A stretch of 64,000 bases of DNA, from NCBI GenBank assembly GCA_963665815.1, contig OY762463.1, positions 3,872,001-3,936,000 of the forward strand. The letters are read 5' to 3'. The stretch is from Candidatus Cloacimonadales bacterium. Lineage in GTDB: Bacteria > Cloacimonadota > Cloacimonadia > Cloacimonadales > JAIOQZ01. The notes under the pieces were generated by a model that had not been told where the DNA came from, did no database searches, and saw nothing but the letters and a program-made list of their open reading frames with translations. The position numbers were made by a program, and so were the translations under genes. This document shows positions 1 to 64,000 of this stretch, one piece after another; the stretch's first letter is position 1, and every line of letters begins with the position of its first letter.

Positions 1-560
1 AACCAGCTTTTCAAGAGGAGTAATATCAGAGATTTTATTTTCCCGTAAACTAAGCTCTGTCAGATTCACCAGCTTTTCAAGAGGAGTAATATCCGAGATT
101 TGATTACTCCATAATCTAAGCTTTGTCAGATTCACCAGCTTTTCCAATGGAGTAATATCTTCGATTTGATTCCATGAAAGATTTAATTCAGTCAGATTCA
201 CCAGCTTTTCAAGAGGAGTAATATCCGAGATTTTATTACCACCTAAGTTAAGCATTGTCAGATTCACCAGCTTTTCCAATGGAGTAATATCTTCGATTTG
301 ATTCCATGAAAGATTTAATTCAGTCAGATTCACCAGCTTTTCAAGAGGAGTAATATCCGAGATTTGATTAAAGCTTAAGTTAAGCTCAGTTAGATTCACC
401 AGCTTTTCAAGAGGAGTAATATCCGAGATTTGATTACTCCATAAGTTAAGCACTGTCAGATTCACCAGCTTTTCAAGAGGAGTAATATCCGAGATTTTAT
501 TACCACCTAAGTTAAGCATTGTCAGATTCACCAGCTTTTCAAGAGGAGTAATATCAGAGA
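1..560. repeat. 66-bp tandem repeat (LRR coding units), about 8.5 copies visible
   Basis: (C/T)AGATTCACCAGCTTTTC recurs at 61,127,193,259,325,391,457,523 (period 66). Confidence 0.95.
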
Positions 561-714
561 TATTATTATTGTAAAGCTTTAGCTCCTTCAACCATACTAG
601 TTCCCTAATCTCTTCAGGTGTCTTTTCCAGTCCTAACCTACTCAAATCCAGTGACCCTGTCTTATCCTTCTTCTCTTTTTCTATTCTTCTCAATGCTTCT
701 TCATAATTAGCCAT
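1..714 (-). CDS. Leucine-rich repeat protein (22-aa LRRs), 3' part outside window; possibly the LRR N-terminus of a Roco/COR-type protein
   Basis: Missing from the ORF track; translated by hand. ATG at 714 with ACAGGA RBS; MANYEEALRRIEKEKKDKTGSLDLSRLGLEKTPEEIRELVWLKEL then repeated LxLxxNxIxDITPLEKLVNLT; open to position 1; no signal peptide. Confidence 0.9.
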   Translation of the reverse strand, partial: MANYEEALRRIEKEKKDKTGSLDLSRLGLEKTPEEIRELVWLKELKLYNNNISDITPLEKLVNLTMLNLGGNKISDITPLEKLVNLTVLNLWSNQISDITPLEKLVNLTELNLSFNQISDITPLEKLVNLTELNLSWNQIEDITPLEKLVNLTMLNLGGNKISDITPLEKLVNLTELNLSWNQIEDITPLEKLVNLTKLRLWSNQISDITPLEKLVNLTELSLRENKISDITPLEKLV

Positions 715-935
715 AAATGCTCCTGTAAGCAGTTATTATTTCCATATAAAACACTGGTCGAAATAATAGTTATGAGAAAGGTTTTGTAAAGAAATAAAAA
801 AATCTCTCAATGAACAAACACTTTCCCAATGGATATCGTTTTTAGGTAATGGTGTGTAAATTGTAAGGGTATCAATCAAGAGCATGGGTAACAAAATAGA
901 TTGAATATAATTAATCGTATTGTTCTGATGTTAAA

Positions 936-1126
936 TAGACGTTGCATGCAACGTGTAGTGCTATTACAATATTAAATTGGAATACACCAGAACTATACTC
1001 TACATATCAGTTACATACTCAGCAGTTCTGCCAGACGCGTAGAGACAAACGGCCGTTTGTCTAAGTTTTGCAATCATGTATACCGGTTAAGAACATACTC
1101 TGAGACACAAAATGTTGTGTCTCTAC
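936..1126. repeat. Cluster of REP-like (GTAG-type) palindromes
   Basis: TAGACGTTGCATGCAACGTGTA (936-957), GTAGAGACAAACGGCCGTTTGTCTA (1039-1063), GAGACACAAAATGTTGTGTCTCTAC (1102-1126). Confidence 0.6.
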
Positions 1127-1187
1127 AACATGGGCAACACTTTTCGTCGCTAAAATCCTTTCTTCGATGTCAAAGTTAAGAAATCTC

Positions 1188-1781
1188 TTACATTTTTCTC
1201 CACGGCAGTTTTACTTTGAAATCCAGAGTTATTCCCACCATAATTATATGCTCATGGAATTCTATAACATGTTTACCTTTATAATGTTCATCTGCATACA
1301 AATATTTGTAGAAACCATACAAACCAAGTTTCCAGAAAATGGTGTAAGACGCTCCTGCTTCAATATTGTAGAACATATCCGTAATGATTTTTCCCGGATA
1401 ATCTTCTCCGCGGGGGACATCCATACCTCCGGTTCCTCCTCCGGCATATAACCTCAGCTTTCTGTTTTTGAGGAGACGTTTTGAGTAGAACACGTTAAAT
1501 CCGCCCATTCCTCTAATCTCATAGTTATGGGTAGGGTTCGGTGAATTTGTGTAGTACTCTCCAAACCAACACAAACTGAGAGGAAATTCGCTGTATTTGA
1601 CTTCCAGAGCAAGCTGTCCACCCCCAAGCTGATTCAGGTCAGAACGTTTATCGGCGTATCCGCCCTGTGCATTTCGCAGTGAGAATTCCAGATAAGTTTT
1701 GGTGCTGTCTGTGGAATCTGCGATCAAATATACACATGATATGCTGTAAATCATGAACAGACATAATCTGAAACGGTTCAT
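1188..1781 (-). CDS. Putative outer-membrane beta-barrel protein
   Basis: N-terminal signal-like segment, alternating amphipathic strands (LRLYAGGGTGG, YNIEAGASY), GGAGG RBS. Confidence 0.55.
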   Translation of the reverse strand: MNRFRLCLFMIYSISCVYLIADSTDSTKTYLEFSLRNAQGGYADKRSDLNQLGGGQLALEVKYSEFPLSLCWFGEYYTNSPNPTHNYEIRGMGGFNVFYSKRLLKNRKLRLYAGGGTGGMDVPRGEDYPGKIITDMFYNIEAGASYTIFWKLGLYGFYKYLYADEHYKGKHVIEFHEHIIMVGITLDFKVKLPWRKM

Positions 1782-1894
1782 ACTACCTCCAATACTAACC
1801 AGTCTACAGAAAGTACTTATATTATATTTTCGATAATTATTGACAACATGTCCAGATTTTCTTCTTATTATTCAAAGCAAACACAGGAGAAACA

Positions 1895-2350
1895 ATGAAA
1901 CATATATTGTTAATAATTTCAATACTTGCCTCTACAATGATGCTGAACGCAATAGACAGAATGAAGGTTTCTGTTTTTTACAAAGAACGTAAACCATCGC
2001 TGCGGGTGCTTGAGAAAGTTAAGCCTATTATGGAAGCCTTTGCAGAAAAGTATGAGGCAACATATTATAACATCGAAGATGAAAAGAATGCTGAGTTGAT
2101 TAAAGAGCTGGGACTTCCCGGAACACATTTTCCTTTTGCAGTGATTGTAGAAGGTAAGTTCACCGCGAAAATCGTTGATGAAGTCGTTTCATTCATAGAG
2201 TTCCCTAAGTTCATGCATGGAATTGGCAGACATGAAGGAAACTGGTCACTGGAACAGCTTAAGTTTGTTCTGGAAGGTGAGACGGCTTTTCTGGAGAAAA
2301 ACATTCTTCCGGAACACGATGATGACCATGAAGATGAAGCTGAGAAATAG
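1895..2350 (+). CDS. Exported thioredoxin-fold-like protein lacking CxxC
   Basis: Signal peptide; spacing of LGLPGTHFPFAVIVEGK resembles the thioredoxin cis-Pro region; acidic/His tail; no Cys. Confidence 0.4.
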   Translation: MKHILLIISILASTMMLNAIDRMKVSVFYKERKPSLRVLEKVKPIMEAFAEKYEATYYNIEDEKNAELIKELGLPGTHFPFAVIVEGKFTAKIVDEVVSFIEFPKFMHGIGRHEGNWSLEQLKFVLEGETAFLEKNILPEHDDDHEDEAEK

Positions 2351-2464
2351 TGAGAACTTGTCGAAAAGCAAATTTTACGTCTGATTTAATTCAGGATCTT
2401 CATTATATTTTGAAAGAGCGAGTTCAGGTGTCAATGATTCAAAACACAATAGCAGAGGTGATAT

Positions 2465-2965
2465 ATGGAAGAGCATAAAGAGGAAGTAAAAGTAAAACGT
2501 ATTAACGGGTATCTGCACAGATTTACTCCGGTTTTCGATAAAGCCGGCAAGCTCCTGAGTTACGCAGTTTCCCCGGTAATGGTTGAGTTCAGACCACGCG
2601 ATCTTATGCAGGTGATTGTGGGAGCATCTATACTGGCAGTTCCTGTTACATTCACGGAAGAAGCCTGGAAGCTGGGGGAGAACCTGCCAATGCTGAATGT
2701 GGTGCTGTTGAGTATTCTCTCCGTTCTGTTTATCGGGATGTTCGTCTATTTCAATTTCTACAGGTATATGCTGAAGAATCATGTTATAGAGTATGCAAAG
2801 CGTGTTTTCTCAATATATTTCTTTTCACTCCTTGTTGTAGGGATTCTGCTGACAATAATTCAGAAATGTCCTTGGCAGACTGATCTGACTGTTGCAATAA
2901 AACGAATTCTGATCATTACATTTCCATCATCCATGAGCGCAGCAGTCAGCGATACAATTAAGTAG
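2465..2965 (+). CDS. DUF2391-family integral membrane protein
   Basis: RDLMQVIVGASILAVPVTFTEEAW motif, about 4 TM helices. Confidence 0.75.
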   Translation: MEEHKEEVKVKRINGYLHRFTPVFDKAGKLLSYAVSPVMVEFRPRDLMQVIVGASILAVPVTFTEEAWKLGENLPMLNVVLLSILSVLFIGMFVYFNFYRYMLKNHVIEYAKRVFSIYFFSLLVVGILLTIIQKCPWQTDLTVAIKRILIITFPSSMSAAVSDTIK

Positions 2966-2973
2966 CTGATTTA

Positions 2974-3711
2974 CTATTTAATGTGCCACGGGTAAGTTGT
3001 CAGCCACTCAAGCCAGCCTTTGTGGAGAGTCTCAGCCGATAAGCCTATCGACTTGAGGAGGTCTTCATCCTTCAGCGTTTTGACAGTCCTGACAATCAGT
3101 TCTCTGCCCATAGTCTGTTCAAGATACATGACTATCGTCCAGCCAAAAGTATAGCGAAGCAACCTGTCGGAAAGAATCTCGCTGATTGAAGGAATATTGC
3201 CTGATTCAAGAGCATTAAGAACAGGTTCGCAGAACTCAAACTGACTTCTGTACTGCCATTGATCGGATAGATAAACAGCCAGACCTTCGCTCCACCATCC
3301 GGGTGAAATTTCCATGTCAGGTGTAAGGTACTCTTCAAATACATGGGTTAATTCGTGCTTGATCATTCTCTCGAATTCGTCCTGCTTATAGCTGTAGGCA
3401 CAATGTTTTTCGTAGGATGAGGGTGACATGAAAACAATATCGGTTCTCTGGGGTTGAGCTACACGCCGAGGATCAGATGGTCTTTCAATCGGTACTTCCA
3501 GCAAATCAGCAACAAGCCGATCAAATTCAGTGCGGATTGGAACCAGGATTAACCGGATTCCTGTAATGTCTTTCTCAAGATTAAAGTAACTTTTGAGATC
3601 ATTATATGCAACCTTAACTATTGCTAAGATCTGGTTTGTATATAAGGAATCTTTTTCTCTATAGTATATTAATATTTTGCCTTTGAATTTCTTCAGATAA
3701 CCTTTAAACAT
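2974..3711 (-). CDS. Peptidase MA-like zinc metalloprotease
   Basis: HELTH (HExxH) followed by PGWWSEGLAVYLS third-ligand motif. Confidence 0.75.
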   Translation of the reverse strand: MFKGYLKKFKGKILIYYREKDSLYTNQILAIVKVAYNDLKSYFNLEKDITGIRLILVPIRTEFDRLVADLLEVPIERPSDPRRVAQPQRTDIVFMSPSSYEKHCAYSYKQDEFERMIKHELTHVFEEYLTPDMEISPGWWSEGLAVYLSDQWQYRSQFEFCEPVLNALESGNIPSISEILSDRLLRYTFGWTIVMYLEQTMGRELIVRTVKTLKDEDLLKSIGLSAETLHKGWLEWLTTYPWHIK

Positions 3712-3861
3712 TTTAAATCCTCATTGTAGAATAATATTTAATTGTTTCATGAGTCAACAAGGTTTTTTATTTACAAAAATATGTCACCAATTATTCAAGT
3801 CTTCAATAATAATTAATCAGAACAATTTGAATATAAAATTATAGAAAAATCAAAAGGAGAA

Positions 3862-4587
3862 ATGATGAGAAGATCGTATTTAGTAATTTGTGTAGTTTTG
3901 TTGTTTGCAATTAATCTTACTGCGGGAGATTTTGAGTTCAGTGTTAAATCAGGAACCGGAATACAAGGAGCTAATTTAGGCTACAAATTGAGTGAGAAAT
4001 TTTCACTATATTCAGGATTTGATGTTATCGGATTAGCTGCTGATCTCAACAGAGAAGAGACAAACGAAAATACCTATGGTCATACTGATGATTTAACTAC
4101 TTACAAGAGAATCAAAAAATCTGAAATTGAAGGATCTGCTTCACTTGTAATTCCAAGAATTGGAGTTAAGTACAAGTTTTCTGATAAAAAACTTCAGCCT
4201 TATGTATATACAGATATTTGCAAGTCTTTCGCTTTTGTAGATATGTCTGATACTTACGAATCATGGACATGGAGAAATGGTGTACTTACAGATTACGATA
4301 AAGATAAGAAGGAAATCAGCACTGAGCAAGAAGCGATAGAGAATTTTCTGGGATTCTGGGGAATAAACTTAGGTTTTGGTACAGAATACTTAATAACTGA
4401 ATCTTTAGGAGTAACCGGAGAGTTTGGCTTTAGAATGCTTTTTGCGTCATCAGATACTACCGAAAATTCTGAACAAGGTTATGATGACGGGTACTACAAA
4501 AGCGAATATCAGGATGAATGGGATACCGAACTGGGGGCTGCATTCAAGTTCACCACAACATCCGTAGGTATTGTATTCCATTTTTAG
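3862..4587 (+). CDS. Outer-membrane beta-barrel protein
   Basis: Signal peptide, beta-strands (GINLGFGTEY, VTGEFGFR), terminal Phe. Confidence 0.7.
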   Translation: MMRRSYLVICVVLLFAINLTAGDFEFSVKSGTGIQGANLGYKLSEKFSLYSGFDVIGLAADLNREETNENTYGHTDDLTTYKRIKKSEIEGSASLVIPRIGVKYKFSDKKLQPYVYTDICKSFAFVDMSDTYESWTWRNGVLTDYDKDKKEISTEQEAIENFLGFWGINLGFGTEYLITESLGVTGEFGFRMLFASSDTTENSEQGYDDGYYKSEYQDEWDTELGAAFKFTTTSVGIVFHF

Positions 4588-4714
4588 TCAATAGAACAAA
4601 ACAACCTTAAAAAAAATATTGACTCTCTTGCTGAAATATAGTGAGGGAGTTATTTTATTCTCAAAAAGTGTTATATATCTTTTTTGATTCTAAATTAAAA
4701 CCTGAGAGAGAAAA

Positions 4715-5263
4715 ATGAAGATTTACATTACTGGAGCTTCGGGGTCAGGAACTACAACTGTTGGAAGAATCTTGTCTGAACAGCTTGGAGTTAAGCACTT
4801 TGATAATGATGATATTTTCTGGGGAAGAACGGAGATTCCATTTACGGTAAAAAGGTCTATTGAGGAAAGAAAAAAGATTTTGCAGGAGATAATCGGAAGG
4901 GAGAAAAGCTGGATTTTTACAGGGTCTGCGTTAAAATGGGGTGAATTAATTCTGCAGAATGCTGATCTCATTGTCCGATTGAGCTGTGATACCAAAATAC
5001 GCATTGCAAGATTGAAGATGAGGGAGACAGAGCGATTCGGTGAACGGATTTTGCCCGGTGGGGATATGCATGATAATCATATTAAGTTCATTGAGTGGGC
5101 AAAAAAATATGACACAGGTGGTTTGAATATGAGAAGCAGACAGGCAGAGGAAATTTGGATGCAGAATGCAGGTTGCGAAGTGCTGGAGATAGATAATTCA
5201 GATTCTGAAGAGAGTGCCGGACAATTGATTGAGCTCTTAAAAGAAAAAGAGCCTGTCGGTTGA
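4715..5263 (+). CDS. Adenylate-kinase-like P-loop protein (FlaR-like)
   Basis: KIYITGASGSGTTT Walker A, HFDNDDIFW, RFGERILPGGDM. Confidence 0.75.
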   Translation: MKIYITGASGSGTTTVGRILSEQLGVKHFDNDDIFWGRTEIPFTVKRSIEERKKILQEIIGREKSWIFTGSALKWGELILQNADLIVRLSCDTKIRIARLKMRETERFGERILPGGDMHDNHIKFIEWAKKYDTGGLNMRSRQAEEIWMQNAGCEVLEIDNSDSEESAGQLIELLKEKEPVG

Positions 5264-5290
5264 CAGGCTTGATATAAGGATTATAAGTAA

Positions 5291-5722
5291 TTATTTAACT
5301 TCAAATACGATGTCAGAAGCGTTTTCAATATTATCTGAGATTGGGCATCTGCTGTCTATTTCTGCTACAAAGGCTTTCTTTTCGTCTTCAGTCATATCAG
5401 CATCAACTTCAACGATAACTTTGATATTCTGGAATCCAGCTCTTTCACTGTCGCATTTACCCATAAGTACTTCAGGGTTAAGTCCGCCGATAACTTCTAC
5501 ATCTATTCCACGTACATCAAGTCTTTTTTGTTTTGCAATAATTTTACCGATTGTTACAATACAACCGGCAAGTGCGAAAAAGAAATATTCTAAAGGAGTT
5601 GCACCTGTATCTTCTCCCATTGGAGCCGGTTGGTCAATTTTCATCTCAAAGTTTCTTGCTTTGAGGTTTACCTGCATGTTTTCGCCCCATGAACCTTGAA
5701 TTTTAACGTTCTTTAAAGCCAT
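5291..5722 (-). CDS. OsmC-family protein
   Basis: DQPAPMGEDTGATPLEY..ALAGC and SRCPIS two-Cys motifs. Confidence 0.85.
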   Translation of the reverse strand: MALKNVKIQGSWGENMQVNLKARNFEMKIDQPAPMGEDTGATPLEYFFFALAGCIVTIGKIIAKQKRLDVRGIDVEVIGGLNPEVLMGKCDSERAGFQNIKVIVEVDADMTEDEKKAFVAEIDSRCPISDNIENASDIVFEVK

Positions 5723-6052
5723 TATAATCTCCTGTAATTTAGTATTTGCTTACCATAAGTTTGGGGCTTGGGAATCCTGTCTACATAAATTCTGACAAAA
5801 TATTGCCATTGTAAAAGAATGTTGCTCATAAAATCTTAGTAAAGGATAGGTAATAAATACTATAGCATCAAGGAAATTGATGGGCAAAAATTCACATAAA
5901 ACATGTATCGCATATAAATATGAATATCAATAATCTTAGTTTCACTTATGAAAACATATCAGTGAAAATAAGTTCACTGAAAACTTGACAAATATTCAGT
6001 CTCAATTATTTTATATGTGTAAATAGAAAAATTTAATGGCAAGGAGGTAACT

Positions 6053-6352
6053 ATGCCAGCAGGAGACAGAACGGGACCTAATGGTGATGGTCCTATGACA
6101 GGTAGAAGGATGGGATATTGTACAGGTGATGATGCTAATGGATATCGTACCGGATTTTTCGGCTTCGGAAGAGGAAGAGGTCGGGGATTCAGGTCAGGTG
6201 GTGGAGGAGGAATGGGAAGATTCTTCGGATCATTCCGCAATACCGGGAATCAAGTGTCTAACCTGGAAAATATTGAAGAAGAAGTTAGTTTTCTAAAATC
6301 CAGACTCAAAGATCTGGAAGACTTTCTGGTAAAATCAAAAGACAAAAAGTAG
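6053..6352 (+). CDS. DUF5320-family protein
   Basis: MPAGDRTGPNGDGPMTGRRMGYC, GRG-rich middle, C-terminal coiled coil; AAGGAGG RBS. Confidence 0.85.
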   Translation: MPAGDRTGPNGDGPMTGRRMGYCTGDDANGYRTGFFGFGRGRGRGFRSGGGGGMGRFFGSFRNTGNQVSNLENIEEEVSFLKSRLKDLEDFLVKSKDKK

Positions 6353-6426
6353 ATTCTTACTCATATTAAGACCCCGTAAAAACGAAGCCTGCTGGATTTC
6401 CAACAGGCTTTGTTGTATCATATAAA

Positions 6427-8268
6427 CTATATTGTTTTCAGAAACAGATCCATGTTTTGTTTTCTCATAGAATCCATTAACTCGTTATACAGGTTTTTAT
6501 GCTTAGACATCGTAGCAGCAATTGTTTTTACTGCTTTAAGATGATATTCCGGTTTTTCCTCGGGAGAAAGAATCAGGAACAACAGATTTACCGGTTCCTT
6601 ATCTTTTTCGTTCCAATACATCTTATTCTTAAGCAGACCACAGGCTATAAACGGTCTCTGAATACCGGGAATACGGCAATGGGGAATAGCTATCCCGTTA
6701 CCGATAGCAGTTGATCCGAGTTTTTCCCTCTCAGCTATTGAGAAGGTTATTTCGGAAGTTTCAGCAATAATCCCCTGCTTAACCATTATCTGAGCCATTT
6801 CGAAAACAGCTTCTTCCTGAGTTGTTGCCATCATGTCGAAAACTCTGTCCTCAAGCAGAACTTCCATTGAGTATTCATCATCGGGAATTCTTGACTTGAG
6901 AGCTTCTGCCTGTCCTACCGTCCATGTTTTCCACTTGATAAGTGTTTTTTCTGAAAGGTAAGCACCTCCAAGTTCGAATATGACAAGTGCCGGAATAATT
7001 GTATTGAATATTACAAATCCACCTTTATCAGCCAGAAGGGTTGCCACGAGAATAGTTTCAACGGCAGCCATACCGGCTTGCGGAAGCATTAATTTTGGTA
7101 ATGCTGCCACGATTTTCGAATCCTGACCAGTTACTTTTGCACCAATCCAGTTTCCGGTAAGTTTACCGGTAGATCTGAGGATTATGTAACCCAGGGCAAA
7201 TATTAATGTATTGCCTGTAAAAGATTCAAGTCTGACACTTGCTCCGATTATAGCGAAGAACATCAGGTTGAATATTGGCATAACATTTTCTATTTTCAGT
7301 GAATCAAATATCGCATTATGATGGAAGTTTGAAATAAGAAAACCAGCAACAACGGAAGTAATAAGAAACGGAAGCTGGAAGTGTATAGATATGGATATAC
7401 CTAATGCAATAACACCAACCATAATCAGCAGGATTTCTACTGATGGAGTCGGATGTTCAGACAAAACGGTGGAAAGAAATGATTTTCCTTCTTCCCCGTA
7501 TTTACTGTCTTCATCTTCCACAACGCGTTCTCTAACGGTAAGTTTAAATACCAGAAATATAATAAATCCTATCAGTGAAGCCAGAAAAAGCTCTTTCCCA
7601 ACATGTAGTGACAAGTGGGCAAAAGAAAGATGTTCACCATTTTTCTTTGCAACAGCTACTCCCAGAAAGACTGAGAAGAATATTACTTCCATTATATCAT
7701 CAAGCACAACTATATTTGCGAGTATGTTTTTCAAAGATCCGGTTATCTTCAGTTTTGACATGAGTACGAATGTCAGAGCAGGAGCAGTGGCAATACCTAT
7801 TGATCCGAGAATCAAGGCATTGATCCAATCAAATTTGAAAACAAACTTAAATCCCAAAGCAAGCAGCAAGAATGTAAGTAAGCCTTGAATAAGACATATA
7901 ATTACTGCTTTGATCCCGACTTGTCGTAATCTGTCTCTGTGAAGTTCTTCTCCCAGAGAGAAAGCAATCATTCCCAGAAACAGGAAAACGAAAAAGTGAT
8001 AGCTTTCCAGTATCTGGCTGTATTCTGAAAACTCGGAATTGTAAAAATGATAGATAGGTTTCAGAATCTCAAACCTGTGTAAATATTGATATTTCTCCAG
8101 AACTCTGTGAATCAGTTCCAGGAAGTGAGGTCCGACAATTATTCCCCCGAATATTTGTCCGATTACTTCACCGATTTTAGCTTTTCTTGCCAATAAACCG
8201 AAAACATAGGCGGAAAGTATCAATAAACCAAGTTCAAGTATCTGAAGTTTCATGTGCTGTAAGCTCAT
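6427..8268 (-). CDS. CPA2-type cation:proton antiporter fused to a C-terminal PTS EIIA (Fru/Ntr-type) domain
   Basis: Many TM helices with ATAPA and VVLDD motifs; C-terminal EREKLGSTAIGNGIAIPHCR; start moved to ATG 8268 (GAGGA RBS). Confidence 0.85.
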   Translation of the reverse strand: MSLQHMKLQILELGLLILSAYVFGLLARKAKIGEVIGQIFGGIIVGPHFLELIHRVLEKYQYLHRFEILKPIYHFYNSEFSEYSQILESYHFFVFLFLGMIAFSLGEELHRDRLRQVGIKAVIICLIQGLLTFLLLALGFKFVFKFDWINALILGSIGIATAPALTFVLMSKLKITGSLKNILANIVVLDDIMEVIFFSVFLGVAVAKKNGEHLSFAHLSLHVGKELFLASLIGFIIFLVFKLTVRERVVEDEDSKYGEEGKSFLSTVLSEHPTPSVEILLIMVGVIALGISISIHFQLPFLITSVVAGFLISNFHHNAIFDSLKIENVMPIFNLMFFAIIGASVRLESFTGNTLIFALGYIILRSTGKLTGNWIGAKVTGQDSKIVAALPKLMLPQAGMAAVETILVATLLADKGGFVIFNTIIPALVIFELGGAYLSEKTLIKWKTWTVGQAEALKSRIPDDEYSMEVLLEDRVFDMMATTQEEAVFEMAQIMVKQGIIAETSEITFSIAEREKLGSTAIGNGIAIPHCRIPGIQRPFIACGLLKNKMYWNEKDKEPVNLLFLILSPEEKPEYHLKAVKTIAATMSKHKNLYNELMDSMRKQNMDLFLKTI

Positions 8269-8604
8269 TTTTCCTCTTGAATCATGTTTACAAACCAAAA
8301 TAACTCAAAACCATAATAGAAAAACTTGACTAAATCGTGCAAGCAAAATCTTTTACAGCAGTTTGACAGAGATTAGCCAAAGTATGCAATTGAATCTCTG
8401 GATGACACTCTGAATTATGACAGATTTCGAAAGAGCGTTATGGAGAATATTTCTATCAGCAGTTTTCGGGCTTTCTTCAGAGCCAAAGAATGTACTTTCT
8501 GAGGTAGCTTTGTCAGTTGATTTGATAGTTTTCAGGATTCATAAATGAATTTTTAAGTTTAAATTGTTTGTCATTGTTCTGAGTTAAAATAACGGAGGAA
8601 CGTA

Positions 8605-9807
8605 ATGTTCAACACAGGTTCAACAGGCTTTATGCTTGTCGCTACCAGTTTAGTAATGCTGATGACCCCCGGATTGGCATTCTTTTATGGAGGATTAACC
8701 TCAAAACGTAACATTCTTGGAATCATGATTCAAAGTTTCGTATCCCTTGGTATCACAACAATTCTGTGGTATGCTGTAGGATATTCTCTTTGCTTCAGTG
8801 GAGCTGGTCCAATTATCGGTAATCTTGACAAGGCTTTCCTGAGCGGTGTAACTGCAATGTCCCCATTCGGAGAAGGACTTATTCCTGAATTCGTGTTTAT
8901 CGCTTATCAAATGATGTTTGCTATTATTACTCCGGCACTCATAACCGGTGCTTTTACCGGACGTGTATCTTTCAAAGCTTATATTCTTTTCTTAATACTA
9001 TGGCAACTTTTCGTATATTATCCGTTCGTCCACATGATCTGGGGCGGTGGTATTCTTGCTCAATGGGGAGTCAGAGACTTCGCAGGTGGTATTGTTGTGC
9101 ATGTCACAGCCGGTTTTGCTGCACTCGCATCAGTACTGTTCGTTGGGGAAAGAAAGAATAAAAATGCTAAGCCTAACAGTATTCCTCTCGTAGCAATCGG
9201 AACCGGTCTTCTCTGGTTTGGTTGGTATGGATTCAATGCAGGAAGTGAGCTTCAGGTTGACCATATTACTGCTCAAGCTTTCCTTAATACTGATGTTGCT
9301 GCATCATTTGCAACAATAGCATGGTTATTAATTGAGTGGAAGAAAGAAAGAAGACCTAAATTCGTCGGTCTTATGACCGGTGCTGTTGCAGGTCTTGCTA
9401 CAATTACTCCTGCCGCCGGCTTTGTTCCTGTATGGGCTGCAGCAATTATTGGACTTGTTTCCGGAATTGGTTGTTACTATGCAGTTGCACTCAAAAACAA
9501 ACTTAAATGGGATGATGCTCTCGACGTATGGGGAGTTCACGGAATCGGTGGATTCATTGGTACTATCCTTCTCGGTGTTTTTGCCAGTGCAAAACTTAAT
9601 CCTGCAGGTGCTGACGGTATCATTTACGGTGGAACCAACTTCTTCTTACTTCAACTCGGTTCAGCTGTAGGTGCTGCAATTTATGCTTACCTTTTCACAT
9701 ATGCAATGTTATGGGTAATCAATAAAATTACTGTAGTAAGAGTTTCAGATGAACATGAAACAACAGGACTTGATAAAGCGCTTCATGATGAAGATGCTTA
9801 TTCATAG
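8605..9807 (+). CDS. amt: Ammonium transporter
   Basis: LMTPGLAFFYGG, YQMMFAIITPALITG, DFAGGIVVH, LWFGWYGFNAGS, DDALDVWGVHG. Confidence 0.97.
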   Translation: MFNTGSTGFMLVATSLVMLMTPGLAFFYGGLTSKRNILGIMIQSFVSLGITTILWYAVGYSLCFSGAGPIIGNLDKAFLSGVTAMSPFGEGLIPEFVFIAYQMMFAIITPALITGAFTGRVSFKAYILFLILWQLFVYYPFVHMIWGGGILAQWGVRDFAGGIVVHVTAGFAALASVLFVGERKNKNAKPNSIPLVAIGTGLLWFGWYGFNAGSELQVDHITAQAFLNTDVAASFATIAWLLIEWKKERRPKFVGLMTGAVAGLATITPAAGFVPVWAAAIIGLVSGIGCYYAVALKNKLKWDDALDVWGVHGIGGFIGTILLGVFASAKLNPAGADGIIYGGTNFFLLQLGSAVGAAIYAYLFTYAMLWVINKITVVRVSDEHETTGLDKALHDEDAYS

Positions 9808-9841
9808 ATAACAATTTCACAAACCTTAATAACTCAAATAC

Positions 9842-9870
9842 AGGCTGTCGATTATTCGATAGCCTTTTTT
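9842..9870 (+). terminator. Intrinsic terminator after amt
   Basis: AGGCTGTCGA-TTAT-TCGATAGCCT followed by T-tract. Confidence 0.8.
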
Positions 9871-10035
9871 GCATTCAATCAGATCAATCATAACTCTATT
9901 CAGATATCACTGAATTCCTGAAAAAATAAATGAGTAACAATTAAATAACTTGACATAAAGTATTGATATAGTATTATAAAAGCCTAATTAAGGTTAGCGT
10001 TTTGTAAGGGTAATTAACACCAGGTCGGAGGATTT

Positions 10036-11613
10036 ATGAAAAGATTAATTGTATGCTGTGACGGTACGTGGAATACTCCTTCACAGGAAGACAACGGGCA
10101 AATTGCCCCAACAAATGTATATAAGATATTCAGAGCAATTCAAGACAAAGACAATCATGGCATTGTGCAGAAAAAATACTATCATACAGGAGTAGGTACA
10201 GAAGGCAACAAGGTCAGTAAAATCCTGAATGGTGCTTTTGCCGGGGATTTGGGAAACCATATTCAGTCAGCATATTACTGGCTTGGTAATAACTTTGAAC
10301 CAGATGATGAAATATACTGTTTTGGATTCAGTAGAGGAGCATTTACTGTAAGGAGTCTTGCCGGTATGATGAATAAGGTCGGACTACTTGATCTAAGTAA
10401 AATAACCGGGAGTCCTGACGAAGAGTACAAGAAGAAGTGGGATTTGATCGAAAAAGCTTACACTGCTTATCGCGAAGGTGAAATTGCTCAGGATCAGTTT
10501 ATTGCAAATTACAGCAATAAGCTGTTTGATAGTCAGTGTGAAGTGAAAATCAAATTTCTCGGTGTCTGGGATACAGTTGGTGCCGCAGGTATTCCCGATG
10601 AAGCTGAACTGCTGAATTTTTTCTTCGATGATAAGAGTCAATGGAAATTCCACGATAACAATCTTGGAAAGAATGTAGAAACAGGAAGGCATGCAATGGC
10701 TCTTGATGAAATCAGATCCAGCTTTACTGTCTGTCGGTGGTTAAACAGGACAGGTAGTTCTACAGACTGTCATCCCGATGCAAAAGAAGTCTGGTTCAGC
10801 GGAGTTCACTCGGACGTTGGAGGAGGTTATGCCGAAACACAATTGTCGGATATTGCTCTGGACTGGATGATAAAAGAAGCCTTGGCAAAAGGTATTGGGA
10901 TAAGGAACATTAAAGATCAGCTAAAAATGGATTCTTCAGGTGAGATACATAACTCTTATAAGGGTGTTTTTGCTGCCTTGAAATCCAGACCCAGAAATAT
11001 ACCGTTCATTGACGCTTCCTCTGGAGAATGTCTCCATGGGTCTGTCCTGGAAAGAATGAAGGCTGATCTTATACTGTATCCACCTTATTGGCAGAATAAG
11101 CATTTGAAAAAGGATGAAACTATTTCCATAGATGTTTTTGCAAAAGATAGGTGGAATTATTGTGAAGTATATATGTTTAAGGATGAAGAATACAAATTCT
11201 CTGCTGAAGGTGAATGGGTAGACAATAAGTCAGTTTGCGGTTGGACAGGTACGCAGCATGATGGTCATTTAGATTTTGGTGATGTGGTAAGATCAGTGGG
11301 TTCACTTTGGGGTAAAGTCGAAGGATTGTTCAAAAAGAAGAATAAAGTAGTAGATTTCTGGGGGACGAAACGATTTGAAAAGGCAGACTGGTTTATCTGT
11401 GTCGGTGCAATAGCTAATGACAGAGGAGTTTCGGTTGCAGTATCAAACGACGGTACTCCCGTACCACATACATACATTGATCTTCCTAAGCATCATGCGA
11501 GCTCATATAAAGTTAAACATTCGGGACAGTTCTTTGCATTTGCCAATGATGCCTGGAACTTTTACGGAAACAATAAAGGCTCAGTTAGATTAACAATAAC
11601 AAGAGTCAAATAA
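10036..11613 (+). CDS. DUF2235 (Tle1-like) alpha/beta-hydrolase with C-terminal putative LecA/PA-IL-like lectin domain
   Basis: KRLIVCCDGTWN, FGFSRGA (GxSxG), GVWDTV, GVHSDVGGGY; C-terminus NDAWNFYGNNKGS. Confidence 0.85.
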   Translation: MKRLIVCCDGTWNTPSQEDNGQIAPTNVYKIFRAIQDKDNHGIVQKKYYHTGVGTEGNKVSKILNGAFAGDLGNHIQSAYYWLGNNFEPDDEIYCFGFSRGAFTVRSLAGMMNKVGLLDLSKITGSPDEEYKKKWDLIEKAYTAYREGEIAQDQFIANYSNKLFDSQCEVKIKFLGVWDTVGAAGIPDEAELLNFFFDDKSQWKFHDNNLGKNVETGRHAMALDEIRSSFTVCRWLNRTGSSTDCHPDAKEVWFSGVHSDVGGGYAETQLSDIALDWMIKEALAKGIGIRNIKDQLKMDSSGEIHNSYKGVFAALKSRPRNIPFIDASSGECLHGSVLERMKADLILYPPYWQNKHLKKDETISIDVFAKDRWNYCEVYMFKDEEYKFSAEGEWVDNKSVCGWTGTQHDGHLDFGDVVRSVGSLWGKVEGLFKKKNKVVDFWGTKRFEKADWFICVGAIANDRGVSVAVSNDGTPVPHTYIDLPKHHASSYKVKHSGQFFAFANDAWNFYGNNKGSVRLTITRVK

Positions 11614-11624
11614 CCCCACAAAAT

Positions 11625-11654
11625 AAGGCTGAACCATCTCCTCGGTTCAGCCTT
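11625..11654. terminator. Hairpin between convergent genes
   Basis: AAGGCTGAACC-N8-GGTTCAGCCTT. Confidence 0.7.
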
Positions 11655-11673
11655 TGCATTAATATAATATATT

Positions 11674-13230
11674 TTATTTATCTGTAAACATCTTGCCTGT
11701 AGTATATCCGTCAACTGCACTGCTGATTATACCTCCGGCATAACCGGCTCCTTCACCTACAGGGAAGAGATTGGAGCAGGATATTGATGCTCTGGTAGCA
11801 GGGTCACGAACAATGCGTACCGGAGATGATGTTCTGGTTTCAGGAGCGTGCAGAATGCCTTCATTGATGAATCCTTTAGCCCTTTTCTCAAAGCTTCTCA
11901 GGGCAGATTTAACTGCCTTCGTTAAAACCGGACTATAGATGTTCTGCAAATCTCTTTTATATACACTTGGTTTATAACTGGATCGTATTTTACTCTTTTT
12001 AGCAATATTGAGAAAACTGTTCATAGTCTGTACAGGGGCATAATACGGATTAGAACTGCTGTAACACTTCTTCTCAATTTCTCTCTGGAACTCCAAGCCT
12101 GCAAATAGTTTTGTTCCGTAATCAGATTCGTTAACAGTGACGACAAGAGCACTGTTGGCAAATCGATTGTCCCTCAAACAGTAGCTCATTCCATTAAGGA
12201 CTACAGTCTCTTTTTCAGAAGCAGAAGCAACTATGAATCCACCCGGACACATGCAGAAACTGTAAACACCTTTCTGTGTAGAATCAGTTTTGTATTTATG
12301 TGTAAGTTTGTATGTAGCAGGTCCCAGTATATCAACAGGTGCATCTTTGCCATAAAATGAGTCATTGATAAATTCCTGAGGGTGTTCCATACGAAACCCT
12401 ACTGCGAACGGTTTATTATGGATTACTACGTTATTATCTTCCAGCATAAGGAATGTATCTCTGGCTGCATTACCGATTCCGAGCACTATATGTTCAGGGG
12501 TAAATAATTCGTTATTTATTACAACTGATTCTATTTTACCGTTGTTTGTGTTTATTTCCTGTAGCTGTGAACTCCATTTGAATTCGCAGCCTTTACTGAT
12601 GAGGTGATTTCTGATATTAATAATAACTTTTCTGATAACATTTGAACCAATATGGGGAAGAGCTTCATAGCTGATGCAGTTATCTGCCCCAAACTCAATT
12701 AAAAGTCTGAAGACTTCATCAGAGACAGTATCTCTATTTCTTGCTGTGAGTTTACCATCTGAAAACGTACCTGCACCACCTTCTCCAAATTGTACATTGC
12801 TGTTTTCATCCAGCTTTCCGCTTTTCCAGAAACGGGCAATTTTTTCTACTCTGCGTTCTATTGTTTCGCCACGATCAATAATGATTGGTTTCAATCCGTT
12901 CTCTACCATTGCCAATGCAGTAAAAAGTCCTGCCGGACCGGCTCCTACAATTATCGGACGATCAGATGTATGGATTGTTGGGATGAATACTGAAATTTCT
13001 TCATCGTATTCAGCAGCAAACTTATACTTGGATAGATCGGAATCAGTAGTGACCAGCAGAGTAAAGTTAAACATTATGTTACCCTTTTTTCTGGCATCAA
13101 TCGATCTTCTAAGGATTTCTATATTGCTGATGGACGCTTTGGGGATTCTGGTATTTGCACAGAGATGGTCTGTCAGATTGTATTCGTAACTGACAGGGAC
13201 AAGGATGTTTCTTACAATGTATTTTTTCAT
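11674..13230 (-). CDS. FAD/NAD(P)-dependent oxidoreductase (uncharacterised ~530-aa family)
   Basis: IIVGAGPAG, SNVQFGEGGAGTFSDGKL, YSFCMCPGG, ETRTSSPVR, GEGAGYAGGIISSAVDG; likely start ATG 13230. Confidence 0.9.
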   Translation of the reverse strand: MKKYIVRNILVPVSYEYNLTDHLCANTRIPKASISNIEILRRSIDARKKGNIMFNFTLLVTTDSDLSKYKFAAEYDEEISVFIPTIHTSDRPIIVGAGPAGLFTALAMVENGLKPIIIDRGETIERRVEKIARFWKSGKLDENSNVQFGEGGAGTFSDGKLTARNRDTVSDEVFRLLIEFGADNCISYEALPHIGSNVIRKVIINIRNHLISKGCEFKWSSQLQEINTNNGKIESVVINNELFTPEHIVLGIGNAARDTFLMLEDNNVVIHNKPFAVGFRMEHPQEFINDSFYGKDAPVDILGPATYKLTHKYKTDSTQKGVYSFCMCPGGFIVASASEKETVVLNGMSYCLRDNRFANSALVVTVNESDYGTKLFAGLEFQREIEKKCYSSSNPYYAPVQTMNSFLNIAKKSKIRSSYKPSVYKRDLQNIYSPVLTKAVKSALRSFEKRAKGFINEGILHAPETRTSSPVRIVRDPATRASISCSNLFPVGEGAGYAGGIISSAVDGYTTGKMFTDK

Positions 13231-13375
13231 AAATCGTTGTTTATACTGCCTTTCAGTAAATTGAGCCCATAGCATAATGTGTAATGATGTATTAAACAGG
13301 AATTATGCAGAGTTCTCTAAAAAATTTTAGAATAAAAAAAAGCTGTCGACCATGTCAACAGCAATTTAAAATTTA

Positions 13376-13451
13376 TGGTGGCAGGACCCAGACTTGAACT
13401 GGGGACACAAGGCTTTTCAGGCCTCTGCTCTACCAACTGAGCTATCCCGCC
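13376..13451 (-). tRNA. tRNA-Phe(GAA)
   Basis: GGCGGGA TA GCTC AGTTGGTA GAGC A GAGGC CTGAAAA GCCTT GTGTC CCCAG TTCAAGT CTGGG TCCTGCC A CCA; full cloverleaf, 76 nt. Confidence 0.97.
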
Positions 13452-13624
13452 ATTTGTTATCATCAAAGAACTGAAGGCACTTTCGGAAACTGCGGTTTGC
13501 TTGTCAATAGATTTTTTAGATTATTTTGGTGGTATATTGCTATGAATGAAGCTATATGCAGACTTCAGGGGAGGTTAGGGTGAGGGGCTATAAAATTTTC
13601 TTGGCTATGATCAAAATTAAATTG

Positions 13625-14287
13625 CTAGGATTTCAGTATTTTTCTTAAGCCCCGATTAATTTCTAATTTAGACTTATTCAGTTCAATCTCTATTGTATTG
13701 TTTACCATTCCTCTAACGAAGTATCCAATTAATTCTGTATGTAATTTGAAGAAAGCTTCGGTTTCTTTGCAAGCCTTAACATCCGCTTGTAGAATCTGAT
13801 ATAAATTGTAGTTGATTTTAGTTAGGAAATCGTTGTAGTAATCACATGATCCAATTAATGATACAGAGCAGTAAAGCTCAAGAGCTTTTACTGAATTTCG
13901 TAATTTTATGTTGTCTTTTTTGATCGAATGTATATATGATTTGTAGTTGATAATTCTGTGTTCTGGCTTATACTCCATTACTTCACGAACTCTTGTTGCT
14001 AAGCGATTTATCGAATCCTCAAGGTTTATAAGACAGTTAGATACATTAAGTGCATACTTCTGATTCAACAAGTATTGACTTTCTCTTTTCCAGCTACCTA
14101 AGGCGACTATGGCTACAATAGCCAACAACAATGTAGAAACAGACCCGATGATATGAAAAAATTCAACTTTTATTGTTATCCCCATGTCTAAAAGTAGGCA
14201 AATAATCAGAAACAACATAACAAGGCATAATGCCAACCATTTAAAGGTTTCACCACATACATCACAGAATAGTTTGAGTTTCTTCAC
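13625..14287 (-). CDS. Hypothetical membrane-anchored protein
   Basis: 220-aa ORF, two N-terminal TM segments then helical domain; GAGGA before GTG. Confidence 0.6.
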   Translation of the reverse strand: MKKLKLFCDVCGETFKWLALCLVMLFLIICLLLDMGITIKVEFFHIIGSVSTLLLAIVAIVALGSWKRESQYLLNQKYALNVSNCLINLEDSINRLATRVREVMEYKPEHRIINYKSYIHSIKKDNIKLRNSVKALELYCSVSLIGSCDYYNDFLTKINYNLYQILQADVKACKETEAFFKLHTELIGYFVRGMVNNTIEIELNKSKLEINRGLRKILKS

Positions 14288-14564
14288 AAGTTCCTCACAA
14301 TATTAAGATTATGCTAATTAGTTGTTTAAGAAAGGGATTGTCAAGAATAAAACTGGAACAATGATTATTGTTCCCTACATACGTCACATTCTGTGACAAA
14401 ATTCAAACCATGCAATCCTGGAATCCTATAAATTATGGTTCAGGCTTCTTACTGAGATAGACTTCCGTTAGTTTCTTCGCGTCTGGCAGAGCTGCTGAGT
14501 GTGTAATTGATGTGTAGAGGTGTAACATGCAACGTCAAACAATGTTAATGAAGCTGATTCCTAT

Positions 14565-14607
14565 AAAAACCAGAGGCAGATTTTCATCTGCCTTTAGTTC
14601 GCCTACA
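14565..14607 (-). terminator. Hairpin/terminator downstream of ECF copy 1
   Basis: Minus strand AGGCAGA-TGAAAA-TCTGCCT CTGG TTTTT. Confidence 0.55.
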
Positions 14608-14691
14608 TATAGATATTAAAAAAATATCCTCAGCCTTAAACTATTCGTACAATGTACGTGTGAAAATACCAGAGTAGGGTCATTCTTTATA

Positions 14692-14718
14692 TAAGACATT
14701 TAATAGGGGAAAAAGTTC
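14692..14718 (-). promoter_or_regulatory. Candidate ECF-sigma promoter GAACTT-N16-TCTTA
   Basis: Sigma-E-like -35/-10 with 16-nt spacer, beginning 6 nt after the stop codon of the ECF-like gene. Confidence 0.5.
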
Positions 14719-14724
14719 GGGAGT

Positions 14725-15618
14725 TTATTTGTAATAGTCTTTAACATCAATAGATAAAGAGTTTTTACGATGGTTAAATCCTTTAGGATATAGAAACCCG
14801 TTTCCCTGACATTTTTTTAATGGTGTGTCTTCAACTTTCATTTTTTTTACAACACGCCCGAAAGTTACTTCTACAATTTTGATGTAATTCTTCTTATCAA
14901 TGATAAATTCAAAAATAGGGAAATGTAGTTTACCTTCATTGTCCTTGTATACTAATGCTAATCGATGCTGATTATTCTTACTCTTTAATTTTCTGTAAGA
15001 CCAGTCTATAACTTCTGCAATATCCATATCGGGGCAGTCAGTATGCTCGAAATACTTCTTCAGCTTCGATAAATCTTTTTTATTCCTGCTTATCATTTTG
15101 ATAAAGTATTTTATATTCTCAATTTGCTGAAAGGTCAAAATATTTGGTCCGGACATAACTCCTTCAGACTTGAGTATAGCAGCTTCAAGATTTTTCTTCA
15201 TCATGGATACTTGTCTTTTGACTGTACCCTCCGGGATTTTTCTGACTTGAGCAATATCTTTTATATTTTTGTGTTTAATATACATTTTATATGTACGAAA
15301 ATCAGAAGCAGATAATAATAATCTGGCTTTTTCTTCGGAAATTGAGTTTCTGTTCTCAATGGTATTATTCTCATCTGATGTAATTGAATCTATATCACTT
15401 ATGTTTATTTGTCTTTTTTGAGCATTAATAAGATTTATTGCATTTGTTTTTACACACTTAAGCAGATAGTTTTTGTGATTTTCGATAGAGTCTTCCTTAA
15501 CAAACATTTTGAGTAAGGAGTTCTGAACGATATCTTGTGCGTCATGTTCATTTTTAACTATTCTGAGGGCATAACTATATGCATGTTTTTGAAGTTCTCT
15601 ATATTGTACATCTGTCAT
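14725..15618 (-). CDS. ECF-type sigma-70 family factor with long C-terminal extension (copy 1)
   Basis: Region 2 HDAQDIVQNSLLKM..KNYLLKCVKTNAIN; region 4 HTH IKDIAQVRKIPEGTVKRQVSM; about 140 extra C-terminal residues. Confidence 0.8.
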   Translation of the reverse strand: MTDVQYRELQKHAYSYALRIVKNEHDAQDIVQNSLLKMFVKEDSIENHKNYLLKCVKTNAINLINAQKRQINISDIDSITSDENNTIENRNSISEEKARLLLSASDFRTYKMYIKHKNIKDIAQVRKIPEGTVKRQVSMMKKNLEAAILKSEGVMSGPNILTFQQIENIKYFIKMISRNKKDLSKLKKYFEHTDCPDMDIAEVIDWSYRKLKSKNNQHRLALVYKDNEGKLHFPIFEFIIDKKNYIKIVEVTFGRVVKKMKVEDTPLKKCQGNGFLYPKGFNHRKNSLSIDVKDYYK

Positions 15619-15685
15619 TACTGATTCCTTCTACTTTATTTTTAACAAGCAAAAATCTGAAGACAAAATTATAGTTGTCAATAAC

Positions 15686-15726
15686 AAAAAAAAGGCTGGT
15701 AATCCAGCCTTCTTAGTTCACACACC
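15686..15726 (-). terminator. Intrinsic terminator
   Basis: Minus strand AAGGCTGG-ATTA-CCAGCCTTTTTTTT. Confidence 0.75.
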
Positions 15727-15952
15727 TAAGATCCTTTCAAAATTTACCTGATAAAATAGTCAGATTATTCAGAAAATCTGATATTTATATTAAGGTAAAA
15801 CCGGGGCAGACAGAAAGTCTGCCTGGATTTATCTCGCACCACACACTAATGTGTTTATTTTTTATACCATCTTTGTTTTAAGGAAGCCGATTATTGTAGA
15901 AACCGGCATTCCTGATTTAATCAATGAGTATTGATTGATAAAAGTTAAAAAT

Positions 15953-16171
15953 CTATTCGACTACAGGATCATAAACAATATATATAGTACCTTCGTAGTC
16001 AATCAGGACTGCGTCTTCAATATCAGGACTCTCAAGAACTACTGCACCATCAGGAATAATATTAGTTGGCCAGACATTATAAACATCTACGGGATCTCCA
16101 ACGGCAAAATCATCACAAAAAATGTTTGCAGTGAAAATTAGTACAACCAGTATTAAAAGTGTAGTTCTCAA
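15953..16171 (-). CDS. Small exported acidic protein (~72 aa)
   Basis: AAGGAG RBS before TTG 16171; signal peptide MRTTLLILVVLIFTANIFC; acidic mature part. Confidence 0.65.
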   Translation of the reverse strand: MRTTLLILVVLIFTANIFCDDFAVGDPVDVYNVWPTNIIPDGAVVLESPDIEDAVLIDYEGTIYIVYDPVVE

Positions 16172-16266
16172 AATGAGTCTCCTTTTTAACATTTTATTTA
16201 TAAATAAAACGAATTCAGGAGAAAAATAATTGGATAACGTTATTTAAGTGAAAGCGAGATAAAGAA

Positions 16267-17139
16267 TTAAGACATCTGTCTATCTTTCTTCAGTAGTTCC
16301 TTTGCGGTTACAGGGATTATCTTTGTAACAGGATCTTTTTTCAGATCACTCATTTTTATATTTTTTAGAGGTACAATTTTTGGTGTTGTTAGTACTTTAT
16401 GTATTTTAATGCCATTTCTGCTTGTAATATTGAAATAAAAGAACATAGCATTGATTTGTTCGTCAGGCTGTAGATAAATCAAACATATTCTGTCAGCATT
16501 GTTCTTTCTTGTATAGTTCCAGTCAAGGAATCTGCTGATTGTTATCTCAGGGATATCTTTACAGTTCTCAAAATATTTAAACATTTTGGAAGTATTGGAT
16601 CCATTTTTAACAATTTGCTTTATGAGTTTTCTGACATTATCAGCTTGCTGAAAACTTAACAGTGCTATTGATGATAAGGCTCCACTATCTTTCAATATGG
16701 CAGATTTCAGATTCGTACGCATTCTGTTTACCTGGGTCAGGGCAGTTCCATAAGGTATTTTTCTGACCTTTGCGATTTTTTTAATTTGCTTGTACTTAAT
16801 ATACATTTTATATGTTCTAAAATCTGTTACTGTGAGAAGTTCTTTGGCTTTAGACTCTGTAATTTCATCAATACTTTCGTCTTCTTCAACAAGACCAGGT
16901 GCTGACAGGGCATAATACCCCAGTTTAACTTCTTTTTTCTGCCTTCTGAACATGTCAACAGCACCATTTTTTACGCATTTAAGCAGGTAATACTTTGGAC
17001 TTTCAAGTGTTTCTTCACGCATGAGCATCTTCAGCATGGCATTCTGCACAATGTCCTGTGCATCAGCTTCATTCTTTACAATGCTGAAAGCATATTTGAA
17101 TGCTTCACCACTAAGTATTGAATATTGTGTATCTGTCAT
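16267..17139 (-). CDS. ECF-type sigma-70 family factor with long C-terminal extension (copy 2)
   Basis: ADAQDIVQNAMLKM..KYYLLKCVKN; IKKIAKVRKIPYGTA; paralog of 14725-15618 (shared DFRTYKMYIK); start could be TTG 17148. Confidence 0.8.
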   Translation of the reverse strand: MTDTQYSILSGEAFKYAFSIVKNEADAQDIVQNAMLKMLMREETLESPKYYLLKCVKNGAVDMFRRQKKEVKLGYYALSAPGLVEEDESIDEITESKAKELLTVTDFRTYKMYIKYKQIKKIAKVRKIPYGTALTQVNRMRTNLKSAILKDSGALSSIALLSFQQADNVRKLIKQIVKNGSNTSKMFKYFENCKDIPEITISRFLDWNYTRKNNADRICLIYLQPDEQINAMFFYFNITSRNGIKIHKVLTTPKIVPLKNIKMSDLKKDPVTKIIPVTAKELLKKDRQMS

Positions 17140-17444
17140 AGTCTTCAAATTCCTGTGTTATATTAACTATATTAACTAAATGCGCATGCTATATTTAGCG
17201 TGTAAATTATTTCAGATTTATAAGTATTGTCAATTTTTAATATCACATTTTTTTTTAATTCATAGTAGATGTGAAATAGTTACTCTCCAAAGACAATTTT
17301 ATTTTTAAAATCGGGGATTTTAGAGTGTAGCTTAGATTGCGGTATTCACTACTTGGTGTCATGAAATTTTCTTTTTTTTCTTTTGGAATTGTCTGTTATC
17401 AGTTATTTTATCTATGTAAAGTGATTTAATTCGACTCGGAGGTA

Positions 17445-17846
17445 ATGATGAATACACTGCTTGCTAAGAGAATTTTCAGTATTTATGAAATCCTTTTAAA
17501 CAAATTTCGTCGTATTGATGAACCATTTTTGATAATTCCGGAATTATACTATCGTAACACTACATGTGTAGATCACAAAGAACTTATCAAGTGGCTTGAG
17601 CTTCTCGAAGAGGAAGGTTTCATCGAAGTTAAAACACGATTTACTGCGGAAATACCTGAAGGTTATTCCGATACTATCAAAATTGAACCCGAAGAAATGA
17701 AAGGACACTATGACAAGAACAAAACATATATCGATAATGCTTTTGTTTCATCCAACTCATTTCTTGTCCATGTTTTCGAAATTCAATTTACTCTGATAGG
17801 AATCTCATATTTTGAAGATATGAGAGAAGTTTCGAAGAATTTATAG
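17445..17846 (+). CDS. Hypothetical protein, possibly winged-helix
   Basis: GGAGG RBS; LELLEEEGFIEV and FTLIGISYFE resemble winged-helix elements. Confidence 0.5.
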   Translation: MMNTLLAKRIFSIYEILLNKFRRIDEPFLIIPELYYRNTTCVDHKELIKWLELLEEEGFIEVKTRFTAEIPEGYSDTIKIEPEEMKGHYDKNKTYIDNAFVSSNSFLVHVFEIQFTLIGISYFEDMREVSKNL

Positions 17847-17890
17847 TTAATTAATTTTTTCCAGCCTTTCAGTTCTAAAGGAAGGCTGGT

Positions 17891-19045
17891 TTATTTTATT
17901 AATACACTTTTTACTGTTTGAGAATATCTATCGGTTTTTAAAACAATCAAATATGTACCTGAAGAGCTTGGTCTTAAGAAATCATCTGATCCATCCCATT
18001 GAAAAACGTGTTTACCAGCCTGCTTGAAACCTTCAAAAATACTTTTAACTTTCTGTTCCCTGATATTGTGCACATTCACTTCACAATATTCACCTTCAGG
18101 GAGCTGTAATTCTATTGTTGTAGAGGGATTAAATGGATTCGGGTAGTTTCTTAGTCCGGTTTCAGGTCTCGTCAATCTTTCATTATCAATATCAAGAAAC
18201 TCAGATATATTCTGATAAAATATATCAAATGTTCCATATCTTGTAGATGCAAATGCGATTCTGGTTCCATCATCTGACCAGTCAGGATGTGAGTCATATC
18301 CATTGCTGTATATGATTTTCCTCTCTGTTCCTGTATTCAGATCTTTGAGCCAAACATCTGTAGTACCATCTCTGTCTGAGGCAAATGCAATATATCTGCC
18401 ATTCGGAGAGTACTTTCCTCTATCATCATGTGCCGGATTATCAGTAATCTGTTCTGGTGAACCGGTTCCATCAGAATTAATCATCCATAAATCAGGATTG
18501 CCTGATCTATTTGATGTGAAAACAATTTTATCTCCATTTGGTGACCAGCTCGGATGCCAGTTTTCTTCATTGTCAGCAAGTAATGTCGAAACACTTCCCG
18601 AATCGACATCAACAAGCACAATATCATCGAACCTCATGAATGCTATTTTAGATCCATCCGGTGACCATGAGGGATGAAATGCACCAACACTGTTATAATG
18701 TGTCAGCTGAGTACTGGAGCTGTCAGAGAAATCGTAAATCCAAAGATTCCCCTGAGAGTCATCCCTGGCGTCAAATACAAGTTTAGTTCCATCCGGTGAC
18801 CAGCAAAAAGCAAAGTCTCCGGGTATATCAATATCCAGTGTAATTCGGTGAGACGTATCGTCAACGCTGAGAATCTCAATCTCCTTATATTCATCATACC
18901 TTCTTGTAAAGCCTATCTGTTGATTTCCTGTACCCGGTCGCCAGCAGGGATGATAATCTTCTGATGAATCATTGTTTAATCGAACGGGACTACCTGACAG
19001 ATTAAAACATATAAGTAGCATCAAAAAGCTTAAGCAGAATCTCAT
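17891..19045 (-). CDS. TolB-like PD40 beta-propeller protein with C-terminal sorting domain (copy A)
   Basis: Repeated PSWSPDGxKIAF; NYPNPFNPSTTI C-terminal domain; signal peptide from ATG 19045. Confidence 0.85.
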   Translation of the reverse strand: MRFCLSFLMLLICFNLSGSPVRLNNDSSEDYHPCWRPGTGNQQIGFTRRYDEYKEIEILSVDDTSHRITLDIDIPGDFAFCWSPDGTKLVFDARDDSQGNLWIYDFSDSSSTQLTHYNSVGAFHPSWSPDGSKIAFMRFDDIVLVDVDSGSVSTLLADNEENWHPSWSPNGDKIVFTSNRSGNPDLWMINSDGTGSPEQITDNPAHDDRGKYSPNGRYIAFASDRDGTTDVWLKDLNTGTERKIIYSNGYDSHPDWSDDGTRIAFASTRYGTFDIFYQNISEFLDIDNERLTRPETGLRNYPNPFNPSTTIELQLPEGEYCEVNVHNIREQKVKSIFEGFKQAGKHVFQWDGSDDFLRPSSSGTYLIVLKTDRYSQTVKSVLIK

Positions 19046-19056
19046 ATTAACTCCTT

Positions 19057-20214
19057 TTATTTCAGTAGTACACATTTCTTGTTAATACTTGTGTCAGGTG
19101 ACTTAAGGGAAATTATGTATGTTCCGGATGCAACATCTTTTCCGAATTCATCTTTCCCTTGCCAGACAAATTCATGATTTCCTTTCGAAAGATGTCCGTC
19201 ATAGATTGATTTTACTTTTTCATTCCTGATATTATAGATATCCAGATTGCAATAAGAATTTTTATCAATATTCATGTATATTTTTGTATCAGGATTAAAT
19301 GGATTTGGATAGTTTTTCAGTTCAAAAAAATGTTCTGGAGTGTTCACCTCGTTTACCGAAAGATATTCAGAAATATCAGCATAAAAAACATCCATTGTAC
19401 CGGCTCTTTCACTTGTAAATGCCAGTTTTGTTCCATCATAAGACCAGAATGCATGAGAGTCGTAACCGGGACAATCTGTAATTTGCCTCATATCATTGCC
19501 CTCAACAGACTTAATCCAGGTCTCCGGATCTCCTGTACTTTCTGATTCATAAGCAATGTATCTTCCGTCCGGCGACCATTGGGGACGATCATCATAAGCA
19601 TTGCTTGTTGTGAATCTTCTCAGGGGAAGACTTCCATCCGAGTTGATCATCCAGATATCAATATTTCCGGATCTGTTAGACGTAAATGCAATAGTACTTC
19701 CATCAGGAGACCAAGACGGATGCCAGTTATCATAACTATCATCCAGGAGTACTGCAATGCTGCCTGTTTCAATATCAAGAATTTTCAGATCCATTCTGTA
19801 CATGAAACAGATTTTGGTGCCATCAGGTGACCATGATGGTTGAAATGCTCCAACATTAGTATAGTTTGTTACTTGAAAGTATGTACTGTCAGAAAAATCA
19901 TAAATCCATAAGTTGCCCTGAAAGTCATCTCTTGAATCGAAAACAAGTTTAGTACCATCAGGAGACCAGCAGAAGGCAAAATCACCATTAACATCAATAT
20001 CCAGCATTATGTTATTGTCAGGATTGTTAATTGATGCAAGGTGGATATTTGACCTGATCTGATCGTATCGAGTATACGAAAATACTGAGTCATTTGTGTT
20101 TGGTCTGAACTGAGGGTGATACTCCAGATCAGGAGTTGAAATCAGTTTAATTGGTTCAAGTGCCCCAACAACAGAGATCAGAAAAAGAAATGCAAGAATC
20201 AGGATTTTTTTCAT
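19057..20214 (-). CDS. TolB-like PD40 beta-propeller protein with C-terminal sorting domain (copy B)
   Basis: Repeated WSPDG motifs; NYPNPFNPDTKI; signal peptide from ATG 20214. Confidence 0.85.
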   Translation of the reverse strand: MKKILILAFLFLISVVGALEPIKLISTPDLEYHPQFRPNTNDSVFSYTRYDQIRSNIHLASINNPDNNIMLDIDVNGDFAFCWSPDGTKLVFDSRDDFQGNLWIYDFSDSTYFQVTNYTNVGAFQPSWSPDGTKICFMYRMDLKILDIETGSIAVLLDDSYDNWHPSWSPDGSTIAFTSNRSGNIDIWMINSDGSLPLRRFTTSNAYDDRPQWSPDGRYIAYESESTGDPETWIKSVEGNDMRQITDCPGYDSHAFWSYDGTKLAFTSERAGTMDVFYADISEYLSVNEVNTPEHFFELKNYPNPFNPDTKIYMNIDKNSYCNLDIYNIRNEKVKSIYDGHLSKGNHEFVWQGKDEFGKDVASGTYIISLKSPDTSINKKCVLLK

Positions 20215-20470
20215 AAGGTGCTCCTTTGAGAATTTCATACACACAAATAATGCAGAAATGCTTACAGGTTACAAGAAAAATATACTGATAGTATACTTAA
20301 TTTAAGAGAAGTATATGATAATCCTGAATAATTCGGGAATAAAGTGCATAAAAAATATACTGATACATAAATAGATATTGACAGGAGAAGATATAGAAAG
20401 AGTTATAGAACTTTTCATAGCAGACGAATGAATGAATTAAATTTTATCAATGCAGTGAATTGGAGGTGTT

Positions 20471-21091
20471 ATGAGGAATATTAAAATAATCTTCATTATG
20501 ATTTCTGTTTTATCTATTAATGTGATACATGGAATACAAATTAGTGGAAGTGGTTTTTTTATTGGTGCTGCAAGAACAAATATTAAGGCTGAATGGGATA
20601 CATCCAGTATATATAATTTGTATAGCAGCGTATACACAGAATGTAATTTTCTACCTGGACAAATAATAAGGCTGGAGCTTGCATACACGGGAAAAGGCTG
20701 GTTTGATAAGAAGACAAGTTATTGGCATAAAAAATATAATCTGAAATATTTACAAATGCCGATTCTGATTAAACTATACTTGAATAGAGAGCCTAAACCA
20801 ACACATTATATCCTGTTTGGTCCTGCGGGAAGCTATTTGATTTCGAGTAAATACAGCATTGAAGGACCTGAAGACAATTATAATGATTTTAAGAGAAGTG
20901 GATCAATTTCGAATATGAGCGAGTTTGATGTAAGTTTAATGCTTGGTTTAGGAATTGAGCGAAAAAGATTTACAATTGAGGCTAGATATGACATAGGTTT
21001 TCAACAACTTCATGTTTACAATTTAGAAGGTAAAAAAAATAGAATCTATAATCGAGCTTTATATATTATTATGGGTCTACGAGTATTCTAG
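20471..21091 (+). CDS. Porin-family (PorT-like) outer-membrane beta-barrel
   Basis: ELAYTGKG, LKYLQMPILIK, LFGPAGSYL, IEARYDIG, terminal Phe. Confidence 0.7.
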   Translation: MRNIKIIFIMISVLSINVIHGIQISGSGFFIGAARTNIKAEWDTSSIYNLYSSVYTECNFLPGQIIRLELAYTGKGWFDKKTSYWHKKYNLKYLQMPILIKLYLNREPKPTHYILFGPAGSYLISSKYSIEGPEDNYNDFKRSGSISNMSEFDVSLMLGLGIERKRFTIEARYDIGFQQLHVYNLEGKKNRIYNRALYIIMGLRVF

Positions 21092-21123
21092 AGTTTTAAA
21101 AATTCGAAGGAACAGGTAATTAA

Positions 21124-22092
21124 ATGAAATTTTTATGGGTTGTGTTAGTATTTTCTATCATTCTGAGTGGTTGCGGAGACAATAATCCTACCAATGTGAC
21201 AATCTCTGAAATGACTGAAGTCAAGTATTCAGATGATATATATTTGCACAGAATCAGGCATTTGTATGATAATAGATTTCTGCTGAAGAGTTTTACTTCA
21301 CCGTTCGTGAACATTGCGGAATTAAATGGAGACTCATTTGAGATAATTCAATCATTCTGTCAGAAAGGTGATGGTGAAGGTGAAATGAAAAACCTTTACC
21401 TTAGTTATTATAATGATGGAGAGCTGCATCTATTTTCCGATGTTGATAGCAAGAGGTACTTAAAGTATTATTTGGATGGTGATCTATTTGTTCTTAAAGA
21501 TCACCTCATTCAGGACAAGAGTACGAGAATGATTCGTTTTGCAGGAAAAACTATTCGTGCAGTCTATGGTGATTCAGAGACCCCATACAAGTTCCGAGTG
21601 GATGAGACTGACAGCTTGTTTTATAAAAAAAATGATTACTCCGAAAGCTTCTGGATCAATGAGATTTCGAATTCATGTTACTTGAAATCTGATAGCCTGT
21701 ACATGTATGCTTTGTTTGGTGTTACCGGCAAGCTTCTGTGTTTTGATAAGGAACTGAATCTTATTGATGAACTGGAGTTGACAGAAGAGATAGGGCTTGA
21801 CAATGAATATGGGGCTTTTATAGATACTAATGGAAAGTACGTTATAAACATGGCTTTTGACAGATTCTGTACTTTGGGTGAAGGCATTCTCATGCTCTAC
21901 AGAGGTTTAGAAAAGGAAACCAGGACAGATATATTCTTCTATGATGTAAATCGGGAAAAGCTGATTGTCAAAAAAAAGATTCCGTATTATGCTGATTTTA
22001 TTGAAAAAGCAGGGGATAAGTATTTCTTCTGCGATGGTGATAAGGCATATCAATTCTCTGTTTCTGTTGATGGAAATAATTTACAGGATTAA
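21124..22092 (+). CDS. Putative lipoprotein (beta-propeller-like)
   Basis: Lipobox ILSGC; KGDGEGEM motif. Confidence 0.55.
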   Translation: MKFLWVVLVFSIILSGCGDNNPTNVTISEMTEVKYSDDIYLHRIRHLYDNRFLLKSFTSPFVNIAELNGDSFEIIQSFCQKGDGEGEMKNLYLSYYNDGELHLFSDVDSKRYLKYYLDGDLFVLKDHLIQDKSTRMIRFAGKTIRAVYGDSETPYKFRVDETDSLFYKKNDYSESFWINEISNSCYLKSDSLYMYALFGVTGKLLCFDKELNLIDELELTEEIGLDNEYGAFIDTNGKYVINMAFDRFCTLGEGILMLYRGLEKETRTDIFFYDVNREKLIVKKKIPYYADFIEKAGDKYFFCDGDKAYQFSVSVDGNNLQD

Positions 22093-22094
22093 AA

Positions 22095-22416
22095 ATGAGT
22101 TTCAAACATATGATATTTGATACTGTTGTAAACACTGTTTATTGCATTTTGCAGCTATATTTTTCCTGAAAGACACAGATAATGTTTTATAAGATCGCTG
22201 ACATCAGGGTTAGTTCATTGTGGCATGGGGATTTTGATTGTTGTTACTACCGGAACAAGTAAAGGCTTTACAGATATTATTTCTGAATATATTAGTTTGC
22301 TTAAGATAATTCCTACCATTTTCATTTTTAATTTTGTTTTAGACTGATTGGAGAAATTCAATGTGCATGCACTGTGCTCGGATATATTTTACGGAGCAAG
22401 AACTATTGTTTGGTAG
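22095..22416 (+). pseudogene. Degraded small membrane-protein gene
   Basis: ATG 2 nt after the previous stop; apparent frameshift near 22130, in-frame TAA 22180 and TGA 22345 in a hydrophobic frame ending TAG 22416. Confidence 0.3.
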
Positions 22417-22454
22417 TATGTATGTTATTTTTGCAATTGATAATCACATATCTC

Positions 22455-22482
22455 TTGACACCAATCATAAATCTGTCATATT
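22455..22482 (+). promoter_or_regulatory. Sigma70-type promoter for the hflX leader
   Basis: TTGACA-N16-CATATT with TG extended -10. Confidence 0.6.
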
Positions 22483-22515
22483 TGAAATCACAAAATAAAT
22501 AAAGAGGTACAAAAC

Positions 22516-22545
22516 ATGATCAGAACAGAAAGATTACGCAAATAG
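22516..22545 (+). CDS. hflX leader peptide MIRTERLRK
   Basis: GAGG RBS at 22504-22507; ATG ATC AGA ACA GAA AGA TTA CGC AAA TAG; contains RLR motif. Confidence 0.7.
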   Translation: MIRTERLRK

Positions 22546-22549
22546 TTAA

Positions 22550-22660
22550 AGGCTGATCTTACAAAACAAAACTAAAATTAGGGTCAGTCTGTTCTAAATC
22601 AGATATGGCTGGTCCTGTAATATAAATAAATTTACGCCCGGACTAAGTCCGGGTTTTTTT
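22550..22660 (+). promoter_or_regulatory. Transcription attenuator (alternative helices plus intrinsic terminator) upstream of hflX
   Basis: 22550-61 pairs 22579-90; 22579-89 pairs 22607-17; 22610-20 pairs 22632-45; terminator GCCCGGAC-TAA-GTCCGGGT-TTTTTT at 22636-22660. Confidence 0.7.
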
Positions 22661-22713
22661 ATTGTTGGATTGGATCGGTCGTTGATTTTGAACAAAGTTG
22701 AAAAGGAGGAATA

Positions 22714-23964
22714 ATGTCTGAAAAGAAGCATAATAATGATGCTGTTGTTGTAAGTGTAATGTTCAAAGGATCCGATGAAAATGTTTTTAATGAGTCACTT
22801 GAGGAAATCGTAAGACTGGCAGATACTGCCGAAATAAATGTCATAGATAAAATTGTTCAGAAGCGTTCCAGACCTGACGCTGCAACTTATGTCGGTAAAG
22901 GTATTCTGGAACAGATTAAAGAAGAATATGAGGATATCGATGTTGTTATATTCGATTGTGATCTTACTCCTTCTCAGTCCAGAAATATTGAGAAACTTAC
23001 AGGTATGATGGTCATAGACAGGACAGAGGTTATTTTAAGTATATTTAACGATCATGCCAAATCGAGAGAAGCAAGGCTTCAGGTAAGACTTGCCGAGTTA
23101 CAGTATCAGCTGCCTCGTCTGAGAAATTTGTGGAGTCACTTCCGAAAACAGCGTGTTGCTGCAAGAAGTAAAGGTTCCGGTCAGGCTGCCAGAGGTATGG
23201 GGGAAACCCAGATTGAAGTAGATCGCAGGAATCTAAGGCTTGAGATAAAACGTATTAACAAACTTCTTGAGAAGATAATGATTCAGAAGAATACTCAGGT
23301 GCAGAGACGCAGGAACTCGAAGAAAATCTGTCTTGTTGGTTATACCAATGCAGGGAAATCTACCTTATTTAATACTCTGACTTCTGCCGGAGTTTTGTCA
23401 GAGGACAAACTGTTTGCAACTCTTGATTCTACTGCGAGAGCTATTGTGATAGGTCGTGGAAACGAAATTGTGCTTTCAGATACGGTTGGCTTTATTTCAA
23501 GGCTTCCTCACCATCTCGTTGCATCTTTCAGGGCAACACTGAAGGATGTGCTGGATGCGGATCTGTTATTGCATGTGATAGACTTTTCCAGTCCATACTG
23601 TAGTCATCAGATAAAGGAAGTTGAAAGCGTTCTGAATCAGATCGGTGCAGAAGAAAAGCCTGTGCTTAAAGTGTATAATAAGATGGATGCAGTAAAATCC
23701 TATGTGATTGAGAAGGAAGCTGTGATGATTTCTGCAAAACATAGGATGAACATTGATGTTCTTCTGGAAACAGTTGACGAGATTGTGCACACCATAGGCA
23801 GATATGAACTGTTTATTCCGCATGCAGATGCAGGAAGCCTATCGGCACTGCATGAACTGGGAAATGTTATCAGTCTGGACTACGTGGAAGACGGTGTAAA
23901 AGTTGTTTCGGAGATCAACAATGAAGATTTCTATCATTTCGAGAAATTTGTAGTAGAAAAATAG
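22714..23964 (+). CDS. hflX: Ribosome-splitting GTPase HflX
   Basis: DRTEVILSIF..A.S.EARLQV.LAELQYQLPRL, VGYTNAGKST, DKLFATLD, LSDTVGFI, NKMD. Confidence 0.95.
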   Translation: MSEKKHNNDAVVVSVMFKGSDENVFNESLEEIVRLADTAEINVIDKIVQKRSRPDAATYVGKGILEQIKEEYEDIDVVIFDCDLTPSQSRNIEKLTGMMVIDRTEVILSIFNDHAKSREARLQVRLAELQYQLPRLRNLWSHFRKQRVAARSKGSGQAARGMGETQIEVDRRNLRLEIKRINKLLEKIMIQKNTQVQRRRNSKKICLVGYTNAGKSTLFNTLTSAGVLSEDKLFATLDSTARAIVIGRGNEIVLSDTVGFISRLPHHLVASFRATLKDVLDADLLLHVIDFSSPYCSHQIKEVESVLNQIGAEEKPVLKVYNKMDAVKSYVIEKEAVMISAKHRMNIDVLLETVDEIVHTIGRYELFIPHADAGSLSALHELGNVISLDYVEDGVKVVSEINNEDFYHFEKFVVEK

Positions 23965-23982
23965 TAATAGCAGAGTTTATAC

Positions 23983-24012
23983 AAAAAAAGGCTGCAGGCA
24001 AAACCTGCAGCC
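23983..24012. terminator. Terminator hairpin between hflX and the FN3 gene
   Basis: A-tract plus GGCTGCAGG-CAAAA-CCTGCAGCC. Confidence 0.75.
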
Positions 24013-24032
24013 AATATTTATTGAGATACCGA

Positions 24033-26972
24033 TTATTTAAGAAGAGTCATTTTATTGATCTTAGTATATTTACCGGTAGTCATTCTGTAGAAGTATACAC
24101 CTGTACCAACATCCTGACCTGCGTCAGATTTACCATTCCAGATTATCTGGTGGTCACCAGCTGATTGATGATCATTAATCAGAGTTTTCACTTTCTGACC
24201 CTTGATGTTGTAAATTGTGATATTTACTCGAGAGTCATTTTTGAGACTGTAATGGATAGATGTTTCAGGATTGAATGGGTTAGGATAGTTTCCTGTAAGC
24301 ATTGTTTTTACAGGAGCATTTTCATCATTACCATTAGCAACGATTTGAACAAGAACTGATACAGGAGCACATGGATCGGAAGTTCCGAATGAGTAAACTG
24401 CAGCAACAGTATAATCATATTCTCCACCGGCAAGACCGGTTTCTGTGAACATTGTATCTGCTTCTGACATATAGTCAACAGAAGCTATTTCGTTGTTATC
24501 TCTGTAAATTACAAAGCTTTGAAGACTGTCAGTATCTACGAAATCGTTAATGCTCCAGTAAAGATTAACAGTATCATTGTTTGTTGTATAAGTAAGGTTA
24601 AGAGGCATGTATGCGAAATGAACTCCTGCCATAACTGAAGCTGATGGAGCTGAATCTCCATCTGTATAAACTGCTATTACGTAATATGTATAGTTACCGT
24701 TCATGAGATCCATATCTGTGTATGTCATAACAGTTTCATCAGCAGTCTGATGGATTTCATTACCATCTCTGTATACTTTATACGATGTTATGTTTCTTTC
24801 ATTTACCGGTGGAGCATCCCAGGATATAGTTACATCGTTTGTATCAACAACTGTTGCAACATTTTCAGGAGCGTAAGGAACTTCAATTACAACATTAGCT
24901 GTATTAGATTCAGGTGAAGAACCGCTTGTATAAACAGCTTTTACATAATAGTTATAGCTTCCGTTTGCGAGTGTTGTATCAGTATAAGTTGTATCATTAA
25001 CACCTGCTGTTGTATGGATAATCTGATCATTTCTGTAAATCTCATATTGTGTGAGTGTTCTTTCAAGTCTTTCAGGTGTAACATCATTTACGCCATCAAA
25101 CAATCTAACTTGTGGACCTGACACTGAGAATTCAGGAGCATTGCTTCTTGTTGTTCTTGTCACTGAGTTTACAGGAGGAGTATTCCAGGCAAGGTCAACA
25201 TCATTATCGTTTACAACTGTTGCTGTGAGGTTTTGAGGAGCGTAAGCAATTTCAAGATTAACAACAACAGGAGCTGTTTGAGGTGATTCACCTGATGAAT
25301 ACTGAGCACTTACTGTATATGAGTATGAACCGTTTGCAAGGTTCATATCTGTATATGTAAGAGTGTCAGCAGTGATAAATGTGTGAATAACACTTCCGTC
25401 TCTATACACTTTGTAACCGAGAAGTGATCTTGTAGGACCTGTTAAAGGTGTCTGCCATGTAACGGTAATATCATTTCCGTTCAGTGTATGTGTAAGGTTT
25501 CTTGGTTCGTAAAGACCTTCAATGTCCATTTGAATACGGTTTGATTCAGGAGAGTCTCCGGAAGAGAAAACGGCTTTAACATAGTACATGTATGTTCCGT
25601 TGCTAAGTCCGGCATCTGTCCATGTAAGTATTGCAGGATCGTTGATCTGGTGAACCATTACATTATCTTTATAGATTTTGTAACCAAGGAGTGATCTGTC
25701 AGGATAAAGAGTCTGTTGATTTCTTCTTGCAACAGGATTAGCAATAGCTCTTGCGAACATACCTGAACCTGAGCTTACAACAGTGAATCCGGGTGATCTT
25801 ACAGGACCTGTACCCATTTGCCATGTTAAAACGATATCAGTTACATTCTGTACTGTTCCCTGAAGGTTATTCGGAGCATATGGAATTTCAACTTCAACGT
25901 TTGCAGTATTTGAAGGAACAGATTCAATAGTTCCGTAAATTGCTGTTACATGATAATCATAAATTCCTGCTGAGAGAGTGGCATCAAGATAACTTGTTGT
26001 AGCCGGATCAGTAATTTCATGAATCATGTTGTTGTCTCTGTAAATTTTGTAACCTGTAACATATGCTGAAGCAGGTGCATCCCATCCAAGTTGAACATCT
26101 ACCTGGTTGGTTACATTTGCTGTAAGGTTTGTAGGTTCAAGAGCATTTACTGAAATAGTAAAAGCAGCATCAGAAACATCTGAGTATGATGAACCGTCAA
26201 AATCCCCGGATACTCTTACGTGACAAGTTGTTGAATACTGGTCAGAAACAGTCCAGTCATAGCTTCCTGTATTCTGAATATCATCTGCAAGCAATGTCCA
26301 GTTTACCATATTATCGTAGGAAACTTCCACATCAACAACAGGTAATGCCGGAGCATTCCATGTAATTTGCTGCATGTCGCCTGCGTAAAGTGTTTCACCG
26401 CCATTAGGAGCGGAAACAGTAACCGGAGTACCAATAATTTCGTTAATATCCCCGGTGAATGAGTTTGTTGGAATAGGTGTTCCATCCCAGTAAAGTATCT
26501 GGTTTTGTACACCGGATTGATCCCAGTGGAGATCAATATTGTCATCTGAACCGGTAACATTAAAAACAAGTGTTCCGATGTCAATAAATGTGGTGTCAAG
26601 AACATAAGCCATAGCTTCAAAGCTCTGATTAAAAAGTACATTAAATCCACACTTAATTGATGACATCTCAACAGGAAGTCCTGTATAAGAAGGTGTAATA
26701 CCGAATGGATCAAAAGAAAGTAGTGGGTCATCGAATGATGAGCTGTTAATGTCAAAGTCCAAAACATTATTGTTATATAAAACTCTTAAGTTAAAGTGTC
26801 CGATAGCAGCATTGCCATCATGGTTTCTGACTTTAAGTTTAACAGTATAAGTACTGTTTACTGCATCATAGCCGAGACCGGTACTCGTGTTGTCCATTAA
26901 GAAATCAATATCAGCCCAGGCTAAACTGAGGCTGACCAAAATAACTGCCAGTAAAATAAAGGTTTTTCTCAT
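24033..26972 (-). CDS. Secreted multi-fibronectin type III protein with N-terminal cohesin-like region and C-terminal sorting domain
   Basis: Signal peptide; six units of PxNL..V.L.W..GYKxYRD..GxYxYxVxAxYxxGxS; GNYPNPFNPETSI. Confidence 0.85.
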   Translation of the reverse strand: MRKTFILLAVILVSLSLAWADIDFLMDNTSTGLGYDAVNSTYTVKLKVRNHDGNAAIGHFNLRVLYNNNVLDFDINSSSFDDPLLSFDPFGITPSYTGLPVEMSSIKCGFNVLFNQSFEAMAYVLDTTFIDIGTLVFNVTGSDDNIDLHWDQSGVQNQILYWDGTPIPTNSFTGDINEIIGTPVTVSAPNGGETLYAGDMQQITWNAPALPVVDVEVSYDNMVNWTLLADDIQNTGSYDWTVSDQYSTTCHVRVSGDFDGSSYSDVSDAAFTISVNALEPTNLTANVTNQVDVQLGWDAPASAYVTGYKIYRDNNMIHEITDPATTSYLDATLSAGIYDYHVTAIYGTIESVPSNTANVEVEIPYAPNNLQGTVQNVTDIVLTWQMGTGPVRSPGFTVVSSGSGMFARAIANPVARRNQQTLYPDRSLLGYKIYKDNVMVHQINDPAILTWTDAGLSNGTYMYYVKAVFSSGDSPESNRIQMDIEGLYEPRNLTHTLNGNDITVTWQTPLTGPTRSLLGYKVYRDGSVIHTFITADTLTYTDMNLANGSYSYTVSAQYSSGESPQTAPVVVNLEIAYAPQNLTATVVNDNDVDLAWNTPPVNSVTRTTRSNAPEFSVSGPQVRLFDGVNDVTPERLERTLTQYEIYRNDQIIHTTAGVNDTTYTDTTLANGSYNYYVKAVYTSGSSPESNTANVVIEVPYAPENVATVVDTNDVTISWDAPPVNERNITSYKVYRDGNEIHQTADETVMTYTDMDLMNGNYTYYVIAVYTDGDSAPSASVMAGVHFAYMPLNLTYTTNNDTVNLYWSINDFVDTDSLQSFVIYRDNNEIASVDYMSEADTMFTETGLAGGEYDYTVAAVYSFGTSDPCAPVSVLVQIVANGNDENAPVKTMLTGNYPNPFNPETSIHYSLKNDSRVNITIYNIKGQKVKTLINDHQSAGDHQIIWNGKSDAGQDVGTGVYFYRMTTGKYTKINKMTLLK

Positions 26973-27186
26973 CTTTACTCCTTTTCATGTATATTATAGT
27001 ATTAAATATCGAATTTTTACTACAAAATTAAACAATTCTAATATTAGGATTACATGTAGAAATCTGTCAACTTTTGTTTATCATTCAACCATATTTTTTT
27101 TAATATAAATATTATTATATCGAAACGGATTGATAATATCTACTTTTTTAATTGCCAGAAAAACTAATTTCCAGCGAGTTGATACA

Positions 27187-28569
27187 ATGAAAAGAAATAA
27201 TCACGTTTTATCAGATTCTAATATTCCAGGTTTGTTATTCAGACAGTCTCTACCTGCAATAATTGGCATGTTTGTTCAAGGAACTTATAACTTTGTTGAC
27301 GGTGCTTTTGTCGGTCGCGGTATCGGTGAAATGGGGATTGCAGGCGTAACAGTTGTCCTACCAATTTCAATATTTATTCTGGCTGTTGGTTCCATGCTTG
27401 GAATTGGAGGGGCATCTCTGATTTCCCGATCAATTGGCGCAGGTAATTTTAGAAAAGCAGAGGATACTGTTGGAACAGTCTTTTTATTCGTAGTATTGTT
27501 TGGTGCTGTCTTTACTTCCATGGGGTTGATTTTCCTCGAACCATTGTTAAGATTATTCGGTGCAGATAATGAGTTACTTCCATTTGCTGTAGAGTACGGA
27601 CGAGTAATAATTGCAGGATCAGGATTCTTTGCTTTTGCAGTATCTTCAAACAACCTTATCAGATCCGAAGGTCATGCAAAAGTGGCAATGGGAACGATGT
27701 TTGTATCTGCATTTGTAAATATCATTCTCGATGCGGTATTTATCTTTGTTTTCAAATGGGGTATGATGGGCGTAGCACTGGCAACAGTTATTGCTCAGAC
27801 TTCCATGGCAATATATACATTTTGTTTTCTTCTGAGCGGAAAAAGCTCTGTAAAACTGCACTGGTCAAATATCAGAATAAAACCTGATATAATCAAATCT
27901 GTTTTTTCAGTTGGAATATCAGCGTTCTTCAGACAGTTTTCATCGATGATCATGATTGTATTCCTCAACCGAATTATTGTGAAGTATGGCTCAAACAGTT
28001 CTATCGCAATTATTGGTGCTGTTAACAGAATCATTATGATGATCCTGATGCCGATCTTCGGGCTTGCACAGGGATTACAACCTGTAGCCGGATTCAATTA
28101 TGGAGCAAAACGTTTGAAGCTTGTTAAACAGTCGTTAAAATATGCTTCTATCTGGGCTGTTTCCATAACTACTGTCGGATATATTATCATAAATACGCTA
28201 CCACGACAGTTGATTTCAATATTCTCTACTGACGCAGATATGATAAATGAGGCATCAGCCGTGCTGAGAATTGTTTGTCTTGTTATGCCTCTTGTCGGAT
28301 TTCAGGTAATTGGAGCCGCATTCTTTCAGGCAATTGGAAAAGCACTTCCGGCGTTTTTCCTCAATATTTCTCGTCAGATAGTCTTTTTTATTCCTATTGT
28401 AACAATTCTATCAGGGATGTTTGGACTTGACGGAGTCTGGTATTCTGCACCTGTTTCAGATGCACTGGCATTTGTTGTGACCTTAGTGTTCATTTTTGTG
28501 CAAATTAGAAAATTTAACTCAGCAATAAGTAAAAAACTTGCAGTTAATTCCAATATTGTAAAAGATTAG
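27187..28569 (+). CDS. MATE-family efflux transporter
   Basis: SLPAIIGM..YNFVDGAFVG, NIILDAVFIF..WGMMGVALAT, QPVAGFNYGA; likely start ATG 27187. Confidence 0.92.
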   Translation: MKRNNHVLSDSNIPGLLFRQSLPAIIGMFVQGTYNFVDGAFVGRGIGEMGIAGVTVVLPISIFILAVGSMLGIGGASLISRSIGAGNFRKAEDTVGTVFLFVVLFGAVFTSMGLIFLEPLLRLFGADNELLPFAVEYGRVIIAGSGFFAFAVSSNNLIRSEGHAKVAMGTMFVSAFVNIILDAVFIFVFKWGMMGVALATVIAQTSMAIYTFCFLLSGKSSVKLHWSNIRIKPDIIKSVFSVGISAFFRQFSSMIMIVFLNRIIVKYGSNSSIAIIGAVNRIIMMILMPIFGLAQGLQPVAGFNYGAKRLKLVKQSLKYASIWAVSITTVGYIIINTLPRQLISIFSTDADMINEASAVLRIVCLVMPLVGFQVIGAAFFQAIGKALPAFFLNISRQIVFFIPIVTILSGMFGLDGVWYSAPVSDALAFVVTLVFIFVQIRKFNSAISKKLAVNSNIVKD

Positions 28570-28572
28570 TCT

Positions 28573-30135
28573 ATGAGTAAGGAAAAACTTAGCAGAAATA
28601 TTGGTTCAATGTCATTTGCAGTTTTGATCAGCAGGATATTCGGGTTGCTGAGAGATCAGATATTCGCATACTTCTTTGGTGCAACATTTGTAGCCGATGC
28701 TTTCAATACAGCTTTCAAAATCCCTAATCTCCTGAGAAGACTTTTCGGGGAAGGAGCTCTTGGGGCAGCATTTATACCGTTGTATCAGGAAATCGGTATT
28801 AAACACGGGAAAAAGGAGCAGATCCATTTTGCATTGAATTTGCTGACAATCCTATTATGCCTGCTTTCTTTCTTATGTGTCATAAGCCTTGCTTTGACTC
28901 CTTGGATCGTTAAAATCATTGCACCCGGATTCAATCAGGTAACGTATGAACTAACTGTAAAACTCACCAGAATTATGTTTCCTTTCCTCATACTGATCGG
29001 TTTTTCATCTATGCTCGTGTCAATTCTCAATTCACATAAATTGTTCTTTATACCTGCTCTGACCAGCTCATTCATGAATGTTGTGATGATAGCAGCAATG
29101 CTTTTACCCGGATTACTGATGACTAAGGATGTTTCAGAACTTTCTGTATGGCTTTCTATTGGTGTTCTGGTTGGAGGAATACTTCAGACGATTACTCTGT
29201 TCCCATTATTGAAGAAACTTGATTACAAGGTAAGTCCTGTATTTGATCTGAAATCGGAAGCTATAAGTAATCTGTGGAAAAAGTTCCTGCCTGGAGTTAT
29301 TGGGATTGCAGTGCGTCAGGTAAATCTGCTTGCGGATCAGATACTAGCTTCTTTGCTTGTTGTAGGCTCTATTTCTGCGCTTGGTTATGGTAACAGGTTG
29401 ATGCAGCTCCCATTCGGGATTATCGGTGTTTCTGCTGGTGCTGCTGTTATACCGTATTTTTCAGATTATGTTGCAAAGAAGGAATGGGGAAGTCTGAACT
29501 CGAAACTGAATTTTGCCTTGAAAACAATGCTGTTTTTCTCTATTCCGATTACACTTCTGATAGTTTTACTGGGAAAAGATATTATTCGCATACTCTTTAT
29601 GAGAGGAGCATTCGATTTAGCAGCGTTGGATATGAGTTATTCAGCTTTAGTATATTATAGCGTTGGTTTGATTTTTCTCTGTCTGAACAGGGTGATTATT
29701 CCTGTTTTCTATGCCCACAAAAACACTAAAACTCCTGTAAAAATATCAATCTATATTGTTTTTATCAATGTTGTGCTGAATATAATATTAATGCAGTTCA
29801 TGCAGCATAACGGGCTGGCTCTGGCAACATCTATTGCTGCTGTTTTACAGTTCTTTATTCTATTGAATGTATTGAATAAGGACTACGAAAAAGTTAAGGT
29901 CAGTATACTTGACATGGAATTGATCAGGTTTGTTATACTTAATATCATCGCTGGAATTCTTGTTAAATTTATCTATCTGTTTATGGGCAGTCAAACCATG
30001 CTCATGGCAATAGTTAGAATTGTATTGAGTGGTATTGTAACTTTGATTGTCTTTGGAGTAGGTGTACATTTATTGAGGATTCAATACGGAATTAGATTAT
30101 GGGAAAAAATAAGCAGAAAACTTCTGAGAAAATAA
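28573..30135 (+). CDS. murJ: Lipid II flippase MurJ (MviN)
   Basis: SRIFGLLRD, ADAFNTAFKIPNLLRRLFGEGALGAAFIP, RLMQLPFG, GLALATS. Confidence 0.95.
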   Translation: MSKEKLSRNIGSMSFAVLISRIFGLLRDQIFAYFFGATFVADAFNTAFKIPNLLRRLFGEGALGAAFIPLYQEIGIKHGKKEQIHFALNLLTILLCLLSFLCVISLALTPWIVKIIAPGFNQVTYELTVKLTRIMFPFLILIGFSSMLVSILNSHKLFFIPALTSSFMNVVMIAAMLLPGLLMTKDVSELSVWLSIGVLVGGILQTITLFPLLKKLDYKVSPVFDLKSEAISNLWKKFLPGVIGIAVRQVNLLADQILASLLVVGSISALGYGNRLMQLPFGIIGVSAGAAVIPYFSDYVAKKEWGSLNSKLNFALKTMLFFSIPITLLIVLLGKDIIRILFMRGAFDLAALDMSYSALVYYSVGLIFLCLNRVIIPVFYAHKNTKTPVKISIYIVFINVVLNIILMQFMQHNGLALATSIAAVLQFFILLNVLNKDYEKVKVSILDMELIRFVILNIIAGILVKFIYLFMGSQTMLMAIVRIVLSGIVTLIVFGVGVHLLRIQYGIRLWEKISRKLLRK

Positions 30136-31925
30136 GAGAGAAACTGAAACTCTTACCGGAGAAACCCGGTGTTTACAGGATGTATAATTCCAAAGGGAAG
30201 ATAATATACATAGGCAAGGCAATTGTCCTGAAGAACAGGGTGAGAAGCTATTTTTCGGGTTCATCACATGATCCCAAGACAGAAGAGCTTGTAAGTAATA
30301 TCAGAGATTTGGACTACATTATTACTGAAACAGAGTACGAAGCTCTGGTTCTGGAAGCAAATCTCATAAAGAAACATCGTCCCAAGTATAACATTATGCT
30401 TAAGGATGATCGTAAATATCCGTTTATCGCCATAACAATGAATGAACCGTTTCCAAGAGTATTTGTAACCCGTGATATTGGGAAAAAGGGTGTTAAGTAT
30501 TTCGGTCCTTATACTGAAGTAAGAGCTGTCAGGAGAATATTGCGTCGATTTGAGTGGATTTTCCCTACCAGAAATTGTACGAGAACAATCCCTGCTCATA
30601 AGATTATCCACGAAAAGCCTTGTATTAACTTTCAGCTTGGCAAGTGCCCTGCTCCCTGTGTTGGATATATTACTCAGGAGGAATATGGAAAGACAATCAG
30701 GAGCATATTCCGGTTTCTACAGGGACGTACCGACGAGATAATCGATACGTTTAAATCTGAAATGGAAGGTTATGCTGAGAATCTTGAGTTTGAAAAGGCT
30801 GCTAAGACCAGAGATATAATCAAGAATATTGAGTCTGTCACCAGAAATCAGCATGTACATTTTGCCGATCAGTCCAACAGGGATGTCATAGGAATATATA
30901 AAGATGCGGACAGAGCTGCCGTTAGTGTTCTGAAGATTCTGTCAGGGAAACTGATGAATAGAGAAATCTATGCTATGGATAATGTAGCCGGATCAGAATA
31001 TCCTGAGATCATGGAAGCTTTTGTTAAGCAGTATTATACAAACAAGTTGGATGACCTGCCATATAGGATTTTGTGTCAGTATGAACCGACTGATTTTGAG
31101 GCAATTAATGAAATGCTGAAGAATAAAGTTATTGTTCCGCAGAAGGGCGACAACAAACAGCTTATCGGATTGGCTAAGAAGAATGCATTTAACCATGTAG
31201 AAGAACTGAGATTACAGCACCTGAAGTCGAAAGAACGAGCAATTTTGCCTGTGCAGGAGCTTAAAGAAAAGTTGCAGTTAAATAAACTGCCCCGCAGGAT
31301 GATATGTATTGATATCTCAACAATTCAGGGAACAGATACAGTGTCGTCTCTGGTTTTCTTTGAGAATGGCAAGCCCAAAAAGAAGAATTACATGCACTTC
31401 ATAATGAAGACTGTAGAAGGACAGGATGACTTTGCTTCTATGCGGGAGACTTTAACGAGATATCTGGCAAAAATAGATAACTATGTCAAACCCGATCTGA
31501 TTGTGATAGATGGGGGAAAGGGACAGCTCAGCTCAGCCTTCAGTATTCTGCAGGAGTACAAGCAGGATGATATAGAGATGATTTCTCTGGCAAAGAGGAT
31601 TGAGGAAGTGTTTCTACCCGGACAGAAGACATCTATCCTGCTACCAAGGAATTCATCCGCTTTGAGACTACTCATTCACATTCGGGATGAGTCTCACAGG
31701 TTTGCAGTTACGTTCCATAGAAAGAGACGCTCGCACAGAACACTGATTAGTGATCTGGACAGAGTTAAGGGCATAGGTGAAAACAAAAAGTTCATGTTGT
31801 TGAAACAGTTTGGTTCTGTGGCTAATCTGCGAAAAGCCAGTGCTGAGGAGATTGCTGTCATGCCGGGAATTGGTATTAAAACAGCAGAATCTATTCTGGC
31901 GCAATTGAAGGAGATGGATAATTAA
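30099..31925 (+). CDS. uvrC: Excinuclease ABC subunit C
   Basis: LPEKPGVY..IIYIGKA..L.NRV.SYF (GIY-YIG), DIS, DDFASM, IDGGKGQL, IRDESHRFA, HhH. Confidence 0.97.
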   Translation: MGKNKQKTSEKIREKLKLLPEKPGVYRMYNSKGKIIYIGKAIVLKNRVRSYFSGSSHDPKTEELVSNIRDLDYIITETEYEALVLEANLIKKHRPKYNIMLKDDRKYPFIAITMNEPFPRVFVTRDIGKKGVKYFGPYTEVRAVRRILRRFEWIFPTRNCTRTIPAHKIIHEKPCINFQLGKCPAPCVGYITQEEYGKTIRSIFRFLQGRTDEIIDTFKSEMEGYAENLEFEKAAKTRDIIKNIESVTRNQHVHFADQSNRDVIGIYKDADRAAVSVLKILSGKLMNREIYAMDNVAGSEYPEIMEAFVKQYYTNKLDDLPYRILCQYEPTDFEAINEMLKNKVIVPQKGDNKQLIGLAKKNAFNHVEELRLQHLKSKERAILPVQELKEKLQLNKLPRRMICIDISTIQGTDTVSSLVFFENGKPKKKNYMHFIMKTVEGQDDFASMRETLTRYLAKIDNYVKPDLIVIDGGKGQLSSAFSILQEYKQDDIEMISLAKRIEEVFLPGQKTSILLPRNSSALRLLIHIRDESHRFAVTFHRKRRSHRTLISDLDRVKGIGENKKFMLLKQFGSVANLRKASAEEIAVMPGIGIKTAESILAQLKEMDN

Positions 31926-32132
31926 TTAAATTTATGTTGTAGAAAAAGTGTATATACAAAGTTAAAAAAATATTTTCTTTTTGAACTTATACCCTGTAGC
32001 TGTAGCCTCCTTTACTATAAACATTTATTTAATTTTCTTCATACAGACAAATAGTTAAATTTCAATTTGCATTTTGACAAATATATGGTAATTTATATAA
32101 AATGAATATAATTCAAAATTGTGGAGGTAATG

Positions 32133-32852
32133 ATGTCTGTTAAAAAAATATTAATCGTAACCATGATGCTTATTCTTACTTTTTCTTTTTTATTAGCGAG
32201 AGAGATAAAAGTTAGTTTAGCTCAGATGCCTGTATATGCCGAAAGTCGAGATAAAGGCGTTCTTGTTGACTTCGTAAAGGCTATGGATGAGAAGTCAGAC
32301 CATCAGTTTACAATAGAAGTTGTTCCATTTGCCAGGTCAATGAACTATGTGAAATCAGAGAAAGTTGATTTTCATATGCCTCTCATAAAGCTTCCTGATT
32401 CAGAAAAGCTCCAATTAGACTATGATCATTCAACCGCAACAATATTTCATGTAAACTTTGTTCTTTACACTAATAAAGAAAAGCCTTTGAACAAGAATAA
32501 GCTCGGGGATTACAAAATTGAAACTGACAGGGCGCATACAGCATATTTCGACTTTCCGATTACTCCTTCATCAGATTTATTAGCCAGTCTGAAGAGGCTT
32601 AATAGTGGCAGGATTGATGGAGTAATATTTGCAGATAATGCATGTGATCCAATAATAAAGACTGAGAAATTTGAAAATATCAGAAGAGAGCTGTATAAAA
32701 GATTTGATGTAAAGATTATTCTTCCCAAGGGTAATAGGGGAGGTGATATCGATAACATTCTGACAGATTTGATAGAGAAGCTGAAAGCAACAGGAGAGTT
32801 TGATAAAATTATGGGAGTAATAGACGCTCCTTACAATAACTGGCAACCATAA
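32133..32852 (+). CDS. Extracytoplasmic solute-binding protein (family 3-like)
   Basis: Signal peptide; GVLVDFVKAM, VPFARS, LKRLNSGRIDGVI; no partner transporter adjacent. Confidence 0.7.
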   Translation: MSVKKILIVTMMLILTFSFLLAREIKVSLAQMPVYAESRDKGVLVDFVKAMDEKSDHQFTIEVVPFARSMNYVKSEKVDFHMPLIKLPDSEKLQLDYDHSTATIFHVNFVLYTNKEKPLNKNKLGDYKIETDRAHTAYFDFPITPSSDLLASLKRLNSGRIDGVIFADNACDPIIKTEKFENIRRELYKRFDVKIILPKGNRGGDIDNILTDLIEKLKATGEFDKIMGVIDAPYNNWQP

Positions 32853-32874
32853 CCAAAACAAATAGATTCAGATT

Positions 32875-32914
32875 CCTCCCTAATGACAAATCAGTTATTA
32901 TGGGAGGTTTTTTT
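32875..32914 (+). terminator. Intrinsic terminator
   Basis: CCTCCC..GGGAGG plus T7. Confidence 0.65.
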
Positions 32915-32947
32915 GTCTGGTAGTTATCCATAGTTCATGGAGTTAAT

Positions 32948-33026
32948 CGGGACGTAGAGCAGTCCGGCTATCTTTCTCGAATGGGTTCGAGCGGTCGTCC
33001 CGAGTCAATCGGGATCATCCCGACCA
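32948..33026 (+). pseudogene. tRNA-Pro-like chimera 1 (T-arm replaced; D-stem substitution, one G lost from anticodon loop)
   Basis: CGGGACGTAGAGCAGTCCGGCTATCTTTCTCGAATGGGTTCGAGCGGTC-GTCCCGAGTCAATCGGGAT-CATCCCGACCA. Confidence 0.8.
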
Positions 33027-33215
33027 TATAAAAAAATATCATCCAATAATTATAGATAGTTTTCAAACACCTGCAAGTTCTAAAATGTATTTCCAACTTC
33101 TAATTAGTTCTGCAATTCAGGATAATCATATGCGAAAAAGCAATCCAGACTAATATGCTCCTCATATATAAAAAAAATTGTCAAAAAATTAGTGTTCTCA
33201 AAACATAGCTACAAT

Positions 33216-33295
33216 CGGGACGTAGAGCAGTCCGGCTAGCTTTCTCGAATGGGGTTCGAGCGGTCGTCCCGAGTCAATCGGGATCATCCCGACCA
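33216..33295 (+). pseudogene. tRNA-Pro-like chimera 2 (T-arm replaced)
   Basis: 5' portion identical to the tRNA-Pro at 33750; T-arm replaced by GTCCCGA-GTCAA-TCGGGAT; ends CATCCCGACCA. Confidence 0.8.
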
Positions 33296-33484
33296 TATAA
33301 AAAAATATCATCCAATAATTATAGATAGTTTTCAAGCACCTGCAAGTTCAATTATGTATTTCTGACTTCTAATTAGTTCTGCAATTCAGGATAATCATAT
33401 GCGAAAAAGCAATCCAGACTAATATGCTCCTCATATATAAAAAAACTTGTCAAAAAATTAATGTTCTCAAAACATAGCTGCAAT

Positions 33485-33564
33485 CGGGACGTAGAGCAGT
33501 CCGGCTAGCTTTCTCGAATGGGGTTCGAGCGGTCGTCCCGAGTCAATCGGGATCATCCCGACCA
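33485..33564 (+). pseudogene. tRNA-Pro-like chimera 3 (T-arm replaced)
   Basis: Identical to chimera 2. Confidence 0.8.
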
Positions 33565-33749
33565 TATAAAAAATCATCCAATTATTAATTAACATACTCA
33601 ACACCTGTAAGCTTAATAATTTATTTCGAACTTCTAATTAGTTCTGCAATTCAGGATAATCATATGCGAAAAAGCAATCCAGACTAATATGCTCCTCATA
33701 TATAAAAAAACTTGTCAAAAAATTAATGTTCTCAAAACATAGCTGCAAT

Positions 33750-33827
33750 CGGGACGTAGAGCAGTCCGGCTAGCTTTCTCGAATGGGGTTCGAGCGGTCG
33801 CAGGTTCAAATCCTGTCGTCCCGACCA
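33750..33827 (+). tRNA. tRNA-Pro(GGG)
   Basis: CGGGACG TA GAGC AGTCCGGCTA GCTT T CTCGA ATGGGGT TCGAG CGGTC GCAGG TTCAAAT CCTGT CGTCCCG A CCA; C1:G72, A73. Confidence 0.93.
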
Positions 33828-33847
33828 TTTTTTTTTCCGCTCCCAAA

Positions 33848-33882
33848 CGGTCGTCCCGAATCAATCGGGATCGTCTCGACCA
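33848..33882 (+). repeat. Isolated 3'-half copy of the variant tRNA end
   Basis: CGGTCGTCCCGAATCAATCGGGATCGTCTCGACCA. Confidence 0.8.
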
Positions 33883-34047
33883 TTATTAAATTAAGTATAT
33901 CCTTTGTATACACGGTTTTATGCGATACTAATATTGTTATAATTCAACATGAAAATAATGATCAGGTGTAAAAACGTGTGCATTATTTTCAATTTTTTTT
34001 CCTAATTGATAAATTATAGCCTGTTAAACTGCTCCCAGATAATTCCT

Positions 34048-36030
34048 TTATCTACTGGTTTCCTCCATTAAATCAGCCAGTCTCTCAACAGATGAAGGAA
34101 TACCGCCGGAACGCCTGTAGATGTATTTCAGGGTGTTACGGTCAATATTGTCATTCTTATATATGTCTTCCACCATTTCAGTTGTTTCTTTCTGAGTTAA
34201 GGGGCTGAGAATAATTCTAGAAACTGAAAAGCAGTCGAAATTAGAGAACAGTAAATCCAGAATTTCACCTTTCTCACTGGTACACACAATTTTAATTGGA
34301 TTTTTCATGTCAGGTTTCAGATGCGAAATAATATGCAGACTCTCAGCATCTATAAATTCTGCATTATCCAGAATAAACATGACAGGTCTGTCTTCAGTTA
34401 TTTTACAGGAGAAGTATTGGAAAGCTTCAGCAATTTCTTTTATCTCCTTAGCTGTTTTAGCAGGTTGATCTAAAGACGCATTTGGTTTGGCAATAGAGTA
34501 AATAATGTCCTCATGTCTGAAACCTTGCGAATCAAAATTACATAGTTTATTCCAGCTTCTTTTGAATTGTGCATATAGATCATCTTCTGGCTGTTCTCTC
34601 ACAATATGGAAATAGCTGTCCAGAATAAGTCTTAAAACATTATACGGTACAATTGTACTAAGTTCATTCAGATATATCTTTTCCATTCTGTAGTCTTCAA
34701 TACTCATAACAGATTCGCTTATCAATCGGCTTTTTCCTGCTCCTTTCACACCTTCAACAATGACAAGCTCATTATCAGAAGAGTCAAGCTGGCTTAATAT
34801 CTGATCTAACTCCTTTTTTCGTCCGATAAATTTGTAGTTATACTTAAGCATTGTATCTTGTATGTAGCCTTCCAGGTGGTGGACTTCTACAGGTTTCAGG
34901 AATCCTTTCAGATTCAGCTTTTTACCGCTTTCTACAAACTGAAACTGAGACTTGATATCTGAATACAGGAAGTGATCGGTAAGAATCTCACCTTTATCTG
35001 CATCCATCATCAGGCGTGCTGCAAGATTAACAGACTTCCCGAGAGAAGTATATTCCTTTATGTTTTTACCACCGGTATATCCTGAATAGGCGAAACCCGA
35101 TGCCAGTCCAATAGATACTTCGGGGACTTCTTCAATTATTTTGAGAGCAAATCTACTCATTTTATGTAGAATTCTTGCATCTGATTTGGGAGAACCAAAG
35201 ATTATCAATCCGATTACACCTTTATCTGTGGCATCAAGTTTGTTCATCAGTCCACCATAATGATCCAGCAGCTCATGGATAATCTTAACTGTATCCTCTA
35301 AATCTTTCATGGGTATTTTTTTGAGACTGATAAAACAATAGGCAGCATGACGAATTTCATTTTGTGGTTTTGTACGAATAAATCTCGGATGTAAAAACTT
35401 TTCCAGTGTTCTCTCGGAGTACATATACACAATTTCATGGGGTAAAGAAGAATAGCTTTGAGTAGAAAGGGTATAAACTTGATCTTTCTGTTCAAAATGC
35501 TCTATTCCAATAAAATTCGCTGCTGAAGCTGAAAATCCCACTTCGTTTTTATTGGATGAAATCTCAGCAAGCTCATTAATGATATCTCCAAAAAAGATAT
35601 ATTCGCATTGAAGATTGTTGCGGAATATTTTCCAGTGTATATTACCAAAGCAGACAGTAATACGTGCTTTGATGTCAAAATCTCCCAGACAGCAGGAGTA
35701 ATTGCTGTTGGATTTCAGCCTGGACTGGATGCTGCAGGCTGCACTTAGAATATTATCAGGGTTACATTCAGGGAATACGGCACAGAAAGCATCACCTGCA
35801 AAGACTGAGATAAATCCACCGTTACGCAGGATTATATCAATGGAATCCTCGAATGCCGCAGCAATATAATTACTCAGTTCCTGAGCCCCAAGATTGCTTT
35901 TATCCTGTAGGTAGTTGCCGGTTTTAGTGAAGTCTGCAATATCAAACAGGAGTATAAAGCCTTTGAGACAGCCGTTGAATTCGTTTTTTTCGTACTTGCT
36001 CAAGATGAATGGCGGTATATATCTGATCAT
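34048..36030 (-). CDS. Tandem class III adenylate/guanylate cyclase fused to a STAND/AAA NTPase (soluble-AC-like), no C-terminal TPR region
   Basis: LLFDIADFT and VFAGDAF metal-binding Asp motifs, DKG, GKSVNLAARLM; FIGRKKEL..GVKGAGKSRL; ILDNAEFID; RSGGIP. Confidence 0.85.
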   Translation of the reverse strand: MIRYIPPFILSKYEKNEFNGCLKGFILLFDIADFTKTGNYLQDKSNLGAQELSNYIAAAFEDSIDIILRNGGFISVFAGDAFCAVFPECNPDNILSAACSIQSRLKSNSNYSCCLGDFDIKARITVCFGNIHWKIFRNNLQCEYIFFGDIINELAEISSNKNEVGFSASAANFIGIEHFEQKDQVYTLSTQSYSSLPHEIVYMYSERTLEKFLHPRFIRTKPQNEIRHAAYCFISLKKIPMKDLEDTVKIIHELLDHYGGLMNKLDATDKGVIGLIIFGSPKSDARILHKMSRFALKIIEEVPEVSIGLASGFAYSGYTGGKNIKEYTSLGKSVNLAARLMMDADKGEILTDHFLYSDIKSQFQFVESGKKLNLKGFLKPVEVHHLEGYIQDTMLKYNYKFIGRKKELDQILSQLDSSDNELVIVEGVKGAGKSRLISESVMSIEDYRMEKIYLNELSTIVPYNVLRLILDSYFHIVREQPEDDLYAQFKRSWNKLCNFDSQGFRHEDIIYSIAKPNASLDQPAKTAKEIKEIAEAFQYFSCKITEDRPVMFILDNAEFIDAESLHIISHLKPDMKNPIKIVCTSEKGEILDLLFSNFDCFSVSRIILSPLTQKETTEMVEDIYKNDNIDRNTLKYIYRRSGGIPSSVERLADLMEETSR

Positions 36031-36141
36031 ATTTATTCCCTTAGCGCTTTATAAAATAATAATAGATTTTTTGCCCTGTGTCAAAGGAATAAAAAAGCGG
36101 AACAGGGTTTAAGTGTTCCGCAAAGTTTTGTAATAGAAAAT

Positions 36142-38916
36142 TTACTTCAACAACAGCATTTTATGGGTGCTAACGTCTTTTCCTGCTTTCATTCTGACGA
36201 AGTATACACCGGAACTGACATTTTTGCTGTTTGAATCTCTACCAGACCATTTAATCGAGTGGTTTCCCTTTTCCTGCTGCTCATTCACTAGTGTTGTAAC
36301 TTTTTGTCCTTTAATGTTGTACACAACAATATTGACTCGACCTGTTTCTGCCAGTGAGTAACTGATAGTTGTTTCCGGGTTAAACGGATTCGGGTAGTTG
36401 CCGTTCAAACCAGATACTTCAGGAAGTTCAGGAACAGTGTTATCATCGTTATCTGTAATATCGAAATACTGATAATTATTATAAAGGTAAGGAAATCCAT
36501 CATTGATTTCCGGATCAATAGCCCAGATATCATCTGAACCAGTATCATCAAAAGGAGTTCCGAGGAAATCCCATGGGGTATCAAGTCCTGTTGTGTTCAG
36601 GTCTGTGAATGTAGCAATGTCTTTCATCTCAGCAAGAGACACTCTGGTTCCTCCTGCAGATTTAATAGTATAACCATGAGAATACCAGAAGCTGTTTGTT
36701 ATTGTTGAACCTTCAAAGATTAATCGACCAAAACCTGCTAAATCTCCATATAGATGTCCACCCTCAATTGTTCCCATGAAACATGAATTCTCAATTGAGC
36801 TCTCAAAACAAAGTACAACGAAACCCGTAGCATTGTAGGAGTGTAACTTCATGAAACTGTAGCAATCAGATATATTTCCACCGTGAGTTTCCCAACAGAA
36901 TCCAGTGGCATGTTCTTCCGGATTGATACCAGATCCAATTACTCCGTAAACATAAGAATTTATGACATTTGAGTTATGAATATTATGGGCAAACCCCACA
37001 CCTCCATCTCTTAAACAAACATTAGACCGACAGTTCATTATATTTGAATCTGACATATCACGAGCAAACCCACACCCGTCACCAAAAATTGTACCCTCAA
37101 AAGAACAATTTGTTACTTCAGAAGAAAATATAACGTCTGCGAAACCACCTGAGATTCCTCCGATTATTCCTGAAACCGAACAGTCAGTGATTTCAGAATA
37201 GTATGAAATACCGAATAAACCACCTCCAGACTGATAACTACTCAGTTCATAATATATATTTTCAAGCCTTAAATTATAAATCTCAGAATCTCTGATTACT
37301 CCAAACATACCTTGTGAATAAGATGAGTTAGTGTGTCTAATATATAAATTACTGATTGAATAACCGTTTCCATTATAAAATCCAGTGAATTCTTCATCTG
37401 TATTGCCAATAGGGTTAAAGCCTCTTCCTGTAAACCAATATCTTGTACCTGCAGCATCAATATCGGATGTTTGTGAAAAGTAATACCCATTAGTCCAGAT
37501 ATCTGTATTAAATGATAACCAGTAAAGATTCTCCAGTTCTGAAATTAAGAAAGGATCATTTTCGGTTCCTGATCCAACAGGGGGATTTCCCAAACAGTTA
37601 ACAGGGTTTATGAAGTACGGGTATCCATTGTTTATTCCTGAATCCAAAGCCCAATAATCATTTGAGCCAGAATCATTTCCATTGTAACCTACAAAATCCC
37701 AGGAAGCATCAAGTCCGGCAGTATTAAGGTTAGTATAAGTATCAACTGTTTTCATCTCATTAGTTGTTTTTCCTGTTCCCCCAGCTGATGCTGTTTGCCC
37801 TGAAGTATTGATATTCCAGAAACAATTACTTATTATACCGGAATTGTTTTCATTATCTCCACAAAAACCCCCAACATTCTGATCTCCGCTGACCAAGCCG
37901 GTACTGTAACTATTGTTGATAACTGAATCTTTTACAAATCCAGTAAATCCCCCTGCCGGGTAACCTCCGGAAACAGAAGATGTTGCATAGTTATTACTTG
38001 CTTGTGAATCTTCAAAGTATCCTAGAACTCCACCAACACATGAGATTCCGGAAACTATACCATCAGAATAGCAACCAACAATGTTTGAAGTTTTAGATGA
38101 ACCTGTTATACCTCCGGTCCAAGTGTAACCAAAAATGTTGCCTGTATTAGAGCAGTTTAGTAAAAGAGCTTTTTCTGTTCCTCCAGCTATACCTCCTACA
38201 GCATAACGTCCAGTTATTGTTCCTGTGTTTGAACAATAATTGATCATTGAATAGGCTTTAATGGATGAAACTACTGATCCTGCAATACCTCCTGCATAAC
38301 TACTGGTCCGATTTTGTATTGATACATAGCAGGAGCTCGAGCAATTTTCAATGAATGAGTCTCTGCAACAACCTGTAATACCTCCAACTTTGGAACTCCC
38401 AATAACGACACCTGTAGTATGGAAATTTCTAATTGTACATACATAAATTTCTCCGCATAAAGCTCCTGTTTTTGATAATCCCTTTACTGTTGCATCTGAA
38501 AGGTTCAAATTAACAACTTTTGATCTATGTAGATAAGAAAAGAGTCCTACATAATCTTCATTTGGTCTGTTTATGTAAAGATCACTGATTGTATATCCGT
38601 TTCCATCATATTGTGCAATTGAATTATAGAAATCTCCAATCGGTTGAAAACCCATTGCCGAATCCGGAGTATAAAGGTCATTATCATGATCACCAATATT
38701 CCAGTTTTGCGTGGCTGATGCATCAATGTCTGATGTCTGCTCGAAGAACATACCAGTTACTGTATTGGAGCTCATCCATAATAGATTATCGAGACTTGAG
38801 ACCTGATAAGGATCAGTTTCTGTTCCGGAACCGAGTGGTTGTACTCCTTGTGCATTCAGTAAGGTAGTCATAGTATATATTATACAGAATAAGCTGAGTA
38901 TTTTCAATATTTTCAT
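36142..38916 (-). CDS. Secreted GLUG-motif repeat protein with C-terminal sorting domain (copy A)
   Basis: Signal peptide; two modules GSGTExDPYxxxxLxNL..QTSDIDA..GFxPIG..YxGNGYxIS.L; VGGIAG repeats; GNYPNPFNPETTI. Confidence 0.85.
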   Translation of the reverse strand: MKILKILSLFCIIYTMTTLLNAQGVQPLGSGTETDPYQVSSLDNLLWMSSNTVTGMFFEQTSDIDASATQNWNIGDHDNDLYTPDSAMGFQPIGDFYNSIAQYDGNGYTISDLYINRPNEDYVGLFSYLHRSKVVNLNLSDATVKGLSKTGALCGEIYVCTIRNFHTTGVVIGSSKVGGITGCCRDSFIENCSSSCYVSIQNRTSSYAGGIAGSVVSSIKAYSMINYCSNTGTITGRYAVGGIAGGTEKALLLNCSNTGNIFGYTWTGGITGSSKTSNIVGCYSDGIVSGISCVGGVLGYFEDSQASNNYATSSVSGGYPAGGFTGFVKDSVINNSYSTGLVSGDQNVGGFCGDNENNSGIISNCFWNINTSGQTASAGGTGKTTNEMKTVDTYTNLNTAGLDASWDFVGYNGNDSGSNDYWALDSGINNGYPYFINPVNCLGNPPVGSGTENDPFLISELENLYWLSFNTDIWTNGYYFSQTSDIDAAGTRYWFTGRGFNPIGNTDEEFTGFYNGNGYSISNLYIRHTNSSYSQGMFGVIRDSEIYNLRLENIYYELSSYQSGGGLFGISYYSEITDCSVSGIIGGISGGFADVIFSSEVTNCSFEGTIFGDGCGFARDMSDSNIMNCRSNVCLRDGGVGFAHNIHNSNVINSYVYGVIGSGINPEEHATGFCWETHGGNISDCYSFMKLHSYNATGFVVLCFESSIENSCFMGTIEGGHLYGDLAGFGRLIFEGSTITNSFWYSHGYTIKSAGGTRVSLAEMKDIATFTDLNTTGLDTPWDFLGTPFDDTGSDDIWAIDPEINDGFPYLYNNYQYFDITDNDDNTVPELPEVSGLNGNYPNPFNPETTISYSLAETGRVNIVVYNIKGQKVTTLVNEQQEKGNHSIKWSGRDSNSKNVSSGVYFVRMKAGKDVSTHKMLLLK

Positions 38917-39448
38917 TTTGCTTCCCTTTTTTATTACTTCAACAAAAGCATTTTATGGGTGCTAACGTCTTTTCCTGCTTTCATTCTGACGAAGTATACA
39001 CCGGAACTGACATTTTTGCTGTTTGAATCTCTACCAGACCATTTAATCGAGTGGTTTCCCTTTTCCTGCTGCTCATTCACTAGTGTTGTAACTTTTTGTC
39101 CTTTAATGTTGTACACAACAATATTGACTCGACCTGTTTCTGCCAGTGAGTAACTGATAGTTGTTTCCGGGTTAAACGGATTCGGGTAGTTGCCGTTCAA
39201 ACCAGATACTTCAGGAAGTTCAGGAACAGTGTTATCATCGTTATCTGTAATATCGAAATACTGATAATTATTATAAAGGTAAGGAAATCCATCATTGATT
39301 TCCGGATCAATAGCCCAGATATCATCTGAACCAGTATCATCAAAAGGAGTTCCGAGGAAATCCCATGGGGTATCAAGTCCTGTTGTGTTCAGGTCTGTGA
39401 ATGTAGCAATGTCTTTCATCTCAGCAAGAGACACTCTGGTTCCTCCTG
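36142..39448. repeat. 515-bp near-identical direct repeat (36142-36656 vs 38934-39448)
   Basis: One mismatch seen by eye (36154 C / 38946 A). Confidence 0.9.
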
Positions 39449-41672
39449 TAGATTCAATACTATCCCCGGAGCAGCACCAGAAGCAATTTAATATTACTGT
39501 GTCATCATTAGTCGTATTACAGAAAGCTGCTCTTGTATTTGTAAAAAAATATGAATTTTTTATTGTTGATGTACCTGTAGAGATGTTAATAAATGCTGGG
39601 CACCAATCACCATAGCGTATCGAATCAGCAATGCTGTAGCAGTTTTCAATTGTACTGTTATCGATACTATCAGAAAATCCTCTATGATCAAGAGTTTTAC
39701 ATTCAGAATAGCAACCTGTTATAGTGCAATCATATAAAAATACTGCAAACCCACCACTTAATTCTGCTTTACTTACACAATAACAGTTTTCTATTATTGA
39801 ATTTGCTGCAGTTCGAATGAACATTCCCCCCGTTGTTGATCTGCTATTGGTGACTGAATAACAATCTTGAAAAGTACAATCATAAGCTTCAACACAAAAA
39901 CCAATATTTGATGCTCCAATTGCTGAGCAGGACTCGAATCCGGTATTAGTTGCTTCTCCTACGAATCCCCCTGTAGTTCCCTGCCCAACATACTCGAAAT
40001 TCACAACATTGAGATCATAGAACTCAGAATTTTCTACATTACCGAACATACCAGTGTTTATTCTAATTTCAATATACTGATCAGGACTGAGATTTAAATA
40101 AAGATTGTAAATGTTATGACCATTTCCGTTAACATTTCCAATAAATGGATTTAATTCTGTTCCTATTACTCCAAAGCCTTTACCGTTGTTCCATGTAATA
40201 GTTTCAGCTGCATCAATGTTAGATGTAAGTTCAAAGAATGCTCCCTGATTCCATATTTCAGGAGTATAACTGAGCCACTGGAGATTTGCGAGAGATGATA
40301 TAAGATAAGGATCGTCATTTGTTCCTGTTCCATTGGGGACTTGCCCGGTATTATCGGTTGGATTCAGAAGATACGGGTATCCATCATTAATAGTTGAATT
40401 AATATCCCAATAATCATTGGTGCCAGAGTCATTTCCTTGTAATCCTGTGAAATCCCATGCAGAATATAATCCAACAGTACTGGTATTTACAAAAGTGGAT
40501 AAATTTTTCATTTCACTTGTTGTTTTACCTGTTCCTCCTCCACCTGTAATAGATAATCCGGAAGTTTCCGTATCCCAGAAACAATTGCGTATTGTGTTAT
40601 CAGGGAACCATGATGGAGTGCCCATCAGCCCTCCAATATCTTCTCCACTAACCAAGCCGGTACTATAGCAATTATTAACATAAGAGTCTTCAGATATTCC
40701 GCAGAAACCTCCCCCAGTGTATTGGCAGGTGACATCTGATCTTGAAAAGCAATTCCTTACATTACATTTGTCGATTGCACCAGCAATTCCTCCAATATTC
40801 CTAGAACCTGTAATCTGTCCATAAGATGTGCAGCAGGTTATAGTCGAGTTATCCAGCAATCCGCATATTCCTCCTGAATAATTGGAATAACTAATAACAC
40901 TTCCATAATTTACACAATTAACCAGGTTAACAAAAATTCCACCTCCCATAATTCCTCCACCACCCCAGCTGTGTGAGACAATTGTGCCTGTATTTGTACA
41001 ATTCTGGATTCCGCAATAGAAAGGAGCGTCAATATAATAAGCACTTCCGATAATTCCCCCAACTTCTCCACCTATAACAGTGCAATCATTTGTACAGTTT
41101 GCTATTCTGGTATTTTCGATCCAACTGCTTATACCTCCACATTTTCCATAACAAGATTTTATTATCCCGGAAGTATGACAACTAATTATAATTGAGTATT
41201 GTAAATATCCTGCAATTCCTCCAGTACAGTTATCTCCTGTGATGCATGCATCTGAAAGGTTCAAATTAACAACTTTTGATCTATATAGATTAGAAAAGAG
41301 TCCTACATCATCTTCATTGGGTCTGTTTATATTAAGATCACTGATTGTATATCCGTTTCCATCATATTGTGCAATTGAATTATGGAACTCTCCAATCGGT
41401 TGAAAACCCATTGCCGAATCCGGAGTATTAGGGTCATTATCATGATTACCAATATTCCAGTTTTGCGTGGCTGATGCATCAATGTCTGATGTCTGCTCGA
41501 AGAACATTCCTGTTACTGTATTGGAGCTCATCCACAATAGATTATCGAGACTGGAGACCTGATAAGGATCAGATTCTGTTCCGGAACCGAGTGGTTGTAC
41601 ACCTTGTGCGTTTAGAATTGATTGTAATAGTAGAAATGCCATCAGGCAGTAAAGTAGTCTAAGACTTTTCAT
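38934..41672 (-). CDS. Secreted GLUG-motif repeat protein with C-terminal sorting domain (copy B)
   Basis: Same architecture as copy A; likely start ATG 41672. Confidence 0.85.
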   Translation of the reverse strand: MKSLRLLYCLMAFLLLQSILNAQGVQPLGSGTESDPYQVSSLDNLLWMSSNTVTGMFFEQTSDIDASATQNWNIGNHDNDPNTPDSAMGFQPIGEFHNSIAQYDGNGYTISDLNINRPNEDDVGLFSNLYRSKVVNLNLSDACITGDNCTGGIAGYLQYSIIISCHTSGIIKSCYGKCGGISSWIENTRIANCTNDCTVIGGEVGGIIGSAYYIDAPFYCGIQNCTNTGTIVSHSWGGGGIMGGGIFVNLVNCVNYGSVISYSNYSGGICGLLDNSTITCCTSYGQITGSRNIGGIAGAIDKCNVRNCFSRSDVTCQYTGGGFCGISEDSYVNNCYSTGLVSGEDIGGLMGTPSWFPDNTIRNCFWDTETSGLSITGGGGTGKTTSEMKNLSTFVNTSTVGLYSAWDFTGLQGNDSGTNDYWDINSTINDGYPYLLNPTDNTGQVPNGTGTNDDPYLISSLANLQWLSYTPEIWNQGAFFELTSNIDAAETITWNNGKGFGVIGTELNPFIGNVNGNGHNIYNLYLNLSPDQYIEIRINTGMFGNVENSEFYDLNVVNFEYVGQGTTGGFVGEATNTGFESCSAIGASNIGFCVEAYDCTFQDCYSVTNSRSTTGGMFIRTAANSIIENCYCVSKAELSGGFAVFLYDCTITGCYSECKTLDHRGFSDSIDNSTIENCYSIADSIRYGDWCPAFINISTGTSTIKNSYFFTNTRAAFCNTTNDDTVILNCFWCCSGDSIESTGGTRVSLAEMKDIATFTDLNTTGLDTPWDFLGTPFDDTGSDDIWAIDPEINDGFPYLYNNYQYFDITDNDDNTVPELPEVSGLNGNYPNPFNPETTISYSLAETGRVNIVVYNIKGQKVTTLVNEQQEKGNHSIKWSGRDSNSKNVSSGVYFVRMKAGKDVSTHKMLLLK

Positions 41673-41871
41673 TTTTCCCCCTGTATACTTTGTGAAGCAA
41701 TATCCCCTTTGCTTACTAAAGATATATTTGAACAATTTTAAATATATTCTATAACGTTTGTCAATAAGAAATGTTATTATTTACAGGCTTGCAATATTAC
41801 TATCTTGACAATAATATTCTTACGTAGATAAAAAGATTTAATGGAAAAATCTGATTAAACAAGGAGACTGA

Positions 41872-42639
41872 ATGATTACGGTTAAAAACTTAGTTAAAAC
41901 ATTCAAGACCACCAAAGACCAGAGAAAGAAAATGGAAGTCCCCGTGAAAGAAATCAATGCTGTGGAAAACGTCAGCTTTGAGTGTAAACCGGGGAGAATC
42001 TTCTCATTGCTTGGTCCTAACGGTGCCGGAAAAACAACGACTCTGAGAATAATAGCAGCCTTAATGAAACCTACTTCCGGGTCAGTGGAAGTTAACGGAT
42101 ATGACGTCACAAAACAAGATAAAGAAGTACACAGGAATATCGGATTCCTGACAGGATCAACCAAACTTTACGACAGACTTTCACCGCGTGAGATAGTAAA
42201 GTACTACGGAAATCTATACGGACTGGATAAGACTGTCCTCAACAGACGTATAGACGAATATTTTACTGTTCTTGACATGCACAGTTTTGCCGATCAGCGT
42301 ATTGGCAAGCTTTCATCCGGCATGAAACAGAAAACATCTATTGTACGTACAATGATCCATGATCCGCAGGTGCTTGTATTTGATGAAGCTACAGTTGGAC
42401 TGGATGTTATCACATCAAAGAATATCGTGCAGCTTGTGCGTAAATGCAGAAATGACGGTAAAACGATAATCTTCTCAACCCACATAATGGGAGAGGTTGC
42501 TCTGCTGAGTGATGATCTGGCAATTATCCATAAAGGAAAGCTCCTGTACAACGGAACATATCAGTCTTTCTGTGATGAGATAGGGGATATTACCGTAGAA
42601 GAAGGATTTATCAAATACATAGAAGGAGCTGAAAAATGA
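41872..42639 (+). CDS. ABC exporter ATP-binding subunit (NatA-like)
   Basis: GPNGAGKTT, LSSGMKQK, VLVFDEATVGLD, FSTH. Confidence 0.9.
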   Translation: MITVKNLVKTFKTTKDQRKKMEVPVKEINAVENVSFECKPGRIFSLLGPNGAGKTTTLRIIAALMKPTSGSVEVNGYDVTKQDKEVHRNIGFLTGSTKLYDRLSPREIVKYYGNLYGLDKTVLNRRIDEYFTVLDMHSFADQRIGKLSSGMKQKTSIVRTMIHDPQVLVFDEATVGLDVITSKNIVQLVRKCRNDGKTIIFSTHIMGEVALLSDDLAIIHKGKLLYNGTYQSFCDEIGDITVEEGFIKYIEGAEK

Positions 42640-43832
42640 ATGCAATAAAAACAATCATGAAAAAAGAGTTCCTTGATATTACAAGAGATAAACGTACATT
42701 AATCACAATGATTATTCTTCCTCTGATGCTTTTCCCTGTTCTCCTGAACGTAATGACAAAAGTGTCTGTGAGAATGGCAAAAAAAGAAAAAGCTAAAGCT
42801 CTCCAGGTTGCAGTGATAAAAGATAAAACACCGCAGCAATTCCAGACATTTCTGGAAGGCTACGAGAATGTTGAAATTGTCTATGAGACATCTGAAGATG
42901 AAATTAATGACAAGATTGTTAATGACAGTCTGGATGTGTACTTCATGTTCAGCAGTGACTTCTTTGAGAAAATCAAAGAGTTGGGAACAGGTAGAATAGA
43001 CGCTTATTACAAATCAAAATCTACAACCGGGATTGTTAAAAAACGTATTCAGGATATTCTCGATGAATACAAAAAACCGTTTATGGATGAGCGTTATGAT
43101 GCTCTGGGAATAGAGGCAAAACAACTGGATGTTATTGATCTGGAAATTACCAATATGGCGACTATGCAGGAAGAGGTGGCAGAAAATGTTGGTGGATTTA
43201 TCCCGTACCTGTTCATAATATTCTGTTTCATGGGAGCTATGTATCCAGCGATAGATCTGGCTGCTGGCGAAAAAGAGCGCGGTACTTATGAAACTCTTCT
43301 GACAACCCCTGTATCCAGATTCGAGATTTTACTCGGTAAATTCGGAGTTGTGACAATAGGTGGACTTGTTTCTGCCATTGCAGGGATTGTAGGACTCTAT
43401 ATCGGTGTCAGAATGAATTCAGATATACCGAAAGATCTGCTTGAATCACTTATTAGTATACTTGAAATCAAGTCTATGATTATTGTTACGACGCTTCTGA
43501 TACCGCTGTCAGTATTCTTCTCAGGTCTGCTTCTATCGTTGTCAATCATAGCGAAATCATTCAAAGAAGCTCAGAGCATTGTTTCTCCGCTGATGATTGT
43601 TGTTATTTTACCAGCGGTTATGGGAATGCTACCGGGAATAGAACTTAATACCGGCACAGCACTGATTCCTATTCTGAACGTTACTCTGGCAACAAAAGTA
43701 GTTCTATCAGGTAATTACCCTGTTGTGAATTTAGCTTTAGTTTACATATCTCTTTCTGTATTTGCCTGTGCAGCTCTTTACGTAAGTTCTCTCATTTTCA
43801 AAAGAGAAAGCTCAGTCTTCAATAAAGGTTAG
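42636..43832 (+). CDS. ABC exporter permease (NatB-like)
   Basis: KKEFLDITRDKRT, AIDLAAGEKERGTYETLLTTP, AKSFKEAQS; ATGA overlap with the ATPase. Confidence 0.9.
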   Translation: MNAIKTIMKKEFLDITRDKRTLITMIILPLMLFPVLLNVMTKVSVRMAKKEKAKALQVAVIKDKTPQQFQTFLEGYENVEIVYETSEDEINDKIVNDSLDVYFMFSSDFFEKIKELGTGRIDAYYKSKSTTGIVKKRIQDILDEYKKPFMDERYDALGIEAKQLDVIDLEITNMATMQEEVAENVGGFIPYLFIIFCFMGAMYPAIDLAAGEKERGTYETLLTTPVSRFEILLGKFGVVTIGGLVSAIAGIVGLYIGVRMNSDIPKDLLESLISILEIKSMIIVTTLLIPLSVFFSGLLLSLSIIAKSFKEAQSIVSPLMIVVILPAVMGMLPGIELNTGTALIPILNVTLATKVVLSGNYPVVNLALVYISLSVFACAALYVSSLIFKRESSVFNKG

Positions 43833-43846
43833 ATAATGAGGATGTT

Positions 43847-44884
43847 ATGGATAAGATTCGACTGACGCAGTACTCGCGGTACTCCGGTTGCGGAGCTAAA
43901 TTAGGGCCGTGCGCCTTAAATAAAGCACTGGGTGGCTTGAAACAACCCGAATATCTGAACCTGATTGCAGGTTATGAACATTCTGAAGATGCAGGCGTTT
44001 ACAAGATTAATGACGAAACGGCTATTGTGCAGACTGTTGACTTTTTCCCTCCAATAGTTGACGATCCTTATACATTTGGTCAGATTGCTGCTGCAAATGC
44101 ACTGTCTGATATTTATGCAATGGGTGGGACTCCAATAACTGCTCTGAGTATTGTAGGTTTTCCAACAGACAAGCTCGATATGAGTGTACTGAGAGCAATC
44201 ATGGATGGAGGTCTCTCCAAACTCAAGGAAGCTGGAGCAGCGCTGCTTGGAGGTCACAGTATTAATGATTCCGAAGTTAAGTATGGGCTTGCCGTGACAG
44301 GGACTATTCATCCTGATAAAATCTATCTCAATAACACTCCTCGAGCCGGGGATAAGATTGTACTGACGAAACCGCTGGGTAATGGAACGATCAATACTGC
44401 TCTTAAGGCAGAGATGGTCAGAGAAGAATCTCTTGCTGAGGCTACTCGCTATATGGTTATGCTGAATAAACAGGCTGCAGAAATAGCTGGCAATTATGAA
44501 ATATCAGCCTGTACGGATATTACAGGTTTTGGTTTACTTGGACATATTAAGGAAATGTTTGCTGGCAGCAATTGCGGAGTAGAGCTTGAATTCTCAAAAA
44601 TTCCGGCACTTCCTTACGCTATGGAGTACATTAATGATGGTCTTGTTCCGGGTGGAACTATGAAGAACAGACAGTTCTGTGAAGATTTGATTATTAACAG
44701 AGCAGATGTTAAAGATGAAATGGTTGATTTGTTATGTGATCCTCAGACTTCCGGTGGACTGTTGTTTTCCGTCTCTGCTGATCAGGTAATGAAAATGGTC
44801 CAGGAGATGAACTCGGCTGGTTTACCTGCAGCGGTAATCGGTATAGTAAAAGCTGACGAATATGGCGTATTTGTAAAAGCATAG
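43847..44884 (+). CDS. selD: Selenide, water dikinase (Cys-type)
   Basis: IRLTQYSRYSGCGAK, EDAGVY, QTVDFFPPIVDDPY.FG.IAAANALSDIYAMGG, TDITGFGLLGH, DPQTSGGLL. Confidence 0.95.
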   Translation: MDKIRLTQYSRYSGCGAKLGPCALNKALGGLKQPEYLNLIAGYEHSEDAGVYKINDETAIVQTVDFFPPIVDDPYTFGQIAAANALSDIYAMGGTPITALSIVGFPTDKLDMSVLRAIMDGGLSKLKEAGAALLGGHSINDSEVKYGLAVTGTIHPDKIYLNNTPRAGDKIVLTKPLGNGTINTALKAEMVREESLAEATRYMVMLNKQAAEIAGNYEISACTDITGFGLLGHIKEMFAGSNCGVELEFSKIPALPYAMEYINDGLVPGGTMKNRQFCEDLIINRADVKDEMVDLLCDPQTSGGLLFSVSADQVMKMVQEMNSAGLPAAVIGIVKADEYGVFVKA

Positions 44885-45414
44885 TAAAGACATAAAAACA
44901 TATATTCAATAACTGCTGGGCTGACAATCTCAGCAGTTTTCTTTTGTTCATAATGTTTCATTTAAGGGGATTAGAGCATCCAATGAACATAAGGAAACAG
45001 AAAGGCAAACGTTTCATAACATGTCGACAATGTGACAATATGGAGCAATGCCTTAACAAAGCAACTGCATGATACACTTTTTTTTGATATTGTAATTTAT
45101 TGTAGGGATTGAAGATATAACGTGATTTCTGCGTAAAAATCAGGGTGGTTTGTCATATAATATAGAAAATCATTGATTTAATTCTGGTAAGTAGGGATGG
45201 ACATTTAAGCCGAATATTTCGGCTTATTTCCCTGCTTTTTGTTAAATTGATTTTCTGAAGTTGAGGACTAAAAATTTATCAGTATGTATTCAACTGGGGA
45301 AAGATATTTTGGGTATAACCCGTGGAGTGTGTAAGCCGGTTCTGCCGGCTTTCTTTTTTTGCAAAAAAAAGGTCTACCGATTACTCGATAGACCTGTAAT
45401 ATGTTTAGTATTAA

Positions 45415-46677
45415 TTATTTCATCAATACAAGCTTTGCTGTTGTTGTTCCGGACTTTGTTTTCAAGACTGCAAAATATACTCCGGTAGAAAAACTATCTG
45501 CTTTCCATGTAATGTTATGATTTCCCTTTGTGAATCCTTTATTCACAATAGTGTCAACTTTTTGACCTTTAACATTGTAAACAGAGATTTCAACATTTGA
45601 ATCACTTACAAGATTGAAATTCAGTGTAGTTTCAGGGTTGAAAGGATTTGGATAGTTTGAAAGAGAGAGAACTGATTTTGCTGCATTAACATCATCAATA
45701 GCGTTATCGCCATAACCAAATACTACTTTACCTTCATTTTCCCATTCTCTGGAAATTATGCTTTGCACCTGACTAAGAAATTCAACAGGTTTATTTTCAG
45801 TGTTAAATGAGATTGTTCCTCTTTGTGTTTCAATCCAGTCATCACTTGACCAGAAGAATTCACTCCAGGCAGAAGGCATGCTTCTACTGAACTGGTATGT
45901 CGTTTTCTCAACATTTTGCCATGCATCTGTCTGCCATTCCTGTTCAATTTCTTCTACAAGATTGTCACCGCTGTAAGCATAAGTATTATTGTATACATCT
46001 ACCCAGTTAATCTGATCAAATTCCTGTTCATTGATTGTAGATACTTTTCCATTTGAATAAGCAAGAAGACATTTTCTATCATCTGTCCAAACTGATTCAT
46101 CGTTATACTGACTCAGGGATTCGGTTAAATCAGATCCTGTATAAGTATATAACAATCTGTCTTCGTTTGTCCAGGTTCCGTCAATTGGATCAGGAATCTG
46201 CATTACAGCTTCGGTAAGTTCACCTGAGTTTCCGTATGTATATGTTTCTCTACCTGTAGCGATAGGAGTGTCTCCCATATCGTAGGCCATATCAATCTGA
46301 GTAATATTTCCACTGTTCCAGGTTACATCATAAATAACAGACATTCTGTCTCTGCCAAACGCCATATCGATGATCATTCTTGATACCTGATCACCTGAGT
46401 ATTCAAGAATTACTGATCCGGTTTCGTTCCATGCACCATCTGCCCATGTGTACATTCTGATGGATGTATTTCCATACATGCCATAGAGTTTTGTAAGAGT
46501 GAGCAGCTCAGGATACACTTCATTCAGGATCGGATCATAATAATCTCTTGTGTGTTCATTAGAAATTTTTGATAGAAGTTTAATCTGCTTGTTTACAAAT
46601 GCTTTATGCAGATCAAAAGCTTGAGCACTGAGTAAAGCAATACTCATAATAAGTAAAACTAATATAGTTCTTTTCAT
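45415..46677 (-). CDS. Secreted W/Y-rich repeat protein (DUF3836-like) with C-terminal sorting domain (copy A)
   Basis: Signal peptide; repeats of W.N..K..Y.Y....L.E; SNYPNPFNPETTL. Confidence 0.7.
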   Translation of the reverse strand: MKRTILVLLIMSIALLSAQAFDLHKAFVNKQIKLLSKISNEHTRDYYDPILNEVYPELLTLTKLYGMYGNTSIRMYTWADGAWNETGSVILEYSGDQVSRMIIDMAFGRDRMSVIYDVTWNSGNITQIDMAYDMGDTPIATGRETYTYGNSGELTEAVMQIPDPIDGTWTNEDRLLYTYTGSDLTESLSQYNDESVWTDDRKCLLAYSNGKVSTINEQEFDQINWVDVYNNTYAYSGDNLVEEIEQEWQTDAWQNVEKTTYQFSRSMPSAWSEFFWSSDDWIETQRGTISFNTENKPVEFLSQVQSIISREWENEGKVVFGYGDNAIDDVNAAKSVLSLSNYPNPFNPETTLNFNLVSDSNVEISVYNVKGQKVDTIVNKGFTKGNHNITWKADSFSTGVYFAVLKTKSGTTTAKLVLMK

Positions 46678-46733
46678 TGGTTGCCTCCAGACATAATATT
46701 TAGTTTTCGAAAATATCGATTCAAGAAACTACA

Positions 46734-47996
46734 TTATTTCAGAAGAACAAGTTTTTGTCTACTAATTCCAAATTTTGTCTTCAGAATTGCAAAATAAATA
46801 CCTGATGCCTGCTTGTCAGCGTTCCATATAATTTTATGTGTTCCTTTAGAATACGGTTTGTTCTCCAGGGATACAACTTTTTGTCCCTTTATGTTATAAA
46901 TTGATATTTCAACGTTGGATTCTGTCGGTAATGAGAATTCAAGGGCAGTTTGCGGATTAAATGGATTTGGATAGCATTTGAGATTTGTTTTGAATACCGG
47001 TACTGTATTTTCTGATATTCCAACTCCATAGCCGTAAGTCAATCTACCGGAATCTACCCATTCTCTTGAAGCGGTATCTACAAGCTCCTGTGAGAGGAAA
47101 ACAGATGGCTTGTCATCATTATTGTACGTAATCGTTCCTCTGGAGTCATTATACCAGTCTGTCATATCCCATGAAAAATCATCCCAGGACATGGGCTTAT
47201 TGCCGTTATAAATATATTCAGTTTTATCTTCATTCATCCAGGTTCCGCTTTCCCAATACTGATCAATTTCTACAGTCATATTATCACCATCATATGTGAA
47301 TAGTTCATTCTCATCATTTTGCCAGGCGGATCCATCATACCAGTATAGAGTCATTGTGGAAACGTGTCCACCTGCCCAGGTAAGAACGTACTTTTCAGAG
47401 TCTTCAGGACGATCCCAGCCGTATTCCTGAATCAGTACTTCTGTCAGCTCTGAACCATTATATGTGTATGTCCATTGTTGCGAGTCAACCCATCCTCCAT
47501 TAATCATATCCGGAACTTGAACGAGGCACGAAGATATACCTTCAGTTACCCATGTGTAGCTTTCACGTCCTATAACTGTTGGCGACCCCATATAATCCAT
47601 TGACATCTCAATATGAGAAATCTGACCACCAGCCCAGACAACGTTATATGAAACAGTTACAGGTTGTCCCCCATAATTGTATGTCATATTGACGCGTGAC
47701 ACACCTTCACCATTATATTCTATAGTTGTGCTGCCTACAGTTGCCCATGTTCCCGTTGAGTCTATGTATTCCTGATGTACCGAAGTACAGTTAAACATGC
47801 TGTAAAGCATGGGCATTGTGAGGTATGTAGGATAAACTTCATTAACGATTGGATCGAAATAATGTCTTGAATTCTGTAGTGCTGTTCTAGTTAAAGATTC
47901 TTTCTGCAAGTTGATTAAATCATCATAATCAATTTCGAATGATGATAAGCTCATTGCAGCAACAAAAACAAATAAAATAAATAGTAATTTTTTCAT
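46734..47996 (-). CDS. Secreted W/Y-rich repeat protein (DUF3836-like) with C-terminal sorting domain (copy B)
   Basis: Paralog of 45415-46677, same length 420 aa (R.Y.DPI.NEVYP); CYPNPFNPQTAL. Confidence 0.7.
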   Translation of the reverse strand: MKKLLFILFVFVAAMSLSSFEIDYDDLINLQKESLTRTALQNSRHYFDPIVNEVYPTYLTMPMLYSMFNCTSVHQEYIDSTGTWATVGSTTIEYNGEGVSRVNMTYNYGGQPVTVSYNVVWAGGQISHIEMSMDYMGSPTVIGRESYTWVTEGISSCLVQVPDMINGGWVDSQQWTYTYNGSELTEVLIQEYGWDRPEDSEKYVLTWAGGHVSTMTLYWYDGSAWQNDENELFTYDGDNMTVEIDQYWESGTWMNEDKTEYIYNGNKPMSWDDFSWDMTDWYNDSRGTITYNNDDKPSVFLSQELVDTASREWVDSGRLTYGYGVGISENTVPVFKTNLKCYPNPFNPQTALEFSLPTESNVEISIYNIKGQKVVSLENKPYSKGTHKIIWNADKQASGIYFAILKTKFGISRQKLVLLK

Positions 47997-48141
47997 CTTA
48001 ACCTCCAGATTAATATATAATTACAGGTAAAATCTAAAAGATATTTCAAATTGTGCAATATAAAAATGTTCAGGAAGTGTTTTTATTCACAGATATAAAA
48101 AAAAGACCTGCCCCAAAGCAGGTCTGACGAGTATATTGTAT

Positions 48142-49095
48142 TTATTTAATGATTTCAGCATTTCTCAATAGACTTAAATCAAATGTAACTCCAAGCTTTT
48201 CTGCATACTTCATGTTAAGGAAGAGTTTTCCCTGAGTGTTTTTCTCGATTTTTATGTCTGAAGGATTTGTACCTTTTAGTATCTTCAATGCAGCTGTTGC
48301 AGCCCAGGTTCCTTGTTCCTGGCTGCTTTTAGCAAAGCTGATAAGTGTAAAATCTCCCATCCAGTCATAGATAGAACCAATTGGTAATGCAATATTCTGC
48401 TGAAGAAATTCTTTCGCTTTCTGATCGTTCCAACCAGTCATTCCGGCATTATTCTCGAAAACAATCATATCCGTTGACTTCTGTAGATCCAACATTTGTT
48501 TTTTCCAGTCCTCAAATGTTTTTACATAAACTACTTTCTCATATTTAATTCCCAGAAGCTTTGAAGAATTTTCTCCTTCTTTGTGTGATGATGGTGTATC
48601 TGCTGAGATAAAAGAGACTCTATTACCTTTTGCATATTTTTTCATATTGTTGATTAGTGCATTATAAAGACCTACTTCCACCATACCTGTTGTATTTTTG
48701 TAAGGGAAGCCATAAATTTTTTCGTCCCAGTTTACACCGCAGAAAACAAATGGAATTTCAGAGTTCTTGAAATATTCTTTAATAATGTATTTGCTGGCAT
48801 TATCATCTGCTGCAATTACAACATCCGGCTTGTAGTTCTCAATAAGCCTTTTTGCTTTGACGGCTGCTTGCTTTTTAAATGCTTCTGATCCATTTCTTTT
48901 TGTGTCCATTCTATACACTTTCAGTTCAGCTCCGGAAGGTTCGATAACCATTTTAATACCTTCTGTAATACCGTCGCTCCAGGCATATCCTTCATGATAT
49001 GAGTCTATAAAAAGGACCTTCTTTCCTTGTTGAGCGAAAATTAATGAGCTTAATAGAACCAGAACTATTAACATTGAAATCTTAAGATTGTACAT
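48142..49095 (-). CDS. ABC-type substrate-binding protein (sensor-associated type)
   Basis: KKVLFIDSYHEGYAWSDGI, PDVVIAADDNA, PFVFCGVN, EQG..AA..ALKIL.G. Confidence 0.8.
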   Translation of the reverse strand: MYNLKISMLIVLVLLSSLIFAQQGKKVLFIDSYHEGYAWSDGITEGIKMVIEPSGAELKVYRMDTKRNGSEAFKKQAAVKAKRLIENYKPDVVIAADDNASKYIIKEYFKNSEIPFVFCGVNWDEKIYGFPYKNTTGMVEVGLYNALINNMKKYAKGNRVSFISADTPSSHKEGENSSKLLGIKYEKVVYVKTFEDWKKQMLDLQKSTDMIVFENNAGMTGWNDQKAKEFLQQNIALPIGSIYDWMGDFTLISFAKSSQEQGTWAATAALKILKGTNPSDIKIEKNTQGKLFLNMKYAEKLGVTFDLSLLRNAEIIK

Positions 49096-49230
49096 ACATT
49101 TCTCCTTCTAAATTTAAAAAAATGTAAGTTGAATGTTTTTAAATGTCAAATATTTTCTGTCTATCAGGATAAAAAAAATTACGTTACCGAAACTGTCTTG
49201 ATATGAATGGAAATTAGATTTTTCTGTAAT

Positions 49231-50331
49231 CTACCGTCTGATACAGTTATTGTAAATTTTCAGTATATTACTACGGAAGTACAAGCTTGTTAGATCATCA
49301 TTATGTCCTTTACACGAATAATCGTAAGTAAAGGAAAAATAATCTTTCAGCCCGATTTTGAATCCCATACCAACTGATTGGGCATTGAAAAGATCATCTT
49401 TATTTCTTTGTCTGTAAATCCAGTCTTCATCATCGTAGAAACCGTAGCGCAGGAAAACTGTATCCAGAAATCCTAATTCCAGCCCGTTTGTGTGAAAATC
49501 CTGAACATCGATTGATCCGTGGTCAAATAAATGCTCAATGGCATGTGCATACATAACAGAAAAGTAATTATCAATGAATGGTGAGAGGAATGTACCTTCA
49601 GTGGAGTAAATGCTTGCTTTTCCGGAAAATCCCCACAGCAGACCTCTAATGAATGTTTCACTATCATCTGTGTACTTCATTTCAGTATCAAAAAGATTAG
49701 TATGTGTTACTGCCTGAACAAGTTCAATATTTAAGTACCTGCCATCTTTAAAGGTAATGGGTCTGATAGTGTTTACAATGCCTATATTGGTGAAAAAGCC
49801 ATAAGCATCACCATAAGAATTCTCAAATATACTGAATGTGTTTGACAGTCCGATTGCTGCCTCCCATTTATTGCCATAAGGTCTGTAGTCAAAATAATCA
49901 AATGGATTGAAGGCAATACTGAATGTGTAGTTTTTATCTGAACCTGAACTTGAATTTGATTGATACTCACTTTCTTCAGAGCTTACAGTGTAGCCAAACT
50001 TAGTATCAGAATTGAGTAATGGAAATGAGAGTCCGATTCCATTCCTGTAAGTTGAAACATTAGATTCGTATAGATGTATATTAACAGGATAATGTTCTAA
50101 CCACTTATCTTGCATGAAACCAACTGATATGTCATAATTACTGAAGCCCAATAAAGCAGGATTAGCCCGTAATGAATTTGGATTCTGGTCCCATATCAGT
50201 GATGGATTATGAATGTTTCCAAAACTTCTGCTGTAAGCATTTGGTACGAGATAGACATTCCCTGCATATTGTGCAGACAATGTTGCTGTTATTACCAGTA
50301 AGAGTATAATAGTAATCTTTAGTTTTAACAA
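49231..50331 (-). CDS. PorV/PorQ-like outer-membrane protein
   Basis: Signal peptide; ANPALLG near N-terminus, GLELGFLDTVFLRYGF, SVGMGF, FSFTYDYS. Confidence 0.55.
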   Translation of the reverse strand: MLKLKITIILLLVITATLSAQYAGNVYLVPNAYSRSFGNIHNPSLIWDQNPNSLRANPALLGFSNYDISVGFMQDKWLEHYPVNIHLYESNVSTYRNGIGLSFPLLNSDTKFGYTVSSEESEYQSNSSSGSDKNYTFSIAFNPFDYFDYRPYGNKWEAAIGLSNTFSIFENSYGDAYGFFTNIGIVNTIRPITFKDGRYLNIELVQAVTHTNLFDTEMKYTDDSETFIRGLLWGFSGKASIYSTEGTFLSPFIDNYFSVMYAHAIEHLFDHGSIDVQDFHTNGLELGFLDTVFLRYGFYDDEDWIYRQRNKDDLFNAQSVGMGFKIGLKDYFSFTYDYSCKGHNDDLTSLYFRSNILKIYNNCIRR

Positions 50332-50366
50332 TTTTCACCTTCTTAACAATTACTTCACTAAAACAT

Positions 50367-51557
50367 TTACTCATTGTTGTCTAGTTTTTCATTATCCTGG
50401 CTACTTTCTTCCGGCAGCTCAATATTATCTTCAGTTGATTCTACAGAATCAATTTCCTCATTCGATACTGTGCTGTTTCCGTTTTCAGATGAGAGAGCTT
50501 TGACTGGATTTACTAATGAGATTTTTTCTGCAGTAATTTTGCTGAAATACCATTTGTATATTTTTTCAATGGCAAATGGTGAATATATTCCAAGAGTGAT
50601 TAGAGATAAAAGACCTTCGATGAGTATAAGTTTGTATCCTTCACCTGTATTCCCTTCGAATTTGAATTCAAACTTTGCTGCTCCGCTATGAACATTGAGT
50701 TTTGATAGCAAAAGATCAGTTATGTTCATGAAAGCCTTTGGAGAATAGAATCCCAGAGTAAGTGCACCAAGTGTTAATTCTCCACCAAAACGGAGATAAT
50801 CTTTGAATTCAAGGTCATTAAAATTAATATCATAGTCTTTATATTTCAGATTGATAATCCAGTCTGCGAAGAGGAGCAGCATTATTGATCCAATAAAAGC
50901 TGATAGAGCGTAAAAAATTATGTATATTGGTATTGGATAGACTGAAGACGTTGTAAAAGAAGCACCAGATAACAACATGAAGGGTATTATAATTATCATA
51001 GAAAGCAGATAGAGACCAAAAACCTTCAAGTATACAATAAACAGTCCTTTGGATGTTCCCTTGAAGGCAAAAGCTGATTCATCATATCCTGTACATCTGA
51101 AAATGTATTTTACCATCATTTTAGTATTCAGCAGAATCAGATAAATCCAGAGGAATGGTAGAACTATTGATACAATTGGTACTTTTAGCCATGCAAAGGC
51201 AAATCCCAGTAGAACAATTCCAATCATGTATACGAAATACAACATCCAGTATCCCAGAACATTCCAGACTGAGAACTCAGCCTTGAACGAGATATCTCCA
51301 AAATGGATGCTGTTCATGATTTTTCTAATGAGTAGAAGTCCGATAATATAGATAATTACGGTTGCAGCAAACATGAATAGTCCACTGAGTACTACTTCTG
51401 AATAGGCCTCTGACATGCTACCCATAGGTTGAATATTTGCAGTGTCCCAGTAATCTTTGAATGAAACAAAAACTATCAACATATTAATTATCAGTAAAGG
51501 GTACCAATAGATTGCCGCCTGTTCCCATTTCAGATTGAAATTAAATCTTTTTGTCAT
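50367..51557 (-). CDS. DUF898/YjgN-like membrane protein (copy A)
   Basis: LTLGFYSP and ITLGIYSP motifs, FxFxG linkers, many TM helices. Confidence 0.7.
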   Translation of the reverse strand: MTKRFNFNLKWEQAAIYWYPLLIINMLIVFVSFKDYWDTANIQPMGSMSEAYSEVVLSGLFMFAATVIIYIIGLLLIRKIMNSIHFGDISFKAEFSVWNVLGYWMLYFVYMIGIVLLGFAFAWLKVPIVSIVLPFLWIYLILLNTKMMVKYIFRCTGYDESAFAFKGTSKGLFIVYLKVFGLYLLSMIIIIPFMLLSGASFTTSSVYPIPIYIIFYALSAFIGSIMLLLFADWIINLKYKDYDINFNDLEFKDYLRFGGELTLGALTLGFYSPKAFMNITDLLLSKLNVHSGAAKFEFKFEGNTGEGYKLILIEGLLSLITLGIYSPFAIEKIYKWYFSKITAEKISLVNPVKALSSENGNSTVSNEEIDSVESTEDNIELPEESSQDNEKLDNNE

Positions 51558-52714
51558 ATGTCCTCCGAATTCTGTATGTTTGCAATTTGTTGTTCTTCTT
51601 TTGGTTGAGGATTTGTACTGCTATCGTTAAAATCATCAATAGTAGATTCATTACATAAATCCTCTGCAATTATATTGCTCAATGTCCATTTTCCCATTCT
51701 TTCAATAGCAAGAGGTGAATATATTCCCAGTGAAAGAACGGAGTACAATGTCTGTTTAAGCAGGAATAAGTAATCATCTTTGGAATTTCCTTCAAAATCA
51801 AGAGCAATTTTCCTGTTTTCATTTGCAACATTAATTTTTGGGAGGAAATGACTAAGGATCTTTTGAATTGCTTTTGGCATATAAAATCCAAGTGTAATAA
51901 TTCCAAGAGTAACTTCTCCGGCATATCTGAAGTAATCCATGATATCAAGTTCAGATAGTTTAATATTGAAATCTTTATACTTGATATTTATTACCCACTC
52001 TAAATTCAATAAGAAAATTACAGAACCGAAGAAAAAGGAGAAAATACGCAGGAATGTGTTTGCGAGTATGGATGCAAAGGTTCCCGTATTGACGGAAGCA
52101 GATTGCAGGGAAATCATTGAATAAACATACGTAAACAACCAGAGTAGAGTTCCAGTCACAAGAATTTTCAACCAGACAATTATCAGTCCGGTCAATGATC
52201 CTTGAAAAACAAATTTATCTGAATTGTATCCGGTTTTCTTTACTATATATTCTACCAGAAGTTTAGTGTTAAGAAGTGCAAGAAAGAGATAGATAAAGGG
52301 ACTTATTAGAATCAGAATTGGGAGTTTCATCAAGGTTATTGCACCGGTAAAAACTGATACTAATAGTAGATATCCGATATACCAGAACATGAATAAAATC
52401 AACTTCCCGGCAGAAAAATCAGCAGTAAAGTTTGCTCCATTGAATACGGTGTTGCCAATTATTCTTCTGTAAATTGGAACAATCAGTTTGGTACTAAAAA
52501 TTCCATAAAGCAGTGATATCCCAAAATATTTGAATAACTCCAAATAATAATCCAATATTTCAGACTCATTCATAGAATTGATCATTACCGGCTGTGAATG
52601 ATCTTTAATAAACCCATAGCTGTATACGTTGAAAACAATTGTTGTTACGAGTAGCAGATACCAGAAAACAGCTATTTGCTTCCAGTTTAATGTAAAATCG
52701 AATCTCTTTGTCAT
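51554..52714 (-). CDS. DUF898/YjgN-like membrane protein (copy B)
   Basis: MTKRFDFTLNW start shared with copy A; ITLGFYMP, LSLGIYSP. Confidence 0.7.
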   Translation of the reverse strand: MTKRFDFTLNWKQIAVFWYLLLVTTIVFNVYSYGFIKDHSQPVMINSMNESEILDYYLELFKYFGISLLYGIFSTKLIVPIYRRIIGNTVFNGANFTADFSAGKLILFMFWYIGYLLLVSVFTGAITLMKLPILILISPFIYLFLALLNTKLLVEYIVKKTGYNSDKFVFQGSLTGLIIVWLKILVTGTLLWLFTYVYSMISLQSASVNTGTFASILANTFLRIFSFFFGSVIFLLNLEWVINIKYKDFNIKLSELDIMDYFRYAGEVTLGIITLGFYMPKAIQKILSHFLPKINVANENRKIALDFEGNSKDDYLFLLKQTLYSVLSLGIYSPLAIERMGKWTLSNIIAEDLCNESTIDDFNDSSTNPQPKEEQQIANIQNSEDI

Positions 52715-52722
52715 ATGTCCCC

Positions 52723-53511
52723 CTAAATCTTCCTGAATGCCCAGTTATTTTTTTCTTTTACTGCAATCTCAGAGACACTGCAGTCTTTCAGAATGTTAAT
52801 TGCCCTGTTGTATACTTTATCAAAATCGTTTACTGTGTGTGAGTCACTTCCCAGAGTCAGCAGTTTACCGCCTTTTTTCAAATACATTAGTATTACTTGT
52901 GGATCAGGTATAAGTGACTCAATTGTATTCCTGAGTCCTGAAGTGTTTATTTCCAGAGCTGTATCGGTTTTAATCAGCAGGTCTGTGAGTTTCTCAAGAT
53001 GAGCTTTGCTGCCTGATAAATCCGGCCAGTTCTTTAGGAAACGTGCATATATTCCAAGATGGCCCAGTATGTCAATTTTGACTGACTCAAGAAGATAGAT
53101 GTTTTCCTCATAATAGAGCTTCATTTCTTTATCTGTAAGTTTGAACTTTAGAGGAACAGAAACGTTGTAACCTCCCGGCATGGCGTGGATTGACCCGATT
53201 TTTACATCCGGTGGATACTTACTGATTATACTGTCTGCAAAAACCTGATTTCTGTGGTATTCTCCAATCTCCAGTCCATATTTAAGCTTTATAGCAGGAT
53301 ATTCCAGCTGTAGTTTATTGATATCTCTGACGAGTAGTCTCAGAGGGGGAATTCCATAGTCAGCGATCTCCTGCGGATCACTCTCAAAATGCTCGGTAAA
53401 TGCGAGTTCTTCATAACCAAGTTCAACGGCTTTTTGCACATAGTTTGCCATTTTCTCGCTGCTGTCACCACTAAAATCTGTATGTATATGATAATCTATT
53501 TGTCTTTTCAT
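52723..53511 (-). CDS. PHP-family histidinol-phosphatase-like protein
   Basis: DYHIHT.FS.DS, FTEH, IGSIH, ILGHL, LEINTSG, LGSDSH. Confidence 0.88.
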   Translation of the reverse strand: MKRQIDYHIHTDFSGDSSEKMANYVQKAVELGYEELAFTEHFESDPQEIADYGIPPLRLLVRDINKLQLEYPAIKLKYGLEIGEYHRNQVFADSIISKYPPDVKIGSIHAMPGGYNVSVPLKFKLTDKEMKLYYEENIYLLESVKIDILGHLGIYARFLKNWPDLSGSKAHLEKLTDLLIKTDTALEINTSGLRNTIESLIPDPQVILMYLKKGGKLLTLGSDSHTVNDFDKVYNRAINILKDCSVSEIAVKEKNNWAFRKI

Positions 53512-53583
53512 AAAAACCTTAGTATGTTTAATAATATTCTCTTTACAAACTTTTGAGAAAATAGACTGTTTAGCAAGGTTTTT

Positions 53584-54255
53584 ATGGAAAACAGAATAAA
53601 AAAAATATCAATCAACCGTTATAAAAACGGAGCAGTATCCGAAGTGTCGGATAATGTAGTAGTTGAAGAACAACTGTTTCTTTACAGAAACAGCCATCTC
53701 ATCGCAGAATTCCACTGCAGTGAGTCAGATATTCAGGAACTTGTTACAGGTTATCTTGTCAGTAATGCAATTGTATGTAATAAAGAGCTATATGTTGTTA
53801 AGACTGATTCCGATAAGGTTGTATTCAGTGACTGCATTACTATTGAAAATAGCGATAATAACGATATCTCGAATGTGAGAATTACTCATACTGAAGCCTT
53901 GGGTGCTGTCAAAGATTTTACACAGATGTCTGAACTTTTCAGGCTTACAGGAGCAGTGCACAGCTCTGCAATTTTTCATAATGGAACATTATCCTGTTTT
54001 GCGGAAGATATCAGTAGAACCCATGCAATAGAAAAAACAATCGGAAAAGCATATGTGAACGGGATCAGATTATTTGAATGCGCATTAATCTGCAGCTGCC
54101 GGGTTAACAGGAAAATTGCTGTGATGGCAGTTAACTCAGGGATTGGTTGTATCGTGTCCAGATCAGCTGTAAGTGATAAGGCAATTAGTATGTGCAGAAA
54201 TGCCGGAATTCAGTTGATTGGTTTTACTCGTGGAGATGTTTGTAATATCTATTGA
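53584..54255 (+). CDS. fdhD: Formate dehydrogenase accessory sulfurtransferase FdhD (short form)
   Basis: VVVEEQL, ELVTGYL, LFRLTGAVHSSA, AEDISRTHAIEKTIG, SRSAVS, LIGFTR. Confidence 0.8.
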   Translation: MENRIKKISINRYKNGAVSEVSDNVVVEEQLFLYRNSHLIAEFHCSESDIQELVTGYLVSNAIVCNKELYVVKTDSDKVVFSDCITIENSDNNDISNVRITHTEALGAVKDFTQMSELFRLTGAVHSSAIFHNGTLSCFAEDISRTHAIEKTIGKAYVNGIRLFECALICSCRVNRKIAVMAVNSGIGCIVSRSAVSDKAISMCRNAGIQLIGFTRGDVCNIY

Positions 54256-54836
54256 TCGTAGCTGTAGTACAGCAGGCTTCTGTAATCTTCCTGTGTATTA
54301 ATGTTACGGAATGCAGGATCATCAGCAGAGGTTTTGTAATAGCAGACATTTACCTGATCAAGAAATTTGTGGATAGCATACTCACCTTCGTTAATTTGAT
54401 CTTCAATAACAGACAGGCACTTTTTTGAATAGATTGCATGTAACGGTTCAATACCTATTTCATGTTTTGGCATTAGGACATCACATTTTGCTTTATTGTA
54501 TTCCTCAAGCATCATTTCAATTTTTTTGAGAGTAATAAATGGCATATCACAGGCAAAGCAGAATACGGAATCATTGGCTGCATAATGCAGAGCTCCCAGA
54601 ATACCCCCAATAGGTCCGGCAAAATCAATAGGATCGTTATATACAGGATAATTTGTTCTGAACGGAATAGAGCCGATTACAAACACATCATCAACAACTT
54701 TTTCTGTTGTTTTCAGGATTTTCTCAATAATGAACTCATTGTTTACTTTAAGATAAATCTTGTTGTATGGGAATCTTGTGCTCAACCCCCCTGCAAGTAC
54801 ACATGCAGATACTTTCGAGTATGTATCACTTTTCAT
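54249..54836 (-). CDS. mobA: Molybdenum cofactor guanylyltransferase
   Basis: VLAGGLSTRF..NK, GPIGGI, FACDMPFI, EPLHAIY, FRNINTQED. Confidence 0.92.
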   Translation of the reverse strand: MKSDTYSKVSACVLAGGLSTRFPYNKIYLKVNNEFIIEKILKTTEKVVDDVFVIGSIPFRTNYPVYNDPIDFAGPIGGILGALHYAANDSVFCFACDMPFITLKKIEMMLEEYNKAKCDVLMPKHEIGIEPLHAIYSKKCLSVIEDQINEGEYAIHKFLDQVNVCYYKTSADDPAFRNINTQEDYRSLLYYSYDQ

Positions 54837-56778
54837 TTTCTTTCAGAAATTCCATTCCTTTTCTTGTTATGTATCGATAGTCACCTTTTCTTGTGATAAT
54901 TGCTTCTGAATCGAATTTTGCCAGCATCAGAAGGCAAATCTTTCTGTTTCCATCTACCAGATCTCTGAATGTTGCTACAGTGAACCCTTCTTCATGCTCA
55001 AGAGCATATTTGAGAAGAGTTATACGAGATTTATCTACTATCTCTGACCAGATGAAATTCCCGTCAAGATTGTAGCAGAATTTTCTGTTCGTCAAGTAAC
55101 TTAGAACCTGCTTGAGCTTCGTCTCGTTCATACCCAGATTGTGTGATGCAGGTACAAGTTCCGACCAGAGAGGAACACGCATGTTTGAGTTTGATATGAA
55201 GTGTTTAACAAAGCGGATATGTTTATGATCCTGCTCGTTGAGGACTACATTGTGATTACCTAATGCCCAGGTATGTTCTATTTTTTTGACAATGCTGCGG
55301 CTCTCAAGATCAGTCAGCACTATTCTCATGACTTTTTCCAGAGATGTGTCTCTATGGACTCCGAATACTCCCATTATTTCCTGGAATGTTCGACCACGTT
55401 CTTCAATTGGATTCCTCTTGTGGAAAATCTGCAAATGACGCTTTATTTTCCTCTCAAGCTTATCGAGAAGGGTTCTTTTCCAGAGGAAAATGTTTTCTTT
55501 GTCTGATAATACGGCAATATCCTCTGCAACGTCTTTTTCCACAGCTTTCCAGATGTCAAATTTTGGTGCATTCAGGATGTCTGCAATCTCATCATCACTG
55601 AGCGGAAGCAAACGTTTTCTGGCTTCTGCTGAGATTTTCTCGCTGACGTCACCTTTGACCAGTTTAACCAGGGCAGAAATAAGTCCGTCAGGTCGTCTTT
55701 TATGGTGCAGAGGGTTGGCATCAATGATTTCACCACCACCAAGAGTAAGGTCATTGGAAGTATTACGTATGATGAATCTGTCACCATACTGGCAGATACA
55801 CGGCTTTTCCAGATGGATCTGAGCAATGGCATTGTCACCACCTTCCAGTCTGTCTTTATTGATCAGGTGAATCTTAGCTTGAGAATAGTATGTTCCTACA
55901 AGAATCTGTACGTGAGACCAGAGATGGATTGCCTTAACGTTTTTGAACAGTGACAGCTCAACATCAATCATTTCTGTTGATTTGATAAATCTATCTGTCA
56001 GCATCTGACCACGCTTGAACTCTTTCTTCTGGAAGTTACCAACATTTATGGATGCTCTGTCGCCAGCTTGAATAATTTCTACATCCTCACCGAACTTCTC
56101 GAATTTACGGATTTTTAACTCTTTGTATTCCGGAAGCAGGAAAAGGTTGTCGGTCTTAAGCAGTTCACCGCTTTCAACTGTTCCATTGACGATTGTACCG
56201 TAACCCTGAACGTTAAACACTCTGTCTATATACATACGGAAGACTTCACCATGAGATCTTTCATCGAGAGAGTTTACTGTGTTCTCAATCTCAGCAACAA
56301 GATCGGGAATACCTTCACCGGATTTTGCAGAAACCTTTACGATAGGGGCATTTTCCAGGAATGTTCCTTCAAATTCTTCTCTCAGTTCTTCTTCTGCCAG
56401 TTCAAGAAGCTCCTCATCAACAAGGTCGGTTTTTGTGAGAGCAACAATACAATTGTGGATTTTAAGCATATCCATAATCTGTATGTGCTCAAGAGTTTGA
56501 GGCATGATCCCGCTGTCGGCAGCAATAACAAGCAGACCAAAGTCTATACCGGAAGCACCGGAGATCATAGTATTAACAAAGTCTTTGTGTCCGGGAACGT
56601 CAATGATGCCGATCTGGTTTTCTTCTGAAAGTTTCAGGTTGGTGAATCCGAGATTGATTGTGATTCCCCTGAGCTGTTCTTCTTTATGTGTATCGCAGTT
56701 ATAGCCTGTAAGTTTCTGAATAAGGGTTGTCTTTCCATGGTCAATATGACCGGCTGTTCCCATAATCAGGTGTTTCAT
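54826..56778 (-). CDS. selB: Selenocysteine-specific elongation factor
   Basis: GTAGHIDHGKTTL, EEQLRGITINLGF, DVPGH, DRVF...G.GTIV, GDRFIIR, C-terminal winged helix FRDLVDGNRK. Confidence 0.95.
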   Translation of the reverse strand: MKHLIMGTAGHIDHGKTTLIQKLTGYNCDTHKEEQLRGITINLGFTNLKLSEENQIGIIDVPGHKDFVNTMISGASGIDFGLLVIAADSGIMPQTLEHIQIMDMLKIHNCIVALTKTDLVDEELLELAEEELREEFEGTFLENAPIVKVSAKSGEGIPDLVAEIENTVNSLDERSHGEVFRMYIDRVFNVQGYGTIVNGTVESGELLKTDNLFLLPEYKELKIRKFEKFGEDVEIIQAGDRASINVGNFQKKEFKRGQMLTDRFIKSTEMIDVELSLFKNVKAIHLWSHVQILVGTYYSQAKIHLINKDRLEGGDNAIAQIHLEKPCICQYGDRFIIRNTSNDLTLGGGEIIDANPLHHKRRPDGLISALVKLVKGDVSEKISAEARKRLLPLSDDEIADILNAPKFDIWKAVEKDVAEDIAVLSDKENIFLWKRTLLDKLERKIKRHLQIFHKRNPIEERGRTFQEIMGVFGVHRDTSLEKVMRIVLTDLESRSIVKKIEHTWALGNHNVVLNEQDHKHIRFVKHFISNSNMRVPLWSELVPASHNLGMNETKLKQVLSYLTNRKFCYNLDGNFIWSEIVDKSRITLLKYALEHEEGFTVATFRDLVDGNRKICLLMLAKFDSEAIITRKGDYRYITRKGMEFLKENEK

Positions 56779-56859
56779 ATATTTATCCGTCCGTAAAGAG
56801 TTTTTAACAGCATGGAATGTATGGAAAAGCTGTCAATGATAATTCTGGAAATCAAAACA

Positions 56860-56882
56860 AAGGCTGCCTGATTGGCAGCCTT
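56860..56882 (-). terminator. Terminator after creD
   Basis: AAGGCTGCC-N5-GGCAGCCTT with T-rich tail on the minus strand. Confidence 0.7.
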
Positions 56883-56892
56883 GCTATAATAT

Positions 56893-58245
56893 TTATTCTT
56901 TACTCAAAAAAATTGTGTTTTCAGCCAATTTTATTTTAACTGACAAGTACATAAGGATTGATATGATTATAAAAAGTCCAATAGAACCGGCAAGTAGACT
57001 GTATTCCTGTAGTTGAATGAGGATGAACATAAAACTGTAAAATATCAATGTTATTCCACCTATAGTAAAGGTAATGATTTTGCTTTTGAAGAGTGCTCCG
57101 GAGAATGAACTGAGAAGTGTGACAGTAGCTGCGGATGAAATCAGGTATGCAGGATTGAAGCCTATATGTTCAGATAATGCCAGAAGCAGCATATAAAAAA
57201 CAACTATTGCCAATCCAATGAGAATATACTGAATTGAGTGAATCTCTTTCTTCTGGATGAGAGTAGTTGTAAAGAATGCTACAAATGTTAGTATTACAAA
57301 AAGGAAAGCATATTTTATTGCTCTTTCGTTTTTCTGGTAGTGACTTACTTTCTGGAGAAGCTGTACACCAAAATCATATTGATGGTTTACAACTATTGGA
57401 TTATCGTTATTTGTTGTGTGTACTTGCTCAATGTTTCTGTTAAAGTGCAGGATTTCCCACTCAGCTTTGAACCCTCCATCAGAAATTGTTCTATTGTCGG
57501 GCAGGAATTCACCGATAAAGCCGGGATTATCCCATGTTGACTGCAGCGAGACCTTAGTATTTCTCCCAATTGGAGTGAAGCTGATTCCGGCTGATCCATT
57601 CACTTGAACATTGAAGGAAAATCTAATACCATTATCTGCATATTTGCTGATATCAATGTTAGCTCCAATGCTGTTATTCAATCCTGTGGAATTCAGTTCG
57701 TTCATTTTGTATTCGGAGTCATTAATTTTGATATTGATTTCATCTTTCAGTTTTCTAAAATCAGACACTTTGAAGCTAATCAGAGCTTTGTTCATCATAA
57801 GATCTTCCATCTTAAGCTTATAATCAGCCAGATCAGGAAGAATGAATTCTCCGCATGCCAGGATATCTGTTTTGTAAACAACTCTGTTAAATATACCGTA
57901 ATATCTATCTTGAGGAATTATTTCTCCATTATACACAATATTTTCAGGAAAAATATGAATATATGCTTTCGTTGTACTTTCATTTATCGGTGTGGAAGCA
58001 CCTGCGAGTCCCTGCTTCCTGACATTATATGGAATTGAGAGAACTGGACCTGTTAATGTCTGGTCTGAGCCCCATTTTTTCCTGATTGTTTCTACTGACT
58101 CATTATTTCTTTGGGTTCTTTCGGTTAAAAGAGAGTTGACCATTGATAATGGTACCAACATTAATATTAATATAAGTCCCAATACTGTAAATCGGAATGT
58201 GGATTTCTGCGAGAAGCTTTTGTAATTATTCTTTAATTCATTCAT
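56893..58245 (-). CDS. creD: Inner membrane protein CreD
   Basis: QTLTGPVLSIPY, PGFIGEFLP, YQKNERAIKYA, HSIQYILIGLA, LLLALSEHIGF. Confidence 0.92.
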   Translation of the reverse strand: MNELKNNYKSFSQKSTFRFTVLGLILILMLVPLSMVNSLLTERTQRNNESVETIRKKWGSDQTLTGPVLSIPYNVRKQGLAGASTPINESTTKAYIHIFPENIVYNGEIIPQDRYYGIFNRVVYKTDILACGEFILPDLADYKLKMEDLMMNKALISFKVSDFRKLKDEINIKINDSEYKMNELNSTGLNNSIGANIDISKYADNGIRFSFNVQVNGSAGISFTPIGRNTKVSLQSTWDNPGFIGEFLPDNRTISDGGFKAEWEILHFNRNIEQVHTTNNDNPIVVNHQYDFGVQLLQKVSHYQKNERAIKYAFLFVILTFVAFFTTTLIQKKEIHSIQYILIGLAIVVFYMLLLALSEHIGFNPAYLISSAATVTLLSSFSGALFKSKIITFTIGGITLIFYSFMFILIQLQEYSLLAGSIGLFIIISILMYLSVKIKLAENTIFLSKE

Positions 58246-58494
58246 AGTTGTATCCTTGATTTCTTATCGCATATGCACTTAACTAACGACCATAGTATCA
58301 TTATGATACATGAAAAATGATATTCAGGTGTTTTTTTAGGTTTATTTTTTTTGATGGAAGGTTGAAGCTAATATTTAATAAGATGGGACATAAATGATTG
58401 TGGATTAAATTTTTGCACGAATGTGTTGACATTTTCCTCAAGTTTCAGGACACTTAAATTAAGTGTCGAAAACTTAAAAATCAAGGAGTGAGGA

Positions 58495-59409
58495 ATGAAA
58501 CATAATACCCATATCTATCTGGCAGCAAAAGCAATTGAATTTCTATATGATGGATTGAAGAATTTAAGTAAACAGGATTCCGGACAATCTGTTTCTCCTG
58601 AAAGAAAACGAAAGAAAAGAGCCAGTGCCAAGAAGCTTCAAAGACATCTGCAGCATTATCAGGATATGATTTACGAAGCAGCCTGGGCACCGGACGATAT
58701 TATCTGCGATAAGTCTGTTTACCATACATTTAAGCTTTATACAAAGGATGAATTCAGTGACGCAGAAGTTTATGCTGTTGAAAAACATAAAGATAAATAC
58801 TACAGAGCAAAATCAGGGGGTGGTCTTCCATTCAAAGTAGATCATCTGGCGCGATTTATTTCGGACATGGAAAAGCTGAGAGAGTACAATGACAGATTCT
58901 CAAGACAGCAGATCATGTATCAATACATTATGATTTCGCACTATATTGTTGATGCACACGTTCCGATGCACTGCGATCTGCGGGATGATCCACCATCTGA
59001 AACCGATACAACCAAGCCAAAGAATGGTATGTATTTTTCTGAAAGTCTCCATGGAAAAGTAGAAGGGAAATGGGATAAAGCTGTGCATTCAATTGCTCTG
59101 CAAGAGGAACTTATTGAAATAGGAAGAAACGATGATGTTCCTGAAGAGACAGAACTAACGGACTATGTAAAATTTGATGTTACTAATGATAATCATTTAA
59201 GGTTGATCAAACCTGTTGATATTAAAAGCAATATTATGCAGTTTATGATTGATGCATGTATCAAAACAAAGGAAAGATCATTAGATATGTTCCCGATTGA
59301 CGACCCAAATAACTATGACAAAGGTCAGTTTAAAAAACATACACGCGAGATATTCGCTGAGACAATTTCTGACCTGATTTCTGTCTGGATGTGGATTTGG
59401 AATAATTAA
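58495..59409 (+). CDS. Zinc-dependent phospholipase C / S1-P1 nuclease superfamily protein
   Basis: N-terminal TH, WAPDD, SHYIVDAHVPMH, LHGKVE zinc-ligand pattern. Confidence 0.7.
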   Translation: MKHNTHIYLAAKAIEFLYDGLKNLSKQDSGQSVSPERKRKKRASAKKLQRHLQHYQDMIYEAAWAPDDIICDKSVYHTFKLYTKDEFSDAEVYAVEKHKDKYYRAKSGGGLPFKVDHLARFISDMEKLREYNDRFSRQQIMYQYIMISHYIVDAHVPMHCDLRDDPPSETDTTKPKNGMYFSESLHGKVEGKWDKAVHSIALQEELIEIGRNDDVPEETELTDYVKFDVTNDNHLRLIKPVDIKSNIMQFMIDACIKTKERSLDMFPIDDPNNYDKGQFKKHTREIFAETISDLISVWMWIWNN

Positions 59410-59459
59410 TTGGGGATTAAAAAGAATTAATTTGAAACAGCATTTTCTGAAACAAGAAA

Positions 59460-59485
59460 AAACTGCTGCTCGAAAGCAGCAGTTT
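59460..59485. terminator. Terminator at the end of the hcp operon
   Basis: AAACTGCTGCT-CGAA-AGCAGCAGTTT with flanking A/T runs. Confidence 0.8.
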
Positions 59486-59516
59486 GTATAATAATATATA
59501 AATGTTTGTTTGTGGA

Positions 59517-61169
59517 TTATCCAATCATGTTTTTGATATCGTCTTCCACATTGGTGATTCCACCAATACCGAAGTTCTCAACAAGTACTTTTGCCACGTT
59601 AGGGGAGAGGAAAGCCGGCAGGGTTGGTCCGAGATGGATATTCTTTACACCGAGATAAAGGAGTGAGAGAAGAACTATTACAGCTTTCTGCTCATACCAG
59701 GCAATGTTATATACAATCGGTAAATCGTTAACATCTTCCAGTCCGAATACTTCCTTGAGCTTCAGAGCAATAACAGCCAGAGAATATGAGTCATTGCACT
59801 GACCGGCATCGAGTACTCTTGGAATTCCACCAATATCACCAAGATTAAGCTTGTTATATCTGTATTTCGCACAGCCGGCTGTTAGAATAATTGTGTCTTC
59901 AGGGAGTGCTTTTGCGAAATCTGTGTAGTAGTTTCTTTCCTTATGTCTGCCATCACAGCCTGCCATTACAACGAACTTTTTAACAGCACCGGATTTAACA
60001 GCATCAACAACTTTATCTGCAAGTGCCAGAACCTGATTGTGAGCAAATCCACCCACGATTTTACCTGTTTCGATTTCTGTTGGTGCAGGCAGAGTTTTTG
60101 CCATTTCAATTACAGGAGTGAAGTCTTTTCCGTTTTCTGTAGTTTCTATGTGTTTTACACCTTCAAAACCTACACTGTTTGATGTGAAAACTCGATCCTT
60201 GTATGATGCTTTAGGAGGAGTAATACAGTTTGTAGTGAAAATGATTGGTCCGTTAAATGATTCAAATTCTGTATTTTGTTTCCACCAGGCATTACCGTAG
60301 TTACCAACAAAGTGATCGTACTTCTTGAAAGCAGGATAGTAGTTTGCTGGAAGCATCTCAGAGTGTGTGTATACATCTACTCCTGTGCCTTCTGTCTGCA
60401 TCAGAAGTTGCTCCATATCTTTGAGATCATGACCTGAAATTAGAATTGCCGGATTGTTACGGACTCCAATGTTTACTTCTGTGATTTCAGGATTACCATA
60501 AGCTGTTGTGTTTGCTTCATCAAGAAGAGCCATGGTATCAACACCGAATTTACCGCATTCCATTACAAGTCCCACAAGCTCGTCTACAGAAAGAGAATCA
60601 TCAAGAGTGGCAATGAGAGCTTTCTCGATAAACATAACAACTTCCTTGTTCTGCTTACCAAGACGGAAAGCATGATCGTAGTAAGCGGCAATACCTTTAG
60701 CTCCGTATGTGATCAGTTCTCTTAATGATCTTACATCTTCATTTTCTGTTCGGAGCACACCTACTGAAGCTGCTTTCTCATCAATGTTCTCATCAGTAAC
60801 AAAGAATGTAGCAGCATCGTGGTCAGCGAATTTCACTTGTGCGTTGAATTCCTCAACTTTCTTTCTACCCATTTCACGCATTTCGATAGTTTCTTTGATT
60901 CTTTTAACGAAGTAGTTTCTGTCAAAATTAGCATTTGTAATTGTAGAAAAGAGTGTTTCGACTATGAATTGATCAACCTTACTGCACATATCTGTGAATT
61001 GTTGACGCACTTCAAGTGTTGCAGCTGAACGGAATATTGCCAGTCCTTTCAGAGCGTGAATAAGCAGATCCTGCAGATTAGCTACATCGCCTTTCTTCCC
61101 GCACATACCGTTAATTGTACATCCCTGGTTCTTCATAGTCTCCTGACACTGATAGCAAAACATACTCAT
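59517..61169 (-). CDS. hcp: Hybrid cluster protein (hydroxylamine/NO reductase)
   Basis: [11 protein letters not shown]...[49 protein letters not shown]. Confidence 0.97.
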
Positions 61170-61184
61170 AATAATCTCCTTTTT

Positions 61185-61508
61185 CTAATTCTGTTTGTTG
61201 TTTTGTTTTATTACTAAAATTTTAAGATTTTCTTTTGATTTGTTGCATACAGCCCTTTTTATATCAGGCAGTACTTCGATATATTGATTTTTCTCTAATG
61301 TATAATTATGATTGTTAACTTTGAATGTTGCCTGTCCTTCTAAGGTGAAAAAAATGACATGCAATGGAAGATCGTGCTCCTGAATAAATCTACCGGGAGC
61401 AAGATCAATATGCACCAGTTCCAGATTATCTTTTGTGTAGAGGCTTCTACCTGTTATACCCGGCAGTTCTAAAACTTTTGGAGCACTGCTTACAGTTCTG
61501 ATATCCAT
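61185..61508 (-). CDS. Cupin-domain protein
   Basis: ELVHIDLAPG..IQEH....VIFFTLEG. Confidence 0.8.
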   Translation of the reverse strand: MDIRTVSSAPKVLELPGITGRSLYTKDNLELVHIDLAPGRFIQEHDLPLHVIFFTLEGQATFKVNNHNYTLEKNQYIEVLPDIKRAVCNKSKENLKILVIKQNNKQN

Positions 61509-61517
61509 TTCATCTCC

Positions 61518-61760
61518 TTAGTAATCAATTCCTGCAGCTTTTACATTGTCAGGATCGAATGCATGGCAGGGAGTAACACCAAATACCATATTACATTCGG
61601 GACATTTATCTTCGAAGGTTGTCATTTCAAAAGTTTTTCCGCAATTATCACATTCTATGTTCATAGGCATAGGCAAAGGCTGCGGTGCGAACCCCATAAA
61701 TCTGACTTTATCTACTATTTGCTTTCCATTTGTGAAAGAACCTGTACATCCATCATGCAT
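61518..61760 (-). CDS. Small Cys-rich protein (80 aa)
   Basis: MHDGC, CDNC..CPEC, TPCH; AAGGAG RBS; in operon. Confidence 0.8.
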   Translation of the reverse strand: MHDGCTGSFTNGKQIVDKVRFMGFAPQPLPMPMNIECDNCGKTFEMTTFEDKCPECNMVFGVTPCHAFDPDNVKAAGIDY

Positions 61761-61777
61761 AGTTATCTCCTTATATC

Positions 61778-62803
61778 TTAATTAATTTCCTCAATCTTGC
61801 TAATTAATTCTCCCTGACGAAGCTTGTTTCTGTATGCCAGCAGGGTTTTATCCATTTTCTCAAGAGTTTCCAGGATTTCCCGTTCATTTTCGGTTGTTTC
61901 TATAATTTTGTTTATTCCACCATTTTTAATTACAATTCTTTTATCACCCAGCAGAGCCAGAATCGGATCGTGTGTTGCCATCAATACAATTTTGTCTTCA
62001 CTCAGGAGAAGTTTTAAGGCTTCTTTTCTATCTATTCCGGCATTCTCAATCTCATCAATCAGGATAATCGGTGATTTGCTGAGTATAGCCGTATCTGCTA
62101 TCATCAAAGCTCTGGACTGCCCTCCACTCAGACTGGTGATAGGTGTGTCCGGATTAAACTTCTCTCCTGCAAGTTCATTTGCTTTTTCTATAATTCTTTT
62201 AATTATGGTTTCTCTGTCAGAAATGAGTCTGCTTTCTGCATGAAGCTCAATAAACTCATACACAGTTAAGTCCATGACGAAATTCATGTTCTGAGATAGC
62301 TGAGCGACAAGCTTGTCAGAAGTAGAAAATCTCCATTTTTTCTCAGGGATATCTTTATTGATAAGGATTTTTCTACCAGTAGGAGTATCATTCTGGGCAA
62401 CCCACTCAATGTCTGCCAGAAGTCTGCTTTTCCCGGAACCTGTAGGACCCACAATACTGATTACTTCCCCCTGTCTGATTACAAGCTCATTGAATTGCTC
62501 TTTTGTGCCGGATTTGTCATGACCGGGCATGATTGTGACTGATTTAACCGGATCATCATCCTTGCCTAGAAACTCCAGCATTTGGTTAATGAATTCGCTT
62601 AACTGATACAGAACTTGCTCAGGATCAATAGCATTGTCTTCCATCTCATCAATATCCATGCTGTTGAAAAATTCTTCAAGAGTGTATTTTCCCATTTCGT
62701 CGACTTCTATGTTGTTATCATTAAAGAAGCTGACTGAAAAAGGATAGTCTTTAATTATCATATTCACAGGCATTTTCATTAGTTTATCAGGTGTAGTCTT
62801 CAT
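61778..62803 (-). CDS. ABC-family ATPase with N-terminal extra domain
   Basis: GPTGSGKS, LSGGQSRALMIAD, ILIDEIENAG, MATHD; N-terminal IIKDYPFSVSFF helical domain. Confidence 0.85.
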   Translation of the reverse strand: MKTTPDKLMKMPVNMIIKDYPFSVSFFNDNNIEVDEMGKYTLEEFFNSMDIDEMEDNAIDPEQVLYQLSEFINQMLEFLGKDDDPVKSVTIMPGHDKSGTKEQFNELVIRQGEVISIVGPTGSGKSRLLADIEWVAQNDTPTGRKILINKDIPEKKWRFSTSDKLVAQLSQNMNFVMDLTVYEFIELHAESRLISDRETIIKRIIEKANELAGEKFNPDTPITSLSGGQSRALMIADTAILSKSPIILIDEIENAGIDRKEALKLLLSEDKIVLMATHDPILALLGDKRIVIKNGGINKIIETTENEREILETLEKMDKTLLAYRNKLRQGELISKIEEIN

Positions 62804-63504
62804 GATTTCTCCTGCTTTCCCATATTCATCTTACGAACATTGCCCATCTGGTAATCTTCCCCGATGCGTGTTTCTCCGAGACAGTATGAGCATAGGGCAG
62901 AGGGCATGGGAAATCTGAGTTCTTTACCTTTAAGAGATTCTATATGATCATCATCACAGTAAAGCAGTGTACTGAGCTCAAAGCTTCCTTGTCCGGTCAA
63001 TCCGTTTATATGCATTATTGTGGCAGCAGGATTCACATTATTGACCCTTGAAGCAAAAACTTCACGTTCTGCCTGCGAAACAATATCCCCTTTGGTAATC
63101 ACCACAATATCAGCAGATTTAAGCATAGGCCCTATTTTTTTAGGGGTATTGATTCCACTCAGGTTATCAATTACACATACTGCTTTAATACCTTTAATAT
63201 AAGGGGAACATCGATTGCATAATCCTGCCGATTCACTGATAAGTACATCGAACTTGTTATCCAGTCCCCATTTCACAATTTCCTCAACATTACTGACAAA
63301 ATAATGATCCGGACATAATGCTCCAGAGAGCCCTTTCTTTACCGGAATACCTGCTTTCTTATATAAGACATCATCATCAGTATAGAGGCAGTCAAATTTC
63401 ACAACCGCAACCTTCAGATCTCTTTTCCTGAGAGATGTTATTGTTTTCAGGATTACAGAAGTTTTGCCTGATGATGGAGGTCCGGAAACTGTTATCAGAT
63501 TCAT
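62800..63504 (-). CDS. HypB/UreG-like (G3E) GTPase
   Basis: SGPPSSGKT, VVKFDC, LCPDH, ESAGLCNRC, TKGD, C-terminal CSYC. Confidence 0.85.
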   Translation of the reverse strand: MNLITVSGPPSSGKTSVILKTITSLRKRDLKVAVVKFDCLYTDDDVLYKKAGIPVKKGLSGALCPDHYFVSNVEEIVKWGLDNKFDVLISESAGLCNRCSPYIKGIKAVCVIDNLSGINTPKKIGPMLKSADIVVITKGDIVSQAEREVFASRVNNVNPAATIMHINGLTGQGSFELSTLLYCDDDHIESLKGKELRFPMPSALCSYCLGETRIGEDYQMGNVRKMNMGKQEKS

Positions 63505-64000
63505 TGATTCCTCCCTGATTCTGTTGCTTCAGTAAATATTCTGTTACAATGTGCTATGAGTTCCGAAATGTTGTTGTTATAGATGTAGTCCCAACCCAAC
63601 CACATAAACTTGTTTGTTTCAGGTATATGGTTGTCAATGTCCGGATGAACTGAGGGGAAAAGTCCCTGATGAGAAAGTACTTTGCCTACTTTCATGGATG
63701 AAAAGAAATCTACAACCGGTTGAAGTCTGCGAGCTTTCTTAGCTTTGGACAGGATAAATATAGGACTGATTATTGCTCCATCTTCCGGCCAGATTGCGGA
63801 TAATGGACCGCCTTCTTTAACCATTTTGGTGAAGAAATAAGGCATGATTGTCACTATGGGCTTTGCAGTTTTTTTTCTGTCACTTTTCACCATTTGAGAT
63901 GGATGCATTGATTCCAGCAATGATTTGCCTAATTTTCGAACACCATTATCTCCATACTTTTTATGAATGTTAAGTAAGATACCATTGAAAAGATCGAAAT
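63501..64000 (-). CDS. ABC-type substrate-binding-like protein, 5' part outside window
   Basis: Frame open to the window edge (FDLFNGILLNIHKKYGDNGVRKLGKSLLESMHPSQMVK); IWPEDGAIISPIF, FMWLGWDYI; ATGA overlap with the GTPase. Confidence 0.75.
   Translation of the reverse strand, partial: FDLFNGILLNIHKKYGDNGVRKLGKSLLESMHPSQMVKSDRKKTAKPIVTIMPYFFTKMVKEGGPLSAIWPEDGAIISPIFILSKAKKARRLQPVVDFFSSMKVGKVLSHQGLFPSVHPDIDNHIPETNKFMWLGWDYIYNNNISELIAHCNRIFTEATESGRNQ

Follow-up and report, generated by a model that had tools for sequence, protein, structure and literature searches.

A tandem array of tRNA-Pro copies with a hairpin in place of the T-arm: a probable nuclease-less derivative of a tRNA-linked GIY-YIG cassette

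At the E. coli tyrT/RtT locus (Rfam RF00391), tandem repeats lie beside a tRNA gene, and each contains a copy of the tRNA 3' end. The integrases that target tRNA genes are said to have been sorted into sublocation classes by Williams in 2002, and fragments of tRNA genes reportedly occur at the borders of integrative elements. In REP/REPIN-RAYT systems, which have Y1 transposases, short hairpins sharing a conserved stem are scattered through the genome. Two GIY-YIG nucleases are also relevant. SsnA of Neisseria meningitidis is an Ssn nuclease associated with NTS/SRM hairpin repeats, as presented in the main text of Chenal et al. 2025 (PMC11893778). SegB of phage T4/T6 is a free-standing GIY-YIG homing endonuclease of a tRNA gene cluster; according to the published accounts of this enzyme (PMC2330249, PMC13096335), its target in tRNA genes is the T-arm motif GGTTCRANTCC, and cleavage combined with homologous recombination leads to tandem amplification of a 718 bp tRNA-containing unit, which is unstable without selection. 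Literature searches found no bacterial case in which hairpin-substituted tRNA copies, or small GIY-YIG cassettes linked to tRNAs, had been described.

The locus studied here lies in a 64,000-nucleotide stretch of a Candidatus Cloacimonadales genome (the window), and consists of three tRNA-Pro(GGG) look-alikes, the genuine gene, which directly adjoins the array at its 3' end, and a fifth, 3'-only fragment (Table 1). Tandem Repeats Finder reports an array at 32945-33800, with a period of 269, 3.2 copies, 94% matches and a score of 1510, and by alignment the units begin at 32945, 33213, 33482 and 33747, so that they measure 268, 269 and 265 bp. These results agree with a prior sequence-only reading of four units at 265-269 bp spacing, the last being a canonical tRNA-Pro(GGG); the span given in that reading, to 33882, takes in the fifth fragment, which its count of four units left undescribed. 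According to ARAGORN, the genuine gene is the sole GGG isoacceptor gene of the genome.

Table 1. Features of the array locus, in window coordinates
Feature	Position	Strand	Details and basis
Chimeric pseudo-tRNA-Pro, unit 1	32948..33026	+	79 nt, T-arm replaced by hairpin; alignment and fold
Hairpin GTCCCGA-GTCAA-TCGGGAT of unit 1	32997..33015	+	pattern match
Spacer 1	33027..33215	+	blastn
Chimeric pseudo-tRNA-Pro, unit 2	33216..33295	+	80 nt; alignment and fold
Hairpin of unit 2	33266..33284	+	ssDNA fold
Spacer 2	33296..33484	+	95.7% identity to spacer 1 (blastn)
Chimeric pseudo-tRNA-Pro, unit 3	33485..33564	+	tRNA-like part identical to that of unit 2; alignment
Hairpin of unit 3	33535..33553	+	pattern match
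Spacer 3	33565..33749	+	88-89% identity to spacers 1 and 2; alignment, blastn
Genuine tRNA-Pro(GGG), canonical T-arm	33750..33827	+	ARAGORN; Rfam 52.2 bits
Solo 3' fragment 'R': CGGTCG, hairpin (loop ATCAA) and CGTCTCGACCA	33848..33882	+	sequence, pattern match

Units 1-3 align with the genuine gene up to CGGTCG, beyond which they continue as GTCCCGA-GTCAA-TCGGGAT followed by CATCCCGACCA, whereas the genuine gene continues as GCAGG-TTCAAAT-CCTGT followed by CGTCCCGACCA. In their T-arm slot, a stem of 6-7 bp capped by the 5-nt loop GTCAA therefore replaces the T-loop and its 5-bp T-stem, and in their acceptor stem C6 is mismatched with A67 of the 3'-terminal strand. Unit 1 has two further lesions, a G-to-T change in the D-stem and the loss of one anticodon-loop G, leaving a 6-nt loop. 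The alignment bears out the earlier description of the T-arm replacement, the C.A mismatch, the identity of copies 2 and 3 and the two lesions of copy 1. ARAGORN scoring, proposed there as a check, calls the genuine gene alone and leaves units 1-3 uncalled, as does Rfam even at E<=10, and no match to RF00391 was found at the array at that same threshold; weak Rfam matches to a snoRNA, HPnc0260 and mir-2518 (E 0.2-7) are noise in the AT-rich spacer. The last ~41-48 nt of spacer 1 also precede the genuine tRNA and the tRNA-Pro of a sister species, and query positions 803-984 match G001. From this conservation with the sister species, which is its sole basis, the segment is presumed to be the promoter of the tRNA units; a promoter/terminator scan found no consensus sigma-70 promoter for them, the number of matches being that in shuffled sequences. 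The rest of spacer 1 has no blastn match elsewhere in the genome. Spacer 3 differs from spacers 1 and 2 mainly in a stretch of ~65 nt, and its 3' ~115 nt are those of spacer 2; between units 2 and 3 this patch is ~30% divergent, while the tRNA-like parts are identical.

The array is probably not an assembly artefact. Its depth was taken from the Logan contigs of three runs (X1, X2 and X3) of one sample, from which the assembly was probably made. The flanks have depths of 12.4, 17.7 and 8.15 in the three runs respectively, compared with 36.6, 63.7 and 32 for a piece across the hairpin junction (32983-33035), 31, 54 and 27.4 for the piece 33629-33800, and 12.2, 20.9 and 10.4 for the unit-3-specific spacer piece 33544-33658. 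The k-mer depth thus agrees with about three copies. That a single real copy was multiplied in assembly is extremely unlikely: in its favour, no single contig or read record of these runs spans the whole array, but variants specific to individual units are present, the common pieces are at ~3x and the unit-3-specific piece at 1x in all three runs, the genome assembled into a single closed contig of 3.96 Mb, and comparable arrays exist at other loci.

The 19-nt hairpin pattern has four matches in the genome, all at the array locus, compared with none for the reversed control, and is not due to chance. The TCCCGA hairpin as such is present in 36 copies in the genome, and three relatives have 37, 40 and 21 (controls 0-1). 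A second array of the source genome (genome positions 525003-525700, minus strand, 200-bp period) contains one 5'-truncated and two full chimeras, followed by a copy with a canonical T-arm, of a degenerate tRNA-Pro(CGG)-like sequence; the copies of this gene in the sister species have other lesions, the anticodons CAG and CTG, and no canonical partner. Solo hairpin-substituted fragments also follow tRNA-Arg(CCT) and tRNA-Asp. At the tRNA-Pro(GGG) locus of the sister species, chimeras are absent and four tandem 57-bp R units lie 3' of the gene, to which the R fragment of the array locus is the counterpart. Within the order, 7 of 203 genomes contain the strict Pro-type pattern, including the source genome (reversed control 0), and the pattern occurs at 43 loci in species-representative genomes, 25 of which have a tRNA-Pro within 450 nt (ARAGORN). 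The order of chimera, canonical gene and R is repeated at L071, and a chimera followed by a canonical gene is found at L107 and L082/L090; the chimeras at L071, L096 and L104 are called tRNA-Pro by ARAGORN. The same hairpin occurs in copies of tRNA-Asp (L121, L163, L148), tRNA-Ala (L132, L171) and tRNA-Gly (L187), so that hairpin-for-T-arm copies of tRNA-Pro, Asp, Ala and Gly, often in tandem, extend across Cloacimonadota, Bacteroidota, Ignavibacteriota and Peregrinibacteria, and at L121, L089 and L069 it stands in for an anticodon arm. A search for the hairpin in other tRNA copies and in relatives, also proposed in the sequence-only reading, thus gave a positive result in the 525-kb array, the Asp and Arg fragments and multiple phyla. 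The hairpin core is invariant next to divergent spacers (e.g. G193 vs G197), the R loops often resemble a T-loop minus 1-2 nt (TTGAA, TTCAA, TCGAA), and most family members are 3' fragments that lack a 5' half or promoter. A metagenome scan gave 119 loci, of which 80 were tabulated (L117-L196) and 3 of the other 39 were noted for GIY-YIG ORFs; most of the 80 are chance matches in GC-rich coding DNA.

Many hairpin loci elsewhere contain a gene for a single-domain GIY-YIG protein of 80-95 aa, located between an intact tRNA and its hairpin-substituted copy (L192, L121, L089/L179, L075, L230), and the hairpin module adjoins such ORFs at L079, L089, L111, L192 and L075. All 11 of the adjacent ORFs tested match the Pfam GIY-YIG family (51-65 bits), and the ORFs of the relatives resemble the UPF0213 structures 1zg2 and 1ywl. 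Among the tabulated metagenome loci, the ORF lies beside 4 of ~12 tRNA-linked matches and none of ~68 others. At the tRNA-Asp locus of the sister species, the last codons of the ORF (GCA GAA GGT CGT CCC GAG TAA) are themselves tRNA-Asp fragment and hairpin 5' arm, and in all seven of the closest homologues of this ORF (E<=3e-28) the hairpin and the 3' end of tRNA-Asp coincide with the ORF end or follow it closely; in the sister species, the ORF-less units adjoining it look like internal deletions of the cassette. The link between the Pro-type hairpin and the nuclease comes from Ignavibacteriota, Bacteroidota and Peregrinibacteria: the ORF is adjacent at none of the 13 Cloacimonadota tRNA-Pro R loci inspected (L005, L006, L031-L035, L039, L076, L078, L086-L087, L095, L110), some of which duplicate one place, and at only 4 of the 43 genome loci, with 450 nt inspected on each side of the match. 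An intact small GIY-YIG gene was not found anywhere in the source genome, and the array, read in all six frames, gave no GIY-YIG match. A 348-aa GIY-YIG protein encoded near 3.84 Mb is UvrC/Cho-like (GIY-YIG and UVR motif), and not a small nuclease.

The relatives' proteins are comparable to Ssn nucleases, as presented in PMC11893778, in being single-domain GIY-YIG proteins of about 80-95 aa, in the flanking of the gene by hairpin-forming repeats that are also dispersed in the genome, and in a conserved stem with a free loop sequence. By contrast, the SRM motif, rendered as a regular expression from that article, fits neither the TCCCGA hairpin nor R and is not enriched in the genome (8 matches vs 5-8 in shuffles), and the main text of the article has no occurrence of the word tRNA; here, the hairpin sits within tRNA gene copies in place of the T-arm, and the tRNA-linked ORFs are putative nucleases, recognized by Pfam and structure similarity. 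SegB, as portrayed in the two articles cited above, is likewise a GIY-YIG nuclease encoded among tRNA genes, and its T-arm motif is exactly what the chimeras have lost. However, SegB is a larger phage enzyme acting on dsDNA, while the protein here is an 80-aa bacterial one missing from the source genome, and the phage tRNA that is amplified is intact and useful, while the amplified copies here lack a T-arm. By analogy with Ssn nucleases, the hairpin may be the recognition structure of the small nuclease. The short hairpins of REP/REPIN-RAYT systems are similar in form, but both Y1_Tnp genes of the genome are flanked by other hairpins, not TCCCGA, and a RAYT/REP origin was rejected.

Taken together, the array probably derives from a tRNA-linked GIY-YIG/hairpin cassette that lost its nuclease and was amplified through unequal recombination, and its chimeras are probably pseudo-tRNAs. 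The full cassette comprises, in order, an intact tRNA, usually a terminator, the 80-95 aa GIY-YIG gene, and then the same tRNA again, as a further copy or a 3' part, in which a TCCCGA-loop-TCGGGA hairpin covers the T-arm interior, with the closing G49.T65 pair retained in tRNA-Pro copies and the D-arm or anticodon arm sometimes replaced by a hairpin as well. Loss of the nuclease gene would leave full-length chimeras or short R fragments behind; at this locus, R could then have recombined homologously with the tRNA-Pro(GGG) gene to give a promoter-bearing chimera, unequal crossing-over between ~270-bp units could yield its three copies, and selection may have retained the single canonical gene at the 3' end. 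The array has tRNA copies with a hairpin for a stem-loop (units 1-3 and R) and adjoins the cognate intact tRNA, but has no small single-domain GIY-YIG ORF inside; because the array frames lack a GIY-YIG signal and the genome lacks an intact small GIY-YIG gene, it is classed as an ORF-less derivative and not as a complete cassette. Since the array has no GIY-YIG remnant and its spacer has no matches, the argument for cassette descent is the shared hairpin module. The earlier suggestion of a T-arm-replacing palindromic element, amplified afterwards, comes close to the comparative picture, in which the same hairpin recurs in several isotypes and many genomes, often in tandem; its likely GIY-YIG partner had gone unseen.

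A different origin, in which the array is a by-product of local rearrangement with no mobile element, would invoke slippage at the GTCG microhomology and quasi-palindrome-templated mutation, by which the hairpin formed out of the acceptor sequences of the tRNA itself, followed by ordinary tandem duplication as in the E. coli tyrT repeats. This appears unlikely. The hairpin arms do correspond to tRNA-Pro acceptor strands, the R loops are often close to a T-loop minus 1-2 nt, and the nuclease gene is absent from the genome; the R units also carry lineage-specific downstream terminators, which indicates that R units duplicate locally. On the other hand, the TCCCGA/TCGGGA core occurs in Asp, Ala, Gly and Arg copies with different termini and in anticodon arms, the 3' arm in the genus is TCGGGAT despite a local 5' strand of CGGGAC, and GIY-YIG genes are linked to hairpin-substituted copies. 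The occurrence of the hairpin in copies of isotypes with different acceptor stems also overturns the earlier proposal that its arms derive from tRNA-Pro termini. The tRNA-Pro(GGG) acceptor is CGGGATG/CATCCCG in all 10 of the relatives' genes compared, on which basis the C.A mismatch is an ancestral A67 opposite a derived C6; as the CATCCCG of the chimeras is the ancestral form, the R part is not a fresh copy of the local gene. The RtT repeats resemble the array as tandem units next to a tRNA gene that carry its 3' end, but are not known to have a hairpin-for-T-arm swap or a nuclease partner.

The fragments might instead be attachment-site remnants of serial tRNA-targeting integrative elements with tyrosine integrases, accumulated at an island hot spot, which we consider very unlikely. 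Partial 3' tRNA copies past an intact gene, with downstream content that varies by species, do resemble integrative-element borders: the fragments run, as an att repeat would, from near the anticodon or variable loop to the 3' end, the DNA 3' of the tRNA is not the same in the two species, with a cyclase-ATPase ORF in the source genome and a TIR-like one in the sister species, and an island with a recombinase gene is present at the tRNA-Arg(CCT) locus. However, no tyrosine recombinase gene (PF00589) lies within ~96 kb of the array, the four in the genome being at 2.06, 3.29, 3.44 and 3.81 Mb, and none of the eight flanking ORFs is a recombinase. An att repeat would be expected to retain the T-arm, which in the fragments is always replaced; the R units are tightly tandem, only 20-100 bp apart, with host-specific terminators, and at L034 and L035 R lies between the tRNA and the housekeeping gene nth. 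The pattern is also essentially absent from 2.9 million viral contigs, which gave two matches, neither an R module: one is coding-like DNA and the other a different repeat beside an integrase-like ORF, and a phage attP source was rejected. As a separate observation, a 32-kb stretch between two tRNA-Arg-type fragments contains a type I R-M system, a Rad52-like gene and a short recombinase, plus tyrS.

As pseudo-tRNAs, the chimeras would be unable to form the tRNA elbow, although the promoter region duplicated with them probably still drives their transcription. Several features argue against a decoding or charging role: the damage to unit 1, the acceptor-stem mismatch and the varying anticodons of the sister copies. 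Functional tRNA-Pro mimics with their own promoters, serving as decoys or sinks (of an acceptor or anticodon nuclease, ProRS, modification enzymes or a hairpin nuclease, for instance) or trimmed to a T-armless tRNA, are a rather improbable alternative; the narrower version, of expressed elbow-less mimics retained in multicopy as T-armless tRNA-Pro(GGG) precursors or as decoys of tRNA- or hairpin-directed nucleases, has a slightly slimmer chance. As single-stranded DNA, the unit 2 hairpin has a folding energy of -6.0 kcal/mol, compared with -2.2 for the native T-arm. In the minimum-energy fold of unit 2, the 5' acceptor strand pairs with CGUCCCG of the hairpin 5' arm, the remainder forming a 3' tail hairpin; the perfect alternative partner of this strand is CGUCCCG-A within the hairpin arm, and their pairing would give a T-armless cloverleaf with a 3' tail. 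Each unit also keeps the ~41-48 nt upstream region common with the sister species' tRNA-Pro, the tRNA-like part is identical in units 2 and 3 despite the divergent spacer patch, one genome contains two independent arrays, and the hairpin is invariant across phyla. The invariant core beside diverging spacers, together with the identity of units 2 and 3 save for the 65-nt patch, could reflect selection on RNA or DNA rather than a relic. Against function, the D-stem of unit 1 is broken and its anticodon loop has 6 nt, the 525-kb gene is represented in the sister species by copies with different lesions and anticodons and without a canonical partner, the family consists mostly of 3' fragments with no 5' half or promoter, and the chimeras of the array locus are missing from the sister species. 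If the mimic reading were true, the cross-phylum invariance of the hairpin would represent an RNA or ssDNA recognition function outlasting the nuclease gene.

Most likely, the array is a nuclease-less leftover of a widespread, little-described selfish element at tRNA genes, and would give an ORF-free view of a module that seemingly defines a large family of such elements. Some such chimeras are called as tRNA genes, and for metagenome-assembled genomes of the FCB group this inflates or confuses the tRNA gene counts. Should the small GIY-YIG proteins prove to be Ssn-like hairpin-specific nucleases, these loci would join three hitherto unconnected subjects, Ssn-type repeats, tRNA-gene homing and nuclease-driven tandem amplification.

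The tRNA-Pro(GGG) gene closes a tandem array at window 32945-33827 (Tandem Repeats Finder: period 269, 3.2 copies, 94% matches, score 1510), in which units 1-3 are chimeras with a hairpin in place of the T-arm. As the tRNA-scoring check proposed by the sequence-only reading showed, ARAGORN and Rfam recognize the last unit only; units 1-3 gave no tRNA call by ARAGORN and no Rfam match even at E≤10. In the alignment, units 1-3 agree with the genuine gene starting 3 nt upstream of position 1 and up to and including CGGTCG, after which they continue with GTCCCGA-GTCAA-TCGGGAT and CATCCCGACCA, and the genuine gene with its T-arm and CGTCCCGACCA. The alignment also bears out the earlier statements that copies 2 and 3 are identical, which holds for their tRNA-like parts, and that copy 1 has two extra lesions, one changing the D-stem and one shortening the anticodon loop. 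The span of that reading took in a fifth, 3'-only fragment (CGGTCG, hairpin and CGTCTCGACCA) that its text omitted. As single-stranded DNA, the hairpin is computed to be more stable than the native T-arm (-6.0 vs -2.2 kcal/mol). The spacers are ~190 nt long, and the 3' ~41-48 nt of each also occur upstream of the genuine gene and of the tRNA-Pro of a sister species; the remaining spacer sequence has no match elsewhere in the genome. Every spacer contains the same 7-codon mini-ORF (ATG CGA AAA AGC AAT CCA GAC TAA) preceded by AGGA, probably by chance in AT-rich DNA.

Coordinates and sequencing depths of the array and related features (window positions unless marked C1, the genome's own contig; X1-X3, sequencing runs)
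Feature	Position	Strand	Evidence or depth (X1 / X2 / X3)
Unit starts	32945, 33213, 33482, 33747	+	alignment of units
Genuine tRNA-Pro(GGG), last unit	33750-33827	+	ARAGORN; Rfam 52.2 bits
Fifth fragment, 3'-only	33848-33882	+	
Mini-ORFs in spacers	33123-33146, 33392-33415, 33660-33683		
Flanks			12.4 / 17.7 / 8.15
Hairpin junction	32983-33035		36.6 / 63.7 / 32
Shared piece	33629-33800		31 / 54 / 27.4
Unit-3-specific spacer	33544-33658		12.2 / 20.9 / 10.4
Second array, same design, outside window	C1:525003-525700 (locus L025 4999-5700)	-	

The genome is a single 3.96-Mb contig, and the depths of Logan contigs from three runs of one sample fit about three chimeras in the array, a limited support for copy number because the assembly was probably built from these same runs and the array is not crossed by any single record.

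In the sister species, a single tRNA-Pro(GGG) immediately follows uvrC and precedes four tandem 57-bp R units (hairpin-substituted 3' tRNA fragments), with no chimeras at this gene. Between uvrC and the array, the present genome carries a 243-aa ORF (32121-32852; its weak match to SBP_bac_3 falls short of the Pfam threshold) that is not in the sister species. The two species also differ downstream (window 34048-36030, minus strand, vs locus L006 2220 onward), with a 660-aa protein containing a nucleotide cyclase domain and AAA ATPase (Pfam) in the window and an ORF whose start appears to resemble a TIR-domain protein in the sister species, so possibly a variable locus of the defence type. Among the matches listed, the tRNA-Pro(GGG) genes of 10/10 other relatives have the acceptor CGGGATG/CATCCCG, with no R within 300 nt. 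The CATCCCG and hairpin arm TCGGGAT of the chimeras are thus ancestral in type, and the C.A acceptor mismatch of the sequence-only reading, which is present, is an ancestral A67 facing a derived C6. A strict Pro-type pattern for the R module was found in 7 of the 203 genomes of the order, this one counted (controls 0), as 1-3 tandem fragments after tRNA-Pro(CGG) or tRNA-Pro(GGG), in one case a 5'-truncated chimera. Total hairpin counts in close relatives are 37, 40, 21, 3 and 1, a sharp variation expected of a mobile repeat.

The core pattern TCCCGA-N3-7-TCGGGA occurs 36 times in the genome vs 0 for the reversed control, and the genome-wide hairpin search suggested earlier revealed further hairpin-substituted tRNA copies or fragments at 525 kb, tRNA-Arg(CCT) and tRNA-Asp. 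The 525-kb array comprises one 5'-truncated and two full chimeras, repeating every 200 bp, and ends in a copy whose canonical T-arm is the same as in tRNA-Pro(GGG). The Rfam tRNA model gives this terminal copy 43.7 bits, with 38 nt inserted in place of the anticodon arm, whereas ARAGORN does not call it; it reads as a degenerate tRNA-Pro(CGG). The gene of this array has a 23-nt hairpin insert within the anticodon stem and anticodon CAG. In the sister species the gene is represented by two hairpin-type copies, dispersed and with different lesions, and the canonical copy is absent. Solo hairpin-substituted 3' fragments lie downstream of tRNA-Arg(CCT), where the hairpin is within the T-loop, and of tRNA-Asp.

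The other hairpin copies lie in 23S rRNA or in intergenic mosaic repeats of ~122 nt. The hairpin is the core of these repeats at about 25 sites (e.g. C1:3201174, 3201296, 3204118; locus L028), where the flanks are of two types: TTGAG-hairpin-AAATCTGCGAC or CCCTGAG-hairpin-AAGGGAA. In another genus of the family it sits between other sequences (CTAACATAA-hairpin-TTACAACG). At both Y1 transposase genes of the genome, the flanking hairpins are of other kinds. Two related tRNA-Arg-type hairpin fragments (C1:3423619-3456300; loci L047, L048) stand 32.6 kb apart. The interval encodes a type I restriction-modification system, whose methylase carries a fused DUF559 domain, together with a Bro-N protein and a short tyrosine recombinase; it also contains a Rad52-like gene, tyrS and asparaginase-type genes.

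Among species-representative genomes, the strict pattern identified 43 loci, by title mostly from Bacteroidota, Ignavibacteriota, Cloacimonadota, Balneolota and Peregrinibacteria; 25 have a tRNA-Pro within 450 nt (ARAGORN), and about 8, in GC-rich, coding-like DNA, look like chance matches. The R units copy the downstream terminator of the local tRNA, and hence duplicate in place. Full-length chimeras recur in other genomes, in L071 in the order seen here (chimera, canonical gene, R fragment). The D-arm, too, is replaced by a hairpin in L107, L111, L082/L090 and L079, and the anticodon stem itself is TCCCGA/TCGGGA in L069, L089 and L121. A metagenome scan with a looser pattern, whose hits are mostly chance, found the same hairpin in tRNA-Asp, tRNA-Ala and tRNA-Gly copies with unrelated acceptor stems, and the substituted tRNA-Pro copies retain the first T-stem pair G49.T65. 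The hairpin arms are therefore not rearranged tRNA-Pro termini, contrary to the sequence-only reading, which took them for tRNA-terminus sequence; the hairpin has been written over the T-arm as a cassette. Fragments of tRNA genes could also be left by integrases, an unlikely origin here: no recombinase gene was found within about 96 kb of the array, the T-arm is never kept in the fragments, and viral contigs are essentially free of the pattern.

The small ORFs adjoining hairpin modules encode single-domain GIY-YIG proteins (Pfam PF01541 in 11/11 tested, 51-65 bits), in the recurrent order intact tRNA, (terminator), ORF, hairpin-substituted tRNA copy, terminator. In L079, L111 and L192 the ORF stop codon forms nucleotides 8-10 of the tRNA-like copy; at the sister species' tRNA-Asp locus an 81-aa ORF reaches into the fragment as far as a stop codon in the hairpin loop, and adjacent units that lack the ORF resemble internally deleted cassettes. 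All 7 of the closest homologues in the order have the hairpin and the tRNA-Asp 3' end at the ORF end; a homologue search across the order placed a tRNA or tmRNA within 600 nt of 12/32 frames (30 loci), and in the metagenome sample the ORF adjoins 4 of ~12 tRNA-linked hits vs 0 of ~68 others. Among solved structures, those closest to the protein are 1zg2 and 1ywl, of the UPF0213 proteins. Homologues number 349 at E≤1e-5, and those named among the 120 matches listed are 'GIY-YIG nuclease family protein' from FCB-group and related (Marinimicrobia, Fidelibacterota) metagenome-assembled genomes. The present genome has no intact small GIY-YIG gene, its GIY-YIG matches being only uvrC, a 348-aa protein that is UvrC/Cho-like and a single 95-aa frame that is interrupted. 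In both rRNA operons of relative G006 (L239, L241), the 23S rRNA gene contains a 94-aa GIY-YIG ORF with a short inverted repeat on either side (ccagcacctaattca / tgaattaggtgctgg), which looks like an ORF-bearing intervening sequence; in the sister species (L243), the tmRNA gene is followed, ~150 nt downstream, by a small GIY-YIG ORF.

The simplest account of the array is an ORF-less derivative of the GIY-YIG/hairpin cassette at tRNA-Pro(GGG). Recombination of an R module with the tRNA-Pro(GGG) gene would have produced a promoter-bearing chimera, which unequal crossing-over would have multiplied, with selection retaining one canonical copy. Against this descent, a search of the array for an ORF remnant found none, no ORF was seen next to tRNA-Pro R modules in Cloacimonadota, and only 4/43 genome loci have the ORF, the flanks searched there being short. 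The hairpin and chimeras could instead have a function, as the hairpin is invariant while neighbouring spacers have diverged, the chimeras keep the upstream region, and they are predicted to be able to form a cloverleaf that lacks the T-arm and carries a 3' tail.

Known nucleases offer parallels for the cassette reading. Ssn proteins are described as GIY-YIG enzymes of 94 aa that cleave single-stranded DNA next to hairpin repeats of their own (PMC11893778), although the SRM motif published there is not matched by the present hairpin and the main text of that paper does not mention tRNA. Phage SegB is reported to recognize the T-arm motif GGTTCRANTCC of tRNA genes (PMC2330249), and, by cutting, to cause a tRNA unit to be amplified in tandem through recombination (PMC13096335). 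By analogy, the hairpin could be the recognition structure of the nuclease, or an 'immunised' target. Literature searches turned up no description of hairpin-substituted tRNA copies or tRNA-linked small GIY-YIG cassettes. What is particular to this genome is the ORF-less, promoter-bearing, amplified form of the cassette, which it would contain twice.
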